From NCBI GenBank assembly GCA_052327205.1, contig CM126222.1, positions 70,184,001 to 70,248,000 on the forward strand: a stretch of 64,000 bases of DNA, in the 5' to 3' direction. Of this stretch, positions 1 to 64,000 are shown piece after piece. The notes beneath the pieces are model-generated. The model saw nothing but the letters and a program-made list of their open reading frames with translations. It was not told the DNA's origin and made no database searches. A program made the translations under genes and the position numbers. Source of the DNA: Somniosus microcephalus. Its lineage: Eukaryota. Position 1 is the first letter of the stretch; each line of letters opens with the position of its first letter.

Positions 1-410
1 GTACTATACCATCATGAAAATATCTTTGCAGATTTCAAGATACCTGTACTGTCCATATTTCACCTAATAAATCACTGGCATGAAAGACCGTTAAGATCCC
101 CATATACAACAAAGCAAAACAAGTCCTATCCACACATTCATCTCTACACGAATGTAAAGGCTACAGGTGGTTTTCCTAACGGGCCAGTACAAAAGGGTTG
201 CTGTAACTAAGCGATAGGTGAATATTTTATTCCCACTATCTTCCCAGACGACTTCTCGAAGCATTTTGGCTCTATAAAAGTTCACAGCAAACAAACCACA
301 GTTTGCCTCTTCATCCCCACAACCGATTTATTAAAAAATTTTGGGAAATATACAAGCTTGCCAGCATTTCCTTTATTGCCCATCCCTAGCTGGCCTGAGG
401 TTGTGGTGGG

Positions 411-639
411 TCACGTAAGAAAACTACGAGGCACTTGGTCTAAGTATTAAACAAGGCTTTAATCAACTGTTTTTCAACATGGAGATCTAGTTGTGTCCTT
501 CACTAGTTCCTGTTAAAGAATGTCCTGAGCAAGCTGGGCCCATGCCCGAGTATTTATACTCGCCCTGGACAGCGCCACCAGCAGGCTGCCCAGTATCATT
601 TCATAAGTCATTGCCACATGAATGACAAGATTCATGTCA
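411..639 (-). mobile_element. Probable solo LTR (229 bp) nested in a LINE 3' remnant
   Basis: 5-bp direct repeat GTGGG at 406-410 and 640-644. Minus strand starts TGACATG and ends with a degraded TACGTGA, with a TATA-like motif (plus tatttata ~551) then ATTAAA (plus tttaat ~468). The flanks rejoin into the LINE tail seen at 11450 and 63060. Confidence 0.6.
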
Positions 640-972
640 GTGGGTTTTCTCCTTGAACCCTTGTGGTGATGGCGCTGAGCAGCAGCATTCTATTAGAGAT
701 CGAGGGCTGGGATACCCAAACAACAAAAGGTTTGCTCTCGGTACTCCTCCCTCAATGGCAAAGAAATCAAATCTGTGCACCAAGATATTTTAGTATTGGA
801 CCAGGATATAAGATAATTAATGCAAACATCTATTTAAACTTTTACATGGGCCAAAGGACTCCGTGGTACGAACCTAGGTAGCCCACACAAACAAAAAAAG
901 TTCAGACACTCTAGGAGATGCGTATTGTGATAAACTATTTTAATGACATTATGACCTACTGGCGCAGATATA

Positions 973-1456
973 AGGGTGCAGAAAAGATTTACAACAATGA
1001 TTCCAGGAATGAGGGACTTCAGTTACATTGATAGACTGGAGAAGCTGGGGTTGTTCTCCTTGGAGCAGAGAAGATTGAGAGAAGATTTGATAGAGGCATT
1101 CAAAATCATGAGGGGTCAGGACAGGGTAGGTAGAGAGAAACCGTTCCCATTGGCAGAAGGGTCGAGAACCAGAGGACACAGATTTTAAGTGACTGGCAAA
1201 AGAACCAAAAGAACCAAAGGCAACATAAGAAAAAAAAAATTTACGCAGCGAGTGGTTAAGATCTAGAACGCACTGCCTGAAAGGGTGGTGGAGGCAGACT
1301 CAATCTTATCTTTCAAAAGGGAGTTGGATAAGTACCTGAAGGGAAAAAAATTGCAGGGCTACGGGGAAAGGGCAGGGGAGTGGGACTAGCTGAGTCTCGG
1401 CACGGGCTCGATGGGCCGAATGGCCTTCTTCCGTGCTGTAACCATTTTATGATTCT
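973..1456 (+). mobile_element. CR1 LINE 3' fragment (tail type B)
   Basis: ORF2 C-terminal peptide VQKRFTTMIPGMRDFSYIDRLEKLGLFSLEQRRLREDLI; 3' UTR with GGCC-GAAT-GGCC stem-loop and short tail repeat. Confidence 0.9.
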
Positions 1457-2252
1457 AATAAGCTTCTGCACAACAAGTTTGCTGCCTTACAAAACTTAGC
1501 CGAACTACCATCCCAGCCTTCGCAGTTCCTCAAAGCGGTAGCGTCATAGACTATCTTTTTTAGCATCCTTCCTGCTTCAACAAGGACAACCCTCCAGCTT
1601 TCAACAAATATATACAAGATGTTCAGCTCCATAAGCCCTTGATACTGTAGACAAGCTTTTCCTGTCATTCCTTCTCACCCTGGAAAGCCCCAACTGTGTA
1701 AAGTGACTCATCCATTTCTCTTGGTTACACAAGACCCCAATCCAACCTGCAGCATTTCCCATAAAGTGTGAAAACAATGGAAAAAATAGTAAAAAAGTGA
1801 AAGTGGAAAAAAAATTAAACAAATAGCGAGCCAAAAAAGTAAAGCAGAATGAGGGAATGGAGGAAGAAAGAGAATGAGCGTCAAGAAACAAAGATCTTGG
1901 ATGAAACTTTTTACATAGAGCGCAAGTCACCATTTCGGATCATTAAAAAAAATTTGGATAAGTTATTTGAAAAGGAAGACGTAAAAGGATCCAGGGAAAG
2001 GCCAGGAAAATATGATTTAATAGCTCCAGTTGAAGGCCTGACATCACTACATGCACAATACAAGGCTTGTCAAATGTTTTGATACTGGTGATTAGGGAGA
2101 TGAGGATTAATGTAATGTAAAGTTGTGTTTTAAACCCTTCACCTCTGAGCTCTCTACACATCCCCGAGCCCCCCTCCCACCACACATCAAAAAAAATTGT
2201 TTCAAAGAATCCTGCTACCAAATGTTATTTTAGTTGAGTTTTATAGATGTTA

Positions 2253-2675
2253 ATAAGAAATAGGAGCAGGAGTAGGCCATTCAGCCCTTCGAGCCTGCTC
2301 CGTCGTTCAATAAGATCATGGCTGATCTTCGACCTCAACTCCTTCTTCCCGCACTATCCCCATATTCCTTGATTCACTTAGTATCCAAAAATCTATCCAT
2401 TTCTTTATTGAATGTACTCAATGACTGAGCATCCACAGCCCTCTGGGGTAAAGTCCAAAAATCACAACCCTCGGAGTGAAGAAATTTCTCACCTCAGTCC
2501 TACGTGGCCGACCCCTTATTCTGAGACTGTGACTCCTAGTTCTAGACTCCCCAGCCAGGGGAAACATCCTCCCTGCATCTACTCTGTCGAGCCCCTTCAG
2601 AATTTTATGTTTCAATGTGATCACCGCTCATTCATCTAAACTTCAGAGAATATGGGCCTAGTCTACTCAATCTTA
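2253..2675 (-). mobile_element. CR1 LINE 3' fragment (tail type A)
   Basis: Peptide ILKGLDRVDAGRMFPLAGESRTRSHSLRIRGRP; 3' UTR similar to 32465-32542. Confidence 0.9.
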
Positions 2676-2866
2676 TGTTATAGCAGGAAACTCAACTGCC
2701 TTTTGTATATACTGCCAATATTTACTTGTGTACAGCAAACCTCCCATCTGCTTATAATACTCAAAATAACGCTAACCAAAATCACACGTGATGCAAAACA
2801 GGATTATAACAATCCCCAAGATTACATTAGACAGGCTTCTACTCAAAGTGAAATTAGGCGACTTAC

Positions 2867-3069
2867 CATAACCTTCTGGGAGATCAGGTGGGAGGTGCAA
2901 ATGCGTCCGACTCATGTAGTTCCTGTGTCTTTGTGACCTCACTCTCCTCTCTGCCATCCTTGGGTCAGGAGTCTGTCCACATGAGGCGCCATTAGCTGGT
3001 GTAATTGGTGTATTCTCATCTACAATGCAACTCAGTGGCCTGCCAGGACTGGCATATTCAGAGGCCGGC
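2867..3069 (-). CDS. SMURF2: SMURF2 exon 8 equivalent, WW1-WW2 linker and start of WW2: PASEYASPGRPLSCIVDENTPITPANGASCGQTPDPRMAERRVRSQRHRNYMSRTHLHLPPDLPEGY; 203 nt
   Basis: Pyrimidine tract plus catag acceptor, donor gtaagt; ERRVRSQRHRNYMSRTHLH is characteristic of SMURF2; phase 2-1. Confidence 0.97.
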
Positions 3070-4489
3070 CTATGACCAGGTGGGGGAAGAGAGAGAAATT
3101 AACACTTTACTTCTAGTATTTATATAGAAATATAATGAAGCTGTTCTAAACACAACACTGAGACAGCAATGTACAATAAAACCAAACCTATACCCTACAA
3201 ATATAGCTATGTCATTGTCATGAAAATATGGGTAACAAAAGAGAGGTGAGGCATAGGTGTGTAACAACAGTTCCTGCACAGTACCCCCATGATCTCAATC
3301 ATGCCGTGGTACAAAGGTGGAAAGTGGAGGTTAGGTCTTTGCTTAAAAAGGGAGGAAGGGAAGAACTGGGAAATTTAGGTCGCCCTCCTAGTTGAGGATA
3401 GGATCAGGTATTTGGGGACACTGGGAAGGAAAAAGAAAAAAATGAATGATCAAAGGAAACTTAAAATAATAGTACTTTAATAGCAGTTTACTGAGGTGTG
3501 CTATGGAACTCTACAATATTTAATGTAAGGAACCCGGCTGACTGATGAAAGCTCTTCCACACAGGAAAGAAAAGGAAAATAAAGATAATGAATCAAGTTA
3601 TTGTGGTTGGAAGGGAGAGAAGGAGGGTTCCCTCTTGCACACTTCCTAGCTTCCAGCAATGGAGCAACATTGAAAAGGGGCCTTGGAACAGGTTAGAGAA
3701 TGGCATATAAAGAGGAAAGTTTAAAATAAAAATAAAAAATCACAATTGAATGGTATGCAGAGCAAAATCTGAAATTTGTCAAACCCATTGCAACTTTAAA
3801 CAATGTTTTACAAGTATTTTAAATATTAGTACTAAGGCAATCGGAAAATGAACAGAAGGTAAAACAAATGTTCATATTCTTCACAAAAGTTCTTTAATTC
3901 TAAGTTCCTTTAAGTTGATATTGAAGACTATATTTGGTAAGGAAATGCCCAATAAGCATTTTGTTTGTAGTTAGAGACTTATTTAGTTAATGTTTTAGTG
4001 TTGTCTTCACACTAAATCAAGGGATGCTAGGATGCTTAAATCCAAGTCTGACAAGCTGAAGACAGAAAGTAACAAACTGGCTTCGATGGCATGTTAACCA
4101 TATAGAAAAACAACTGGAGAATCTTCAATAAATCTTATGATGTAAATCAAGGTCAAAATCTCAACTGCCCTGTTCATGTCTGAAGTGTCAGCTGAGCGAT
4201 CTGGAAGAGGCAACGAGTGGACTTCCCCATATGAAGGGGAATTTAAAAAAATGAAGGGCGAGCTGTCGCAGGTGGAGCAGTCACAGACCACTTCTGCACA
4301 ATTTCTGGTGCTTAATTATAGGTCGCCATTGGTAATAGAGGCTTTACGCTAGACAAACAGCATGCAATATTTGCAGGGTGGGAAGGAGAAGGAATGTAAA
4401 CCAAATGATGAGAAGGTGCCTCATCAACCAACACTGTTTCCTGTTCCCCAACATACCATTTGAAAAATCATTTTCCTTGATTACAAATA

Positions 4490-4833
4490 CCTCTATGCCT
4501 TGCCCCACCCTACCTCGGTAACCTCCTGCTACCCCACCTCTCTCTCAGTCCTCTGACTCAGGCCAACTGTTCATTGCCCACCCAATTCTCCTTGTAGTGG
4601 CAGAACTTTCATTCACCGATGTTCTACCCTCTAGAACTCCCTCCCTAAACCTCTTCCGCTTGCCATGTTCCTCCCTGTCTCTGAGCCTCCTCAAAACTTT
4701 TCTTGCCAAGAAATCTTCGGTCAACTCATCTAACTCTTCTACTACTGCTTGATCCGCACTCTCCAATGTGAATGAAGCACCGTAGGAAATTTTATTACAT
4801 TAAAAGGTACAATATAAATGAAAGTTGCTGTTG
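4490..4833 (+). mobile_element. Degenerate L2 LINE 3' end
   Basis: ctagaactccctccctaaacctc segment and aaaggtacaatataaatgaaagttgctgttg tail, shared with other L2 copies in the window. Confidence 0.7.
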
Positions 4834-5139
4834 GAACTTCAAAGCTTTGTGTCTTGAGTGACAAATATTGATAGCATTCCCCATTTTGAGTTCCATATCC
4901 CAGCTACGATGACAGGGGAAGGCACAAAATGAAGGCTAAGAAATTCTTAAGGTCTCAGAGAGGTAAAAGAAATATAAATTGGAAGGAGTCAACTCTGGCT
5001 GCACTGGTCCATCTCCTAGCAGCCAATTACACAGTAGCATTGCTGAAAGCCTGCTGTAGGTTAGCCACCTGCCCGCTGTCTGTGCATGGATTTCATCCTC
5101 AGGTTTCTCCCCTTTTCCCCATCTCCGAGGATGCTGATT

Positions 5140-5470
5140 ATTGTTGGGGTACAGTTTCAAAACCACTGAGATGCCCTCTATTACCTTAACAAGTGGCCAT
5201 TCTTGATTTGTGAGCCTAGGCAGTAAATATCACCAGGGTATTTGACTGCGGACAGCATCAGAGTCAAGCCTGATCCTGCTCTCAGCCGGCATCCCCACAC
5301 AAATGCACTTTCTAGTAGAATTCATTGGCTAGTGGCCAGGGTATTGAGGTCAATTACAGAATGCGCACCGTCATGCCATCCAAAATCTACTAACTCAGCA
5401 CAGAATAGGAACCTTTGAGGTTCGTGTGGCTGAAAACCACATTCATGGTGCAAGTATCCGCTGAGCCAGG
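5140..5470 (-). mobile_element. Old tRNA-derived SINE (AmnSINE2/Nin-like family, name tentative)
   Basis: Reverse complement aligns by eye with copies at 32780 and 43620 (aagtggccattctt, gtgagcctag, agcctgatcctg blocks). Confidence 0.6.
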
Positions 5471-5591
5471 AAAACTAACTAAAGAAAATAGTTGAAATCT
5501 AATAATCATCAATTAATTTTTGTAAAAGATACAGAAGTTACAGACTGAAACAATGCTGATCTTTATTTAAAAACTAATCAAACAAGTCAAT

Positions 5592-5687
5592 CAGCTGAAA
5601 CTCAGGTCCGCCCCTCCCCCTGCATTTAAGGAAGCAACTGAAATAGAAAGACTGATTTATGCTCACATGACTCACATCCGCCATGTT
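5592..5687. promoter_or_regulatory. Candidate intronic enhancer motif cluster (E-box, GC box, TCACATGA, AP-1, YY1)
   Basis: CAGCTG 5592-5597, CCGCCCCTCCCCC 5608-5620, TCACATGA 5663-5670, TGACTCA 5668-5674, CCGCCATGTT 5678-5687, in sequence not recognised as repeat. Motif evidence only. Confidence 0.3.
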
Positions 5688-6299
5688 GCATGACAGGAAA
5701 GAGTCAGATACGGTGGAATTTTTGAAGGAGACTGTGGTCTGAGTGTCTGGTGATGTCATGGTTTCTTCGTTTATCTGGGATTTTTTTTTTTTTTTTTTTT
5801 AAACACACTACTGTACAACACAATTTTAGTTGCTGAAGCCTATGCACGTAATGCACTGATAACAGTGTCATTAATTTTGACCCTTAAAAGGGGTTTGAAG
5901 AATGGTTTATGTTTTCCGCTGTTAAAGCGCCACTGCCCTACAACTTCCACTTGTTTTCCGCTCAAAATTTCACAGCCAAAAAAGATTGCCTGCCACAAAA
6001 ATGTTAGCTATAATAAACAATTTTGTAAATTGTATTTTGAGAGAAGTGGGGGGGGGGGGGGTTGAAAAAGAGGTAGAAATCAAAATTATGAACTATGAGG
6101 TTTATTGACAAATGGTATTTAACTTCAGTCTACACAGAGAGCTAGCAATTAAGTGCAAAAAGTAAAGTTAATCATTATGGAGATATGGGTATAATTTGCA
6201 ACCTGAATTCTCATTATACATACACTCAATTTTTTTATATAAATGTTAAAATGTCATGTTTAAAGTGCACCATGTTTAATGGAAAATTGAGCTCAAAAG

Positions 6300-6720
6300 C
6301 TCTCCCAATGGTGTAGTTAGTAAAGTCACCATGTAATTGGCCCATAGAGCCTACAAATCCCAGGTTCAATTTCTAGTCCATACTGAGTTCATTAATCTCA
6401 GCCAGGATGGCACCGCTGGGCTGGGGGATGGCAGGGTGGGGGTAGGGGGGTTTGAAAAGAAAAGGATCATCCTCCTGGGATCCCACTCCTAATTGTATAC
6501 CATGCACCTGCTTTTCAGCAGGGTTTACTAGATCATGGTTAGGTCAGAATTGGTCTCAGCTGTGAAGGCCACACTTCACCCTCCATAGTTGAAGAGCTGG
6601 CCAACACTCACCGACTAGACTCACAAATGAAGAGCGGTCATGTGAGATTTCAGACACCTCAAGCAATCTGTGGGATCACACCCTACCAAGAGTCGATGCT
6701 TTCAGGAATGGAGGATGGGA
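6300..6720 (+). mobile_element. Old tRNA-derived SINE (AmnSINE2/Nin-like, tentative)
   Basis: B-box-like caggttcaatttc at ~6361; internal blocks (ccaacactcaccgactagactcacaaatgaagagcggtca) shared with other copies. Confidence 0.6.
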
Positions 6721-8101
6721 CAGAGTTGGCACAAAAAAAAGTGCGCTCAGAAATTCTTTGTAGCGGTTTGATACAACGGAGTGGCTCGCTAGGCCACTTC
6801 AGAGGGCAGTTAAGATTCAACCATGTTGCCGTGGGACTGGAGTCACATACAGGCCAGACCGGGTAACTACTACACTACCGTACCCTGGTTGCATATCCTT
6901 AGCTGTATCTATATCTTTCGAAAAGGGCTACATTTCAATCAAGTTTTGAAGCTTTCGCTCAAAATATACTTAAATAGCACACCACAAATGAGTCCATTTG
7001 TCTGGCATGATTTTCTCCGTGGCTGTCAGTTTGCTTGTCCATCAGAGGGCCATGATCATCTACAGTCTTCTGCCTTTTGACTAGCTTAAAAAATTTTTTT
7101 GGATAGAGTCTTTAGCCAATCAAAACCCACCTTTGTGCAATTTGCTTCCACCTCCAATTAAAGGATGGGAGTCAGGGAAAGCAGAAACAATGCAAGGAAA
7201 GGGTTTAGAAGAAAAAAAGAATAGATTCAAAAGTAACATTAAAAAGTTAAAATAAAAACAGGAGAGAAAAAATTGAGGTGAGGAGTGTTTATATATTTTT
7301 TTTTAATGTCATATTTTGTATTTTGGTTGTATTGGGATACTACAATAATAAAGCTACTCCTGACATCTCAGTAACTCCATCACTGAAGTATTAGTGTATG
7401 TTTCAGCAGCATGGTGGGGGGACTGAAAACTTACACTAATGCAGAGAGACTGGATTTGTGAATGATTGAAGAGTTAATTACATAAATCGCTGGGAAACAA
7501 ACTGCAAAAACACATTACATTGTTTATTGTCCATTAATAAACACTTATCCTTTACAAAGAATTGCATTATACAATACTGGACAGTGCTTTCTGTAGATTA
7601 ATCATTTATCTATTACATTCAAGGGATGCCAATATGCTTTTTACTTCATGCAATTCTTTGCACAACAAATCCAATTACAGACTTTTTAATTAAAGATTTT
7701 GTTTATACCGTATTTCAACCGGAGCAGAGCACCATCTTTACAAGCATATTGTGGAGCAGGGGCATTAAACAGGTGCCATCATCAACTTTAGTGGATAAGC
7801 TTAAAACAAGTCATTTAGATTCAGAAAGGCTGAAATTCTGAAAAAGCAAATTAAGAAATGTGAAAAGCACAGAAGTGCGGAGTGATGCAGGAAGGCTGCA
7901 AACAGGAGGATGCAAATTCTTTCTCCAAGGAGAGGGCAGATACACGAAGGGAAGGAAATTTTAAAAGGAAAAAAGGAGGTAAATTAACCTATTCCACTTT
8001 CATTGCCCGTTAAGTGGCTGGCACTTCTCTTCAATAATTATTTGCAAGCAGTAGTCAGGTCAATGCAGCTTTAAAAGTATGGTATTAACCAAGCACAGAC
8101 A

Positions 8102-9237
8102 GATTTTAGGAAGGCGGTTGACAAAGTACCACATAGAAGGCTGTTTAATAAAATTGAGGCTCATGGAATAGGTGGTCAGTGGCAGATTGGATAAGGAATT
8201 GGCTTAAGGATAGAAAACAGCAAATTGTGGTAAATGGCTGTTTTTCAGACTGGAGGATGGTAGGCAGTGGTGTTCCCCAAGGGTCAGTGCTGGGGTCACT
8301 GCTTTTTTTGATGTGACCTGGATATTGGAATACAGAATAGAATTTCTAAATTTGCCGATGACACCAAACTTGGGGGTGTGGCAAACAGTGAGGATGATAC
8401 CAATCGACTGCAACAGGACATAGAAAGGCTAGCAGAATGGGCAGATGGAATTTAATAGAGAGAAGTGTGAGGTGATACATTTTGGCAGAAGGAACAGGGA
8501 GAGGCAATATAATGGCACAGTTTTAAAGAGTGTGCAGGGACAGAGGGACCTGGGAGTTAATGTGCATAGGTCCCTGAAGATGGCAGGACATATTGAGAGA
8601 GTGGTTAGCAAAGCATATGGGATCTTCGGCTTCATAAATAGAGGTATTGAGTACAAAAGTAGAGAAGTTACGCTGAACCTTTATAAAGCGCTGGTTAGGC
8701 CACAACTGGAGTATTGCATCCAGTTCTGGTCACCACACTTAAGGAAGGATGTGAAGGCCCTTGAGAGGGTGCAGAGGAGATTTACCAGAATGGTTCCAGG
8801 GATGGGGGATCTTAGCTACAAGGACAGGTTGGAGAAGCTGGATTTGTTTTCATTAAAGCAAAGGAGGTTGAGGGGTGATTTGATAGAGGTGTATAAGATT
8901 ATGACAGGTTTGGATAGGCTAGTCCCACTAGTTGCTAGCACAAGGACTAGGGGACACAGATTTAAGGTTTTGGGCAAGAGATACAGGGGGGATGTGAGGA
9001 AAAACCTTTTTACGCAGCGAGTGGCGAGGACCTGAAACTCGCTGCCGACAGAAGTGGTGGAAGCGGAGACACTCAATGTTTTCAAGGAGAGGCTGGATAG
9101 GCACTTGAGGGAAATAAGCTTGCAGGGCTACGGGGAGAGCGCGGGGGGGAATGGGACTGACTGGATTGTTCCACAGGGAGCCAGCACGGACTCGATGGGC
9201 CGAATGGCCTCCTTCTGTGCCGTTATGACTCTATGAC
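8102..9237 (+). mobile_element. CR1 LINE, 5'-truncated (RT C-terminal part plus type B tail)
   Basis: GVPQGSVLG and SKFADDTKL motifs; ORF 8445..9035 contains [20 protein letters not shown]; tail gggccgaatggcctccttctgtgccgttatgactctatgac. Confidence 0.93.
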
Positions 9238-9285
9238 CTCAGAATCTACCGCAGCAGAAAGGGATGGCTATTATTCTGCACTTAC

Positions 9286-9369
9286 CGAGTCGGTCTCTCC
9301 CACTGTGTCGTTCGTGTGATGTGGTTGAGATACTGTATCCGACCTGAGGCAGTTCTTCGTTCTTCCCAA
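9286..9369 (-). CDS. SMURF2: SMURF2 exon 7 equivalent, WW1 domain: WEERRTASGRIQYLNHITRTTQWERPT(R); 84 nt, phase 2-2
   Basis: Acceptor ttgactag, donor gtaagt; WW signature (W...YxNH..RTTQWERP). This extra WW domain distinguishes SMURF2 (3 WW) from SMURF1 (2 WW). Confidence 0.97.
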
Positions 9370-9574
9370 CTAGTCAACAGAAACAGATAAAGTAGCAAGT
9401 GACATTTCCTGGAAACAGGGATAGGAATGTGTCCAAAGCCAACATAGGAAACAATTCAATACTAAGAAATGGTTATCAAGAAACGCATTCCAAAACTTGG
9501 TTACAAACTCAGTGGTTGCCAGAATGTAGCCTGTTCTGGTGGAGTGATTATAAACCATTTGCCATAAATCACCC

Positions 9575-9840
9575 TCTCCCGAGTCAGAAGATTGTGGGTT
9601 AAAGCCTCATTCCAAGACGAGCACATAATCTAGGCTAGCGAGTGCAGTACTGAAGGGCTGCTGCATTGTCAGAGGTGGGTTTTTGTGCATTGAACGTCAA
9701 AATGAAGGTTGTGTCTGCCTGCTTAGGTGGACGTAAAATACCCCATGCAACTATTCAAAGAACAGGGAGTTTTCCAGGTGCCCTGGCCAAAATCTATCCT
9801 TCAATTAACACCACACCACCAAAACAGATTATCTGGCAGC
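9575..9840 (+). mobile_element. Deu-domain SINE (SacSINE1/AmnSINE1-like), partial
   Basis: tRNA-like head (cagaagattgtgggttaaagcc) plus a core similar to the 55015-55360 copy. Confidence 0.7.
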
Positions 9841-11119
9841 ATAGATGTGTACCATGAAGTCTCAGGGGCACGTAGAAAGTTTAAATCAATGTTCCCATTA
9901 ATTCGTACTTCAGAGCCACATACAAGATTTCAATCCATCGTCCCCTTAATTTGCATACATCTCACACTGGGGACACCAACAGTCCTTGGTGATCGGATTT
10001 AGAATTCACTGCCAATGAGGCAACTGTGTTCACAACAGTCCTGGGCAAACATCCAGCAACACAAAATTTGAAAAACAAATCCAGCAAGTAAGAAATATAA
10101 GCAAAAAATAGGATCAAATTGCCTGGGCTTTGAGGGCTGGATTGACAGGGATCAAGAACACAATTTGGACACTGCTTAAATAAGGAATATTGAAGATTAG
10201 GCTAGGGGGTCCTCTGAATCACAAAAGCTGGGATCTAGAGGCCAGCAGAGGCTTAGTGATCTAAGCTGAAGCTTTGCATGCAAGCCAATTCTCAGATATG
10301 AATTTAAGATTTGTATATGAAGGTGAAAATAATTAGAAGCCATTTGATTTATAAAAAGGAATCAGACGATGAGACCTCTTTAAAAGGACTACGCTCCAGC
10401 TAAGTACTTAATGCGTTTTTTTTTTAAACATGTAGGAAGCTGTTTATTTCCTTTTTCACAATTTGTTTTAAAAAGTTATTCCCACACTGACACGTTCCTC
10501 TATGGAGCCTCAATGCTTCTACATTTTCTTAGTACAACGGTGAAGCGGATGCATTCTAGTGACATCAGCGAAAAGGATCTCCTTGGGGTCTGTCTGCTTA
10601 TCATGAGCGGCAGTGATTTCAGCCTCTTTTCAGACCAACTGCTAGCCATTAGTGCTGAGATTTTGATTAAATGCAAGGAAAACTGTAAATTAGTTTTCTT
10701 CCTTAAAACAATCAGTTAGAGGGGCACATCTAGCTGGAATTACTTACCATTCATAGTATCTAATTCTACTGTTACTCCTTTTACATTTTTAGTAAGATAT
10801 ATTCACAGATATTTGAATTCTCATACTTATGCAATTCAAATTCCAAGACATGCTATTTAAACTCATGATCTATGCACGCTTATAGTTTCTGTCAGTCTCA
10901 TTAGGTTATTTATACCTTACTAGATTCAGAATTGTAAGATCTGCAATCCATTTAGACGCCCACATCCAATTTTCAGTTGTCTAATAATGGATTCAGGGAG
11001 TCACGTCGAGAAAAAAATCAGCACATTAATTATGTTTTGCAAGAAGATACCATCAGACACAACAGTGTAATCATTAACACATGCACCAGTGATTTCTACC
11101 AGTGATAACCAGCGGCAGA

Positions 11120-11512
11120 TCACACCCTCCACCACCGGCGCGCCATGTCTGCAGTGTGTACCATCTACGATGCACTGCGGCAACTCGCCAAGTCTGCTTC
11201 GACAGCACCTCCCAAACTCGTGACCTATACCACCCAGAAGGACATGGGCAGCAGGCTCATGGGAACACCATCACCTCCAAGTTACCCTCCAAATCACACA
11301 CCATCCTGACTTGGAAATATATTGCTGTTCCTTCATCGTCGCTGGGTCAGAATCCTGGAACTCCCTCTCTGACAGCACCGTGGGAGTACCTTCACCACAC
11401 TGACTGCAGTGGTTCAAGGCAGCAGCTCACTACCACCTTCTCGAGGGTAATTAGGGATGGGCAATAAATGCTGGCCTTGCCAGCGACGCCCAAATCCCGT
11501 GAACGAATAATA
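11120..11512 (+). mobile_element. Non-LTR retrotransposon 3' end (CR1/L2-group, distinct family)
   Basis: Encodes an SF-x-WNSL-type ORF2 C-terminus; tail agggatgggcaataaatgctggcc; second copy in reverse at 63030-63520. Confidence 0.75.
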
Positions 11513-11769
11513 TAAAATCAGCAACAATACATGAATTCTAATTATACAAACAGGTCAGCAATGTGGGCAATTTTCAATTCCAACTGCAAGTCTACTTGGA
11601 ATGTCACTCCACCAGACACAGGTTTAGGACCAATACTGCTTCTGGATAAGCCTGGTCTTCAAAGTAAGCTCAATCAAAACTTTACTGAAGCATAAAACCA
11701 GAGCAAAAGCTTTTACCAACTACTGTGGGTCCTGTAAAAGTTTTGAAGTAGATTACACCAGTGCCTGTA

Positions 11770-12096
11770 CAGGAAACTTTGGTTTATCCGGAGGTTGTAT
11801 ATCCGGGATACTCGATCTAACGGCAAAAATCAGGAGCCATTTTCTATAAGTTTTTTTTAAGTTCTTGTTCTTTTTTATTCCCCCAGTCAGGCACTGCAAG
11901 GTCTGTAGCTATAGCAACAGCTTCAGCTAGAGACGCTTGCAGCTGCAGCTGACACTTTAGAAGCTGTTGCTAAGCAACAGTGTTTGTTGTCAGATACGGA
12001 GATGAAAACCTCCGTATGCTTCAACATTAACTTTGTATGTCCGGCAGTTTTGATAGATCGGTTACACGCCGGTCCCGGATATCACAAAGTTTCCTG
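11770..12096. mobile_element. Tc1/mariner-type (pogo/Tigger-like) MITE, 327 bp
   Basis: Perfect 12-bp TIR CAGGAAACTTTG / CAAAGTTTCCTG with TA on both sides; internal inverted repeat TAGCAACAGCTTC ... GAAGCTGTTGCTA. Confidence 0.85.
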
Positions 12097-13092
12097 TACT
12101 TACTCAGCAAAAGAGCAAAGCAAATAACCCATCATCTTCAATGTTGCCTGCAAACTGTTCTTTTGTGTTGTGACGTACACCAAGCAAGCAAGCACGGTGC
12201 CTAGGTAAACTAGTTAGGTGAGAAATTCTTGCCTTGGATCATAGATGAGGCAAGAAAAATACTAGTGTAATAACACGATAATTATCACTCATTAAAAAAG
12301 GTGGGCAAGTTTTTGTTGCAACAGAAATTTGAGGATTACAGGATAAGGCGAGGATAAAACAAATCTGAAACTGGGTTTGAAGTGGAATTCTAATTGGGAA
12401 CTGTGGTTAAGCTGGAATGGAGTTGAGGATTGGGAGGGAAATGAACGTCTAGGACTCTGATCCAGTGGTCGTGATTCTAGACAAATGTGCCAGACGAGCC
12501 AAGTGGAACTTTCTCATTCCTTATATGCATCGTGACAAAGGGTTCACTTTCTAAGTTGGGCATCATTCACTATATCCGGTAGTGTGAACAGGAGCAAAGT
12601 GCTCCAGTATTTGGAACAAATGACAATCAGCTTGCATTACTGTAAAACATGCAGCTCGGTTTAGAGGCTCATATTTCAGAGATTGTGGTCTTGGACCCAG
12701 CAGATTATTTGCAGTTCTTTCACATGAAAGGAATACGGATGTCACATGACTTAGGTGACACTCATGTTAATATTAAAAAATCTGGAGACAATTTAAGAAT
12801 GGAAAGATTTTATTATTTTTACTGGTTTCGCAGTTAAAAACACAAGGAAGCACAGTACAGTGGAATGCGGGTGCACACCCAGGTTACTAAACTTCCAATC
12901 TTTCCTGCATCGACTGGAGGCAAAACCAAACATTGAGTAAATGCCAGGCGTGACCCTACAGGAAAGCAGAGAAAAGACCATGTCCAGGATACTGGCTCAC
13001 ACTTCTTGGCAGATGAGTAGGAGCATCCTCTCAGCTGTGACTGATACACAGCACAGGAAAACCCAATCAGCAAAGGGAAGAGGATAAGAGCC

Positions 13093-13462
13093 TAAGAAAT
13101 AGGAGCAATATTAGGCCATATGGGCCCTCGAGCCTGCTCCGCCAGTCAATAAGATTATGGCTGAACTTCTCCATCAACTCCACTTTCCCGCCCTATTCCC
13201 ATATCCCTCGATTCCCTTAGTGTCCAGAAATCTATCGACCTCTGTCTTGAACATACTCATCGACTGAGCCTCCTCTGGGGTAGAGAATTCCAAAAATTCA
13301 CAACCCTCAGTGAAGAAATGTCTCTTCATCTCAGTCCTAAATGGCCAACCCCTTATCCTGAGGCTATGAACCCTAGTTCTAGACTCTCCAGCCAGGTAAA
13401 AACAGCTGCTCAGCATCTACCCTGTCAAGCCCTCTAAGAATTTTATATGTTTCATTGAGATT
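13093..13462 (-). mobile_element. CR1 3' fragment (type A)
   Basis: Peptide LAGESRTRVHSLRIRGWPFRTEMKRHFF plus CR1 3' UTR. Confidence 0.88.
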
Positions 13463-14024
13463 GTACGCTTCAGAGAGGTAGGATAGCTTGAAGGGGAGCA
13501 TTTCCATAAAGAAAAAAAGTAATTCAACTCATAACATCCAAAAGCACATAATCTACTCAGCCCTTTAGATTAAAGTTAAGTCAAATTATTTCTCATATCC
13601 CACTGTGGCCCTGCAGCCAAATTCATGCTAACAACAAAGCTTAAGTGACCAATGAAAGCAACTTTTAAAAAAAATTCAAATCGTGGGTTCAACTTTCAAT
13701 GTAGTCATGAATTGCCCCCTAGTCCTAATGTTACAAAAAATAAATATCTTTGTACATCTCCTTGTTACTGTGTCCCGTGCTTCCAAACTACTGGTTTGCA
13801 TCAACACTGTTGAGCAGACATTTTTTTGAGAGATCTTTTCCCTGATCTGTTATAAAGTTCAGGTTTTCACTGCAGTGGAGCTTCAATTGTTGCATCAAGG
13901 GGAAATCCACATAAAATGGATACTCCCAAGGATGCCGAGACCAAGAATACAGTGACAAATGTTTATGAAGCTCAAAAATAAGTGTGTGGACATCTACCCG
14001 CAAAACATAATTGTGTGCAACAAA

Positions 14025-14237
14025 AAGAAAAATACTACAAATGCTGGAAATCTGAAATAACAACAGAAAATGCTGTAAACATTCAGCCGGTCAGGCAGCA
14101 TCTGTGGAGAGAGCAAGGTAGGGTTAATGTTTCAGGTCTGAATATAGGTCATTGACCTGAAACATTAACCCGACCTTCCTCTCACCACAAAGGTTGCCTA
14201 ATCTGCCGAGTGTTCACAGCATTTTCTGTTTTTATTT
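14025..14237. mobile_element. Palindromic Penelope-like terminal-repeat remnant
   Basis: Arms ~14055-14138 and 14154-14237 are inverted copies of the motif also present at 21600-21700, 39650-39740 and 49328-49400. Confidence 0.7.
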
Positions 14238-14704
14238 AGTTATATGAAACTTTGGCACAAGGCACTTTCCCTTTAATCGAAGTGTTTGTTATTAATGAAC
14301 ATACACTATTAAAAAGCGAGGAGAGAGAATTACAAAAAAAAAATAAAAAGAGCAAGTTCTTAAGCTATTAAAGCTTGGCTTAAAGATTATCTTTTTTTAT
14401 TTCTCCCTCAGATCAAAAATTTGCTTGGAACCTGCAAACTGAAACCTTGTCTGTCTGTGCAAAATTAAAGAGAGACCATCTCGGAAAATAATTACAAATC
14501 AATGAAGAGCAAACGAGTGCTAGCGAAAGCATTCTTGTTTTAGCAACTTCAGGTTAATTAAACACTAAATCCTAAAACCCAAAGTAGTTCCACTTTTAAC
14601 ATTTGCTCAAAGAGCTATTTACTAGTAGCAGGTTGCAACATTTTATAATTGCTTCAATTTCTCACCAAACTTCTCAAACATCTATATTACCACTTATTTC
14701 TTAC

Positions 14705-14789
14705 CCGTCTGGCAAGTCATTATCAAACAAACGACTGCAATCCACCACAGGACCTCCACTGCCTATCCGGTCCCTAGACTGAAGGCTTA
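14705..14789 (-). CDS. SMURF2: SMURF2 exon 6 equivalent: SLQSRDRIGSGGPVVDCSRLFDNDLPD(G); 85 nt
   Basis: Acceptor tattacag, donor gtaaga; visible at the end of ORF 14701..14976; phase 1-2. Confidence 0.96.
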
Positions 14790-14967
14790 CTGTAATAGAT
14801 AAACAAGAAGTCAGTTCAGTCAATTTATTTTTGTACATTTTCTGCTCATTTAGAAACACACAAATAAATAAAGATACTGTAAATACATTAAATAAACAAA
14901 TAAATAAAACAAACAGATTTTCTCTCTTCTTCTGGTTCCCCAGTGCCAAATGCCATTCTTCAACCAA

Positions 14968-15255
14968 GAGGAACATAGGAACAGGAGGAGGCCATTCAGC
15001 CTCTCAAGCCTGTTCCGCCATTCAATTAGATCATGGCTGATCTGTACCTCAACTCCATTTACTTGCCTTTGTTCCATATTCCTTGATACACCTACCCAAC
15101 AAAAATCTATCAATCCAAGTCTTGAAAATTTCAACTACCCCAGGATCCACAGCCTTTTGGGGGAGAAAGTTCCAGATTTTCACTACCCTCTGCGTTAAAA
15201 AATGCTTCCGGATTTCACTCTTAAATGGCCCGTTTCTAATTTTAAGATTACGCTC
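14968..15255 (-). mobile_element. CR1 3' fragment
   Basis: Peptide NLKIRNGPFKSEIRKHFLTQRVVKIWNFLPQKAV plus 3' UTR. Confidence 0.85.
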
Positions 15256-15573
15256 TCTTTTTCTGCATTCCCCAGGCAAATGTTCCGTTCCCAGCCTTTG
15301 CACCAATCTTCAATTACTACAAAGTATTCCAGGCTGATTCGCCCGGAGATTTATTTTCACCTGCAGAAAATCACGTTGCCTTCTCTTATTGAGTGATACC
15401 TCTCGCCAAGTGAGATCAGAAGATCACTGCACGGTGATCACTCGCACAAATGTCAATCCTGTGACATACCATTATAAAGACAGAAGTGCATTAAGCCTCT
15501 ACACCATTGAGTGCTTAAATATTTCAATGCCAAGTATTCCAACAATTACCTTTATTACATTTTTCATACATAC

Positions 15574-15639
15574 CTACTATCTGCCCCCTTACTGTATCAT
15601 TGTCGTTAGGGCTCAGTTTGCATAGATCCAGTCTCTGAT
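15574..15639 (-). CDS. SMURF2: SMURF2 exon 5 equivalent: (Y)QRLDLCKLSPNDNDTVRGQIV(V); 66 nt, phase 1-1
   Basis: Acceptor ttttccacag, donor gtatgt; the PNDNDTVRG segment is SMURF2-type. Confidence 0.96.
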
Positions 15640-17386
15640 CTGTGGAAAATGAAAATTTCTCATTATCTGTTTTCTCTTAGAAATATTCAGCATTGTCACT
15701 CGTGATTCAGACTAATTGAAGCTTTTGCCAAAGATAACAGCACACAGACAGTTTTTAAACCAGTAAGTGCTAAGCATTCTGTAGTCTCGAACAGGAGCTA
15801 ACTTTTAACTTCATGCCATAACTCCTTTGAACTTCAGTGATTACAATGGGTGCATAACTACAATTACATATACTTCAAACAGAAAGCCTTGATTTCACAA
15901 ACTGTTGTTGAAAATCTGGAGTGAATCTCCTGGTGAATGGGAACTACACTGCAATATATTAATAAGGAAAACATAATTTAAGTGGGAGGGAAAGAGAGGG
16001 AGAAATGTAAAAAAAACACAAAATAGCTGGCAGCACGATGGTGGAATATATTGGAGCAACAATGTGCAGCAATGATGGGATGCACCTCAATGGTGTTCCT
16101 GATCTCCACCATATGACTATAGGAAGGAAGAAGGGTACAAAAAAAGCTTCACAGGAAGGGTCACCCCCCTTACTACTTCGCACATTTCCCAGCGAGTAGT
16201 TTGTAGCAGCAATTGCAGAAACCTGGGAGCAGCCTGCAGTTGGCAGGTCACTCGGGGACACCAGGAGAGAAAGAGAAGCGAAAAGGAAGGAGTTTCCCAC
16301 AGAAAAAACATTGACAAAGCATTCTAATTCCTGAGATTTATGTATATAATATTGTTTTAGTTTGAGTCACAACCTATTTATATGATCAGGGACTTCATTA
16401 TCATAGAGTTTAGAACTTCAATATTAGAGACTCTTCGAACACAACAATAAGGTTTCCACGAGTGCACTATGGAGTTAGTATTACAGCAAATAGAGCATTA
16501 TTTTGCACAATGGGTGCTCTTAAATGCAAAGTGCCCATGACCCTTGCAATTAAAATCAACCTTTTGACGAATTCTTCACAAGTATTTGGTAATAACTTAA
16601 GAACTTAATCAATCACTCTACTTCAGCAAAACAAAAATTGGGAGGGGGGTGGAAAGAAAGGGGGGAACCAAGTATAGGGCCAATCATTGGGAATGACACC
16701 ACATTCACAAGTTAACATTTTAGGACCTTGAAGAAGCAGATGGAAGAGGGGGAGTAGAAGAGCACAGATTAATTAATCTGAATTCAGTTTTGAAATTGAA
16801 CAACAGTATGAATCCATCCATTTTCCCCTAGTCCCCTTCAGCCACACTGGGCTACACAGCACATACGGCTGAGACAACAGGTAAATGCCTCCAGGAGTCA
16901 CAACAGCAACCCGGCAACTGCTTCCTCCTTTGGGGAGGTCCCTAGAAGCCATTTGACGCCGCCCACAGCAGTGCAACAGACTGACAATTTGGCAAAAGGG
17001 AACTGAATCCATTTCCTTCCATTCATTCTTGCTGGACATCAGTACTCAAATGATGTACTTTTAAAAAAAAAACTTAATATTTCAACGTTGCAGAGCAACT
17101 TTAAGCTGATGAACAATCCAAAAGTGTCAGAGAAACAAATAATTCACATTATTCATGCCTCTCAACCTGCAAAGTGTTGAAAGGGTGAAATTCAGGTCAA
17201 TGTTTGGTGCAGGTGTACAGGGTTCTATGCAAGTGGAAAATCAGTTTGCTCTTGCTTTCTCAATGATCAAGGCTTTACCAATTAAAATGGGACAGTTGAG
17301 AGTTATGATACTGGTAAAGATTTTTTAAAAATATGATCTAGACTATCATCAAATTTGTTCTTAGTCTTTAAACTGTTTATACTCAC

Positions 17387-17520
17387 AACCGGTATCTTTA
17401 AGGCGATTGATGGCATTGGAAAGGAGTCGCACACAGCCAAGGAAACCAGCACCCTGTTTTTTGTGGATTTTCTTGTGATTCCAAACGCTGATGGTTATAG
17501 AATCTGATCTCCCAATATAT
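17387..17520 (-). CDS. SMURF2: SMURF2 exon 4 equivalent: YIGRSDSITISVWNHKKIHKKQGAGFLGCVRLLSNAINRLKDTG; 134 nt
   Basis: Acceptor gtttccag, donor gtgagt; translation matches the SMURF2 C2 domain; phase 2-1. Confidence 0.97.
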
Positions 17521-17741
17521 CTGGAAACAATACAAGAGGTACTAGAATCAGATCAGATATTCATATAATATTCTACTTGTATTGTTTTGATCAAAGTTGA
17601 CTTCAAAAGAAAAGCAAACAGATGACTCCTATTTTTCCTTTTACACTCCTCCCTCCACCGCACCCCCCCCCCACCACTTTTTGGTTTCTCTATTCCACAA
17701 ACCATTCAAGGCAGTAGGCAAATAACGCAGCCCAGCCCTCT

Positions 17742-18310
17742 ATAGGAACATAGGCATAGTAGTAGGCTGCTCAGCCCTTCGATTCGGTTCTTCCATTTAA
17801 TGAGATCATGGCTGACCTGTATCCTAACTATGACCCACCTTGGCTGCATAACCCTCAATACTCTTGACTAGCAAAAATCTATCGATCTCAGATTTAAAAT
17901 GATTAATTGAGCTAGCATCTACTGCTTGTTGTGGCGGAGAGTTCCATATTTCTACCACCGTGTGTGTGAAGAAGTGTTTCCTAACTTCTCTCCTTAATGG
18001 CCTGGTTCTGATTTTAAGGTCATGTCCCCTTACCCTGGACTCCCCCACCAGCGGAAAATGTTTCTCTCTATCAACCCCATCAATTCCTATCAAAATTCTA
18101 AAAGCCTCAATAAAAGCACCCCATAACCTTCTATATTCCAGGGAATACAATCCTAGCTTACGTAATCTCTCCTCATAACTTAACCTTTGGAGCCCTGGTA
18201 ACATTCTGATGAATCTTCCAAGACTAATATATCCTTTCTACAGTGCATTGCCCAGAACTGTACACAGTACTCCAGATGTGGTCTAACCAGGGCTTTGTAT
18301 AGCTGTAGCA
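17742..18310 (-). mobile_element. CR1 3' fragment
   Basis: ORF 17824..18204 [27 protein letters not shown] is the CR1 ORF2 C-terminus. Confidence 0.9.
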
Positions 18311-18429
18311 CCAATGCAGAGAAGTGCAGCAGAATATTATCGCCCCGAACAACCTACAATTTTTTTTAAAAACCAATTTGCACACCTCCTTTGCTTCCTC
18401 TCCTGAATTCATCAACTGCTGCTGTGGCA

Positions 18430-18750
18430 CAGTTTGATGGTGCCCAAAAGGCCATTCTTTCTGGAGGCTAGACAGTGAATGCAGGCTATGTAACAGTGGG
18501 CAGGATCATAGCCAAGTCTGATGCTATCCTATCCTACCCTCAGCTGACACTGAAACAAGTGGACTTTCTGGCAGGATGACACTGGACAGCAATCAGAAAG
18601 AGAAGCTCTGACTGATGTTCCTCTCCGCATCCCAAGGATACGGAGAACAACTGCCACACCATCTGAGATAAATTAACTAACAGACTAGGACTCAAACCTG
18701 GAATTGTATGCTCATTTAGATGCTGATTTACCAACTGAACTATTGAGGGA
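18430..18750 (-). mobile_element. Old tRNA-derived SINE (AmnSINE2/Nin-like, tentative)
   Basis: Shares blocks with the 5140-5470 copy (ggccattctt, ggctagacagtga, gcaggcta). Confidence 0.55.
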
Positions 18751-19141
18751 ATCTATTTTCTTCCCTTTTACTGTATCGGATTGACTAAAGAGTTTTCACA
18801 ATGTCACTTTAATAAAACTATGTCAAGAGTTAGTGTTACTAACAAGGATAGATTGGGCTCCTTATACTTGGCTGCATGCTATGATTTTAACTGCAATACC
18901 TTTATCACAACTTCTACTTTCAATGGGAGGACTCGAAGCTAAGAAACAGCACACAAATGCTGGAGTTTCTGTATTGAGCCTCAGAAACATTGTAAAGATA
19001 GTTTCCCCAATCGAGCTATCAGCCACCGCTCCACAAGAGCTTTAAAAACATTTTTGTTTGAAAGTTTTTTAAAATTAAATGCAGAGGATTTTTACAGGAG
19101 TACTTAAGTCCATTGCAGGGCCTATTGTGGATTGCATATTG

Positions 19142-19285
19142 TAGAATCATAGACTGATGCAGCACAGAAGGCGGCCATTCGGCTTATTGTGTCTTTGAAA
19201 GATTTATTCAACTAGTTCCATCCCCCAGTCCTTTCCCTATAGCCCTGCAAATTATGCCCCTTCAAGTATTCCCTTTTGAAAGTTA
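19142..19285 (-). mobile_element. CR1 type B tail fragment
   Basis: tagaatcatagactgatgcagcacagaaggcggccattcggc ... ttccctatagccctgcaaatt. Confidence 0.75.
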
Positions 19286-21260
19286 CATCAGTTAATTATG
19301 TACAGGTTGACTGAAACCTCAAAACGTTTCCTGTATAATCTAATCTAATCCTGGAATAAGGGGCGGGCCCATGTTGTCAGAAGCAGTAAGAGTAAATACT
19401 GTAAAGCCAGTTTAGCAGTGTTATCTAAATCCCAAGACTAGATTGCAGCCTTCTACTAGCATGCTGCAATATCTGGTATATTTTACAATACATACAATTT
19501 ATATATGCATACACATATATAGTAACAGATAGCTACGAATTCCAAAACTGTAATTCAATCAAGGATTTTGATAACGTCAAACAGTCAGTGAAGTCAGATG
19601 CCTGAATCTGAATTACCACCTTGTAGTTCACGGACAGCTATTTTTGTACACAGCTATTTTTGTACACAATGTATACTAAACGGTTTATTTCAAACAGTAA
19701 TAAAGCTGATTGAGGTATATGATCTGAAGGTTAAAGACACCTCAGAGGGGGTGTTGTAAGGTTTCAATAATACATGCAAAACTACTTGTTTTTTTTTTTT
19801 AAAAAAGGTATTAACAAATATATATGTTAACACTCTTGACAGGAATTCTTCCCCTCAGAGTCTCAACAGTGAATGGTACACATTAATGACCATTAATAGT
19901 AAAATCTTGAGCTGATGATCCATTCCTTTATTGGGCAATCATTTTTTTTTTTATTGGCAACCCATTTACAACAAATAGAAATTGAAATCGAACACAGCAC
20001 AAATAAAACTAACGTACAAACATCATACTGTTACAAAAGACTTGGGAATGATTTTCACAATAAACATGAATATCCTTCACATTCATCACGTTTGTCACTG
20101 AGGCATTTATTTTTAATCATTGTTTAAATGAGCAGAACCACACTGAATCAAGTCAGATAAATACCAGTATTTTTCTTTAAATCAACAATATATTGCAGTG
20201 TCTTTCAATTGCATGGAACACCTGCCTCAAACACCCTTTTATGAAGTTGCCTCGCGTTTATTGGCTGCAACTTCAATCCTAGGGAAGGGTAATCATGCAG
20301 GAATGACCATGGGCACCTGTCAAATTCCCACAAAAAGCAAGAGAACACTCTCCTGTTTGGTTGGATGATGCAGGACTGGAAAGAATTTTCAACTTTCTTG
20401 TGAAATAAATTGCATGTAAAGAGTGAGGTGGGCATTCACATTCATATGAATTGGCCCATATTCCCAACGTCATAAAAAGTGAACTATCTGCACAATTACT
20501 GACTTCTCTTCAGTCACCGTGCTACAAAATCCTATGTACTTCAGATCTAGTGCTTGGAGGAAGCCAACAATATATATTTTGTGTAGGTACACCCCCACTT
20601 CCTAAAATAAATCCTGAAGTTCCGCTTTAATGACATAATGATTTGATTTTTTGGGGATTTTTTTTGATGACATAAAAGCAAAATCTTCGCCAGCCAGCAC
20701 CTTTTTTTGTTCAATTTTCTTCCCCCACCCCCCCTGCCTCACCCCCAACCTGGAGTTATTGCACCATTGTTAATAACATTGTCATTGTAGCAGAACTTCA
20801 TGTCATCAGTGTTCAATTAAGTTATTTTATAACATTTGGGATTAGATAAAAATTCAGTGGAATACATCTCCCTTGTTAACTCTGCGAATGGCGAGATAAA
20901 CTACCAGTTAAATGAAACATTATAGCGGATTTCTCCACCTCCACAACAAATTTAAAGATAATGGATTTCCAGGAAACAACCATTTTTAGAAACTATGGTT
21001 AAAGATTCACTTAGTTTTGTGCAGCATACTTTTCATCCAATGTACTAATATATTTAAGTAGTTTAAAGATAGGGATTTACAGAAAACTATCAGACTTACA
21101 ATTATTGGGATCATAATGTCAATCCAATTTGCTGACATCCTTTCCAGTTTGGAACTGATTAAGAGTAGCACAAAGTGTTCAATATTTCCATACGAAACTA
21201 TCAGCAGAACAAAATAGAACGGTGGGCTGTTCTTCTGCTAACATTGAGGTAGTCAAAGAT

Positions 21261-21713
21261 CAGCATCTGCAGTATTTTGCTATCGTACTAGTGTTTGGTT
21301 CACTGCCACACCTCTTCTAGGAATGCCTACCTTGAAGAAGTTTTGCTCTTCTCTTCGACGGGATCTCCGTTTGGCTCTTCAACCTTGTTCATCTTCATTA
21401 CTTAGTTTCCCTTCTCGTGTTTGATCAGGTATCTACCAAGACTCGGTTTCACAGCCACATCATTTTCTCCACGAGTCCTATCACCATCTCGTCTCGTTTT
21501 GAATACCTCTTAATGTCTCTTCTCTTTTGTTCTCTCCCAGCCTGGCCTCTTAATCTATTTCATTTCCTGTGCTTCTTTAGTCTTGACAAAGGGGTCACCC
21601 GAAACGTTGACTCTATTTTCTCTCCACGGATGTTGCCTGGCTTGCTGAGTTTTTCCAGCATTTTCTGTTAGTTCAGATTTCCAGCATCTGCAGTATTTTG
21701 CTATCGTACTAGT
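21261..21713 (+). mobile_element. Internally deleted Penelope-like element with terminal direct repeat and target duplication
   Basis: 32-bp direct repeat CAGCATCTGCAGTATTTTGCTATCGTACTAGT at 21261-21292 and 21682-21713; 14-bp flanking duplication TAGTCAAAGATCAG at 21250-21263 and 21710-21723; frameshifted ORF start MPTLKKFCSSLRRDLRLALQPCS / VSLLVFDQVSTKTRFHSHIIF. Confidence 0.75.
21579..21612 (+). ncRNA. Putative minimal type I hammerhead ribozyme (variant core)
   Basis: AGTC-[TTGACAA]-A-GGG gtca CCC-GAAA-CG-TT-GACT: stem I, core, stem II, GAAA, palindromic ACGT stem III, GUU cleavage triplet. Folded by eye only. Confidence 0.5.
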
Positions 21714-22795
21714 CAAAGATCAGTGCCTTCTGGCACAATGTACTGGAGCACTAATTCCAAGCAAAGGCCAGGCACATACCCAACAGGATAGGGCTGGAGT
21801 CAGAGACCAGATCAACAGCCGAGTCCTGGGAGCAGGTCAGGCAATAGTGGCTTGGCATTAAATGGCAAAAAAAGACTGGCCTACTCCTGCTCCTATTTCT
21901 TATGTTCTTATAAATAGAAACATTTAAAAAACTGGGGTTAAGTTTCCATTGGGGCAATTTTAAAATAGGAACATAGCACTCTTAATACTCCTGGAAGTCT
22001 TTAACACACTTTGTAAATACTCTTGGATTCACCATAATCCAGTACGAATGCAAGGGCTTCTGGGGACCCATGTAGGGGCACCAGACATCAAAATGTGGAT
22101 CTGCCTTCCTCTGCCAACAGAAATACTTCTTTATTCATGTAAATACTGCAACAATTGCATTTCATATAGTGAGTAAATAAAAAGAACACCCCAACAATGG
22201 CAACTCAGTAAACCTCAATAATGAGAGGATCAACAAGCAAGAATTTTCACTTTTATGCAGACCTGCTTTTACAGTAGGATTTAGTTTAGTATTTAAGCTC
22301 TGCTCAAAACTTCTGAATATATTTCTCCTGCTGGCAAGGCAGGAATTTTACTGGTCTGTGTAGAGACAGTTTGAATGAGGTAAGCACTTGTGCTGGCAAC
22401 ATCTCATTTAGAAAATCATTATCACGCTGGTCTTTGTGTCAAAGCAAAGGAGTTGGTTTTTGTCTGGCACAAAATGAAATAACACAAATAATAATTATTC
22501 AAAAGGTCTTCAAGAGGTTCTTGATCAAAGGTCACAAACTTAATTTCACTCATATTAAAGTCAATTTTAAGCATACCTATTGCCCCATTGAAGCAAATCC
22601 AGAGGTTTGAGAAATCACAACTTGAGCAAAGAACAATGATCTTACTCAGCACTGGATCGCTTGATTTGATGATGCAATCTCAGGTTAAGATCTGTAAATA
22701 CTCTAACCTATTCTTCAAAGTTGACATGGTCTCCGCTTCAACCACCAACTCTGGTAGTGCAGTCTATATCCTCACAACCCTCTGTATAAAAAAAA

Positions 22796-23173
22796 GTGGT
22801 GGCATAGTGGTTAGCACTGTTGCCTCACAGCACCAGGGACCCGGGTTCAAATCCGGCCTCAGGTGACTGTCTGTGTGGAGTTTGCACATTCTCCCCGTGT
22901 TTGCGTGGGTTTTCTCCGGGTGCTCCGGTTTCCTCCCACAGTCCAAAGATGTGCGGGTTAGGTTGATTGGCCATGATAAAAAAATTGACCCTTAGTGTGA
23001 GGGGGGGATTAAATATGTGGGGTTACGGGGATCGGGCTTGGGTGGGATGGCTGTCGGTGTAGGGACCGGGTGCTAGGGTTTGGATGATCAGCCATGATCT
23101 CGTTGAATGGCGGAGCAGGCTCGAAGGGCCGAATGGCCTGCTCCTATCTTCTATGTTTTCTATGTTTCTATGT
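22796..23173 (+). mobile_element. HE1-type V-SINE with CR1 type A tail
   Basis: A box tggcatagtgg, B box ggttcaaatcc, V-domain (gtgtggagtttgcacattctccccgtg...ctccggtttcctcccacagtccaaaga), CR1-derived tail ending in tctatgtt repeats. Confidence 0.92.
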
Positions 23174-23237
23174 AATCTTGGTCCTAAATCTCTTACATTT
23201 AATCTTGTGTCTTTTTTACCCCTAGATTTGACTATTT

Positions 23238-23752
23238 CAACGCTCTCCTGGACGACCTTCCACCCTCCATAAACTTGAGCTCACGCAAAACTCGGCTGCC
23301 TGTATCCTAACTTGCACGAAGTCCCGTTCACTCATCACCCCTGAGCTCGGTGTCCTACAATGGCTCACGATCCGGCAATTTTAAAATTCTCATTCTTGCT
23401 TTCAAATCCATCCAGGCCTTGCCCCTCCTTATCTCTCTAATCTCCTTCAGCCCTACAACCCTCCAAGATCTCTGCGCTCCTCCAATTCTGGCCTCTTTTT
23501 CATTGCTCTACCATTGGTGGCCGTGCCTTCAGCTGCCTAGGCCCTAAACTCTGGAATTCCCTCCCTAAACCTCTCCGCCTCCCTCTCCCCTCCAACAAGA
23601 AGCTCCTGAAAACCTACCTCTTTGACCAAGTTTTTGGTCATCTGTCAATATCTCCTTATTTGGCCTGGTATCAAATTTTGTTTGCTAAACGGTCCTGTGA
23701 GCACCTTGGGATATTTTACTACGTTAAAGGCACTATATAAATGCAAGTTGTC
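23238..23752 (+). mobile_element. L2 LINE 3' fragment
   Basis: Degenerate ORF2 end (FKILILAFKSI), ctggaattccctccctaaacctc block and tail aaaggcactatataaatgcaagttg. Confidence 0.85.
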
Positions 23753-23849
23753 ATTAGATCTAGGTCATGTTTACACAGTATCCTGGAGCCACAGAGCAGA
23801 AAGTAATAATAATGGCGATTCCGAACTTTCTCTCGTTAGTTGACAAGCG

Positions 23850-24140
23850 CGCTATTAAATCTCTGTGCATCCAATCACAAACAAGGCAGCATTTGGGGTG
23901 CTACAACTGGCCTCCGCGCTCGTGGGGTTAGGGGAGGGAAGATTTGGCCAAGGTTCCTGCACTTGGTGACCTCTGCTACAATGTGCACATGTGCAAATGT
24001 TGGAGGAAAAAAAGCTAGGTCTCTCCTGATGTCCTACACAGTCGAGCAGCCCACCAACACTTCATTCTCCAGGTTCATACATGAAGAACAGTTACTGGAG
24101 TGAGATACAGAACGACTGCTGTACCCTAGGAAAATTCAGC
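23850..24140 (+). mobile_element. Old SINE (AmnSINE2/Nin-like, tentative)
   Basis: ggggtgctacaactggcctc ... ccaacacttcattctccaggttcatacatgaagaa blocks, as in the 32780 copy. Confidence 0.5.
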
Positions 24141-26342
24141 TTGCATATTTTACAAGTTTTGTTTCCAGCATTTGGTTTGGCAGTGGATGTGGTGCAATGT
24201 GAAGTCAGGCAGGCAGACTTTGGGGAGAGGGAAGGATCGACCAGTGGAAAGCCAGGTTTCAGCAAAACCCACAATTTCAATTTGTTTCTACAAATGAGAT
24301 GATCAATGGGGTGGTGGGGGGGGGGTGGTGTGGGGGTGGCAGGTGGGGGGTTTGTTCATGAGAGAGCATACATTTTTGGAGGGCAATAAAGAGGGGGAAG
24401 GTTTTTTGAGGTCGGGGAAAGACAAAGGGAGACTCACAGGGATGGGGATCCAAAAAAAAAGAGTACAAGCAAAAATAGAGATTGAGATGGGGTGGAGGTT
24501 TCCAAGATTAGCCACAGAGGAAGGTACAAGGAGAGAGAAATGAGACAGGCAGGCTGACTATTGGTGTGTGCCATGGTGGGTACACCAAAGAATTCCAGGT
24601 TGATGCAGAGGGAATCTGTGAGGCAATTTAATAAAAGACAAGAGTCCAGGAAGAGGAATTTAGCTGAGAAATAGCCACTCTGATGGCTCCAGACCAGAAG
24701 GCCATGGAACATTTAGTCACAGAGGGTTGGGCTGATAGGGAGACTCATTTTGGTGGCAAAGGGCCAGGAAATGGGTAAGGAGAAGAGATAAGGAGACAGA
24801 GCTACTCAGGACCATGGTGGTAACCATTATGTGCAAGGTGACATAAGCAACCAAGTTATATTAGCAACCAGGGTATACATTAACAACAGTAGAAACTCAG
24901 GTCTCTCACGCCAGTGTATCAGACTGTCTATACCTTCGGTGAACAGGTGGTCCAGAATACTCGCTTCACTAATGCACTGTACCACAGAATAACATCTCCT
25001 GTCTGGCAGAGAACAAATCAATTCAAATCACTCCAGTCTAGCTCTCTAATGCTTTATGAAACAAAAGACCTAGGAAATGCCAAATAGGAGGCTGGGTAGT
25101 AGTAACATTGGGGGTTAAGAGGAAGAACAATGGCTATGAAGCCTAATCCTTGCTATTCATACTATAGGTATGGCTCTGCTTTATATTTTAGAGGAACAAA
25201 TACAATGTGCAAAAGCAATTCAAGTTATATAATTTAAATAAAGTTCCATTCGGAGGATTACAAGATGGTGAATTAAGCTCAGCATCAGCAGAGGAACCTT
25301 TGCTTTTGCACAGTGTAGCATGCAATCAGTATGAACACAGTGACAAGACACTAATTACTGCACCTATTAGAAATATGACAACTGCCTATTAAAACAAACC
25401 AGAGCTCATTTCTACCAAACCATTAATCTTTCTGCACCTTTCATTTTTAATTAGCTTAGATCTCATTATTGTGCTTGTGAGTACAGAACCCTGCTGCTGT
25501 AATCTACTTTAATCAGAATGTACAAGAAAACCAAACAGCTCCTTTGCATAGTAAAAACACACTTACAGCTCAATATGCTGCTGGAATAAATCACTGGCAA
25601 TTAGAGATTCAGCTGCAACACATCCAAACATCATACTACAGTCAAACTTAATGACCAGCACCTGGGAATGCACCTTGTTCTTCATCACAGTTGTGTTTTT
25701 GAAGTTTGTGCTTCTCTAGCAAATAGAAGGCTTAACTAGGGAAGTGTTGATTTCGTGAGCATCGGGTACTCTCAGGCTAGGTATAGCATGATTAGATGAA
25801 TAAAACTTCCTCCCTCCATTCTGCCCCAACAATATGCCTAGGTCTAAATTATAGAAGAGCACCCTCTATGGCATCAATATGAAATTTTTCTATGCCAATT
25901 TAGTACCAAATTAGAGACCACTTATGTAATGCAGTCCATGTCAAGCCAGAACTGGCTTGCAGCTGCCAACTCATTTCCCATACAGCCAGCAGACAGAGCA
26001 GAATTCCATCCATCAGTCTGGGTTATTTGTACTTCAATGGTGAAAATTGTAATAATAATAAATAATTTTAACATACAGGTACATCCATACAGTGCCTTTA
26101 ATGTAGAAAAATGCCCCAAAGCGCTTCACAGAAGCTCAATCAGGAAAAAATGGATGGTGAGCCAAAGAAAGTGATATTAGGAGGGGTGGTCAGAGGTGGC
26201 TTTTCAGAAGTGTCTTAAAGGAGGAGAGAGAAGTGGAAGGGTTTAGGGAATTCCAGACTGTGGAGCCCAGGCGGTTGAAGGCATAGCTGCCAATGGTGAG
26301 GCGAAGGGAGGGGTTGATGAACAAAAGGCTAGAGTCAGAGGA

Positions 26343-26347
<5 letters not shown>

Positions 26348-26384
<37 letters not shown>
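26348..26384. repeat. (GT)n microsatellite
   Basis: About 18 perfect GT units. Confidence 0.98.
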
Positions 26385-26387
<3 letters not shown>

Positions 26388-26534
26388 GTATGACTGAAGA
26401 AGTTAGAGATTGGAATAATGAACGCTATTAAACAATTTAAACACAAGGATGAAAATTTGAGCCATTGGGAAGTGGGAACCAATATAAGTCAGCGAGGACA
26501 AGGGTGATAAGTAACAAAATAATAAGTTTAAATA

Positions 26535-27131
26535 AAAATGGTAATGGAGATAATAATGAGACTGAAGATAAACAAGTCTCCAGGACGTGATGGTTTCCAC
26601 CCAAAAGAATTAAAAGTAGTAAGTGAGGAAATGGTAGATGCTTTAGTCATGTTATTCCAAAACTCTCGATTTAGAAACTGTCCTCTTGGATTGGAAAATT
26701 GCCAATTGTCATCCCATTATTTGAGATGGGTGGGAGAGAAAAAACAGGAAATTATAGACCCATTAGTCTGTTGTGGGGAAGTTACTAGAATCTGTTATTA
26801 GGGTCCGAGTGACTGAGCACTTGGACAAAAATGAACTGAGAGCCAGAATGGATTTGTATAGGGTAAATCATGTCTAACTAATCTAGTTGAATTTTTTTGA
26901 AGGTGTCACTAATGTGGTAAATAAGTGGCGTCTATGGATGTTACTTGTGTGGACTTCCATAAGACATTCGACAAAGTTCCACATAAGAGACCATTAGGAA
27001 AAATGAAAGTGTATGGAATTGGAGGCAACCTCTTGACATGGGTAGGGAACTGGTTAGGAGGCTGGAGACAGAGAGTAGGGATAATGGTTATGTACTCCAA
27101 TTGGCAGGATGTGACTAGTGGTGTCCCCCAG
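26535..27131 (+). mobile_element. Degenerate CR1 RT fragment
   Basis: Peptides KSPGRDGFHPKELK, DFHKTFDKVPHKR and VTSGVPQ, with frameshifts. Confidence 0.85.
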
Positions 27132-27497
27132 GAGAGTGAGGGAATGGTGGAGCAGATCGACAGTGGTATTAGTATCATGGCGAATGAAGGGCTAGAGGCT
27201 AGGCAGTTTGGAGTTTGAAAGTGCAGCTCTAAGTGACTTGGACAAAGAGTTCTTTCCCAGGGTGGAAGCTGAAGGAAGTGGTTAAAGGAATACAGGTAGA
27301 GAGAGATACAAGAAAGTATTCAAAAATTACCTTGCCTGTGATCTGAGACCAAGAGACTAGAGAGGCTACAGGAAGTGACAAGGTCAAGGGGTGGCTATGA
27401 ATACGAGTTTATATGGAGGAAGAGTGTCAGGGAGGGCAGTGAATTTAGGAGAGGGTAGAGTGTGCTTAAATAAGGACTGAAATCACTAATGATGAGT

Positions 27498-27839
27498 CAC
27501 AGAATCACAGAAACCCCACAGTGCAGATAGAGGCCATTTCGGCCCATCGAGCCTGCACCGACACATATCCCACCTGATCCCCGTAACCCCTACACCAACA
27601 CATATCCCACCCTATCCCCACGTATTTAATCCCCCTAACACTAAGGGTCAATTTATCATAGCCAATCATCCTAACCCGCACATCTTTGGACTGTGGGAGG
27701 AAACCGGAGCACCCGGAGGAAACCCACGCAAACACGGGGAGAATGTGCAAACTCCACACAGTCGCCCGAGGCCGGATTTGAACCCGGGTCCCTGGCGCTG
27801 TGAGGCAACCGTGCTAACCACTATGCCACCGTGCTGCCC
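27498..27839 (-). mobile_element. HE1-type V-SINE, full length, with CR1 type B-like tail
   Basis: Minus strand begins gggcagcacggtggcatagtggttagcacgg, then B box and V domain, tail gggccgaaatggcctctatctgcactgtggggtttctgtgattctgtg; possible TSD atgagtc/acgagtc. Confidence 0.92.
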
Positions 27840-29338
27840 AACGAGTCGTCACAATGCAGACAGGAAGAAAGAGAGGATATCTTGGCGAGAAACTCTGAGT
27901 GGGCTTGGGGGCAGTAGACAAAGATGATTTTAAAGGAGAGGGAGGAGGGGTGGAACAAGATTAAGTGCTTGAAGGAGAAGGTATCAGAAGAGATAGGGAA
28001 GAGATCAAGGTGTCGCCACCCATGAACTAAGTTTCAGTCCAAGCTAGGATGTCAATGCAATCATCTACAACAAGATCATGGGTGGCAAAGCCTTGTTTGA
28101 GTGAATGTACATTCTGGAGGGAAATGCGAAAAGGCGTGGCGATTGTGTATCCGCTGGCAGATTCCAAGGTTAAGTGGTGAGTAGGGCAGGAAGGAAGTTG
28201 GTGATGTTAAGTCCCAGTGGACAGTGCACTACCTGGTCCCCATTCTCCCTGGTGCTTTTTACTAAAAATCAAATTGTTGCAACTATTTGTTAGCATCAGA
28301 TGTAACTGCGTCTGCCTATATACTTTCAATATGTAAATATATTAAGACAAGAATAATTTTATTTCATCATGATGTCGAGACAATTCCCAAATCAGATGAC
28401 AGCATATTCCATAAGAATACCCAAGTACAGCCTGGAGAAGTTTTGCTTTGTAATACGTATTATAATACAATACATATTACAATACAATACGTTGGCATAT
28501 CCCTTAGCTGGTGCTTAACTGAAATCAAAGCAAATGTGTTCTTTGAAGCGGAAGTCATTCTTATTCCGAGGGGGGAAAAAAAGCTATAAATAATATTGTT
28601 TCAAGTTTTCATATTATCACCATTAATATAAATAGATCTAAATGTTATACTGTTCCATGATTAGCACATTCCTTTAAATATGCACGATTCTCATGATTAA
28701 CTAAATTCACTTTTTCTTTAATTGGCTGACGCTGGAGTCTTGAGGGCCAAGCTCTGTGTCGCCTGTGCCGGAGCCTCTTCTTAAAGGTTACCACAGGGCA
28801 ATGTCAGACCACTAGGGAAATACACAATAGATGTCTCATGGAGGAAAATGCTCAGTATCGGGTGTGTGATGCTTTCTCTTTGGACACACTCCAGAATGGT
28901 AACTATGAATATGTGGAAACCCTGTTCCTTGTTAAGAACTAATAACCTTAAAAAAGAACCTGTTAGAATAAATCACGAGAACAAAAAAAAACTGGGTAGG
29001 GCACCTGGCAAGCACGGAAATCCCTGACTACTTTTAGTACCAGATAGCAACCTCTCAAATAAAATTCTTATCTTGTAACTTTGTGTGTGCATAATAAGGC
29101 ACGCACTACGGAAATCACTGTACAGTATATGCAGTGCAACTGAGGCATCGTAAACCCCAAGTTTATGATGAGCAGTTTATGACTCGGTTGAGTTTTGAAC
29201 TACAAACAATGGCTACAATAGTTACTTTTAAAAAGTCAAAGGGCCTTTATACTAAAATTACTGAACTTTTATAACTATTTTTGGGGTAAATCCCTTCCAT
29301 TTCTTCACTCCCATTCATGACCCCGCCCAAGTTCAGCC

Positions 29339-29467
29339 CTGGATCACTGGGCCTGCTTCTGGGAAAGGTGGGACTTGTACAAGTCGGACGGGTTGCACCT
29401 GAACCAGAGCGGGACAAATATCCTTGCGGGGAGGTTTGCTAGCACTGTTTGGGGGGGTTTAAACTAA
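29339..29467 (+). pseudogene. CR1 ORF1 C-terminal remnant (SGNH/GDSL esterase-like): LDHWACFWERWDLYKSDGLHLNQSGTNILAGRFASTVWGGLN*
   Basis: Manual translation; DxxH motif typical of the esterase domain in vertebrate CR1 ORF1p. Confidence 0.85.
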
Positions 29468-32464
29468 AATGGCAGGGGGTTGGGAACCTGAGCAGGGAGA
29501 CAGAGGAAAGGAAAACAGGGATAAAAGCAAAAGCTAGGAAGGAGAAAAACAAAAGTGGCAGTCAGAGAAATCAACGGTTTAAATCAAATGTGGCCACAGT
29601 AAATAATAATTCTAATAGGTCTAAGAGCGTTAAAAAAACAAGCCTGAAGGCTTTGTGTCTTAATGCGAGGAGCATTTGTAATAAGGTGGATGAATTGGTT
29701 GCGCAAATAGAGGTAAACGAATACGATTTGGTTGGGATTACAGAAACGTGGCTCAAGGATGGCCAAGACTGGGAACTCAACATCCAGGGGTATTCGATAT
29801 TCAGGAAAGATAGGCAAAAAGGAAAGGGAGGTGGGGTAGCATTACTGGTTAAAGGAGGGATTAATACAATTGTAATGAAGGATATTAGCTCTGATGATGT
29901 GGAATCTGTATGGGTAGAATTGAGAAATACTAAGGGGAAAAAAACATTAGTGGGAGTGGTATATAGACCTACAAACAGTAAGGTGGAGGTTGGGGATGGC
30001 ATTAAAAGGGAAATTAAAGAAGCGTGCAATAAGGGCACAGCAGTAATCATGGGTGACTTTAATCTACATATAGATTGGGCCAACCAAATTAGTAACAATA
30101 CTGTGGAGGAGGAATTCCTGGAGTGTTTACGGGATGGTTTCCTGGACCAATATGTCAAGGAACCAACCAGAGATCAGGCCATCTTAGACTGGGTATTATG
30201 TAACGAGAAAGGATTAATTAGCAATCTTGTTGTACGAGGCCCCTTGGGTTGGAGTGATCATAATATGATCGAATTCTTCATTAAGATGGAGAATGAAGTA
30301 GTTGACTCAGAGACAAGGGTCCTCAATTTAAATAAAGGAAACTACGATGGTCTGAGGAGCGAGTTGGGTAGGATTGAGTGGGGAATGGCGCTCAAAGGGT
30401 TGACGGTGGATAGGCAATGGCAAACATTCAAAGACCGAATGGATGAGCTACAGAATTTGTTCATCCCAGTTTGGCGTAAAAATAAAACAAAAAAGGTGAC
30501 TCAACCGTGGCTAACAAGGGAAATTAGGATAGCATAAGATCCAAGGAGAGGACATATAAATTGGCTAGAAAAAGCAATAATCCTGAGGATTGGGAGCAGT
30601 TTAGGAGTCAACAAAGGAGGACAAAGAGATAATTAAGAAAGGGGGATTAATTAAGAAAGGGAAAATAGAATGAGAGTGTAAGCTAGCAGGGAACATAAAA
30701 ACTGACTGTAAAAGCTTTTATAGATATGTGAAGAGAAAAAGATTAGTGAAGTCAAGCGTAAGTCCCTTACAGTCAGAATCAGGGGAATTTATAATGGGAA
30801 ACAAGGAAATGGCAGACCAACTAAATGCATACTTTGGTTCTGTCTTCACAAAGGAGGACACAAATAACCTCCCAGAGATGCCGGGGAACATAGGGTCTGA
30901 TGAAAGTGAGGAACTGAAAGAAATCAGTATTTGTAGGAAAATGGTGTTAGGAAAATTGATGGGACTGAAGGCCGATAAATCCCCAGGGCCTGATAATCTA
31001 CATCCCAGGGTACTTAAGGAAGTGGCCCTAGAGATAGTAGATGCATTACTGATCATCTTCCAGAACTCGATAGACTCTGGAACGGTACCCATGGATTGGA
31101 GGGTAGCTAATGTTACCCCACTATTCAAAAAAGGTGGTAGAGAAAAAGTGGGGAATTATAGACCGGTAAGCCTGACATCGGTAGTGGGGAAAATGCTAGA
31201 GTCTATTATAAAAGATGTAATAGCAGAGCACTTGGAAAGCAGTGATAGGATCGGACAAAGTCAACATGGATTTACAAAAGGTAAATCATGCTTGACTAAT
31301 CTACTGGAATTTTTTGAGGATGTAACTGGTAAAATAGATAAGGGAGAACCAGTGGATGTGGTGTATTTGGACTTTCAGAAGGCTTTCGATAAGGTCCCAC
31401 ATAAGAGATTAGCGTGCAAAATTAAGGCACATAGGATTGGGGGCAAGTTATTGACTTGGATAGAGAACTGGTTGGCGGACAGAAAGCAAAGAGTTGGAAT
31501 AAACGGGTCGTTTTCCAAGTGGCAGGCAGTGACTAGTGGGGTACCGCAAGGATCGGTCCTAGGACCCCAGCTGTTCACAATATATATTAATGATCTGGAC
31601 GAGGGAATTGGATGTAATATCTCCAAATTTGCAGATGACACAAAGCTGGGCGGGAGGGTAAGCTGCGAGGAGGATGTCGGGAAACTCCAGTACGATTTGG
31701 ACAGGTTGGGAGATTGGGCAGAAACATGGCAAATGCTCTATAATGTGGATAAATGTGAGGTTATCCACGTTGGTGGCAAAAACAGGAAGGCAGATTATTT
31801 GAATGGCAATAGATTGGGAGAAGGAGAAGTGCAAAGAGACCTGGGTGTCCTTGTGCACCAGTCGCTGAAGGTAAGCATGCAGGTGCAGCAGGCGGTTAAG
31901 GCGGCAAATGGTATGTTGGCCTTCGTAGCAAGAGGGTTCGAGTACAGGAACAAGGATGTCTTGCTACAGTTGTACAGGGCCTTGGTGAGACCGCACCTTG
32001 AGTATTGTGTGCAGTTTTGGTCACCTTACTTGAGGAAGGACGTTCTTGCCATGGAGGGAGTGCAGCGAAGATTCACCAGGCTGATACCTGGGATGGCAAG
32101 AATAACGTATGAGGAGAGATTGTGTCGATTGGGCTTATACTCACTGGAGTTTAGAAGATTGAGAGGGGATCTCATCGAAACCTATAAAATTCTGTCAGGT
32201 CTGGACAGACTAGATGCAGGAAGGATGTTTCTGATGGCCGGGGAGTCCAGAACCAGGGGTCATAGTCTAAGGATAAGGGGTAAGCCATTTAGGACTGAAA
32301 TGAGGAGGAATTTCTTTACCCAGAGAGTGGTGAACCTGTGGAATTCTCTGCCACAGAGGGCAGTGGAGGCCAGTTCATTAAATATATTCAAGAAAGAGTT
32401 GGATAGATTTCTTGAGGCTAAAGGGATCAAGGGATATGGGGAAAAGGCAGGGACAGGGTACTGA
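29449..32464 (+). pseudogene. CR1 ORF2 (endonuclease + reverse transcriptase), broken between ~30530 and 30730
   Basis: ORFs 29449..30537 and 30728..32464; the gap has frameshifts, stops and a short duplication (aattaagaaaggg twice). Confidence 0.93.
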
Positions 32465-32779
32465 ATTTGGATGATCAGCCATGATCACATTGAATGGCGG
32501 AGCAGGCTCGAAGGGCCTACTCCTATCTTCTATGTTTCTATGAACGACGCATGAACTGCAGTCGAGGGGTTAGGTACTAATGCTACAAGTGATGTGCGAG
32601 TGCAGGAAGAAATCAGCACCTTACACAACAGAGAACAGAAACTCAGTGTGGGAAATCAAATTCAATGTCCCACTACTGAATGGTACGGTTTATCAGTTGT
32701 TAAAAGTGCTGCTCCACCCCAAATAAAATAAAGAGCAGGTGGCAAGTTGTGCAGTCAGTTAATTGCACTGCACTTGATG

Positions 32780-33100
32780 CCCTGATGGCTCAGCCAGTTT
32801 ATCCAGTAAGCAGCTGTAGAACTCATGACGAAGGCCAAAGTTCAATCCACGTTCTGTGCCAAGTTAGCAGATCTCAACCACTGCATGACAGGAGTGCTAC
32901 AACTGCCTTCAGCACCCCCTGGGTTGGGGAGGGGAAATCATGCTTTTGATCACAATCCTGCAATCCATGTTGCAAGTGCACACGTGTACAATGGGCAAGG
33001 ACAGGATCAGGCTTGGTTTTGATGCACACATCACAATAAAATAGCCTATCGACACAGAGCGACAGACACAACAGCGGCTCTTAGACAAGTGCCGATAAAC
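32780..33100 (+). mobile_element. Old tRNA-derived SINE (AmnSINE2/Nin-like, tentative)
   Basis: A-box-like tggctcag and B-box-like gttcaatcc; aggacaggatcaggcttgg...tgatgc...aatagcctatcgacac core. Confidence 0.6.
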
Positions 33101-33734
33101 CATCATGTTAGAGACACCCAGAACTGACCATCATTGCTGAGGAATGATTCAATTCACATATGCCATTTCAAGAATTTGCTTTAAACTTTTTTTTTTTTTT
33201 TTTATTAAAGTTAGCACATTCCAGTACAATGCAAAAATTCATTATATTGTAAAACTGATCTGCCATTTCCTTCCCAACCTTGTAACATTTCTTTTTGGCC
33301 ACTGTAAGACAGCAGTTTCATGCTAATGTCCGGCAATACAGAACTTAAACCGCAAGGACAATATTTTCTTCACTACTGCAGCTGGCAGTGAGCTTGGCAC
33401 ACACTGAAAAATATTAGTCTTTGGTTTAAGTCTCAGCTAAAAGGAGCATGGAATGAGAAAAATTGCTATTTTGCACATTAAGCTAATCCTTTTACATAGT
33501 ATGTAAAATTTACCTTATCTTGGTTGCCACTCTAGTGCGGTACTAACTCAGACATTTTCATTCGGTTTGAGGTGGGTAGATATTAAATCCCCGGCCCCTT
33601 CTATTTATTTCATACTGCAGGAACGGTCTTACACCTTCTGTAAAAATGTGAATGTTCTTTGTTTGGCACCCAGTCTTCCTTCACCATCAGGAGCATTATC
33701 TTTTCCACATAACATGACTCAAACAGAATAGCAG

Positions 33735-34030
33735 GAACAGAAGGAGTGGCCATCCTTCTCGTGATGTTAAACCAATGTGTCTATTCTAGTGGTTGAAAAT
33801 GGACATTAGAGATTCCATAACATTATATGGAGAGAGTTTTCACAGTGTCCTAGCCAAACACAATGCCTCAATGCAGCATCATCAAAAATAGATTGTCATT
33901 TAGCTCAAAGTTATTTGTGGGATCTTTCTGTATGCAGAAGAGCTGGCACGTTTACCTACATAACAGTTGCTGCATTTCAAAGAAGCTCACTTTGTGAGAG
34001 GTCTCTGAGAAACAGGATATTAATTCAAAA
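33735..34030 (+). mobile_element. Degenerate Deu-domain SINE
   Basis: By-eye similarity to 55015-55360 (gatgttaaacc, gtgtcctagccaa, tttgtgggatctt). Confidence 0.55.
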
Positions 34031-34261
34031 TGTATTTCTATCATGGGCGCCACCTCACTCCAGAGTATATATCCATCACCATTAAGCAAACCTGGCTTGC
34101 TGCTCATTGTAGAAAAATGCCCCACAGCCCTGACCCAGGAATTAATGTCCCTTGGAGTGTTCAATCTCATTTCATACTTATCCCTATAACTTTGGATTCC
34201 ATTTTCCAATCAAATATTTTTTTCAGGAGTTAATTTAGAAAGCATTAACTGTTTTTTAAAT

Positions 34262-34528
34262 GCTCCACTACTGGCGGTTGTGCCTTCAGCTGCCTAGGTC
34301 CCAAGCTCTGAAATTCCCTCCCTAAATCTCTCTGCCTCTCTACTTCTCTTTCCTCCTTTAAGACTCTCCTTAAAACCTACCTCTTCAACCAAGCTTTTGG
34401 TCATCTGCCCTAATATCTCCTTATATGGCCCGATGTCAATTTTTTTTTGTGGATAACGCTACTGTGAAGCGCCTTGGGACGTTTTATTACGTTAAAGGCG
34501 CTATATAAATACAAGTTGTTGTTGTTGT
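34262..34528 (+). mobile_element. L2 LINE 3' end with (GTT)n tail
   Basis: gtgccttcagctgcctagg...ctgtgaagcgccttgggacg...aaaggcgctatataaatacaagttgttgttgttg. Confidence 0.9.
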
Positions 34529-35214
34529 GTTGGGATCTGTTCCACATTCCACTACTGCAAATAACTAAATGAATAAGTGGCTGAAACATGATTCTCTTCT
34601 TAAAATTATCCCCCCATTTGGAGACATGACACCCAATGGAGGCAAGCGATCACATCACTTGAGCTATGACAAGACACTTGTGGAATAAGTTGGGCAATAC
34701 AATGTTTCTGTTGTCCATCATGTACTTAAAGTACTCTTTATTTCTCAGTAAAAAACATTACTATAAATAACACCAAAATACTTTCATTATATGATGCCAT
34801 ATCAACTACATTAAAATCAACTACATTAAAATCAACATATTTTACAATTCTATATAATTCTGGCCTTAACATGTTCTATGTGCCTCCACATTTTGGTAAA
34901 ATATGAAAACATTTCAATTATAAATAAATTAAGTAGTGGTCAACAAGCAGAGGCAGTAATTCAATCTCAAGAACCTGCAGCACTTGAACTCCACATCACT
35001 CTCATCATTTACAATATTTCCAGAAGTTATTCTATATATTTTTCTAGGGATTTGCGTCTTCTGACTGCACCTGAAACATATTGTAAAATTAATTCCAGAA
35101 CATAGTAGCTAATTGTTCTGTTGTTTTGCTTGTGAAAATTATCTGATTGCCATTTCTGATTCCATAAGTAACCGTGTAGCCAGTGAACTGACGAATTACA
35201 CCCAATTAAATAAT

Positions 35215-35926
35215 GGCCCAGATATTCCGATCCCTATGTGCTGTGTATCCACCCGTAGGGACATCGGAAATGCCGGTTTCAGGCATGCACTGAAAACCGG
35301 CATTTCCGACCTGTCAAGAATGGTCTTGACAGATCCTCCGGCTACCCTGGAGAAGGGCCTCTGTGGGCGGATAGTTCTGCTTTTTGGAGATCCTCCGCCC
35401 GCAGAAAACCCTTACAATTCTTACGCCTGGTAAAAGCAGGCGTAAGGCCTGCTTTTACCAGGATAAGAGTTGAAAAAAGTTTTTTTTAAAAATTCACTGA
35501 TTTATCATTTTAAAATACTTTAAACGGTAAGTCTATTTTTAGCCCTGTAAAAAACGAATTATTTTTTCAAAAAATTAAATTTGGTTAAAATACTTAATTT
35601 ATTGTAATTTCAAGTCATTTTAAAAATGTGATTTAAAAAAAATGTATTTGAAGTTTTACTATGTTTTTTCATTGATCTCCATTCATATACGACAGGTCTT
35701 CCTGTCAAATGTATGATTCCCTTCTGTGATTGGCTCCCCATGGCCCACGTGATCCCAGGGACGCTGTGAACTACATGCGCCCCTGAGATACGTGGGCCCT
35801 GCACACTTCAGGTTTGGTGAGGCCCAGGTGCGAGAGTGTCCTGGGAGCCCTCAGGTAAGAGCGCAGATTTTTCCAGATCGCAGGCCTCCGCCCGCGCGGG
35901 AGGCCTACAATCGGAAAATACGGGCC
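35215..35926. mobile_element. PIF/Harbinger-type MITE, 712 bp
   Basis: TIRs GGCCCAGATATTCCGAT versus reverse complement GGCCCGTATTTTCCGAT (14/17); 3-bp TSD AAT on both sides; several internal hairpins. Confidence 0.8.
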
Positions 35927-37536
35927 AATATTCCTAAACTGCAAAGGAAATGTAGACATTAATTATCTGCAAGCGAGCATGAGCTGCGATATACAGGAAA
36001 CTGTAAGGCTGTACATCTTATTTGTAGAAATAGAAACTATATTACCTTGATTTATTCCTTCTCCCCCCATGGATTAATACAAACACAAAGACCAATTGCG
36101 TTACTGTACAACACTATGACCTTTTCAAATCTTACTGGTTTCACAGTTACATTGAATAAGAAGGCAGTATACAATGTATAGTTATGCATACATTTCTGCA
36201 TTTACTTTTAAAGAAAACCACAGCAAAATATGTACAACTATCTACAATTATCAGCAAGGAAAATTCTGCAGGCATGTCGGCCCTAATCTGTTTTAATCTT
36301 GAAACAGCAATCAAATGAACAAGTTGGCACTTTGCCATTGAGACACCATCTGTCATCCATGGCATGTAAGCTATTTCCCGTTACACTGCATGCATCATAG
36401 GTCAGTCGCAGTCTGCTTTTAATACAAAAACTTTTAGTGTGGCAGACTGCAGATATACAGTTTTCCAGGGATTTTGACACATACAATACTGTGCATGTTT
36501 TTACAAATCCACACCATCATTCCTAATCTAGAGTTCGATATTTTTTGTTGTTGAAAATGATCAAGTCTAACAACTTCACATTACATATTAAAAACAAAGG
36601 TGCTCCAAATCATCAAAGTTTAAATCTCCTTGACTGTGGCAATATTTCAAAATACAGTAATGCTGTATTTCATAAGTAATTATTTGATAATTTCAGCATG
36701 TGCCAAGGACAAATTCTGCAGCAATAAAGGAGAATAATTCTGTAGAGGAAGTACTGCCGCAATATTAAGTACTCACACCATCATATACATATTACTCAGT
36801 TTTTGAGTTTAATAAATTGTAAATGTTACAGATTAATCCTCAATTGAAAAACTACCACGTGTAGTCCAGGAGAACAACACTTCATCTAACCAGAATCAAA
36901 CTAGATGCACTTCACGGAGATTCAGCACCAGGATCATTGCACAGCACTTTTGGCAGCTGATACGATTGTCAGTGGGTTTTTTTGTGCCAAGACAAGGCTC
37001 GTGTTTTTTTTTTTTTTTTTTTAAAAGATATTTTTCCTCCTCTTCTGCCATGCCTTGGGCAAGCGGTTTGCTGTGGCAAGGCAAGTGATTTCTTGTTCCT
37101 CAGGTCCACTCAGGAACTACCATTGTCATTGTCTTCCAGGATGTTTAATGCAAAATTGCAGTAATCAGACAGCAAACTGTACTATAGGTGGCAAGTATAG
37201 AAACTCGTGGAATTTGTCTCAAATGATTCATCACCCACGTTCACTTGCCTTAACCACCCATCCCAGACCTACACTAATACCATTATGAAACTAGATCCTG
37301 ACGCACATGCTCCTTAGTTTCTTTTCATATAGCAATGCATCTGGCCTCCACTTGGAATCCATGCAGGTAACGTCAAGGCACTGCTCTATCATGCCACGTT
37401 TTTAAATACAAATCAATTGGAAGCAGAGCATTTTTTTTTCTTTTCTTCCTCCACCACCCCACATAGAAATTTTGATGAATGGCCTTGCTCCACAAGTATC
37501 TCTTCTGTTTTTAAACCAATGATGAATAAACACTTG

Positions 37537-38369
37537 GGACTCGAATTTCCAAGCCCTGTGGAGGCGGGTTTGGAGGCGGGAGTGGTGGGAAAATTGCAGA
37601 ATCGGAGGGCAGGAACCCATCCCGCCCCCAACCCACCTCTGTGCCAATGTCCCAGGAGGCGGGTATCCGACCTGTGCTGGGAGCCGCCTCCCTGAGGCGG
37701 GAAGGGGATTAGTGCCAATTAACTGCCTGTTAACAGGTAGTTAACTGGCAGTTTTTTGCCTAATCCCTATTTTTAGCCCTGAAGTGTGGGCTTCCCGACG
37801 GCTCCAAACCACGCCAAGTTAGCGAGGCGGACCTTCGGTCTGAAGGGGTTGGAGGGGTCGAGATGTATGGTGTGCAGGGTGCATATGTGCAGAGGTAGGT
37901 GTGTGAGGTAAGTGTAAAGTGTTTTAAAGAAGTTTTACTTACCTTTACTTTCTCCTACAGGCTTCCTTCCTTCAGGTCTCGGGAGTCCCTCAGTTCACCG
38001 GCACAGAAAGCAGAATGGCCGCTGAAATGTCAAAAGCTGCAGCATTCTGCTTTCTGATCTGGAGAGATCTCTAACTGAGTCTGAGTAGAAGGACTCAAGT
38101 TAGAAGACAGATTGTCAGTGTTTGACAGCTTCACAGAGCTGTCAAACGCTGATTTTTCATCTGTCAAAAGCTCTTGACAGATGAAATGTCAATCACTGAC
38201 GTCACCAGTAACCAGGTGTCCCTTAATTGGCCTGCTGAGCCCGCTGGGTGGGCTTAAGGTCAATCAAGGGAAAATAGCGTGGGTTGGACACAAGTCGATG
38301 GAGGCGGGACTACAACCCAAAAAGTGGGAGCCCCGCCTCCATCACGTCCCCATTGACAAAATCCAGCCC
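37537..38369. mobile_element. PIF/Harbinger-type MITE, 833 bp
   Basis: Degenerate TIRs GGACTCGAATTT versus GGGCTGGATTTT (9/12); TTG on both flanks; repeated GGAGGCGGG subterminal motifs; internal hairpins. Confidence 0.65.
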
Positions 38370-39179
38370 TTGATCTTTGATGGGACAGAAGCTCTTTTCG
38401 GCATAACCAAATAACCTTTTTGAGTCAAGATTATTCTGTTGTGGTAGAAATTAATTAATTTGCTGCATACATAATAGGATGAAGTATTTCTTTTTAACAG
38501 CACTCTTCTTTCAACCCATTTACAATGTCTATATCTGATATGTGCATTAAAGTACGCAACATTTTCTTTATCTCATTCTCCAGAACATTACAGTTTACTA
38601 CGGTAGCCTTGCGCATTAGAGTTTCAACACTCACGTGCCATGGTGCGGCAGGACATGGGTTTCAATCCGTAACATCTAGTCTAAGATCCCAACATCATCC
38701 ATGCCAACACTAGAAGTATTACAGTCCGTCCCCCATCCTCCCAATTTCAAATCACAGCCTTCAGACAGATATAAAGTTGCATTGGTCAAGCCAAAAGAAA
38801 GGAACAGAGTGATCAAAAATCTACAGGTCTATAACGAGAAGACATTTATTCAAAACAAAATTGCTATGGTTATGAAGACAGCTATAATTAATAATTCCCA
38901 GTATGCTGTGTCTGGTATTCAGCCTTGTTCAAGGTACTGTGGGGCTGGTTTTTAAGCTTTTCTTCTTCTAGGACATGTACTATCAGGTAGACACAAATTC
39001 ACACTGGTCAGACCACAAACAGCATGTAAAAAAACCACTTTTTCCAAAAAGAGACACAAATCATATTTTTCTAAACATTTATAACAATTTTTGTTTCTAA
39101 ACAATTGACTTGGCAACACATTATCTATGGTATACTTTTCATTGCAGTAATAATTCTTGGAATTTAATCAAGTACTCAC

Positions 39180-39288
39180 AGATCATAATGCTGATTCCAC
39201 TTTGGGTCTAGGGTGTTCTTCACTGTGTCTGTAGAATGGCACTGACCTGACCCATCTACTACCACCTTTGCAAAGGGATCAGGGAGTC
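39180..39288 (-). CDS. SMURF2: SMURF2 exon 3 equivalent, C2 domain: (R)LPDPFAKVVVDGSGQCHSTDTVKNTLDPKWNQHYD(L); 109 nt
   Basis: Acceptor gcctttag, donor gtgagt; manual translation matches the SMURF C2 domain; phase 1-2 fits neighbours. Confidence 0.97.
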
Positions 39289-39649
39289 CTAAAGGCAAAC
39301 AAAAAAAAGCATGAAATTTTGTTCAGTTACTATGCCATCTTAATTTTCTCACAGAAAAGGATTACTACAAAAGTAATTCCATTTATTCTTAGAAAGTTAT
39401 ACACTAGAATGACATTTTAACAATACTGTATACAAACCACACTATTTTTATGAAGACTTTTTCCTTCAAAGAAAACTCTCTCTTCTCATCCCCCACAAAA
39501 AAAGTATTTCACCCTCCTCTCCGAAAGACAGCAGTTCATGCTGCAATACAGTTCCAACTCTCAGAACTGTTGTTAATGTTTTTGATGAAGACCTTTCTTC
39601 AAACAGTTTTAAAGATATGTCAGTACCCAAAATTTTTACTTGTCTGTTC

Positions 39650-39742
39650 ACTCCACAAATGTTCACGGACATGCTGTGCGTGTACTTCCAGCATTTTCTG
39701 CTTTTATTTCAGATTTCTAGCATCACCAGTACTTTGCTTTTC
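39650..39742 (+). mobile_element. Penelope-like terminal remnant
   Basis: ttccagcattttctgcttttatttcagatttctagcatc...tactttgctttt, same motif as 21650-21700. Confidence 0.65.
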
Positions 39743-42289
39743 ACCACATAGTACTGCTGTAGCCAACTGCAGAGCATCATTGGCAAAGGTCTGGAAGCAG
39801 ATCACTGCTGTTTGAAGCTGGGCAGCATGAGAAGACCACTAAATAGTAATCTTAACAAAATATAAGACAATTATAGTACACAGTCTATCGCATGACAAAA
39901 TATACAAGGAAATGGCAGCAAGGAGCAATATTGGTGAAGGGATAATGAGCAAGTCCAGTGGGCTGAACAAATACAATGGTCTGCAGTCAGGTAGGGAAAA
40001 CAGTGATTTTGCTCTTAACTTAACTGGAAGTAACTCGACTCCCAAATGTCCCCACAGTACACTCTTGAAGGCCCCATGCAAAAGGTTTAGACTTTTAAAT
40101 CTGTATAAAACTTTTAAAGACATCATGATCTACCTTGACAACAACAGTCATAACTGCCCACGACACACAAGCACTCCCGTTTCAGAAGACTACCATCAAG
40201 TAATTTGTACTTCAGTCATTTTTGTCATGTCTGCCATTGAATTTCCCCAATAACTACTCTGATGCTGTATGAAAATCAATAAAGTGATTGGTGTATGATG
40301 TGTGTGCCATTCTTTACAAGTATGAAATACATTCCAGAACAAATCACATCCCTACTGACAGGAAAGAAGTGAGATCATCTTTTGGAAAAGTCAACAATCT
40401 CATCGTTCCCTCTCCCTAGCAACCATGGGAGAAAATCTATATACATTATTAGATTCACGATGTTCGACTACATTTCATTGAAGAGTCTTATTACCGTGCT
40501 TTGAGCTCTCACCACCGCACCCCCCGCCCCTGACCCTACTCCACCTTCACCCTTGAAACTTCCGGTTCCAAGAGTTCAGTATCGATAGGTCGAACGTTTT
40601 ACTTGTAAAGTTAGGATCCTATCGTTTTTCCCCTGAAACAAAGTGAAAGGAACTTTTATTTTGTACCATTAATTCTACAAATGTTGAAGCAAATGGGTTT
40701 AGTAGGCAGTGCTTTGAATTCAATGCATCAGAAAAGATAATATGTAACTAGATGTTGTCACTGTTTCAAATGTGTGGGTTGTATTTTTTCATGAAAACCA
40801 TTAAGAACCAGAGATGTGTTGGGACAACTAGATTATGAAAAGTAAATGTACAACCTGCTGAACAGAAGAAAATAGAAGAGACAGAAAGACCCCTCCCACC
40901 CCACCAAAAAAACCTAATTTTTAACATATGTAACAATTGCCTTTTTCTGTCATATATGTAATACTCAGGTCATTAAAATGAATTTGGTCCACATTTTTTG
41001 TTGGCCTTCTAACAGTGCATTGCTCCAAGAGGCGCATAGTGCAACTGGTTTTCCCCAATGACAAATGGGCAAGTATTTTCCTTAGAATACTCGGGTATTT
41101 TTAATTGCAGAAATCAAGCAATAAAATCTCAAGTAGTAAAGGTGAGGTATGGGGAAGTTGTCAATAGTTTGTCTTGTTGGAAAAAGTTCCCTCCAACTCA
41201 ACATCTCCTCAAAATTACTATTTTGTATGCTACTCATGCAGCAAGTAAATGTCAAGCTTTTCCATTCCGATGCGATTTCAACCAGAGGAGACTGCCATCT
41301 TTGACTAAATCACATGTATTTCTTAAATTTAAAATCCTGTGATCGTTAAATAAAAAAAAATTCAGTGTAAAATGTGTCTGCCTGTCCTTTAAAATCTAAA
41401 ATTGCAACATTATGACATGACACTGTGGTCATCTTTGTACAGCTATTTTCATACATACAAGAACAGCTGTCCCAAATTCTGAACCAGAAGAACGGTGCTG
41501 CTCAATGACCAGAGCAGTGGCCCACGTGTCAAACACCGTCATTTATCCTCTGCTCGCCGTAGCTCACTTTTATAAAGTAAATTAATCATGACCCCCAACA
41601 CTCAAATATATACTAGAGTGCCCTTTTCTCTATAATTTCTTCCATCATCTTTTGTCCTATACTTGTAGAATTTGTTTCTTAGCACCATCTCTGGGTTCTT
41701 CATAATATTCTGTATATTAATTCAATATGATGTTATATGGCTCCAGTGGGACTTTATTGTTAAAACTAATAAATAAGACTTAAAGACACTCAAAGGCTAT
41801 GATGTACAATTGTGGGCATGAATTTAACTGTGCCACACTTAACTACATCAGGTCAGGGCATGCACATTTAATTATGCACCACTCTGCCTATACATCATTC
41901 GATCCAATTTATAGAGCACTCTAAACACATTATTTTGGTCAAGTCTCCTACGCCAATAGTGAAGTCATGCAACACTTTTCCCTTCCCTACTCACTTTATA
42001 ATGTATTTTTACATAGCGGCCAAAAATATACCGCATAGCAGTCTGCCTCAGTTCTATAGTGAGACGTGGTTTGTAATTTATGTTGTATTTGATGGTGTGA
42101 TTGAGCTAATTTTGCCCAGTTATAGGAAGGGGGGTTTCGGGGGGGGGGGGGGGGGGGGGGGAAAGAAGAGGGGGGAACAGCTAAAAGATTCGAAGAAAGA
42201 GAAAGCGAATAAAAACAATTCTCAGTCGAGTGTTTGTTTTAAGCACTAACCATTAGCAAAACCTTATCTATTGAGCTGGTCTTGCTATT

Positions 42290-42929
42290 CTGTTCACAAC
42301 CTCCGTGTCGTACTGGTCCCCAAGCTGAGCCCGGCCACATATCCTCTCCGTCACAAAGATCACCTACTTCCACCTCCGTAATACTGCCCGTCTCTGGCCC
42401 TGCCACAGCCCATCTGCTGCTGCAAACGTCATCCGTGCCTTTGTTACCTCCAGACTTGACTATTCCAATGCTCTCCTAGCCGGGCTCCCATTTTCCACCC
42501 TCCATAAACTTAAGCTCATCCAAAACTTTGCTGTCCATACGTCTCAGTCGCCCATCGCCCCGTGCTCACTGATTGATATTGGCTCACGGTCCAGGAATGC
42601 ATAGATTTAAGAATTCTCATTCTAGTGTTTAAATCCCTCCATGGCCTCACTCCTCCCTATCTCTGTAACCTCCTCTAGCCCTACAAACCTCCAAGAACTC
42701 TGCGTTCCTCCAACTCGGACCTCTTGTGCATCCCTCGCTTCCTTCGCCACAACATTGGCAGCCGTGCCTTCAGCTGTCTAGGCCATAAACTCTGAAATTC
42801 CCTCCCTAAACCTCTCCGTCTAATGTCTCCTCCTTTCGCTCGGTGTCAATTTTGTCTGATTACGCTCCTGTTAAGTGTTTTGGGACATTTTACTACATTA
42901 AAGGCGCTATATAAATACAAGTTGTTGTT
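42290..42929 (+). mobile_element. L2 LINE 3' fragment
   Basis: FVTSRLDYSNALL motif (tttgttacctccagacttgactattccaatgctctc), typical of L2 ORF2, plus tail. Confidence 0.9.
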
Positions 42930-43619
42930 TTCTAATTAAACAATGCATGAAAGCAGCTCCACTGTTGAACTCAGATGTTCCTCTTGGATCACCCTGTGCT
43001 AACTAATCTTACCATAATGATTATAGGGATCAAGAAGGTCCCATTCCAACCCATGTCGTTTGTTATGATGCATGAGCACTGCAAATGACCAAAGAAACCA
43101 GAACAGGATTTCATTAATCATAAAGGATCATTTATACATCAAACTATGACAACCTTTTTACATTGTTTTGGGTTCTCCAAAAACACACACCAGTTAGAAT
43201 CTTGATTTTTTTTACTACATTGTTCTTGTTCTTAAAAATATTCAAAAGGGACAAAGCTGATCAGGTAACCTTGACTTTAATGTAAGTATTGTACAACTTG
43301 AAGTTTATTCATTGAATGATGTCCCATTAATCCAACAACTTTCAGTAATTACAATTGATAGTCTTCATACCATGAAATGAGGGAGATAGGCTAGCGCACT
43401 CAGTGCTAAATTCCTGATCGCATCCATGTTGCACAGTACAGCAGGTGGTGGACTAATCAGGCGAAATTTCCCTATAGAGTCACATGTGATAATCCCTGGT
43501 GGCCAGCGAGACTGGTGTATAGAGTAGGTCACGCGGATTTGAGAAATGAGAAACTTGTATCAATACTTCATTCCAAAATATGCCACTTGGCCCACTGAGT
43601 TTGTCCATTATAGAAATAC

Positions 43620-43975
43620 ACTGGGGCTCCACCAATCGATTTGTGTGGTGTGCAACTGAACCATATAGACTAGGTAGGTTCCTGGTTCAATCTCTGGTTT
43701 GTGTTGAATTAGTGAGCATCAACTGGCAATACAGTGCTACATTAGGCTACACTGTCCCTGGGCTAGGATGGATATAGAGAAGAAAGCTAGTTGCTATCCA
43801 ATGACTCCTGCTGTAAAGTACATATGAGAACACTGAGTAAAGATAGCATGGGGCTGGGGTGTGATGCCCCCCACAGTTCAATAGCCCACTAATACTCAAT
43901 ATCTAAGTCCACATATGAATGTCAACTAGACCATGTCAGTGGAGGGCTGCCAGTACCCTTGGAACTGTGCCAGAG
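43620..43975 (+). mobile_element. Old tRNA-derived SINE (AmnSINE2/Nin-like, tentative)
   Basis: B-box-like ggttcaatct; gctatccaatgactcctgctgtaaagt and gtgatgccccccacagttcaatagccc core blocks. Confidence 0.65.
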
Positions 43976-44819
43976 TGAGCAAGCAGGGGCTGCTTATGGT
44001 ACGTACTTCCAGGAGAGAACTGCTGGTGGTGGGAGTAAACAAGGGAAGAACAGGAAAGGGAAACAATGAAAAATTGAAACATACAGCTCCATGCAAATCT
44101 AATGACACTATTCAGTCTACACACAGCCACATCAGTAATGGTGAAGTTACTCTACTGAGCAGTTGTCAATAGTTGCTACTGTTCAGTATATCTAAACTCA
44201 TTAGAACACAATCTCTCCAAATACTACCAATTTGGATCAGTTGTTGTAAAGCTGAAGTGCATCAATATCATACCTCAGAAATGTATACACTTGAATTTGA
44301 CTAATGTTATACACTAAATTACAAATAGAATAGCTTTCTGGCAAGTGATTTTTTTTTTAAGCCTACTTTACACTACTTAATGGAATGATATGTAAAAATC
44401 TTTAAAGTGCATTATTATACAACTAATTTTCATTACTTTTAGGGTTATGAATATTGCCAAGATAGTCTCATCTAGTGACATGCAGCTGGAATACTTACGG
44501 AAGAAGTCTTTCTTCACCAAATTCTTAGCACATAATACTAGAAATAAAAAAGGAAAAAAATTACTTAAAATCTGAAACAACATTTAATTTGATTCCAGTA
44601 ACTTAATAAAATGTCCAAGCATTTTAATTAATGTTAATTTAAACAATGCAACTCATTAGATAGTATCAATTATAGATTAAAGAAAACTACAAATGCTGTT
44701 GATCTGAAATCACCACTAGGAAAGAATGCCCTACTAAAAACATTATAGCATTGGACAGAAACTACGTATCGTAAGCAGCCCTTGCTTGCTCACTCTGTGA
44801 TACAGTTCCAAGGGTACTG
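43951..44819. repeat. Inverted repeat pair (43951-44008 / 44760-44819) enclosing SMURF2 exon 2
   Basis: 52 matching positions over ~60 nt, in perfect blocks of 18, 15, 10 and 6 bp. Confidence 0.9.
44499..44537 (-). CDS. SMURF2: SMURF2 coding exon (human exon 2 equivalent), C2 domain: (V)LCAKNLVKKDFF(R); 39 nt, phase 1-1
   Basis: Minus strand reads tttatttctag|TA TTA TGT GCT AAG AAT TTG GTG AAG AAA GAC TTC TTC C|gtaagt. The peptide matches the recalled SMURF2 N-terminus (NLVKK; SMURF1 has NLAKK) and splices in frame to the next exon. Confidence 0.95.
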
Positions 44820-44987
44820 AAAATAAGTTAAATTTATCCCAACTTGGATCACTATTAAATCAATGCCAATACTGTGACTAGCTATCACAGCACTGTAAAA
44901 TCCCAGCTACACTTCATAAACGCTTCTTATTGCCACTGGTGTGAATAGTTTGGAACTACGTTGCATCCATTTAACCTTTTTCTTTTA

Positions 44988-45634
44988 AGATCATAGAATG
45001 GTTACAGCACTGAAGGAGGCCACTCCCACTCCCCCCCACCCTTTCCCTGTAGCCCTGCAATTTTTTTTCCTTCAGGTACTTATCCAACTCCCTTTTGAAA
45101 GCCGTGATTGAGTCTGCCTCCACCACCCTCTCAGGCAGTGCATTTCAGATCCTAACCACTCACTGAGTAAAATAGTTTTTCCTCATGTCGCCTTTGGTTC
45201 TTCTGCCAATCACCTTAAATCTGTGTCCTCTGGTTCTCGACCCTTCTGCCAATGGGAACAGTTTCTCCTCTAACTACTCTGTCCAGACCCATCATGATTT
45301 TGAACACCTCTATCAAATCTCCTCTCAATCTTCTCTGCTCTAAGGAGAACAACCCCAGCTTCTCCAGTCTATCCACGTAACTGAAGTCCCTCATCGCTGG
45401 AAGCATTCTCGTAAATCTTTTCTGCACACTCTCCAAGACCATCACATCCTTCCTAAAGTGCGGTGCCAAGAATTGGACACAAGACTCCAGTTGAGGCCGA
45501 ACCAGTGTTTTATACAGGTTCATCATAATTTCTACGCTTTTGTACTCTATACCTCTATTCATGAAGCCCAGGATGCTGTAAGCTTTAACTGCTTTCTCAA
45601 CCTGCCCTGCCATCTTCAATGATTTGTGCACATA
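44988..45634 (-). mobile_element. CR1 3' fragment (type B)
   Basis: ORF 45215..45685 contains LYKTLVRPQLESCVQF...RLEKLGLFSLEQRRLRGDLI; closely similar to 973-1456. Confidence 0.92.
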
Positions 45635-46131
45635 TTTAAGAATCTTATTTAAAATACATCCATTCTGTAATCCATATAGCATCAAATAGCAACAATGTAC
45701 TCAAGGCATATGTTTGTTTTCAAGCACAGCAGTGATCAATTGGACACAAGAAGCTGAATTCTGTATCGCCCAATGAATGGGTGTTGTGTTTTTTTAATAA
45801 AATACTTAGAAATAATGACTACTGATTACATGACCATGAAACAGAGTGCCAAATTACAAAGACAGTCACACCAGTAAGGAGTAAGTTTCTGCAGAACAGC
45901 AGAGAATTCACAAAGCTATAGGAGCCATCACAGTATTGATATTAAACCCTTGTCCGTGACGTGCTGATGTGTATTTCTCCGGTCATTGACAGCACTCCTG
46001 AACATAAACAATCCAATCTCCAGCAAACTGATGGCAGCACATCAACAAGATTTTCGTGGGTCTTGCAATCTGCCAGCTCTTCTATTAATTGTCTGTTCAA
46101 CACGGTGCTGGTTCAATGCATTAGTGTGTTA

Positions 46132-48010
46132 CAGAAAAAGATTGGTGAAGTCAAGCGTAGGTCCCTTGTGATCAGAATCAGGGGAATTTATAATGGGGAA
46201 CAAAGAAATGGCTGACCAATTAAATACATATTTTGGTTCTGTCTTCACAAAGGAGGACACAAATAACCTCCCAGAGATGTCAGGGAACATAGGGTCTGAT
46301 GCAAGGGAGGAACTGAAAGAAATCAGTATTTGTAGGGAAATGGTGTTAGGGAAATTGATGGGATTGAAGGCCGATAAATCCCCAGGGCCTGATAATCTAC
46401 ATCCTAGGGTACTTAAGGAAGTGGCCCTAGAAATAGTTGATGCTTTGCTGATCATCTTCCAGCATTCGATGTAATCTGGAACAGTACCCATGGATTGGAG
46501 GGTAGCTAATGTTACCCCACTATTTAAAAAAGGTGGTAGAGAGAAAACGGGGAATTACAGACCGGTAAGCCTGACATCAGTAGTGGGGAAAATGCTCGAG
46601 TCCATTATAAAAGATGTAATAGCAGAGCACTTGGAAAACAGTGACAGGATCGGGCAAAGTCAACATGGATTTACAAAAGGTAAATCGTGCTTGACTAATC
46701 TACTGGAATTTTTTTGAGGATGTAACTAGTAAAATAGATAAGGGAGAACCAGTGGATATGGTGTATTTGGACTTTCAGAAGGCTTTCGATAAGGTCCCGC
46801 ATAAGAGATTAGCGTGTAAAGTTAAGGCACATGGGATTGGGGGCAAGGTATTGACTTGGATAGAGAACTGGTTGGTAGACAGAAAGCAAAGAGTTGGAAT
46901 AAACGGGTCTTTTTCCGAGTGGCAGGCAGTGACTAGTGGGGTACCGCAGGGATCGGTCCTTGGACCCCAGCTATTCACAATATATATTAATGATCTAGAC
47001 AAGGAAACTAGATGTAATATCTCCAAATTTGCAGACGACACAAAGCTGGGTGGGCATGTGTGCTGTGAGGAGGATGCCGAGAAACTGCGGCGCAGGCACG
47101 ATGGGCCGAAGGGCCTCTTTCTGTGCTGTAAAACTCTATGACTCTATGACTTGGACAGGTTGGGTGATTGGGCAGAAGCATGGCAGATGCAATATAACGT
47201 GGATAAATGTGAGGTTATCCACTTTGGTGTCAAAAACAGGAAGGCAGATTATTATCTGAATGGCAATAGGTTGGGAGAAGGGGAAGTGCAACGAGAGCTG
47301 GGTGTCCTTGTGCACCAGTCGCTGAAGGTAAGTATGCAGGTGCAGCAGGCGGTTAAGAAGGCAAATGGCATGTTGGCTTTCGTAGCGAGAGGGTTTGAGT
47401 ACAGGAACGCGGATGTCTTGCTGCAGTTGTACAGGGCCTTGGTGAGACCACACCTTGAGTATTGTGTGCAGTTTTGGTCGCCTTATCTGAGGAAGGATGT
47501 TCTTGCCATGGAAGGAGTTCAGCGAAGATTCACCAGGCTGATACCTGGGATGGCAGGAATGACGTATGAGGAGAGATTGGGTTGATTGGGCTTGCACTCG
47601 CTGGAGTTTAGAAGAATGAGAGGGGATCTCATTGAAACTTATAAAATTCTGACAGGACTGGACAGACTAGATGCAGGAAGGATGTTCCCGATGGTCGGGG
47701 AGTCCAGAACCAGGGGTCACAGTCTAAGGATAAGGGGTAAGCCATTGAGGACAGAGATGAGGAGGAATTTCTTCACCCAGAGAGTGGTGAACCTGTGGAA
47801 TTCTCTACCACAGAAGGCAGTAGAGGCCAATACATTAAATATATTCAAGAAGGAGTTGGATATATTTCTTAAGGCTAAAGGGATCAAGGGGTATGGGGAG
47901 AAAGCAGGGACCGGGTACTGAATTTGGATGATCAGCCATGATCGCATTGAATGGCGGAGCAGGCTCGAGGGGCCGAATGGCCTACTCCTGCTCCTATCTT
48001 CTATGTTTCT
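46132..48010 (+). mobile_element. CR1 LINE, 5'-truncated, same subfamily as 29339-32542
   Basis: ORF fragments 46193..47921 are nearly identical in translation to ORF 30728..32464; stops and frameshifts; type A tail. Confidence 0.96.
47089..47150 (+). mobile_element. Ultra-short CR1/SINE type B tail inserted into the CR1
   Basis: ggcgcaggcacgatgggccgaagggcctctttctgtgctgtaaaactctatgactctatgac is absent from the paralogous position (~31688) of the other copy. Confidence 0.85.
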
Positions 48011-48248
48011 GTTTATTTTACAGCGCAAAATAAGGTGATATTGCGAAAGCACTGAACAACGGTACTGGCTCTGTCAATTTATCAGTTTCCCATCACCCTA
48101 ACCAGCCAGTAAAGTAATTTCTCTCAAGTTCAAAGCTCACAGTGCATTGCTATATGTGATACACAGAATAAATGGTCCCCTTTTTCAGAATATAGGGGTG
48201 CAGTGCCTAATGACAATATAAATGTGTGAAAGCGGTGTACAGAGATAG

Positions 48249-48308
48249 TTTTAGTGTCATCCTCCAAGGGTATATGGTTTTAGTGTCACTCTCCAAGGGT
48301 ATATGGTA
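48249..48308. repeat. 29-bp tandem duplication
   Basis: ttttagtgtca(tc/ct)ctccaagggtatatgg twice. Confidence 0.85.
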
Positions 48309-49327
48309 AAAGGGGTATAAAATTAGGTACATTTAAACTTAACCTACTTGTATGTGGAGCATGTGAGAAATACTGTTTGCTGATCCCAACAGTGTTCATG
48401 GTAGATTCCAGACCTAGGATCAGTAAAGTTCTTAAAATCCATATTTGATGTAGAGAGTTAAGAAAATGCATGGAGCGCCAAAGAAATGAATCACCCTTTT
48501 CTTAATCAAAAGTCCTGACATTTAGCAGCAAGATCCATTTTTTACAAACACAAAAGCTCAGAACTCATCTATGAGAGATTGCATTAACACCCTGCAAATC
48601 AGTGAAATCTACTCTGAAAATTCTACAAAAGAAACCAATTTCAATCTGTTTGCAACGTTTCAACCATTTCTGACCCACACACAGGCTGACGATGCTTTAT
48701 TCTTAAATGCTGTAGCGGAACCAAACAGGTTAACTAAGCGCAGTAAGTAGCAGACAACGAACATGAATTTTGAACTAATAGCATCCTACATGTAGTTGGT
48801 TACTGTAGCTGTCTAGGAAACAAAACCTAACACATGTTCGGAGTTGATGTACCTTGAGGAAAGCCCAGGATACATGGATAGACTAACTTTAAATAGTATA
48901 ATCTGTCAGGCTAAGAGAATTACACTTTCATAGCCACTGTACAATGACTTTGCAGCTTGTCTGGCTGAGGATACCTGGGCATATCATTCAAGCATGCCCA
49001 CAGAAACCTGAAAAGAGCATATCTGGAGCTGTCCATAAGCTGTCTAACCTGAAAGAATAATGAGAGATGCGGGGCAGGGAACGAAACAACACTGAATTGT
49101 AAGGGAAAAAAATACAAGCATGTAAATTCCGTACAAAAGCAAATCCTCTTACAATTCAGCATGGATTGTGATAAATGAGGTTCTCATCAACCCAGTTTGT
49201 ATGTTTTAAGCAGTTTCATCATAGTCAGGTTGACTAATTCACTGTTTTCAGGGGAAAATGTTTTTGGCTTTGCGTAGTCCTATGTGGGGGGAGGGGAAGA
49301 GAGAGAAAGGTGGGTTAGCTTAAGTAT

Positions 49328-49400
49328 AAAATAACAGAAAACTCTGGAAAAACTCAGCAGGCCAGGCAGCATCGGTGGAGAGAGAAAGAGAGTTAACGTT
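49328..49400 (-). mobile_element. Penelope-like terminal remnant
   Basis: aacagaaaactctggaaaaactcagcaggccaggcagcatcggtggagagagaaagagagttaacgtt, reverse of the 21603-21670 motif. Confidence 0.7.
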
Positions 49401-49419
49401 AGTTTAAGTATGCCTCGTG

Positions 49420-50232
49420 CAATGTTGTCCAATACATTAGCCACATATGGCTATTTGGGAATCCAGAAGTGGCTAATTGCATTTTTGATTAGTAAATTAA
49501 AAAATGAGTAATAGACAGTTATTGAACATGTGCAATTTAACTGTTTTGTGCATTTATTGGTAAAATGGCAAGACGAAAAGCAGAATGAGAGTGTGTTTTT
49601 TGATCATTGTGTGCATTTTCTTCCTTGTTCACTGCTCATTAGTTATCTGCTAAAATGGTGTCTAACACGAGTGAAAATGCGGGCCTTCAGCACCATGGAA
49701 ACACCAATAAACATTGTATGGAGAAGGAAGCGGTGGTCATCGTGATCAGCACAACTAGAATAATCGCTCCAGGCCAGACGAGGAAATCAATCCCGACTAA
49801 TAACGAGCAACTCCCAACCGAGCACTTCATGCCAAAGGACAAGCAGCATCCAACCATGTTCTGGACGGCGAGCAGGGGAGGGCCTGGGTGGGTCTGGGTC
49901 TGGACGGGAGCGGGCCTGGCGCGTCTCATTGCTGAGAATGTTGACTCGCACAATCACTCTGATAAAGTCCCAACTGCTGGACACAAAGCTAGAAGCTGCA
50001 CCAAGGTGTGCCGTGTCTGATAAATTCAGGCCAGAGTTCCAAACTTTGGTGAAAGAGAAAGATTGCAATGTTTTCCACTGAATGGTGGTATATGTTTCAA
50101 TAAATATACACGTGAAGTACATTTACCCTGTATTGTGTCTGACATTTTCTACTAAAATTAGTGCAGGCGGCTAACACAGTGTCGCTGTGGCCACACCTGT
50201 GGCTAGTCAGCAATTTCGATTGGACAATGCAG
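49420..50232 (+). mobile_element. Internally deleted hAT (Charlie/MER3-like) DNA transposon, 813 bp
   Basis: TIR cores TTGTCCAAT / ATTGGACAA; 8-bp TSD GCCTCGTG / GCCTAGTG (7/8); subterminal agccac/gtggct motifs; transposase-like C-terminus at 49965-50081. Confidence 0.82.
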
Positions 50233-52489
50233 GCCTAGTGATGCATTGTGGGGATTGCAGGAGTTTGCTCGATTACTTTAATGATTCAGGGAGGAATTTC
50301 CCAGTATTTATTTGCAGGTTTTTCTGCCTCTCCAAGGAGTTAGCATTTCTAGCAGTTGGTGAACACTGATGGGCCAGGTGATTTAAAAAAAAAAAAAAAA
50401 AAATCTTGCTCTTCATATGTATGAATCACAGAATGCAATCCATAAATCCAAGAACATCCTGTGACAAGAACATAATTTGACTTATCTAGTGACTATTAAC
50501 CAGTGACCCTGATATTTGACCCAGCGTATCCTTTCCTACCTGTTTTGATATCCTCATCGTTCAACATTCCTGCCTCAACATATCGTTCCTTATCCAGGAA
50601 GAGAGGCAAGAACGTATGCACCAAAATGGACTTCAAAGCCAGCTTCAAAGCTAAATCAAAAAAATTCCTAGCTGGTGGCCTACTTTACAGGACAGATCTC
50701 CCTGCTAATTATTGTGTTCTACCATTCCCGAGATGGTGTACTCTTAACACCAAGGTAGGAACTACAAGACACATGCAGAGGGTAGGCTGACTTCAGTGTT
50801 ATTCATGGCTGGTGCTCAGGTTGTATGAATAGAAATTCAATACATCACTGCTACCAAACACTTTCTCGCCCAATTTTAAATGGTAATATGGTACGAAGGT
50901 CCCCTGACAGTCTGGTACAGTAGTTCCAATGGTAGAATCCTGTAATCCCAAACCACAAGGGTCAAAATTTCAATGCCAGCATTCAATTACTTTTGAACCT
51001 GCCTTGGGTGAATTTTGCTTGTTCTCATCACGACAGACTCCCAAACACCATTTCAAATGGAGAAAAATTTCCACTTGGGAGGTTAGCCACACTTCGAGGA
51101 GATGGACAGAAAGAAACAGAAATGTGAAGCCAATGTGGTATTTTTCTAACATTTTGGTAAATATAGGTGAGACACCGTTATGTTTGTATAGAAGATAGAC
51201 AACAAAAACAGAAGTTAATTTCACAAACATACCAGCTATCGACTGTAGATCAATGGAGGCAAAGCAATGATTTGGTTTGCAAACATGTTTATGCAAAATA
51301 AAAAGGCTCTCAGAGACAGAATTATACTGATATGTAGGTAATGAGATTTTTTTCCCTAAAAGCTGATATGTGCCAAGCATTTTGTGCACTCTTGGCAAGT
51401 AGTGCTTCGGTATTTTAAAAAAAAATCCGTCAGCTGCTGTTTGATCAAATGAGCCCAATCAGGCCTGTATAGTGCATTAATAGCCTCTGGGATACAAGTG
51501 AAGAGAAATTATCTAGGACACAAAGTCTGGGATAGATCCTATGGGTAGACAGCATCCTCATGGGAGAAAAAAAAATCTGATTTAATGACAAAGATGAATT
51601 ATTCAAGATCCAACAAATTTAATTCTAGAAATCATTCACCTAAATGACCACACCACCTATTTTCCTGAAGCCAGTATTGCACACGTACTCTGATAATATG
51701 GGAGGGGGGAGAGGTGCCAAGAGCTATAATGAAATGTTGCCAGCAGTTCATTTCTAATCCAACCTTCATTACTACAGATGGAAGCTATACACAAAAGTAA
51801 TGGAATTATCTAAAACATAACTGGCCTTACATAATGTGACACTAAAACACAAATTCAAACTTTTAAAACCACATGTAAACATTGTCAGAGACATCAGTTA
51901 ATTCATTGCTAACAATGCTCTATTTATTTAGTTATGCACAAACATGCAAAGTCAATCGGAATCTGGGACCAAAAGTTATTTTTAGAAATTAAGGGCAAAT
52001 TTTGCTCCTCTCAAACATTCCTCCCTTCAGCTCCTTCACATGCTCTTCTGTGCCACATGTCTGAGAGGGAATGAACAGTTAGTCCGTTACCAGAACTCTG
52101 GCTACTTCTACTCCTAGGCCAACCACCAGGAGGCGTATAACAGCTACAATCTAGCACCAAGATCGGAGGCAGAGAAAGTCTTGTGTTCTGTTCATCAGGA
52201 GCTGAGCAGAGGAAAATCAAATTTGCATCCTCCCATTCCATGGCTACCATTTGTTTTCCACAGCGCTGGTGCATTTTGTTCCAGTTAGATTCAGATCAGA
52301 CATAACACTGGACCACTTTAATTTTTAAATGTTGTTGGAATACGAGCGACCTTTGAGACGGTGTGGGCCTTCTTGCACCACTGTCTGTGGAGCTTCCAGG
52401 ATGGTGCTAGATAGTCATTCCTTAAAGAATATCGTATGTATGTCCCAGTCAGGACGTATATGTTGGTTTAACATTTCTTTTGAAGGGAG

Positions 52490-52630
52490 GCACTTTTGAC
52501 AATGTAACACTTCCCCCAGTACTAGACTGAAGTGTCAGTCAGGATTAGGAGCTCAAATCTTAGTGCGGTTTAAACCTACCACCTTTGGACTCCATGCTAG
52601 CAGTGGTACCAACTGAGCCAAGCTGGCACT
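52490..52630 (-). mobile_element. Deu-SINE head fragment
   Basis: cccccagtactagactgaagtgtcagtc...gtggtaccaactgagcca is the reverse of a tRNA-like head. Confidence 0.6.
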
Positions 52631-52744
52631 TCTACATTCAGCCTACCCTATCTGAATGTATTGACTCTAACTTCTTCTCATGACTATCAACCTACTTAAT
52701 TCTGTTTGCTCACAACGTAGATATGCAGTACCTTTACTCTAAAG

Positions 52745-53212
52745 CAGGGGTTCCCAAATTGTGGGACGCGAGGCATCTCTGGGGGCTGCACGGGAAAAAA
52801 TTGTCTAATGGTGGATTTTATTTATTAATTATTTTATTTACTGCATTTTTATAATAGGCTACTAAGACAAAACTTTAAAACTGTGCGGGAAATCGTTATA
52901 TTAAGTATAATAATTTACTTCAAGATGTACCAATGAGAAAACAGATACACAGTGACGATGACGAACAGAACCCTCACCTCCAATCATCAAACACTACAGC
53001 GTGCTTTCAGTTGTCCAGCAACTGTCCAGTCTAACTGAGCTCAGAACGAAGTCGGATTTTTTTTTGGCTGTATACGTCGCACTATAACTATATCTGCCGG
53101 AACATAACAGTGAAAAGGGGTTTAAAATATTAAACCTGTATGCTGGTAGGGGCACGCGGGCAGTTGGTAGATCGGAAGGGAGTACACAATATGTAAAGTT
53201 TGGGAACCTCTG
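52745..53212. mobile_element. hAT-Charlie-type MITE, 468 bp
   Basis: TIR CAGGGGTTCCCAAA versus reverse complement CAGAGGTTCCCAAA (13/14); perfect 8-bp TSD CTCTAAAG at 52737-52744 and 53213-53220. Confidence 0.93.
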
Positions 53213-53629
53213 CTCTAAAGAGGCAACATCCTCATGACTTAACCCATTTACAAATGTGAAAATTAAACAAGAAATACGTATAGATTTTACCATTTGTTGT
53301 GACTTTATAGCAAAGAAAACACTGCACATACTACCATATAATAACTAATAGCGTACAATTTAAGCTGTATATCCCATTTGTTTCTCACCCCATGGCTGCT
53401 TAGTCACATTAACATATTACTTCAAACATTAATTAGTTGCTTTCAAAGTGTAGTCACTGTTATATTGATGGCCTAAGGACACGATATGGTGCTATATTCA
53501 TGAATGTTCTTTCTTTCAAGTTTATATTTGCAAAATAGATTTCACTTTGATGCCACAATTTCAAGTCAAACTCATTTTTTCCCTCTAAGCAATTTTTTGG
53601 AAGCTTTTAAAAAAGTGATAAAACACTAA

Positions 53630-54253
53630 GGCCTAGAAATTCAGTTGCTTGCGCCACCAGTTTGCGCCCAAAGAGGCCACTCAGAGGCTTTAGCGCCACT
53701 GGCCACAACCACCGTGATATCTAGCGCTGCGCTGCCACCGATGACGTCATCGGTGTGCGCAGCGCCCCGCACGCCATATTAGGTCGCGCCCGCCTCTTCC
53801 GCGCCGGCCACAAATAGCGACCGGTACACAGGGGCCAACCTGTGGCGGTAGTGGCGCTAGTTAAGGTGGAGGTGCGGCCGGCCGCTTTTTCGGCGGCCGC
53901 CTGCCCCCCCCCCCCCCACCCGCCAGCGGCGCCGGCTGTTTCCCCGAGAGCCCGGCACTTCTCCTTGGTGCCGGGCTCATTTGCCGGCACTCGCGAGCGG
54001 GGATCGCGCTGTTGCAGGCACCTCCCCCTTAACAGTGGGAGGAAGGCCTGCAGTACCGCAGCGTGCCGTAGCGGCACTTTGCGCACCGATATTCAGTTTC
54101 AGCGCCCCAAGCGGGGCGCGGGAAGCCTCGTTTAGCGGCCCGCTTCCATTTGGGGCGCAGAAACTGAATATCCCGATGGCGCAAGTGGCTCCGCGCGCAG
54201 CGGTAATTCCGGCGCCCAGGCGAGCTTGGCGCCCCAAACTGAATTATTAGCCC
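53630..54253. mobile_element. CpG-rich PIF/Harbinger-type MITE, 624 bp
   Basis: TIR GGCCTAGAAATTCAGTT versus reverse complement GGGCTAATAATTCAGTT (14/17); TAA TSD on both sides; internal 23-bp inverted repeat. Confidence 0.85.
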
Positions 54254-55014
54254 TAACTGTTGTAAGGGTTGGTCAACTGATTATATGCCTGCCGTGGCTA
54301 ATGCAGCAAGAAAACATTAGTTTTAATTCTTGCATTGGAAAAGTCAATACACTCTACCAGCAAATAACTATGTACAGTTTACCCTCATCTTTAAAAACAC
54401 TGAATAAGTACAATATTTTACAGCAAATACTAAAACAGCTCACAGTAATAACAAACCATTTGCGCAAATGGCAATGCATCAACTCAGGTTCTCAAAAAGG
54501 CAATAAACCCACATTTCTGTAAACTCCAACAAACTCAATATGAAAGGCAGCTGTCGCGCTTTATGCTACAATCAAATTCTTTACATGCTGGGCTGTAAAT
54601 TCCATTCTCTTTCCTTCCCACCAAGTTGAACTCCAGTTCCTTTCTCCACATTGATTGTTAAAAAAAAAAATCAGTGAAAGAAAAAAGTTCCTTTTAAGCT
54701 TGCAACGCTATTTTTAATGACCAACAACTATTCTGACCACCGCCTTCTCCTAGAAATCATTGTAAATCTACGCCATTATATAAATTTTAAAAAGTTTTTG
54801 CCCAGTAATGTTTCTACTCTCTCTCATAATTCACCACCTCCTGGGTATGATGAACCCTTAGGTATCTGACAATCATGCTTATCTTGATATGGCTACAAGG
54901 TGGCTTTCATTGATAGCCCAAAAAGGGAGGAATTGGGAAAGAACATTGTCCCTCTGATTATCACGCACCAGGTGAATCTGGCTTTTGGTAGATGCCTTCT
55001 GCAGCTGAGGTGGA

Positions 55015-55360
55015 GAGCACTGTCGGAGGTGCCGTCTTTCAGATGCGACGTTAAACCGAGGCCTCCCCCGTCTGCTCACTCAGGTGAACATAAAAGATCC
55101 TATGGCACTACTTCGAAGAAGAGCAGGGGGGCGTTATCCCCGGTGTCGTAGCCAATATTTATCCCTCAACCAACATAACAAACAGATTAGCTGGTCATTA
55201 TCACATTGCTGTTTGTGGGAGCTTGCTGTGCGCAAACTGGCTGCCGCGTTTCCTACAACAGTGACTACATTTTTTAAAAAGTACTTAATTGGCTGTAAAG
55301 CGCTTTGGGAAGGGACGGTGGTCATGAAAGGCGCTATAAAAATGCAAGTCTTTCTTTCTT
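55015..55360 (+). mobile_element. Deu-domain SINE (SacSINE1/AmnSINE1-like) with L2-derived tail
   Basis: gcactgtcggaggtgccgtctttcagatg...atggcactacttcgaagaagagcagggg...attgctgtttgtgggagcttgctgtgcgcaaa; tail aaaggcgctataaaaatgcaagtctttctttcttt. Confidence 0.88.
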
Positions 55361-56332
55361 TTCACAGTGTGGGTTATAACACGCCCAAAATGATAAATCT
55401 TACCACACCATGGAACAGTGCATTGGAACTCAATGAATTATGCACCACACTTCTCAAAACTACTGTATTTGCATTGTCTATTGACAATACTTTAGCCACA
55501 TCAATAACTGTACTGACTTGTCATTATCAAGGTGTGCATTGGACACCAGGTTTCAAACCATACATTGTTATAACACAAGGATTCAAAACTTGGATATATC
55601 TCACCCTAAAAAGTCACCCTGCACTGCATCATACCATACTGCAGTTTTTGAAAGTGGTCTCTGCATTCATAGTTTTATGACTCTCTGAATGACTTTTTAA
55701 ATAAATATTCAGGGGCAGGGAGGTGCTGTAATCAGCAACCAAAACACGGTCACCAGCCCAACATCCTCTTGGTGTTTTTTCTGCCGTCAATGACACTACT
55801 TTTGCCACCATTGTGCTATGGTGGGAGAACAAAACACAGTGGAAGTTGTATCTGGCATCCCCAACTGTTGGAAACCCACAAAAAAAAGGTAGGTTACATC
55901 TTAAGCAGGCTTTTTAACATTTATAAAAACAATGACGGGAAATAGGAGTTGAATCATGCATTCATTTAGCCGCTGCTTGCAACAATAAATTGGGTAAACA
56001 ATAGTTACAGGGGTGCTACTTGAAGCAATCCTCAAATAAAAATGTTTGAAACTATCAGCAAAATAATGTTTGCAATTTGCAGGTCTATTTTAACTGCAGG
56101 TGCTTTATCTGGATCAACTAGATTATACTGATCCACTCAAGCAATGATTTATAACTGATGTGCCCCATTCAGGAAAGGCAGTTTTATACAGAAAGAAAAT
56201 AGTCAAGTGGGTACCGTCCTATATTGGTAGACCGTCTCGGAGAAAGAGTCTATTGCATTGCTCCCTATTTTAAAAGTCAATGTAAAGAATCCTGAATCAG
56301 GAGTAGGTTCAGATAAGCTTTACTATATATTA

Positions 56333-56444
56333 GTGGCCGTGTAACCGGGGTACCTGGATCTGTGGCCGTGTAACCGGGACTCCTGCACAAGTGCCGTGTA
56401 ACCGGGGCTCCTGCACCCGTGGCCGTGTACGGGGCTCTCGTACC
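56333..56444. repeat. ~29-bp minisatellite, 4 units (core GTGGCCGTGTAACCGGG)
   Basis: Units start at 56333, 56362, 56391 and 56419. Confidence 0.92.
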
Positions 56445-56524
56445 TTGGTAAGTATACCTCTCTGTAATCTGGACTTTTTGATCAACCGGCACCACGCCAG
56501 TCCCGGATAAAAAAGAGTTTCCTG
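56445..56524. mobile_element. Right end of a Tc1/mariner-type MITE related to 11770-12096
   Basis: cacgccagtcccggataaaaaagagtttcctg|ta versus cacgccggtcccggatatcacaaagtttcctg|ta; left TIR not clearly found. Confidence 0.6.
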
Positions 56525-57273
56525 TAATTTGTTTTTACATATTAATTGTTTGCATGCTACTATTGAAAACGATCTTAGTGGTGATGTCATTTCTGGTACC
56601 AGTTCATGCCAAAGATGTGGTTTTAAATGTAACCGTATTAACTTTATGCTTACTATGCAACACACAAGCTCAATGTTTAAGTTGCCAATTTCACAGATTC
56701 ATTTATTCCTGAACTTTAGCACTCAAATTCAAGTTGGTGTAGTGGCTGCTTTACAACATTGAACTTGGAGAGCGGTCTAATTCCAATTGTGACTGATATT
56801 CACCTGAAGCTCCAATAGTCTCCACCAGGCATGAGCCGATGGGAAAACTGCTTTGCACGGTGATCCTTATCCGCAGCGCTTGGGTGCACTTTCAAACAGG
56901 TCAAACAAGCAGCAGCACTGGAGAGGGGATAAATGTTGCAAAATCTTAACCAACCACTGAAGTAGTATGTAAATGCCTAGAAGAGACTAGATTTCATTAG
57001 GAAATCCTGATTTGTGCAATTGTTTCCATTCTTACTAATTAAAATACATGAATCTGGCACAACATATTCACAAACTATTTATCACTGCAGCATCTGACTC
57101 AAAACAGCCAAGGCTGCTCCATCTTTTCATGGTGCCCTTTTTAAATGGTTTTAACTGAAGTGTAACCAGCCCTTTGCAAATCACATGTGTGAGCCAGCAA
57201 CTCAGAGGAAATGCTAAAAAAGAAAAAAAGTGCCAACCTTACAGTCTAATCTATCCAATAAAAAAATTTCATC

Positions 57274-57300
57274 TGGGGGGGGGGGGGGGGGGGGGGGGGG
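57274..57300. repeat. Poly-G run (others at ~6047-6061 and ~42139-42161)
   Basis: Homopolymer seen directly. Confidence 0.95.
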
Positions 57301-57801
57301 AGGGGGAAGACGGAAACCACACAGCTCAAGTCATAATTCCCTCGGGACATTTTTGAGCAACACATTAATCTCCAGTCTGTTCTTCGTTAAGGTGTGACAA
57401 TGATCAAAATTCTAACCCCCTCCCCACTCAGAAAATTAAATATTCAATCCATTAATAGAAAAGGTACTCATTCAAACAAATGAGTTTGCTGCATCAACTT
57501 ATGCAGAACACATGCGACGGCCTGCGTTCCTTGACTGCTGCTCGAACCGACTCCCCCACTGTTTGTGTACTATTTTTAGTGTTATTAGGCACGTATCCAA
57601 GCCTTTCATATATTACGACATCATTACATGAATATGCAAACAGATTCTGAAAAGTCAGAGAAAATTCCATGGCTTATTTTGCAACATTTGATATTGTTCA
57701 GTTAGTTAACAACTGTTTGCAGTGTAGTATTGTACTATTAACCCTTACAGCATTTTGCAAAGAGCCATAACTATTCTGTTGCACAAAAAAGCAGCCCTTG
57801 C

Positions 57802-57910
57802 ATAGAATCAGAGCACAGAAAGAGGCCATTTGGCCCATTGCACCTGTGCTGGCTCTTTGAAAGAACTATCCAATTAGTCCCACTCCCCTGCTCTTTTCCC
57901 CATAGCCCTG
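57802..57910 (-). mobile_element. CR1 type B tail fragment
   Basis: atagaatcagagcacagaaagaggccatttggccc...ccccatagccctg. Confidence 0.75.
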
Positions 57911-57914
57911 ATTT

Positions 57915-58717
57915 AAGAACATAAGAAACAGGAGCAGGAGTAGGCCAATCGGCCCCTCATGGCTGATCCAATCTTGTCCTCAACTCCACTTTCCCGCTCT
58001 CTCCCCATACCCCTCAACTCCCTTGTAGTTCAAATGTCTGTCAATCTCCGCCTTGAATATATTCAGTGACTCCGCCTCCACAGCTCTCTGGGGCAGAGAA
58101 TTCCAAAGATTCACGACCCTCAGAGAAGAAATTCCTCCTCATCTCCGTCTTAAATGGGCGACCCCTTATTCTGAAACTATGCCCCCTCGTTCTAGATACC
58201 CCCACTCGGGGAAACATCCTCTCAGCATCCACCCTGTCAATCCCCCTCAGAATCTTATAGGTTTCAATAAGATCACCTCGCATTCTTCTAAACTCCAATA
58301 AGTATAGGTCCAACCTGCTCAATCTTTCGTCATACGTCAACCCCTTCATCCCAGGAATCAACCTAGTGAACCTTTTCTGCACTGCCTCCAATGCAAGTAT
58401 ATCCTTCCTTAAATATGGAGACCAAAACTGTACGCAGTATTCAAGGTGTGGTCTCACCAGCGCCCTGTAAAGTTGCATCAAAACTTCCCTACTTTTATAC
58501 GCCATACCCCTTGCAATAAAGGCGATCATTCCATTAGCCTTCTAATTACTTGCTGTGCCTGCATGCTAACTTTTTGTGTTTCATGTACTCGGACCCCCAG
58601 GTCCCTTTGTACCGCAGCATTTTGTAGTCTCACTCCATTTAAATAATAATTTGCTTTTTCATTCTTCCTTCCAAAGTGGATTAACCTCACATTTTCCCAC
58701 ATTGTACTCCATCTGCC
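57915..58717 (-). mobile_element. CR1 3' fragment (type A)
   Basis: ORF 58041..58529 contains [42 protein letters not shown]. Confidence 0.93.
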
Positions 58718-59325
58718 AAAGTACTTTAAGTGCCATAGAAAGTTTACAAAGTGTAATTTTATAGGAATTTAAATCCAAATTGAAAACTCTCCATTCTGTG
58801 TTTCTGACCTCACCTGAGCTGCCATGGGCAAGCTGAGCAGAGACACAAGACGCTGTCCCACAGGCACACAAAGATAACAATTAAAGAGCAAACCAACTCA
58901 TTTTCCTGCACCTTCCAACAGACACTTAGTATAGCAGAGGCCTAGAAGTAATTTGTTTATATGTCAATTATCTGAGTCAGCAATGGATACAGGTGATTGA
59001 TGGGGTGGGGGAGAAAAAGAACTTGGAAAGGAAAGAAGTGGGGGAGAGAAAAGGTGCAGAAGCAACTGCAAATTACATCTTCAGAGATTTTTGAATAAGA
59101 TATTTAGCCTCACAGGCCCTGGTCTTCTGGAACCAGCCTCTTCACATATACACAAACCTTGCACCAATAGTACTTAAGTGACCCATTATAATTTACACCA
59201 AGAGGTGAACATTAGTCTATCATCACACCCTTAATTCATATTATAGAAGAGGGCATTTAACACTATTTCTTTTCATCGAACAGTTTTTGTTACCCATACA
59301 TTGCTTCAGTCAATTGTTCAGTTCA

Positions 59326-59513
59326 ATAAAAATTGACCCTTAGTGTTAGGGGGGATTAAATACGTGGGGTTACGGGGATAGGGCTTGGGTGGGATGGCTG
59401 TCGGTGTAGGGACCGGGTGCTAGGGTTTGGATGATCAGCCATGATCTCGTTGAATGGCGGAGCAGGCTCGAAGGGCCGAATGGCCTACTCCTGCTCCTAT
59501 CTTCTATGTTTCT
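59326..59513 (+). mobile_element. 5'-truncated HE1-type SINE (type A tail)
   Basis: Nearly identical to 22976-23160. Confidence 0.9.
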
Positions 59514-61379
59514 GCAGCTGAGAATGGTTCTGCCAGAAATCGTTAAATACAGCGCTCATGTTTCTTTTACACAGTAAAATGTCATCCAGAAAAGGTGAAT
59601 GCTGGAATAGGCCAGGTATCCGTATCGTTCACAGATCTCATCATTAAACTAGAATTTTGTATCAATCCAGCAATTTCCAGATTCAGGCTTGTAAGCAACA
59701 CATCAAGATTATAAAATAAATATCCGACAAAAGTGATTCAATGGATTCACAATCTGTTGTGGTCACGAGAAGCCCAAAGACTGAACCAGCAATCCCATCA
59801 TGGACTACAGTGTCACAATAGTTCTCTGGCATTCCAAGGTACCAAACCAGAAATTACTTTCTTTGTGAATTCAAACACCTAGGAGCCATAGCAGTAAACT
59901 ATTGACCGGAAGGAAGGTCACTTAAGTAATCAAGTGCATGTCTTATGATGCCCAAACATGAAGGCTTTAAGATATTCAAAAGTAATTTCTATGACCCAAG
60001 GAAAAGTTTACCTTTAATACGTCAAAACTGCATATTTAGACATATTAGTTTTATTCCACCCTTAGGAATAAAACTTTCAAAATGGGAAATTAATTTCACC
60101 AAATTTGTATAGGCAAATGGGAAGTCGTCTATCTAGTCTTTTGACAGCAGCAGATATTTTGTAGACAGCAGTAAATACTACGTTCTAGCAGCTATTCATT
60201 TAGTCAATACCATTAGTCTTTGATCCAAGTATAATGACACCTTTATAGAACCCTTCAACGCAAAATGGAATACATTGGTGGTTACAAGGTGAGGAAGGGT
60301 GCTTGGGAACCTTGGCCCTTGTATGCTCATGGCACCGAGAAAAGTGATGCAGTACAGATTCTCATAGAAATCACAAAAATGGCACAGAGTAACAGATCAT
60401 ATTTACCACTTGCCCATTATGTGTATCAAACTATACTCAAAGCAAAGTTTAGAAAGTGGGGAAACACCAGCAAACACAGGATAGAGGACAATGTAAATAG
60501 GTTCAACGATATATTCGTTAGTCAGCCTTTCTCAAAAGTTGCAGGAAAAGAATGGCTCAAAGAACTACCCCTAGTTTATATTCAAGCCAGCTTGCTGGAA
60601 AGTCATATAAACAGGTTTTAATGAGAGGCTGTGTACAGCATCCTACTGACAGGTACTACTAGGTTATATGGAACACAACATTCCAAAAAGCAATGTCTAA
60701 CATATCATGTGCTACAGTGTCCTGCTGACAGACACAGTATGTTTCACATATATTGACAAGATGGTTAGCAGCAAGTTTGAAGGTAAGCAATTTAATCTAG
60801 TAATCCTCGACAATGCCAAACTGCCAGAACCAGCTTAAATTGCACTCTGCACCACCCTACAACTAAATACTTTTTTTAAATATACAGAACTATACATTAA
60901 CTCTTATGGTTGCAGAAATGCAGCATGATGTAGGTAAAAGAATAAAAAGGACAATGATGCACCAACTTTAATATGACATTTGTGACAGGTACAAGGCTAA
61001 ATTTTCTCATCCCAGATTCTCCCAAGGAAGACCTCCTTTAGATGTTGTCTAAATCAGTTTATTTTGTATTACAAATTAATATTTCGACATAGTCCTGAAC
61101 ATGCTTTAACAAAAAACTTACCCATCTGATTTCAGTCACTTGGATTAATCCAACTATAGCTATATTAATAAGAAACTGCAATCATCCAGTTAGAATGTTA
61201 GGATAATTCAAGCCACCATAAAGAAATATTTAAAAGCACAATGATGTCTTAAAGTGGCTTAGATAGGGGAACTAATGATAATCAGAATAGTATTTTTACA
61301 ACACGGAACTCAAATTGACAGTTACTTAGAGGTTACAAAACTAGCTGGGAAGCAGAAAAGATTTTCCCAGTGCAATAAC

Positions 61380-62020
61380 AAACTGCATTTATATAGCACC
61401 TTTAACATGGGAAATCATCCCAACACACTTCACATTGACGTAATCAAAAAGTAGATGCCGAATCAAAGGAGATAGTGACCAAAAGCTTGGACAAAGAAGT
61501 GGGTTTTAAGGAAGGTCTTAATAGAATTTGGGGTGGGGAGGGTTGAAGNNNNNNNNNNNNNNNNNNNNNNNNNNNNNNNNNNNNNNNNNNNNNNNNNNNN
61601 NNNNNNNNNNNNNNNNNNNNNNNNNNNNNNNNNNNNNNNNNNNNNNNNNNNNNNNNNNNNNNNNNNNNNNNNNNNNNNNNNNNNCCATGTAACAGCTTAA
61701 ACACAAGAATGAGAATTTTTAATTTGCAGTGTTGGGAGAGCAGGAGCCAATGTAGGTCAGCGAGGACAGGGGTGATGGGTGAGCAGGACATGGTGCAGGA
61801 TAAGATATGGTCAAGGGTGTTTTGGGTGAGCTCTGGTTACAAAGGGTGGATGATGGGACGCTGGCCAGGAGAGCAGTGGAATAGTCGAGTCTGGAGGTGA
61901 CAAAGCCATGGACGAGGTTTCAATGACAGATGGGCTGAGTTAGGGGTGGAAGTATGGTCTTTATGATGGGAGAGATGTGGGATCGAAAGCTCAGCTCAAG
62001 GTCGAATAGGACATTAAATT
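61380..62020 (-). mobile_element. L2 LINE 3' fragment spanning an assembly gap
   Basis: Peptide SPITPVLADLHWL...KILILVFKLLH; tail gcatttatatagcacctttaac. Confidence 0.85.
61549..61684. other. Assembly gap (136 N)
   Basis: Run of n. Confidence 1.
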
Positions 62021-63029
62021 GCAAACATAGTTTACAACAGGGTGTTCTTGAGCAGTTGGGTTAAGGCACCTTCCTTGGAAAGGATAGGGTGATCTTTACT
62101 CTTATTTGGCTGTGTAAAGTGTAGGTAAGCATGCTTGGTGTCCAGACTGTGGAGTCAAGGAAGCATTCTATATTTAGTCCATATACAATGAGCAAAGGCC
62201 AACATAAATGTAAATGGTGCATGCGCGGATTTCTTTCTGAAGAAAGCAACCATAAAAGTCTAAAATTTACAATGACACAGACTGTACAATACCAATTTAA
62301 CAGTTTTAGGTCATCAAAATGTGGAAATATGTAAAACATTTCCACACTCTGAACAGCAGACAACTGTTATAATACGCATTCCTTAAACTCTTACCAATAA
62401 GGGTCAACATATAACTAAGTTTTGTTATGTCTAAACCGCTTGGAGATCAGAACCAGCACCCACCTGATTATGATCTTTAAAGGAGTATTTTGAAATGAAA
62501 AATACCAATTTCATATCATGATCTTCTTTATCCAGGATACAAATACACAGGATGCATCACGGCTAGCAGAAAGGATAAATATCTCCACAACTAAGGTTGA
62601 CTAATTAATGAACAGGGGTGCGTAATAGCAGGTTACGATCAGCCTCACAACTGAACAGCTTCATCTTAACCTGAACCCTCTTATACATAACTACATTTCT
62701 GAAACCACAGAGATCACGATCATTAAAAAATAAGTTTTCAGAGTCTAATGAAGCTGCTCGTCTTGTGCCATTGGCTCCCGATACACAAGTCTCAATCAGC
62801 TGGTGTCAAACAGAAGCTAAACTCTACAGATTAGTTAAGACTGGTGGCTAGGAAGGCCCATTATTTTCTTTTAAACAGGGTCTTCTCTGCTGCCACCAAT
62901 CTATCTGCCCCAGTAAATGCAGTGTTCAGACTACAAGGTGATCCCTAGCAGCAATGCCATGATGCAAGCGCATGCCGACGTCACTGCGCGCTGTTTTTTG
63001 TCCCATCCGCCTCCCTAGACTTAAATTTT

Positions 63030-63520
63030 TTTTAAATTCATTCATGGGATGTGGGCATCGCTGGCAAGTTGCCCTTGAGAAGGTGGTGGTGAGCCGCCTT
63101 CTTGAACCGCTGCAGTCCGTGTGGTGAAGGTACTCCCTCAGTGTTGTTAGGTAGGAAGTTCCAGGATTTTGACCCAGCAACAATGAAGGACCGGCAATAT
63201 ACTTCCAAGTCAGGATGGTGTGTGACTTGGAGGGGAACTTGGAGGTGTTCCCATGCGCCTGCTGCCCTTGTCCTTCTAGTTGGTAGAGATCGCGGGTTTG
63301 GGAGGTGCTACCAAAGAAGCCTTGGCGAGTTGCTGCAGTGCATCTTGTAGATGGTACACACTGCAGCCACGGTACGCCAGTGGTGGAGGGAGTGAATGTT
63401 TAAGGTGGTGCCAATCAAGTGGGCTGCTTTGTCCTGGATGGTGTCGAGCTTCTTGAGTGTTGTTGGAGCTGCACTCATCCAGGCAAGTATGCCATCACAC
63501 TCCTGACTTGTGCCTTGTAA
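63030..63520 (-). mobile_element. Non-LTR retrotransposon 3' end, same family as 11120-11512
   Basis: gcccttgagaaggtggtggtgagccgccttcttgaaccgctgcagtcc...ttccaagtcaggatggtgtgtgacttggagggg. Confidence 0.8.
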
Positions 63521-63807
63521 ATGACATGTACTAGCACCTTGTCCACCTAAGTTTGTTTAAATCGTAGGCCAGGACATGGCAAAGCTCCCCCATGTTTATG
63601 TCCTCACTTTAGGAGGAGGTGGTCTTAGTATAGATTGGCTGCAAAATTAAACTTGGCATTTGTGCACGTGCATGACTCAGATTGGTTTCAGTGTGTGGGC
63701 ATAAATACAGAAGAGCAGCACACTTAGGCCACTAACATTACCCAATCTTCAAGGCAAGACGGGCTCACGTTCATCAGTATATCAAACAAAACAAAAAGTA
63801 TCAGCTT

Positions 63808-64000
63808 CCCTGATGGCTCAACTGTTTAATACAGTACGTCACTGTCTCTGCTGAGTTATCGGATCTCAGCTGAGACTGTAGGAGGGACACTACAATTGAC
63901 CCCAGCACACCCAGCTTGCCGGGTGGGAGTGGAATTCAGTTAGGGATCCCACTTTTGATTACTATCAAAACATTGCTAGAAATGCACATTCATGATGATT
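63808..64000 (+). mobile_element. Old tRNA-derived SINE (AmnSINE2/Nin-like), runs off the window
   Basis: ccctgatggctca head as at 32780; ctgagttatcggatctcagc...ctacaattgacc. Confidence 0.5.

What the first reader, a model, noticed from the sequence alone, without database searches (positions are those of the whole stretch)
43951..44819. A ~60-bp inverted repeat brackets the 39-nt in-frame SMURF2 exon 2: candidate RNA-structure switch for exon skipping
Seen: arm A (43951-44008) CAGTACCCTTGGAACTGT-GC-CAGAGTGAGCAAGCA-G-GGGCTGCTTA-T-G-G-TACGTA and the reverse complement of arm B (44760-44819) CAGTACCCTTGGAACTGT-ATCA-CAGAGTGAGCAAGCA-A-GGGCTGCTTA-C-G-A-TACGTA match at 52 positions. They enclose a 751-nt loop holding exon 2 and both its splice sites. 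Arm A continues the 3' end of an old SINE. Arm B is an isolated copy with no SINE body around it, and the arms look much more alike than the decayed SINE copies do to each other. Exon 2 is phase 1-1 and a multiple of 3. Established (from memory): a SMURF2 isoform lacking exon 2 has been described in mammals, and this exon carries the FF residues of the C2-HECT autoinhibitory surface. Inference: pairing in the pre-mRNA could loop the exon out. Three mismatches are A-C type in the sense transcript, the geometry ADAR favours.
Basis: partly seen in the sequence, partly recalled or inferred. Interest (0 to 1): 0.7.

Follow-up and report, generated by a model that had tools for sequence, protein, structure and literature searches.

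The report
Local inverted copy around SMURF2 exon
Two near-matching 57-base stretches face each other across a small exon of a shark SMURF2 gene; one is likely a backwards copy of the other left by DNA repair, a common kind of scar in this genome, and although they are predicted to pair in the unspliced RNA, no effect on splicing is shown.

Summary
The arms are real: 52 of 60 columns, around the 39-nt in-frame exon 2. Arm A lies inside the tail of an old SINE copy that has a private 20-nt insert. Arm B carries the same insert, has no SINE flanks and occurs nowhere else in G000. So arm B is a local inverted copy, not a dispersed repeat. Such pairs are a class here: 10 private pairs with 50-109-nt arms under 2 kb apart in 1.184 Mb, almost none further apart. 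About 0.2-0.5% of small exons would be bracketed by chance. Changes since the copy favour pairing of the wrong strand (antisense -102.6, sense -88.5 kcal/mol). The RNA runs were uninformative; distant relatives were not examined. Verdict: likely a decaying templated duplication that may cause some skipping; a selected switch is unsupported. The scan noted similar cases on other DNA.

The parts
43639..44049 (+). Old SINE copy in SMURF2 intron 2, antisense to the transcript; about 75% identical to the family consensus. The name SacSINE1-like is recalled and was not tested against a library.
   Evidence: nhmmer profile from G000 copies, E 1e-55, model 57-443; identity 0.749, JC 0.31; 7 strong copies in the window
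43951..44008 (+). Arm A, the likely donor; core 43951-44005; 490 nt downstream of the exon 2 donor in the transcript
   Evidence: SINE sequence continues on both sides
43986..44005 (+). About 20-nt insert private to this SINE copy; it completes a 6-bp fold-back (43981-43986 with 43990-43995)
   Evidence: 41 other copies are 45-64 nt over this segment, median 54, none with the insert; fold-back read from the sequence
44499..44537 (-). SMURF2 exon 2, 39 nt, phase 1-1, residues 18-31 including F29 and F30
   Evidence: role of F29/F30/R31 from PMC7808752 passages
44538..44560 (-). Polypyrimidine tract and AG of the exon 2 acceptor; a 4-nt insertion allele lies here in organism B
44760..44819 (-). 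Arm B, the likely inserted inverted copy; core 44763-44819; in intron 1, about 220 nt upstream of the acceptor; no SINE flanks
   Evidence: only two matches in G000, itself and arm A; profile hit only to model 373-407, E 0.45; score 81 against arm A versus at most 20 for 41 other copies
39180..39288 (-). SMURF2 exon 3 (109 nt), the acceptor a skipped transcript would use

Best explanation
Arm B is likely a one-off inverted copy of about 57 bases from the SINE tail in intron 2, patched into intron 1 during DNA repair or replication, and both arms are likely decaying without selection for pairing. Steps: (1) an old SINE inserted in intron 2 (shown by homology). (2) Its tail gained a 20-nt insert with a fold-back (insert shown; snap-back origin inferred). 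(3) The tail with the insert was copied backwards about 750 bases away (shared private features shown; direction and repair mechanism inferred). (4) Each arm then mutated independently (shown for the SINE part against the consensus). The arms are predicted to pair in the pre-mRNA with exon 2 in the loop, so some skipping as a by-product is possible, but it is untested.
For: Arm B shares the insert and other derived changes with arm A; alignment score 81 versus at most 20 for 41 other copies. It is single-copy in G000, also by an exact-pattern scan with 2 mismatches, control 0. Ten private short inverted pairs with 100-2000 nt spacers lie in 1.184 Mb. By the strict count there are 9 under 2 kb against 2 between 2 and 200 kb. 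One of them is in another SMURF2 intron with no exon inside; 1 of 19 mapped SMURF2 exons is bracketed. Arm B keeps the family spacing where arm A lost 2 nt, so both changed after the copy. The antisense duplex is 14 kcal/mol more stable than the sense one. One of 3 differences from organism B in 2116 nt falls in an arm, and this assembly has the pair-breaking state. The same class is described in humans (PMC4617611 passages).
Against: Retention and compensatory change in more distant sharks were not examined, so selection is not excluded. The exon is a good target: in frame, and its loss removes F29/F30. The predicted duplex is strong (-88.5 kcal/mol; -95.1 with the organism B allele). The chance of bracketing is low for any one exon: 0.26% (1 kb) to 0.59% (2 kb), counting this pair. 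The strand bias rests on 3-4 mismatches, and one arm difference among 3 has p about 0.16. Half of the background sample surrounds the window.
Confidence: 0.7

Rival explanations
1. Same origin, but the duplex has a real, unselected effect: it loops exon 2 out in a measurable share of transcripts or is edited by ADAR, as the accidental Tbxt insRCS2 insertion did in mice.
For: Predicted pairing with P near 1. In mice a 220-bp inverted insertion from the next intron made such a pair, and the authors report skipping with non-Alu pairs (PMC10901737 passages). Exon 2 is already skippable in other vertebrates (7 of 247 stored proteins).
Against: The longest perfect helices are 18, 15, 10 and 6 bp. 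Solnick and Lee are cited as needing more than 50 nt of perfect complementarity in vivo (second-hand, PMC2275289 passage). Splice-site accessibility is unchanged with or without the arms in the fold model.
Confidence: 0.17
2. A selected RNA-structure switch: the lineage kept the pair to make an uninhibited SMURF2 lacking exon 2, converging on the mammalian isoform.
For: In-frame exon with the autoinhibitory FF; a mammalian isoform with a reported function; both arms present in organism B.
Against: About 7 changes in 57 columns, none compensatory as far as two arms and a consensus can show. Mismatches are A-C rather than G-U on the sense strand. The class is common. No chondrichthyan exon-2-less model was among the proteins seen, though clusters hide isoforms.
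Confidence: 0.08
3. Arm B is the remnant of a second, opposite SINE insertion, made alike to arm A by gene conversion.
For: The family is abundant, 7 strong copies in 64 kb, and its first 35 or so bases match the family tail.
Against: No family signal on either side of arm B; it ends near the end of arm A's private insert rather than at the family's 3' end.
Confidence: 0.04
4. Assembly artefact.
For: None specific.
Against: An independently assembled 2116-nt contig of run X3 (organism B, another sample of the same study code as the best holders) spans both arms with 3 differences; the arms differ at 7-8 columns.
Confidence: 0.01

Closest known systems
'Inverted Dup' structural variants, 1000 Genomes phase 3 (PMC4617611; passages read)
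   Same: A stretch under 1 kb copied in inverted orientation within 5 kb of the other copy, not by retrotransposition.
   Different: Those are young human polymorphisms seen with the empty allele; this one is older (about 10% arm divergence) and no empty site was seen.
Mouse Tbxt insRCS2 and human TBXT AluY-AluSx1 loop-out (PMC10901737; passages read)
   Same: An inverted intronic pair flanks one exon; insRCS2 arose by an accidental inverted copy from the next intron at a CRISPR cut site.
   Different: There the arms are 220-297 bp and skipping was measured; here 57 bp with 7 defects and no measurement.
Inverted Alu pairs flanking skippable exons (bioRxiv 10.1101/2025.03.07.642063; abstract and outline)
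   Same: SINE-derived inverted sequence on both sides of an exon.
   Different: There two independent insertions of about 300 nt; here one SINE plus a short local copy of its tail.
Class 2 templated sequence insertions (PMC5110952; abstract) and synthesis-dependent MMEJ (PMC2943611; search listing)
   Same: A patch templated from other genomic DNA, without a poly(A) tail; a fold-back inside the insert.
   Different: Class 2 donors are described as distant; this donor is 0.75 kb away. Junction features cannot be read without the empty site.
Mammalian SMURF2 delta-E2 isoform (Dornhoff 2012, seen only as cited in PMC10920915)
   Same: The same exon would be lost, joining exon 1 to exon 3 in frame.
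   Different: Not shown in this species. Such models occur in mammals and a catfish; their flanking introns were not examined.

Membership tests
Local inverted duplication (Inverted Dup) | Copy under 1 kb, inverted, within 5 kb of its source | tested here: met
   57-60 nt, 751 nt apart
Local inverted duplication (Inverted Dup) | The copy derives from the local source, not from a dispersed family | tested here: met
   Shares a private insert; only two matches in G000
Local inverted duplication (Inverted Dup) | Empty ancestral site in another allele or species | not tested
   Organism B has both arms; more distant relatives were not seen
Inverted pair of two independent SINE insertions (Alu-type) | Both arms are separate family copies | tested here: not met
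   Arm B has no SINE body and matches arm A far better than any of 41 copies
Exon loop-out RNA structure | Complementary arms in both flanking introns able to pair | tested here: met
   Predicted only
Exon loop-out RNA structure | Skipped isoform observed in the species | tested here: inconclusive
   Runs X20 and X21 gave no depth on exon 3
Exon loop-out RNA structure | Conservation of both arms with compensatory changes | tested here: inconclusive
   Only organism B seen: one arm difference, not compensatory
Exon loop-out RNA structure | Skipping depends on the arms (deletion and compensatory rescue) | not testable with these tools
   Needs a minigene
ADAR substrate | A-to-G differences in RNA against DNA within the arms | tested here: inconclusive
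   No RNA depth on arm B and under 1x near arm A
SacSINE1 (Deu-SINE) | Homology to the SacSINE1 consensus with tRNA head and Deu domain | not testable with these tools
   No repeat library held. Length (about 450 nt) and 72-75% copy identity agree with PMC5499810 passages; the name is recalled.

The most novel reading that the evidence does not exclude
A repair-made 57-bp inverted copy of a SINE tail was kept by this shark lineage to loop out SMURF2 exon 2 and yield a ligase without its autoinhibitory FF surface, converging on the mammalian delta-E2 isoform. More widely, tens of thousands of such short local inverted copies (extrapolated from about 1 per 130 kb) would be a standing source of new exon-skipping events in shark genomes.
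Probability: 0.08. Interest if true: 0.6.

Novelty: new member of a known kind. Interest (0 to 1): 0.22.

Why it matters
As it stands it is one more local inverted duplication, a known mutation class. Its use is as a test case: it sits near the arm length cited as the threshold for in vivo loop-out (about 50 bp), around an exon whose loss has a known biochemical meaning, and two natural alleles differ by one base pair. If skipping depends on the arms, short repair scars can create regulatory isoforms without a second transposon. The background count also tells the scan how often such bracketing arises by chance in this genome.

Tried and rejected
RNA evidence: no RNA holder was listed by the index. 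Raw RNA runs X20 and X21 (24% and 31% read) gave zero depth on exon 3 and about one read's worth on exon 2 in X20, while repeats swamped the tables. This says nothing on skipping or editing; human-like reads are also filtered. Run X15 (organism F, RNA by guess) has a contig of depth 76.7 over exon 3, and depth 16 in the exon 2 bin fits about 42 nt of the same contig. That suggests inclusion, but it is inferred, contigs drop rare forms, and arm B was not covered. Organisms C, D, E and G hold 6-28% of the words; their arms were not seen, so these shares are no evidence. Rfam: no match at E 1 in 43000-45100. No local source for the 20-nt insert in 38000-50000 apart from the arms (best score 9 of 20). 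The identity figures had an offset bug and were replaced. The original papers of Dornhoff 2012 and Solnick and Lee 1987 were not read. Paper searches for SMURF2 exon 2 splice variants and for SMURF2 with shark and splicing listed nothing on this element; only listings were seen, and subscription papers are largely not covered. A staggered-break inversion was rejected by reasoning: it would flip exon 2 and give permuted, not matching, arms.

Full report
Observation. The window's self-BLAST aligns 43951-44008 with the reverse complement of 44760-44819 at 52 of 60 columns, E 4e-12. Between them lies a 39-nt exon, 44499-44537 on the minus strand, with canonical ends. The gene is SMURF2: exon 3 translates identically to PDB 2jqz, and a ray SMURF2 protein maps exon by exon over the region. 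Exon 4 is 100% identical to chondrichthyan proteins, so the genome is shark-like. Exon 1 lies about 113 kb upstream in G000. It encodes 17 residues plus one base, so exon 2 holds F29 and F30, and skipping it keeps the frame. In the transcript arm B comes first, about 220 nt before the acceptor; arm A lies 490 nt after the donor.

What the arms are. A profile built from 57 G000 loci gives a SINE of about 450 nt whose copies are a median 72% identical to consensus (54 copies of 200 nt or more), with 7 strong copies in the window. One spans 43639-44049, 75% to consensus, JC 0.31. These figures fit SacSINE1 as described in PMC5499810 (passages), but that name is recalled, not tested. Arm A is inside this copy's tail. 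It contains a 20-nt insert found in none of 41 other copies covering the segment, after which the family sequence resumes. The insert completes a 6-bp fold-back. Arm B has the same insert and scores 81 against arm A, where the best of the 41 copies scores 20. It has no family signal in its flanks. DNA searches and an exact-pattern scan of G000 find only the two arms. So arm B is a local copy of this one SINE copy. The direction A to B is inferred from the flanks; the insert could also have moved the other way in a separate step.

History after the copy. Against the consensus, arm A lost 2 nt where arm B keeps the family spacing, and arm B has its own substitutions. Arm-to-arm divergence is about 0.10, or 0.05 per arm, about one sixth of the SINE copy's 0.31 if neutral; this is a rough inference from 5 substitutions. 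A contig of organism B spans both arms with 3 differences in 2116 nt, which excludes an assembly artefact. The chance that at least one of 3 falls in the arms is 0.16, so this is weak, but it is no sign of constraint. A-C on the sense strand is G-U on the antisense strand: the antisense duplex is predicted at -102.6 kcal/mol, the sense one at -88.5. Selection for the sense duplex would be expected to leave the opposite pattern (inference, 3-4 sites).

Background. I scanned 1.184 Mb of G000: 584 kb around the window and three 200-kb blocks elsewhere. Of 41 inverted pairs with at least 60 bits and 100-2000 nt spacers, 10 were private, meaning not explained by repeats in the sample. Their arms are 50-109 nt and 80-99% alike; this pair is one of them and ranks among the weaker. 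Five of the 10 lie in the 600 kb away from the window. A stricter all-against-all count finds 9 under 2 kb and 2 between 2 and 200 kb, so the class is truly local. A 39-nt exon would fall inside such a loop at 0.26% (loop up to 1 kb) to 0.59% (up to 2 kb) of positions counting this pair, about 0.2-0.5% without it, and inside any inverted pair at 1-3%. Among 19 mapped SMURF2 exons only exon 2 is bracketed, while another private pair sits in a SMURF2 intron with no exon inside. For a gene of this size the chance of one such hit is roughly 4-10% (inference). Private direct pairs are at least as common (16 of 73).

Function. The arms are predicted to pair with P near 1, without changing the local accessibility of either splice site. 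Loop-out by non-Alu inverted pairs is established: in mouse Tbxt a 220-bp inverted copy from the next intron arose at a CRISPR cut site and formed such a pair (PMC10901737 passages). A cited threshold for in vivo effects is more than 50 nt of perfect complementarity (second-hand, PMC2275289); here the perfect runs are 18, 15, 10 and 6 bp, so the case is borderline. F29, F30 and R31 form the C2-HECT autoinhibitory contact (PMC7808752 passages), and a delta-E2 variant is reported in CD4+ T cells (review passage, PMC10920915). Of 247 stored proteins, 101 show exons 1-2-3 and 7 show exon 1 joined to exon 3. Those 7 are from rodents, pig, macaque, a marsupial and a catfish. None is chondrichthyan, but 90% clusters hide isoforms and only 15 of 440 members of the main cluster were listed. 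The RNA runs of this species did not cover the exons, so skipping and editing remain open, as does conservation beyond organism B.

Comparison and verdict. It meets two of three features of a local inverted duplication as in PMC4617611 (passages); the empty site is unseen. It fails the test for two independent SINE insertions. It may work like the Tbxt pair, but membership of the loop-out class is not shown. Earlier notes of this scan on other shark and vertebrate genes reached the same reading and gave two paper leads; they are not independent support. I put 0.70 on a decaying duplication with little effect, 0.17 on a real but unselected effect, and 0.08 on a selected switch. New member of a known kind; interest 0.22. 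No supplements were read.

Noticed in passing
L097:8759-9541 (G000:C21:70182759-70183541): A second private inverted pair (67 columns, 85%, 655-nt loop) in another SMURF2 intron, with no mapped exon inside.
   Followed up: yes
window 44558: One of two haplotype contigs of organism B has a 4-nt insertion in the exon 2 polypyrimidine tract. On the transcript strand it adds an AG about 21 nt before the acceptor; if used it would extend the exon in frame (inference).
   Followed up: no
window 43427-43675: A contig of organism F matches this intronic stretch with 12 differences and a 9-nt insertion in 258 nt; 43380-43640 is single-copy in G000 and has no Rfam match. Possibly a conserved non-coding element beside the SINE head.
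   Followed up: partly
G000 blocks on C21, C24, C5, C15 (L078-L177): Private short inverted duplications occur about once per 120-130 kb, with arms mostly 50-71 nt and spacers 137-1524 nt, from 80% to 99% alike, so the process seems to be continuing.
   Followed up: partly
proteins P0027, P0127, P0134: Narcine SMURF2 models join other first exons to exon 2, and a Mobula SMURF1 model (P0190) has extra residues between exons 2 and 3; the 5' end of these genes seems variable in gene models.
   Followed up: no
window 30734-32539 and 46133-48010: Two 1.9-kb direct copies, 89% alike, with a LINE-like reading frame, on either side of exons 2 and 3.
   Followed up: no
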